Positions 1 to 26,786 of a stretch of 26,786 nt of DNA are shown here, piece after piece (positions within the stretch are counted from its first letter, which is position 1; the number at the start of each line of letters is the position of its first letter). The position numbers were made by a program, and so were the translations under genes. The notes beneath the pieces are model-generated. The model made no database searches and was not told where the DNA came from. It saw only the letters and a program-made list of their open reading frames with translations. This DNA comes from a virus, in UHGV virus genome UHGV-0243142; one strand, written 5' to 3'.

Positions 1-7472: not shown

Positions 7473-9590
7473 ATGCGACAGGCCACGGCGGCGGAGCTAA
7501 GAAAAAACACTGCCGGGATCATCAGAGCACCGCGTCGAATGCCTGTAGCCGAAGCCGTACATAAATATATGCGTGTTCCGGTCGGCGTGGGTAACTCTGT
7601 TGAGTGGGATCCTAATCTTGCCCCTTATGTTGTGGAGCCGATGAACTGCCTGGCATCACGCGAATATGATGCTGTCATTTTTGTTGGCCCTGCCCGAACG
7701 GGTAAAACCATTGGTCTGATTGATGGCTGGGTGGTGTACAACGTTGTCTGCGATCCGTCTGACATGCTCATCATTCAGATGACGGAAGAAAAAGCGCGTG
7801 AACACTCAAAAAAACGTCTGGCCCGAACATTTCGTGTCAGCCCGGAGGTGGCATGCCGGCTGAGTCCTTCACGCAATGACAACAACGTCCATGACCGGAC
7901 TTTCCTTGCAGGGAACTACCTGAAGATAGGCTGGCCGTCTATCAACATCATGTCCTCCTCAGATTTTAAGTGTGTGGCGCTGACGGATTACGATCGCTTC
8001 CCGGAAGATATCGACGGGGAAGGGGACGGATTTTCGCTTGCTTCAAAACGTACCACCACCTTTATGTCGGCGGGGATGACGCTGGTCGAGAGTTCACCGG
8101 GCAGGGAAATCACCAATACAAAGTGGCGGAGAAAGTCACCTCACGAAGCTCCTCCCACGACCGGGATCCTTTCTTTATATAACCGCGGCGATCGTCGTCG
8201 CTGGTACTGGCCATGTCCACATTGCGGGGAATACTTTCAACCGGCCATGGAGGCGATGACAGGCTACCGGGAAACGTCTGACCCGGTAAAGGCCAGCGAA
8301 GCGGCGCATATTGATTGTCCGCATTGTAGCGGCATGATTACCGCCGACAGGAAGCGGGAACTGAACGGAAAGGGTGTCTGGTTGAGAGAGGGACAGACTA
8401 TCGACCGTGAGGGCAATATCACCGGAGAAGCCCGACGCTCGCGCATTGCCTCGTTCTGGATGGAGGGACCAGCGGCGGCATACCAGACATGGGCGCAACT
8501 GGTCTACAAATTACTGACGGCGGAACAGGACTATGAGGCCACTGGAAGCGAAGAAACGCTCAAGACGGTAATAAATACTGACTGGGGGCTTCCTTATCTT
8601 CCCCGTGCAGCCAGTGAGCAGCGACGTGCTGACGTGCTGATGCAGCGGGCAGAAGACTATGGCAAACGGCTTGTGCCGCCGAAAGTCCGTTTTCTTCTGG
8701 CGTCGGTGGATGTGCAGGGCGGGAAGAAGCGCCGTTTTGTCGTCCAGATCATCGGGTACGGTGAAAACGGCGAACGCTGGCTGGTGGACCGTTATAACAT
8801 CCGCCAGTCCCTGCGTTGTGATGAAAATGGTGAGGCGCAGCAGGTGCATCCCGGATCATATCCGGAAGACTGGCAACTGCTCATCACGGATGTCCTCGAA
8901 AAAACTTATACGTTGCAGTCAGACCCTTCGCGACGGATGCCCATTCTTGCAATGGCTGTCGACAGCGGCGGGGAAGATGGGGTAACGGATAACGCCTATA
9001 AATTCTGGCGCCAGTGTCGTCGTGACGGACTGGGTAAACGGGTTTACCTGATAAAAGGTGACAGCACCCGACGCCAGAAAATCATTACCAAAACGCACCC
9101 TGACAACACAGGCCGAAGCGATCGCCGGGCGGATGCGCGTGGTGAGGTTCCGGTATATCTGTTGCAGACAGACCTGCTGAAAGATCAGCTCAGTAACAAC
9201 CTTGAGCGTGAAACACCCGGTGCCGGGTATATCCATTTTCCTGACTGGCTGGGGGAGTGGTTCTACGAAGAACTGACCTACGAAGAACGCGGTACGGACG
9301 GAAAATGGCGCAAGCCCGGAAAAGGCAATAACGAAGCCTTTGACCTTTTCTGTTATGCCCACGCCGTCGCTGTCCTGCGTGGTTATGAAAAAATCCGGGA
9401 CTGGGAACAGCCCCCGGCATGGGCTGCCGCTCAGGAGAGTAATTCAAACATCATTGACGGGGAGCGCCCCAGGGAGATTGCTGTGAAAAAAGCGGTACCT
9501 GTACGTTCGTCTCCTGTTTCTGTAACTGAACAGCCCAGCCCGCTTTCTGGTGGCTGGCTGGGTGTCAGTGACAACGGAGGCTGGCTGTGA
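7473..9590 (+). CDS. Terminase large subunit (lambda gpA family)
   Basis: 705 aa ORF with GAGGAG 6 nt upstream. Contains a Walker A-like motif FVGPARTGKT and is of gpA-like length and position. Confidence 0.85.
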   Translation: MRQATAAELRKNTAGIIRAPRRMPVAEAVHKYMRVPVGVGNSVEWDPNLAPYVVEPMNCLASREYDAVIFVGPARTGKTIGLIDGWVVYNVVCDPSDMLIIQMTEEKAREHSKKRLARTFRVSPEVACRLSPSRNDNNVHDRTFLAGNYLKIGWPSINIMSSSDFKCVALTDYDRFPEDIDGEGDGFSLASKRTTTFMSAGMTLVESSPGREITNTKWRRKSPHEAPPTTGILSLYNRGDRRRWYWPCPHCGEYFQPAMEAMTGYRETSDPVKASEAAHIDCPHCSGMITADRKRELNGKGVWLREGQTIDREGNITGEARRSRIASFWMEGPAAAYQTWAQLVYKLLTAEQDYEATGSEETLKTVINTDWGLPYLPRAASEQRRADVLMQRAEDYGKRLVPPKVRFLLASVDVQGGKKRRFVVQIIGYGENGERWLVDRYNIRQSLRCDENGEAQQVHPGSYPEDWQLLITDVLEKTYTLQSDPSRRMPILAMAVDSGGEDGVTDNAYKFWRQCRRDGLGKRVYLIKGDSTRRQKIITKTHPDNTGRSDRRADARGEVPVYLLQTDLLKDQLSNNLERETPGAGYIHFPDWLGEWFYEELTYEERGTDGKWRKPGKGNNEAFDLFCYAHAVAVLRGYEKIRDWEQPPAWAAAQESNSNIIDGERPREIAVKKAVPVRSSPVSVTEQPSPLSGGWLGVSDNGGWL

Positions 9591-9802
9591 CGAAATCAGA
9601 AATTCAGCAGATGCTGGTAACAGTACGCCAGGCATACCGTGATTCCCTGGACGGGAAAAGTGTGTCTTTTACGGGCGTAAATGGTCGCGCCATAACTAAC
9701 CATGATCCCGTGGCGCTTCGCAGAGAGCTGGAATACTGGGAAAAACGTTGGGTTGCCGTGAACCGTCGCGGTGGATCTTTCAAACTCGCCAGATTTAATT
9801 AA
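9587..9802 (+). CDS. Head-tail joining protein (lambda gpW-like)
   Basis: 71 aa ORF with GTG start overlapping the terminase stop (GTGA) and GGAGG 8 nt upstream. Size and position between large terminase and portal match lambda W. Confidence 0.65.
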   Translation: MTKSEIQQMLVTVRQAYRDSLDGKSVSFTGVNGRAITNHDPVALRRELEYWEKRWVAVNRRGGSFKLARFN

Positions 9803-9810
9803 GGTCTTCC

Positions 9811-11322
9811 ATGGGTATTTTCGACAGAGCACTTGGTGCAATTGCGCCAGGGTGGGCAGTTGCGCGCGCCAGAAACAAAATGCTGTTGCAGGCATACGAT
9901 GCGGCACAGCCTTCCCGGCTTAATAAAACGAAGCGCGAGAGCCGCGCGGCTGACACTGCTGTTGGTGTTGCAGGGATATCACTGCGCGAGCAGGCGCGGG
10001 CGCTGGATGAAGACCATGACATTGTAATTGGTCTGCTGGATAAGCTCGAGGAGCGGGTGATTGGTGCCCAGGGGATTCAGGTTGAACCGCAGCCACTGGG
10101 GATGGACGGCAAACTGCATGAAGAATTTGCGGCAAAGATTTCCGCGCTCTGGTCCGAATGGTCAGTTCGCCCGGAAGTGACCGGGATGTTTACCCGTCCG
10201 GAAGCGGAACGGCTGGCGCTGCGTTCCGCACTGCGTGATGGTGAAATTTTTACCCAGCTTGTGAGAGGGCCAGTTGCTGGTCTGACTCACTCGACCAGTG
10301 TGCCGTTTTCTCTGGAGTTGCTCGAGGCCGACTTTGTGCCGATGAACCTGAACAGCACCTCGGGGCAGCAGATCCGTCAGGGTATTATTGTGAATAACTG
10401 GGGCCGTCCGACAGGCTACCGGGTTTATAAATTCCATCCGGCCAACATGACGCGTTTTAGCGCAGAACTGAAAACTGTTTCTGCTGAGAATATGCTGCAT
10501 CTCGCGCAGCGAAAACGTCTCCATCAGTTACGCGGGGTGAGTCTGTTACACGGCGTGATCCGCCGCCTTGGCGACATTAAGGATTACGAAGAGAGTGAGC
10601 GCGTGGCCGCAAGAATCGCTGCTGCGCTGGGCTTTTATATCAAGAGAGGTGATGCCGCTACTTTCCCGCAAGAAGATGACTGGAAGCCGTCAGAAAATAA
10701 ATACCGCTATTTTGATATCGCGCCCGGGATGATTTTTGACGATCTGGCACCGGGCGAAGATCTGGGCATGGTCGAGTCCAATCGTCCGAATGTCCATCTT
10801 CATGAGTTTCGCAACGGGCAATTACGTGCTGTTGCCGCCGGAAGCCGGGGAAGCTATTCCAGCATTGCCCGTGACTACAATGGCACATACAGCGCCCAGC
10901 GCCAGGAACTGGTGGAAAGCTACGAAGGCTATAACGTCCTGCAGCAATGGTTTGTTGGCCAGCACAGTCGCCCGGTATACCGCGCCTGGCTGGCGATGGC
11001 GCTGTTAACGACAGATATCCCACCGGATGTGGATCGAACAACCCTCTTTAATGCGACCTATCTTGGCCCGGTTATGCCGTGGATTGACCCTGTAAAAGAG
11101 GCAATGGCCTGGCGGGGAATTGTGCGCGGTGGTGCGGGAACAGAAGCGGAATGGATCCGCGCCCGCGGGCAATCCCCCCAGGAGGTGAAGCGACAGCGTA
11201 TGCGTGAAACCGAATTCAACCGAGAAAACGGGCTGGTGTTCGATTCAGACGCCGCCAACGATAAAGGAGTGCTCCCTGATGCAGCAAATGATAAGCCCGC
11301 CCCGTCGCGGGACGATGATTAA
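9811..11322 (+). CDS. Portal protein (lambda gpB family)
   Basis: 503 aa ORF immediately after the W-like gene. Length and position fit a lambda-type portal; the C-terminus is acidic. Confidence 0.85.
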   Translation: MGIFDRALGAIAPGWAVARARNKMLLQAYDAAQPSRLNKTKRESRAADTAVGVAGISLREQARALDEDHDIVIGLLDKLEERVIGAQGIQVEPQPLGMDGKLHEEFAAKISALWSEWSVRPEVTGMFTRPEAERLALRSALRDGEIFTQLVRGPVAGLTHSTSVPFSLELLEADFVPMNLNSTSGQQIRQGIIVNNWGRPTGYRVYKFHPANMTRFSAELKTVSAENMLHLAQRKRLHQLRGVSLLHGVIRRLGDIKDYEESERVAARIAAALGFYIKRGDAATFPQEDDWKPSENKYRYFDIAPGMIFDDLAPGEDLGMVESNRPNVHLHEFRNGQLRAVAAGSRGSYSSIARDYNGTYSAQRQELVESYEGYNVLQQWFVGQHSRPVYRAWLAMALLTTDIPPDVDRTTLFNATYLGPVMPWIDPVKEAMAWRGIVRGGAGTEAEWIRARGQSPQEVKRQRMRETEFNRENGLVFDSDAANDKGVLPDAANDKPAPSRDDD

Positions 11323-13381
11323 TCCCTGCGCCAGTGTGGCTGGTATCGATGCAGCAAACGGTCAGTGCTGGTATGAGATACGCGCCCTGGCTGCAGGGCG
11401 TGTGGAAATATTTCTCTATGACGTGATCGGCGGCTGGGGGATTACCGCTCAGCAGTTCGTCTCCGACTGTAAGGAAGCCGGGGTGTTTGAGGCCAGCGCC
11501 GTTGATCTGCATATCCACAGCCCTGGCGGGGATGTGATGCAGGGATTTGCCATCTTTAACACCTTGTCCCGTCTGAAGGCGAAGCTGGATATCTGGGTGG
11601 ACGGCGTGGCTGCCAGTATGGCTTCAATGATTGTCTGCCTGCCCGGTGCCACGGTGCATATGCCGGAAAATGCCTGGCTGATGGTACACAAGCCGTGGGG
11701 TGGGATCGCCGGAGATTCCGATGATATGCGTGACTACGCTGCCTGGCTTGATCGTAATGAAGCGCTGATGCTCAGTGCCTACATGAACAAGACCGGGCTG
11801 GGGCAGGAAGAACTGGAGGCGATGCTGAAAGCTGAAACCTGGCTTAATGGCGCGGAGGCGGTGGAAAAAGGTTTCGCTGACACGCTTGAACCAGAACTGC
11901 AGGCCGCGGCCTGTGTGAATCAAAATAAACTGAAGGATTACCAGAATATGCCAGAACAGATTAACAACCTTTTTGGGCCGCGCGCCGAAGCCCCTGCAAG
12001 TCAGCCGCAACCCGCACAAAACCCGGCTCCTCAGGCCGCAAATAACCCACCGGCACCGCAACCCGCCCAGCAACCACTGGCAGGAAATATCGACATTACC
12101 GCACTGGCCGCCCAGCTCCAGCAGCAGATGCAGGCAGCGAATACTGAACGAGTCAGCGCAGTTTCTGCTGTGTTTGATGCGTTTCCTGCTTTCGGCTCGC
12201 TGAAAGCAGAATGTATCACGGATATTTCCTGCTCAGCGGAACAGGCCCGTACCAAATTGCTCAATGCGCTGGCGGCAGGGACTACCCCGAGTGCCGGACC
12301 GGGTGCAGTTCACATCCATGCGGGTAACGGGAACATTGTTGGTGATTCCATTCGTGCAGCGGTAATGAACCGTGCGGGCTATGCGCAGGCGGAAAAAGAT
12401 AACGCCTACAACGGGTATACCCTGCGCGAACTGGCCCGCGCCTCGCTGGTGGATCGTGGTATCGGTATTTCTGGTGTCGGTACAGCACAGGCGATGGTTG
12501 GGCTGGCGTTCACCCACAGCAGCAGCGATTTCGGCAATATCCTGATGGATGTGGCGCATAAGGCGGCATTGCTTGGCTGGGATGAGGCCAGCGAAACATT
12601 CGAACAGTGGACCCGTAAAGGCACACTCACCGATTTCAAAACCGCGCACCGCGTTGGCCTGGAATCACTGGCATCGCTGCGTAAGGTTCGCGCCGGGGCG
12701 GAATATAAATATGTCACCATTAAAGATCGCGGTGAGCCGATTGCACTGGCCACCTATGGTGAGCTTTTCAGCATTGACCGCCAGACTATCATCAACGACG
12801 ACCTGGATATGCTGACGCGTATCCCGCAGGCAATGGGGCTTGCTGCGCGAGCTACTGTCGGCGATCTGGTCTGGGCTGTACTGACCAGCAACCCGAAAAT
12901 GTCGGACGGTAAGCCGTTGTTCCACGCCGATCACGGCAACCTTGTTGCAGCCGATCTGACTATTGAAGGGCTGGATACTGCGCGTAAGGCAATGCTGCTG
13001 CAAAAATCCGGCGATCGCCGTCTGAATATTCGTCCGGCCTACATGCTGACGCCAGTGGCAATTGAGTCACGGGCAAACCAGCTGATTAAATCCGCCAGTG
13101 TACCGGGTGCAGACGCGAACAGCGGGATCGTTAACCCGATCCAGAACTTTGTGACCGTGGCTTCTGAGGCCCGCCTGGATGACAGCAGCCCGACCGATTA
13201 TTACCTGACCGCTGCGCAGGGGCGCGACACCATTGAAGTGGCGTATCTCGATGGTATCGACACGCCATATCTGGAACAGCAGCAGGGCTTCACTGTGGAC
13301 GGCGCGGCATTCAAGGTGCGCATTGATGCGGGGGTGGCTCCGCTCGACTGGCGCGGGCTGGTTAAAGTCACCAAAAAATAA
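11279..13381 (+). CDS. Fused head maturation protease (ClpP/S49-like) - scaffold - major capsid protein
   Basis: AAGGAG lies 9 nt upstream of ATG 11279, which overlaps the portal 3' end. The N-terminal third (IFLYDVIGGWGI...HIHSPGGDV...VDGVAASMASMI) is ClpP/S49 protease-like. A Pro/Gln/Ala-rich low-complexity linker follows (about 11950-12130), then a roughly 400 aa capsid-like domain. This fused arrangement occurs in Gifsy-type prophages (from memory). Confidence 0.75.
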   Translation: MQQMISPPRRGTMINPCASVAGIDAANGQCWYEIRALAAGRVEIFLYDVIGGWGITAQQFVSDCKEAGVFEASAVDLHIHSPGGDVMQGFAIFNTLSRLKAKLDIWVDGVAASMASMIVCLPGATVHMPENAWLMVHKPWGGIAGDSDDMRDYAAWLDRNEALMLSAYMNKTGLGQEELEAMLKAETWLNGAEAVEKGFADTLEPELQAAACVNQNKLKDYQNMPEQINNLFGPRAEAPASQPQPAQNPAPQAANNPPAPQPAQQPLAGNIDITALAAQLQQQMQAANTERVSAVSAVFDAFPAFGSLKAECITDISCSAEQARTKLLNALAAGTTPSAGPGAVHIHAGNGNIVGDSIRAAVMNRAGYAQAEKDNAYNGYTLRELARASLVDRGIGISGVGTAQAMVGLAFTHSSSDFGNILMDVAHKAALLGWDEASETFEQWTRKGTLTDFKTAHRVGLESLASLRKVRAGAEYKYVTIKDRGEPIALATYGELFSIDRQTIINDDLDMLTRIPQAMGLAARATVGDLVWAVLTSNPKMSDGKPLFHADHGNLVAADLTIEGLDTARKAMLLQKSGDRRLNIRPAYMLTPVAIESRANQLIKSASVPGADANSGIVNPIQNFVTVASEARLDDSSPTDYYLTAAQGRDTIEVAYLDGIDTPYLEQQQGFTVDGAAFKVRIDAGVAPLDWRGLVKVTKK

Positions 13382-13382
13382 T

Positions 13383-13406
13383 GACCGCCGCCTGGCGGTT
13401 TTTTTA
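13383..13406 (+). terminator. Intrinsic terminator or attenuator after the capsid gene
   Basis: Hairpin ACCGCC (13384-13389) / GGCGGT (13394-13399), loop GCCT, then T7. A second weaker hairpin AGGCG / CGCCT with a T-rich tail follows at about 13411-13435. Confidence 0.5.
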
Positions 13407-13453
13407 TCCCTGAAGGCGGCGCTGGTCGCCTTTTCCTTTTATGGAGAAAAAAC

Positions 13454-13789
13454 ATGGCGAATAACTATCAGCAGGACGGTACCACACTGGATTATCACAA
13501 TGCGGGTGTTGATGCCGTTTCATCCGGTGCGCTGGTGGCGGTCGGCGGAATTGCCGGGGTGGCACACAGCGATATTCCTGCTGGCGAGTGGGGAACACTG
13601 CATATGGCCGGTGTTTTTGTGCTGCCTAAAGCGGCAGAAGAAATTGCAGCAGGCCAGAAACTGTATCTGGCTGGCGGCAAGCTGACGGTGGCAAAAGGCG
13701 ATGATGCAACGCCAAATCCGGTTGTCGGTTCCGCCTGGGGAGCAGCTGAGGTGGATAATGCTGATGTTGCCGTCCGCCTGGGGTTCTGA
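13454..13789 (+). CDS. Small capsid-associated protein (DUF2190-like, probable decoration protein)
   Basis: GGAG lies 7 nt upstream of the ATG. 111 aa, Gly/Ala-rich (ALVAVGGIAGVAHSDIPAGEWGTLHMAGVFVLPKAA), directly after the capsid gene where decoration proteins are encoded. Confidence 0.55.
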   Translation: MANNYQQDGTTLDYHNAGVDAVSSGALVAVGGIAGVAHSDIPAGEWGTLHMAGVFVLPKAAEEIAAGQKLYLAGGKLTVAKGDDATPNPVVGSAWGAAEVDNADVAVRLGF

Positions 13790-14145
13790 TGAGCCGGTTC
13801 CGGGAACGTTTGGCTAAAGCAGATGCCCGGATTAACCGGGCGTTTGCCGAAGAAGTCCCTGCATGCCTGCAAACGGGTGAAGGCCCGCGTCTGGTGACCG
13901 TGATTTTTGAATCACCGGATGCGCTGTCGGGTGTACCGGGTGGCGGGGAAATTCAGAACCATTCCCCGGCGTTCAGTGCAATGACTGCGGATATTTCCGG
14001 CCTCGAAAAACATGACGGTGTGGTGATCAACACCATCCCTTACCGGGTGACACATATCGGCGCGGATGAAGAAGGGCGGACCCGCGTCACGCTGGCATAT
14101 GGGGAACCCGGCAAAACACAGCCTCAGATCGATAAATGGAGCTGA
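13789..14145 (+). CDS. Putative head-tail attachment protein (lambda FII-like by position and size)
   Basis: 118 aa ORF whose start overlaps the upstream stop (TGATG). Follows the capsid and decoration genes; lambda FII is 117 aa (from memory). No diagnostic motif recognised. Confidence 0.4.
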   Translation: MSRFRERLAKADARINRAFAEEVPACLQTGEGPRLVTVIFESPDALSGVPGGGEIQNHSPAFSAMTADISGLEKHDGVVINTIPYRVTHIGADEEGRTRVTLAYGEPGKTQPQIDKWS

Positions 14146-14146
14146 T

Positions 14147-14803
14147 ATGGCGCGGGAGTCTCGACTGCGACGGGATTTACCCGTCGATATTGATGTGGAT
14201 GTTATCTGGCGAATTGCGGACAGTATCGGTGCGACGCAAAAACAGTTCCGTGCAGCATACTCGCGCGCGCTCAGGCGTACTGCCGCCACGCTGCGAAAGA
14301 AAGCGATGGCGGATCTGAAAGACGGGCTGGCCCCACGCAGTATGGATCTGGTCCGGCGCCGTCTGCTGTCTTTTCGCCTGGACAGGGGATCGCAACTGGA
14401 TAACTTCCGGCTCTGGTTCGGGCTGAATGCCATTAAGGTGAAAGACCTTAAAGGACGAATCAACGGGCGGCTGCGACCGCACCATACCCGGCGTGACCGC
14501 AACACGGGGCGTTTTATTAAAGCACGCCGCCAGGCAGATAACGCCGGATTTTCCCCGAAAGGGAATCTGCTGAGCGAACGGTCGTTTGAAAACGGGGAGG
14601 TGTCCCGTTCAAAACGGGATAATCGCCGGACGGTGGTTATTCGCGATCCCCTGAGCCGCCGGACACGCGAAGCAGAAATGGATATCTACGAACCGATGCT
14701 GAACTACATCGAGGACAACGCATTTGCGGAAGCGATGGAGATTTTTATGCATCACTTTGAAACCGACATTCGCGGGCGCGTAAAAGCCCGCATTTCTGTC
14801 TGA
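14147..14803 (+). CDS. Structural-module protein of unknown function (Arg-rich; possibly gpZ-like neck protein)
   Basis: GGAG precedes ATG 14147. 218 aa, very basic (many Arg). Lies between head and tail modules in the position of lambda Z. Confidence 0.35.
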   Translation: MARESRLRRDLPVDIDVDVIWRIADSIGATQKQFRAAYSRALRRTAATLRKKAMADLKDGLAPRSMDLVRRRLLSFRLDRGSQLDNFRLWFGLNAIKVKDLKGRINGRLRPHHTRRDRNTGRFIKARRQADNAGFSPKGNLLSERSFENGEVSRSKRDNRRTVVIRDPLSRRTREAEMDIYEPMLNYIEDNAFAEAMEIFMHHFETDIRGRVKARISV

Positions 14804-14814
14804 GGTAACGAACG

Positions 14815-15369
14815 ATGGCCGAGCCACTGTTGCTGGGGCGGTATCACGATGCCGTGACTGACGCATTAAAAAAAATCGGATGGGTGCGTGATGCCGGTGC
14901 GTATCCGGAAAGAAATGTTCCCCGCTTTTCGGGCCTGACCACGCCCGCGGTGTATTTCTCGATTAACAGCTGGGAACAGGGCGGAGGTAATGAGGGGCAA
15001 CTGGGCGTTAATTTAACCTGTGATCTCTTCGTGGTGGTGGATGCTGCCGGATCGGGTGTGAGTCAGCCTGAGATTTTTGTCAGAACCGCTGCGGCCGATA
15101 TTACCCAGTGGATTGACGGGCAGCAGTTTGGTCTGGGCCATATTGAGCCTGCGGTATTCACCACGGCTGAACGTGATGAGTTTGATCCGCGAATGGATGA
15201 TTATCTGGTCTGGCGTATTTCATTCACCCAGGCGGCTGCATTTGGTACTGACCCCTTTGCAAACAATGGTATGCCTCTGCAGCAGGCCTGGCTGGGTGCA
15301 GCACCTGATACGGGCCGTAATCACGTGGATGACTATCAGCTTATCTGGGAGGCTCAGCCCGATGAGTGA
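14815..15369 (+). CDS. Structural-module protein of unknown function (possible neck / tail-completion protein)
   Basis: 184 aa ORF between the head-completion genes and the baseplate spike gene. Its stop overlaps the next start. No recognisable motif. Confidence 0.35.
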   Translation: MAEPLLLGRYHDAVTDALKKIGWVRDAGAYPERNVPRFSGLTTPAVYFSINSWEQGGGNEGQLGVNLTCDLFVVVDAAGSGVSQPEIFVRTAAADITQWIDGQQFGLGHIEPAVFTTAERDEFDPRMDDYLVWRISFTQAAAFGTDPFANNGMPLQQAWLGAAPDTGRNHVDDYQLIWEAQPDE

Positions 15370-15979
15370 TATCGCAGGCGACCTGCAGCGCAGACTGGCG
15401 AACCTTGTCCGGCGCGGTGTTATCCATTCCGTCAGGCACGATCGCATCCCAAAATGCCGGGTGGATTTGGGGGATATCATCACGACCTGGCTGCCGTTGT
15501 GCCAGGGGTTTTCAGGAACTAACCGGGCGGATTCAAATCCTTATGCCGTGGGGGATGCGGTTACGGTCCTGTCCGAAGCCGGAGAACTCAACAACGGACG
15601 GGTGTTTCCCGGCTGGAACACAGGAAAGCTGCCGGTGCCGGAAGGAAGTGACAGCGAGCACATTACCCGTTACAGCGACGGGACCGAGATCCGTTATGAC
15701 AGGAACGCGCATGCCCTGACGATTACGCTGGCTGATGGTGGAACCTACAAAATTGTCGGTAAAGGCACGCTGGATGGTCCGGTTGAAATTACGGATACCC
15801 TGACAGTCCAGGGCAAAACCCAGATTAATGCCGACACGTCGGTTGCAGGGAATATCGGGGCGTCAAAGGAGATAACGGATAAATCCGGCAGCATGAGCAA
15901 GATACGTGAAGTATTTAACAACCACGATCACCGCGGCGACAGCGGCGGGCTCACCGATAAACCAAATCAGAAAATGTGA
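15362..15979 (+). CDS. Baseplate spike / assembly protein V (P2 gpV family)
   Basis: GGGAGG lies 9 nt upstream; the ATG overlaps the upstream stop. N-terminus LQRRLANLVRRGVIHSV...RVDLGDIITTWLP and C-terminal HDHRGDSGGLT parallel P2 gpV (HKHPGDSGG motif, from memory). Confidence 0.75.
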   Translation: MSDIAGDLQRRLANLVRRGVIHSVRHDRIPKCRVDLGDIITTWLPLCQGFSGTNRADSNPYAVGDAVTVLSEAGELNNGRVFPGWNTGKLPVPEGSDSEHITRYSDGTEIRYDRNAHALTITLADGGTYKIVGKGTLDGPVEITDTLTVQGKTQINADTSVAGNIGASKEITDKSGSMSKIREVFNNHDHRGDSGGLTDKPNQKM

Positions 15980-16000
15980 CCTGCTGCGGCAGGTTTTTTT
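15979..16000 (+). terminator. Intrinsic terminator or attenuator upstream of the sheath gene
   Basis: Hairpin ACCTGC (15979-15984) / GCAGGT (15989-15994), loop TGCG, then T7. Confidence 0.5.
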
Positions 16001-16017
16001 ATGCCTGGAGAAAAAAC

Positions 16018-26786: not shown

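Follow-up and report, generated by a model that had tools for sequence, protein, structure and literature searches.

A phage gene fusing a ClpP-like protease, a scaffold-like segment and the major capsid protein carries a conserved candidate internal start

In Salmonella phage Gifsy-2, the tripartite capsid gene, the prototype of the family considered here, was reportedly studied experimentally by Effantin et al. in 2010 (Virology 402:355). The protease and coat genes of this phage have been described as fused (PMC12315714), and its capsid is decorated at the 3-fold axes by a trimeric protein (PMC8538268). In phage HK97, the capsid protein gp5 is made with an N-terminal helical scaffold, the delta domain, which is fused to it and removed by the phage protease (PMC10275583), and the capsid is stabilized by crosslinks, not by a cement protein (PMC8538268). 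Nested protease/scaffold genes are also established, in lambda (where C/Nu3 is annotated), in HSV-1 and in HFTV1 (bioRxiv 10.64898/2026.09.13.751334). In all of these pairs, that is, lambda C/Nu3, HSV-1 UL26/UL26.5 and HFTV1 gp17/gp17.5, an in-frame internal start located after the protease domain yields an abundant protease-free product, which shares its C terminus with a rarer protease-bearing one.

We analyzed a 26,786-nt stretch of viral DNA (UHGV virus genome UHGV-0243142), hereafter the window, in which a fused gene of the Gifsy-2 kind lies within a module of head genes:

9811..11322, + strand: lambda-family portal gene (Pfam Phage_portal_2, E 1.7e-87; TIGR01539, 418.7 bits)
11264..11269, + strand: Shine-Dalgarno (SD) motif AAGGAG serving the full-length start, ATG 11279, at a distance of 9 nt
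11279..13381, + strand: full-length ORF of 700 aa and 74.9 kDa, comprising ClpP-like protease, linker, scaffold-like segment and major capsid protein
13383..13433, + strand: two tandem terminator-like hairpins, directly after the stop codon
13454..13789, + strand: capsid cement/decoration protein gene (Pfam Phage_cement_2, E 1.5e-20; phrog_122 "head decoration")
13789-14145: head closure gene

The resemblance to Gifsy-2 (STM1034.3n/STM1033) extends over the protease, middle and capsid domains, with 51% identity over 681 aa in a single BLASTP alignment that spans aa 31-698 and includes the ~200-aa central domain. The two phages also share a gene order consisting of a gpA-type terminase, a small gpW-like gene, a lambda-family portal, the fused gene and a decoration gene. 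Their decoration proteins are homologous, the window cement protein being 39% identical to the product of the gene after the Gifsy-2 capsid gene. A position between the portal and the decoration/head-completion genes is likewise that of the NF045540 family, and a terminator is annotated at the place equivalent to the hairpins in mEp213 and mEp460. In contrast, the linkers differ in sequence and length, and the window phage couples its head module to contractile-tail genes, Gifsy-2 being a lambdoid siphovirus. Proteolytic release of the mature capsid protein and a T=7 shell with trimeric decoration characterize the Gifsy-2 type; of these, the window shows the homologous decoration gene.

The ORF runs from ATG 11279 to a TAA at 13379-13381 without an internal stop. 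The initial annotation had described it as one uninterrupted 700-aa frame with protease, low-complexity linker and capsid domain, with which the profile searches agree, and had correctly placed its start over the 3' end of the portal gene, whose final 44 nt it overlaps, behind the AAGGAG motif. The anti-SD duplex energy at this start is -8.2 kcal/mol. The corresponding alignment column holds a start codon in 65 of 72 representatives, 50 of which also have an SD, and is the only one in the N-terminal region where a start codon is found in at least 60% of the homologues. Two other starts were rejected: GTG 11204, which is merely the beginning of the open frame and marks its upstream limit (725 aa), and ATG 11315, the start used in the Chris1 record, whose column is not conserved as a start.

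Genes fusing protease, scaffold and capsid are already known and catalogued; actinobacteriophages also have such fusions (clusters EE, AN, AX and others; PMC7302621). With the model NF045540, [quoted passage not shown] the protein reaches 919.9 bits, the curated cutoff being 475, and its aa 42-698 align with model positions 2-651 of 652; phrog_133 matches over the full length (E 2.8e-284). Citrobacter freundii has an identical protein, which NCBI names as a ClpP-like protease/capsid fusion. The 700-aa (2103-nt) CDS is likewise annotated by RefSeq in an E. coli prophage with 97% identity, and the fusion-protein name is given there both to that copy and to Citrobacter copies. More than 100 clusters among the matches listed measure 683-708 aa, and 79 phage records match more than 80% of the protein. 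We identify the ORF as a "tripartite capsid gene," carried by a temperate Chris1-type phage of Citrobacter/E. coli. Because this gene type is catalogued, the feature as initially described adds nothing new beyond a correct annotation.

Within the full-length protein, the following parts can be delimited:

11369..11893, + strand: ClpP-like (S14) head-maturation protease domain, aa 31-205
11615-11617, 11687-11689 and 11834-11836: catalytic residues Ser113, His137 and Glu186, respectively
11975..12085, + strand: Pro/Gln/Ala-rich low-complexity linker, aa 233-269
12086..12283, + strand: conserved helical scaffold-like (delta-domain-like) segment, aa 270-335
12311..12334, + strand: H-I-x-A-G-N-G-N motif, aa 345-352, candidate maturation cleavage region
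12443..13369, + strand: major capsid protein domain, aa 389-697

The linker is 76% Pro/Gln/Ala, compared with 22% elsewhere in the protein. It is thus indeed rich in these residues, as first noted, but narrower than the extent of about 11950-12130 then given to it. Among homologues it ranges from 15 to 47 aa, with a mean identity to the window copy of only 23%. The scaffold-like segment that follows is conserved, in our alignment, in the ClpP-type family and in a second fusion family with an S78 protease. An AlphaFold2 model of the full-length protein, built from an alignment of 27 homologues that are 75-94% identical, is poor throughout (mean pLDDT 41.6, pTM 0.25), and within that region a pLDDT of 62-78 is reached solely by the predicted helices 273-299, 303-314 and 320-332. 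Further along, N350, G351 and N352 are kept in 73/73 representatives, and AGNGN is a candidate cleavage site, placed there conjecturally. As for the C-terminal domain, the model is too poor to inform on its fold, which is therefore read from sequence profiles; by these it is a major capsid protein, of predicted HK97-type fold. Pfam Phage_capsid_4, a family related to Mu gpT, matches aa 389-697 (E 2.2e-49), and 8rkc/8rkx, solved capsid proteins of the Mu-gpT type, are matched by a family profile (E 3e-9).

Between the protease domain and the linker, the gene contains a second set of initiation signals:

11933..11937, + strand: internal SD-like motif AAGGA, 10 nt before ATG 11948
11948..13381, + strand: predicted nested ORF from Met224 (477 aa, 50.7 kDa), scaffold plus capsid without protease

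The internal SD motif falls within the conserved residues K/E-D/E-F/Y-x-x-M-P, which are possibly important to the protein itself.

We examined this site in 73 representatives sharing less than 90% identity, which are phylogenetically related, and whose counts are not independent events. A start codon and an SD-like motif coincide at just two alignment columns, the annotated start and Met224. At Met224, there is an ATG in 73/73 representatives and an SD-like motif in 72/73, and such a motif accompanies the other invariant methionines in no more than one representative. Codon 219 is AAG, GAG or CAG, with a wobble G in 67/67 against 27.8 expected, a constraint that tops 51 control columns, and the adjacent wobble bases vary freely. 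Moreover, no stretch of the gene's RNA is less structured than that encoding aa 218-231 (mean MFE -4.9 vs -11.7 ± 2.1; local MFE of -1.9 at the internal start in the window sequence), and the anti-SD energy at the internal site averages -6.2 ± 1.2, the background being -2.2. The window's own internal SD is moderate (-5.5 kcal/mol at 10-nt spacing), the upstream one being stronger. Gifsy-2 also has an internal SD and ATG (AGGAG, 9 nt, ATG at Met221). The annotated Nu3 ATG of lambda, considered as a single sequence, has a moderate SD (-6.9 kcal/mol) without the low-structure signal. Among the database records examined for the fused gene and its relatives, not one annotates a nested CDS, and the NF045540 records and model describe the same full-length gene as a single product. 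A conserved in-frame start after the protease domain suggests the signature of lambda C/Nu3-type nesting, and the gene probably gives more than one polypeptide, the second being a predicted protease-free scaffold-capsid product. The findings suggest that this conserved internal ribosome-binding site is the novel element beyond the catalogued gene.

The second fusion family, which corresponds to NF045541 and in which Pfam identifies the protease as S78 (e.g., Rhodobacter phage RcMeacham), numbers 316 relatives in IMG/VR. The window protein scores 378.5 bits with NF045541, below the cutoff of 525, and aligns only over aa 238-697. Its scaffold and capsid are homologous to those of the S78-type fusion (37% identity over aa 356-696), which is also placed after the portal gene and also has an internal SD and ATG just ahead of a Pro-rich linker. 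The S78-type fusion differs in having an unrelated protease (Peptidase_S78) and in lacking the H-I-x-A-G-N-G-N motif, the homologous junction being PAQAR instead of AGNGN. In this family, at the same architectural position, the ATG is present in 34/34 and the SD in 31/34, the purine motif persists though the upstream amino acids differ, and the site is the gene's second least structured region, behind the annotated start. Both fusion families, whose proteases (ClpP/S14 in one, S78 in the other) are unrelated, may have kept a nested gene pair, with an internal ribosome-binding site that would lie at 11933-11950 in the window, which we regard as possible rather than probable.

The explanation that we favor as a whole, and consider reasonably likely, is that the fused tripartite gene is read from two starts to give a 75-kDa full-length protein and a 51-kDa scaffold-capsid protein. 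The gene encodes four parts, a ClpP-type protease (aa ~31-205), the P/Q/A linker, the helical scaffold-like segment and the capsid from ~aa 350. ATG 11279 would yield the full-length protein, and the internal SD with ATG 11948 would yield the shorter one, which would be the counterpart of HK97 gp5 plus delta domain. By way of the scaffold and capsid parts that they share, the two proteins would assemble together on the portal, and the flexible linker of the full-length copies would hold their protease domains within the shell. The protease would then cut, probably close to the invariant AGNGN, and discard its own domain together with linker and scaffold; a capsid protein of ~38 kDa would be left, and the shell would expand and be stabilized by the cement protein of 13454-13789. 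For the ClpP-like fusion family, it is accepted that the capsid matures by proteolysis and has a delta-domain-like scaffold, as the initial annotation had proposed for this gene; by homology, this would hold for the present member as well. That initiation occurs at Met224, where cleavage takes place and how assembly proceeds we infer by analogy with Gifsy-2, HK97, lambda C/Nu3 and HSV-1 UL26/UL26.5.

Alternatively, all subunits could begin as a 75-kDa self-processing precursor made from ATG 11279, with protease and capsid in a 1:1 ratio, and the purine run and Met224 would then reflect a constraint on the protein or a pause in translation from one domain to the next. In favor of this, every record annotates the gene in this way, which is also the simplest reading of one ORF; within the ClpP-type family, amino acid conservation extends to the residues flanking Met224, and the upstream SD is stronger on average. 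However, a single product leaves unexplained why codon 219 invariably has G as its wobble base across three amino acids and between varying neighbors, why the purine motif and ATG of the S78-type family are kept despite the change in upstream amino acids, and why, in both families, they lie in the least structured, most A/T-rich stretch of the RNA. We therefore consider it rather unlikely that the full-length protein is the only one made.

Translation from two starts would follow the same logic of protease delivery to the procapsid as in lambda, HSV-1 and HFTV1. In these three systems, however, the capsid protein is encoded by a separate gene, whereas the predicted nested product of the window would contain scaffold and capsid together; in addition, the lambda protease is of the S49 family and that of the window is ClpP/S14. 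The predicted 477-aa product matches the layout of HK97 gp5, although the HK97 protease (gp4, S78) is encoded separately, unlike in the window fusion. If true, an internal start would call for corrected annotation of phage and prophage genes in the many hundreds. It would also explain how phages avoid making one protease per capsid subunit, resolving the stoichiometry puzzle posed by the fusion, and would extend the nested protease/scaffold scheme of lambda, herpesviruses and an archaeal virus to genes that contain the capsid protein. We consider the comparative evidence for it to be of modest importance.

As for the protease, the domain search that the initial annotation had suggested matched both Phage_capsid_4 and, at the N terminus, CLP_protease (aa 73-202, E 2.4e-27). 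NF045542 aligns with aa 43-202 at 188 bits against a cutoff of 120, and alignments with PDB ClpP chains (E 3e-15) show AASMA and MxHxPxGG. The Ser of AASMA and the His of MVHKPWGG align to ClpP, and Glu186 stands where ClpP has Asp. Ser113 and His137 are kept in 73/73 representatives, and position 186 is acidic in 71/73 (Glu in 66, Asp in 5). The domain had been called ClpP/S49-like, of which the first half stands and the second does not: every protease match is to ClpP/S14, and none to S49 was found at E ≤ 0.01 in Pfam or NCBIfam. An S49 protease like lambda gpC would suit a head module that is otherwise lambda-like (gpA terminase, lambda-family portal); the lambda protease at the equivalent position is annotated as S49, and the ClpP/crotonase-type fold (MEROPS clan SK) is common to S14 and S49. 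Given the outcome of the Pfam, NCBIfam and PDB searches and the conserved ClpP Ser-His motifs, that assignment is nevertheless very improbable, and on these profile matches the protease is of the ClpP/S14 family, not of the S49 family of lambda gpC.

That the fusion is an artefact, a frameshift, sequencing error or decaying prophage having joined protease and capsid genes, is almost inconceivable despite the occurrence of damaged copies (frameshifted in Citrobacter murliniae, annotated as disrupted in PAN70 and split by IS629 in VT1-Sakai), since the frame is intact here, the identical protein occurs in another assembly, a curated NCBIfam model spans the full length, isolated phages including Chris1, yong2, F10, mEp213 and LLS carry the gene, and 166 independent intact fused ORFs are present in other phages and genomes, at identities down to 48%, from Enterobacterales, Pseudomonas, Shewanella and others. 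Confirmed ClpP-type relatives number at least 583 in IMG/VR and 499 in species-representative genomes. With hundreds of intact copies, the fusion is therefore not a sequencing artefact, which answers the concern about a frameshift raised at the outset, the same fused frame being intact in identical and related proteins. A relative with a capsid gene beginning at the position of Met224 was also looked for; in Vibrio phage K233, a ClpP-type protease is encoded separately and ends near that point, but the capsid protein is of another family.

The fused gene occupies 11279-13381 of the plus strand and, as claimed in the initial annotation, is open throughout, with 700 codons and a TAA stop and no interruption. 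A Pfam domain search bears out the fused architecture, returning in one frame an N-terminal CLP_protease domain (aa 73-202, E 2.4e-27) and a C-terminal Phage_capsid_4 domain (aa 389-697, E 2.2e-49). The protease had been described as ClpP/S49-like, of which only the first half stands: every protease match is to ClpP/S14 and none to S49, a label that we rejected. Similarly, the Pro/Gln/Ala-rich linker is present, since these residues make up 76% of aa 233-269 vs. 22% of the remaining protein, but it extends over 11975-12085 rather than about 11950-12130. The start is as originally described, with an AAGGAG motif (11264-11269) 9 nt 5' of the ATG at 11279, and 44 nt shared with the 3' end of the portal gene (9811-11322). 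The open frame reaches upstream to a GTG at 11204.

Alignment of 166 intact fused ORFs, reduced to 73 representatives with less than 90% identity (48-100% identical to the window protein), delineates the following regions.

Regions of the fused protein and their mean identity to the window protein
aa 1-30, variable N terminus, 20%
aa 31-205, protease domain, 56%
aa 206-232, short conserved stretch with an invariant Met224-Pro225 at its end, 41%
aa 233-269, P/A/Q-rich linker, 15-47 aa in length, 23%
aa 270-335, conserved helical segment, 36%
aa 336-388, junction with an invariant N350-G351-N352, 64%
aa 389-697, capsid domain, 68%

Ser113 and His137 are found in 73/73 representatives, while position 186 is a Glu in 66 and an Asp in 5 of the 73; Ser113, His137, and Glu186 align to the Ser-His-Asp triad of ClpP. 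A profile of the portion from Met224 to the end matches solved capsid proteins of the Mu gpT type (8rkc/8rkx, E 3e-9). An AlphaFold model computed from a shallow alignment was unusable (pLDDT 41.6), and the helices at 273-332 alone reached values of 62-78.

Met224 (ATG at 11948-11950), which lies between the protease domain on its 5' side and the linker on its 3' side, is probably in use as an internal start, as comparative evidence suggests. It is preceded, 10 nt upstream, by an AAGGA motif (11933-11937), the same geometry as at the annotated start. A scan of all in-frame alignment columns of the 73 representatives, which required a start codon and, 4-12 nt 5' of it, an SD-like motif, retained only two, the annotated start (start codon in 65/72, 50 of these with SD) and Met224 (ATG in 73/73, SD in 72). 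Other invariant Met residues (114, 135, and 572) are each preceded by an SD in at most one sequence, and elsewhere in the fused gene no SD-like motif is conserved across the 73 representatives (median column frequency 1.4%). The motif of Met224 is built from codons 219-220. Codon 219, encoding Lys, Glu, or Gln, is AAG, GAG, or CAG in 67/67 sequences when 27.8 (sd 3.8) would be expected from gene-wide codon usage, which ranks it top of 51 control columns (median 0.49, next best 0.91), and the adjoining wobble bases vary freely. Moreover, aa 218-231 (61% A+T) correspond to the RNA with the least structure anywhere in the gene, with a mean MFE of -4.4 to -5.0 kcal/mol vs. -11.7 ± 2.1 gene-wide (51-nt window), the annotated start coming second. 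In the window sequence itself, local MFE is -3.2 at the annotated start and -1.9 at Met224 vs. -10 to -19 at other candidate start codons. Pairing with the anti-SD has an energy of -6.2 ± 1.2 at Met224 and -8.4 ± 2.9 at the annotated start, compared with -2.2 for the background. The same scan supports the column of 11279 as the likely start of the fused gene. Deposited records differ on this point: that of Hafnia phage yong2 (L004 1642-3573) begins inside the protease domain (MIGYWG...), and that of Citrobacter phage Chris1 (L002 6209-8275), whose DNA is 96% identical, at a later ATG, equivalent to 11315.

A second fusion family, corresponding to NF045541 and exemplified by Rhodobacter phage RcMeacham (L010 1526-3568; also L170-L249), joins an unrelated Peptidase_S78 protease to scaffold and capsid parts that are homologous. 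Judging from sequence, it is an independent replicate of the putative internal-start signature. Among its 34 representatives, a start codon with SD occurs in only two columns, the annotated start and Met214 (ATG in 34/34, SD in 31/34), the latter directly before a Pro-rich linker. The amino acids upstream of Met214 vary widely (KGKT, KEAP, TRTT, EEAN, and others) and AAGGAG, AAAGGA, or GAGGA is kept, and since the purine motif persists while the amino acids differ, selection acts on nucleotides. Only the annotated start is less structured than this site within the gene. That the ClpP-type fused gene makes a single product is less likely: although no internal start is annotated in the database records examined (E. 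coli prophage, Chris1, Gifsy-2, and other phage records), a single product would leave unexplained why the wobble base is constrained, why the motif survives changes in the amino acids, and why RNA structure is at a minimum there.

With an internal start at Met224, the fused gene most probably functions as a nested pair, as do lambda C/Nu3 (as annotated), HSV-1 UL26/UL26.5, and gp17/gp17.5 of the archaeal virus HFTV1, from all of which it differs by including the capsid protein. The two predicted products, a 74.9-kDa full-length protein and a 50.7-kDa protein from Met224, could co-assemble because the scaffold and capsid parts are common to both. Full-length copies would carry protease domains into the shell on a flexible linker, and cleavage would then strip protease, linker, and scaffold. 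AGNGN is a candidate main maturation site since it is invariant, lies ~28 residues N-terminal to the conserved TLRELAR segment, and is replaced in the S78-type family by another conserved motif, PAQAR. Cleavage there would yield a capsid protein of ~38 kDa. A cement protein may subsequently stabilize the expanded shell, as reported for Gifsy-2, the capsid of which has trimers of a decoration protein on its 3-fold axes (PMC8538268). If real and unreported, the internal start would refine a known theme in a modest but useful way.

The fused gene as first described is already known and correctly named in public databases, and it almost certainly belongs to the recognized family of ClpP-like protease/major capsid protein fusions. 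Its product scores 919.9 bits against NCBIfam NF045540 (cutoff 475) over nearly its full length, is matched end to end by phrog_133, and is identical to an NCBI protein from Citrobacter freundii (P0001). More than 100 protein clusters of 683-708 aa are named as NF045540-type fusions or "Clp protease ClpP," and exactly the same 2103-nt CDS stands in the RefSeq annotation of an E. coli prophage with 97% identity. In 79 phage records, the match spans more than 80% of the protein, among them Pseudomonas F10 and MD8, E. coli mEp213, mEp460, and LLS, several Stx phages, and Hafnia yong2, and confirmed relatives number at least 583 in IMG/VR and 499 in species-representative genomes. Protease-scaffold-capsid fusions are, besides, a recognized trait of small actinobacteriophages (PMC7302621). 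The frameshift or sequencing error envisaged in the initial annotation, or a pseudogene, is therefore excluded by the identical protein and the widespread intact copies, despite damaged copies elsewhere (frameshifted in Citrobacter murliniae CP163158, annotated as disrupted in Pseudomonas phage PAN70, and split by IS629 in VT1-Sakai). The C. murliniae copy (L102 601-2689), 98% identical over a 2089-nt match with a longest frame of 442 aa, points to prophage decay or to misassembly. A 1022-aa predicted protein (P0116) with lambda-family portal (Pfam), ClpP, and capsid domains represents a portal gene read through into the fused gene in one assembly, probably via a frameshift in the 44-nt overlap.

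The closest well-described counterpart comes from Gifsy-2 (L003:22471-24561), with 51% identity over 681 aa; it is the "tripartite capsid gene" of Effantin et al. 2010. They reportedly assigned its N terminus to a ClpP-like protease, a central domain of ~200 residues to a possible scaffolding role, and its C terminus to the capsid protein, and are said to have modeled the T=7 shell from the HK97 capsid protein and lambda gpD. The gene neighborhood matches that in Gifsy-2, the fused gene lying between portal and decoration genes.

Genes flanking the fused gene
7473-9590, gpA-type large terminase
9587-9802, small gpW-like gene
9811-11322, lambda-family portal
13454-13789, cement/decoration protein, 39% identical to the one encoded next to the Gifsy-2 fused gene
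after the cement gene, head-closure protein

Between the fused-gene stop and the cement gene, two tandem hairpins resembling intrinsic terminators (13383-13433) each lead into a T-rich run, seven T's in the first case and TCCTTTT in the second; a rho-independent terminator is annotated at the same place in the mEp213 and mEp460 records. The hairpins may form a leaky terminator setting the capsid-to-downstream expression ratio within the late operon. More broadly, 7473-26786 is mosaic, combining a head module of the lambda/Gifsy-2 type (gpA terminase, gpW-like gene, lambda-family portal, and fused capsid gene) with contractile-tail genes (baseplate V, sheath, and tube), following the annotations of Chris1 and the near-identical E. 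coli prophage, whereas Gifsy-2 has a lambda-like noncontractile tail.
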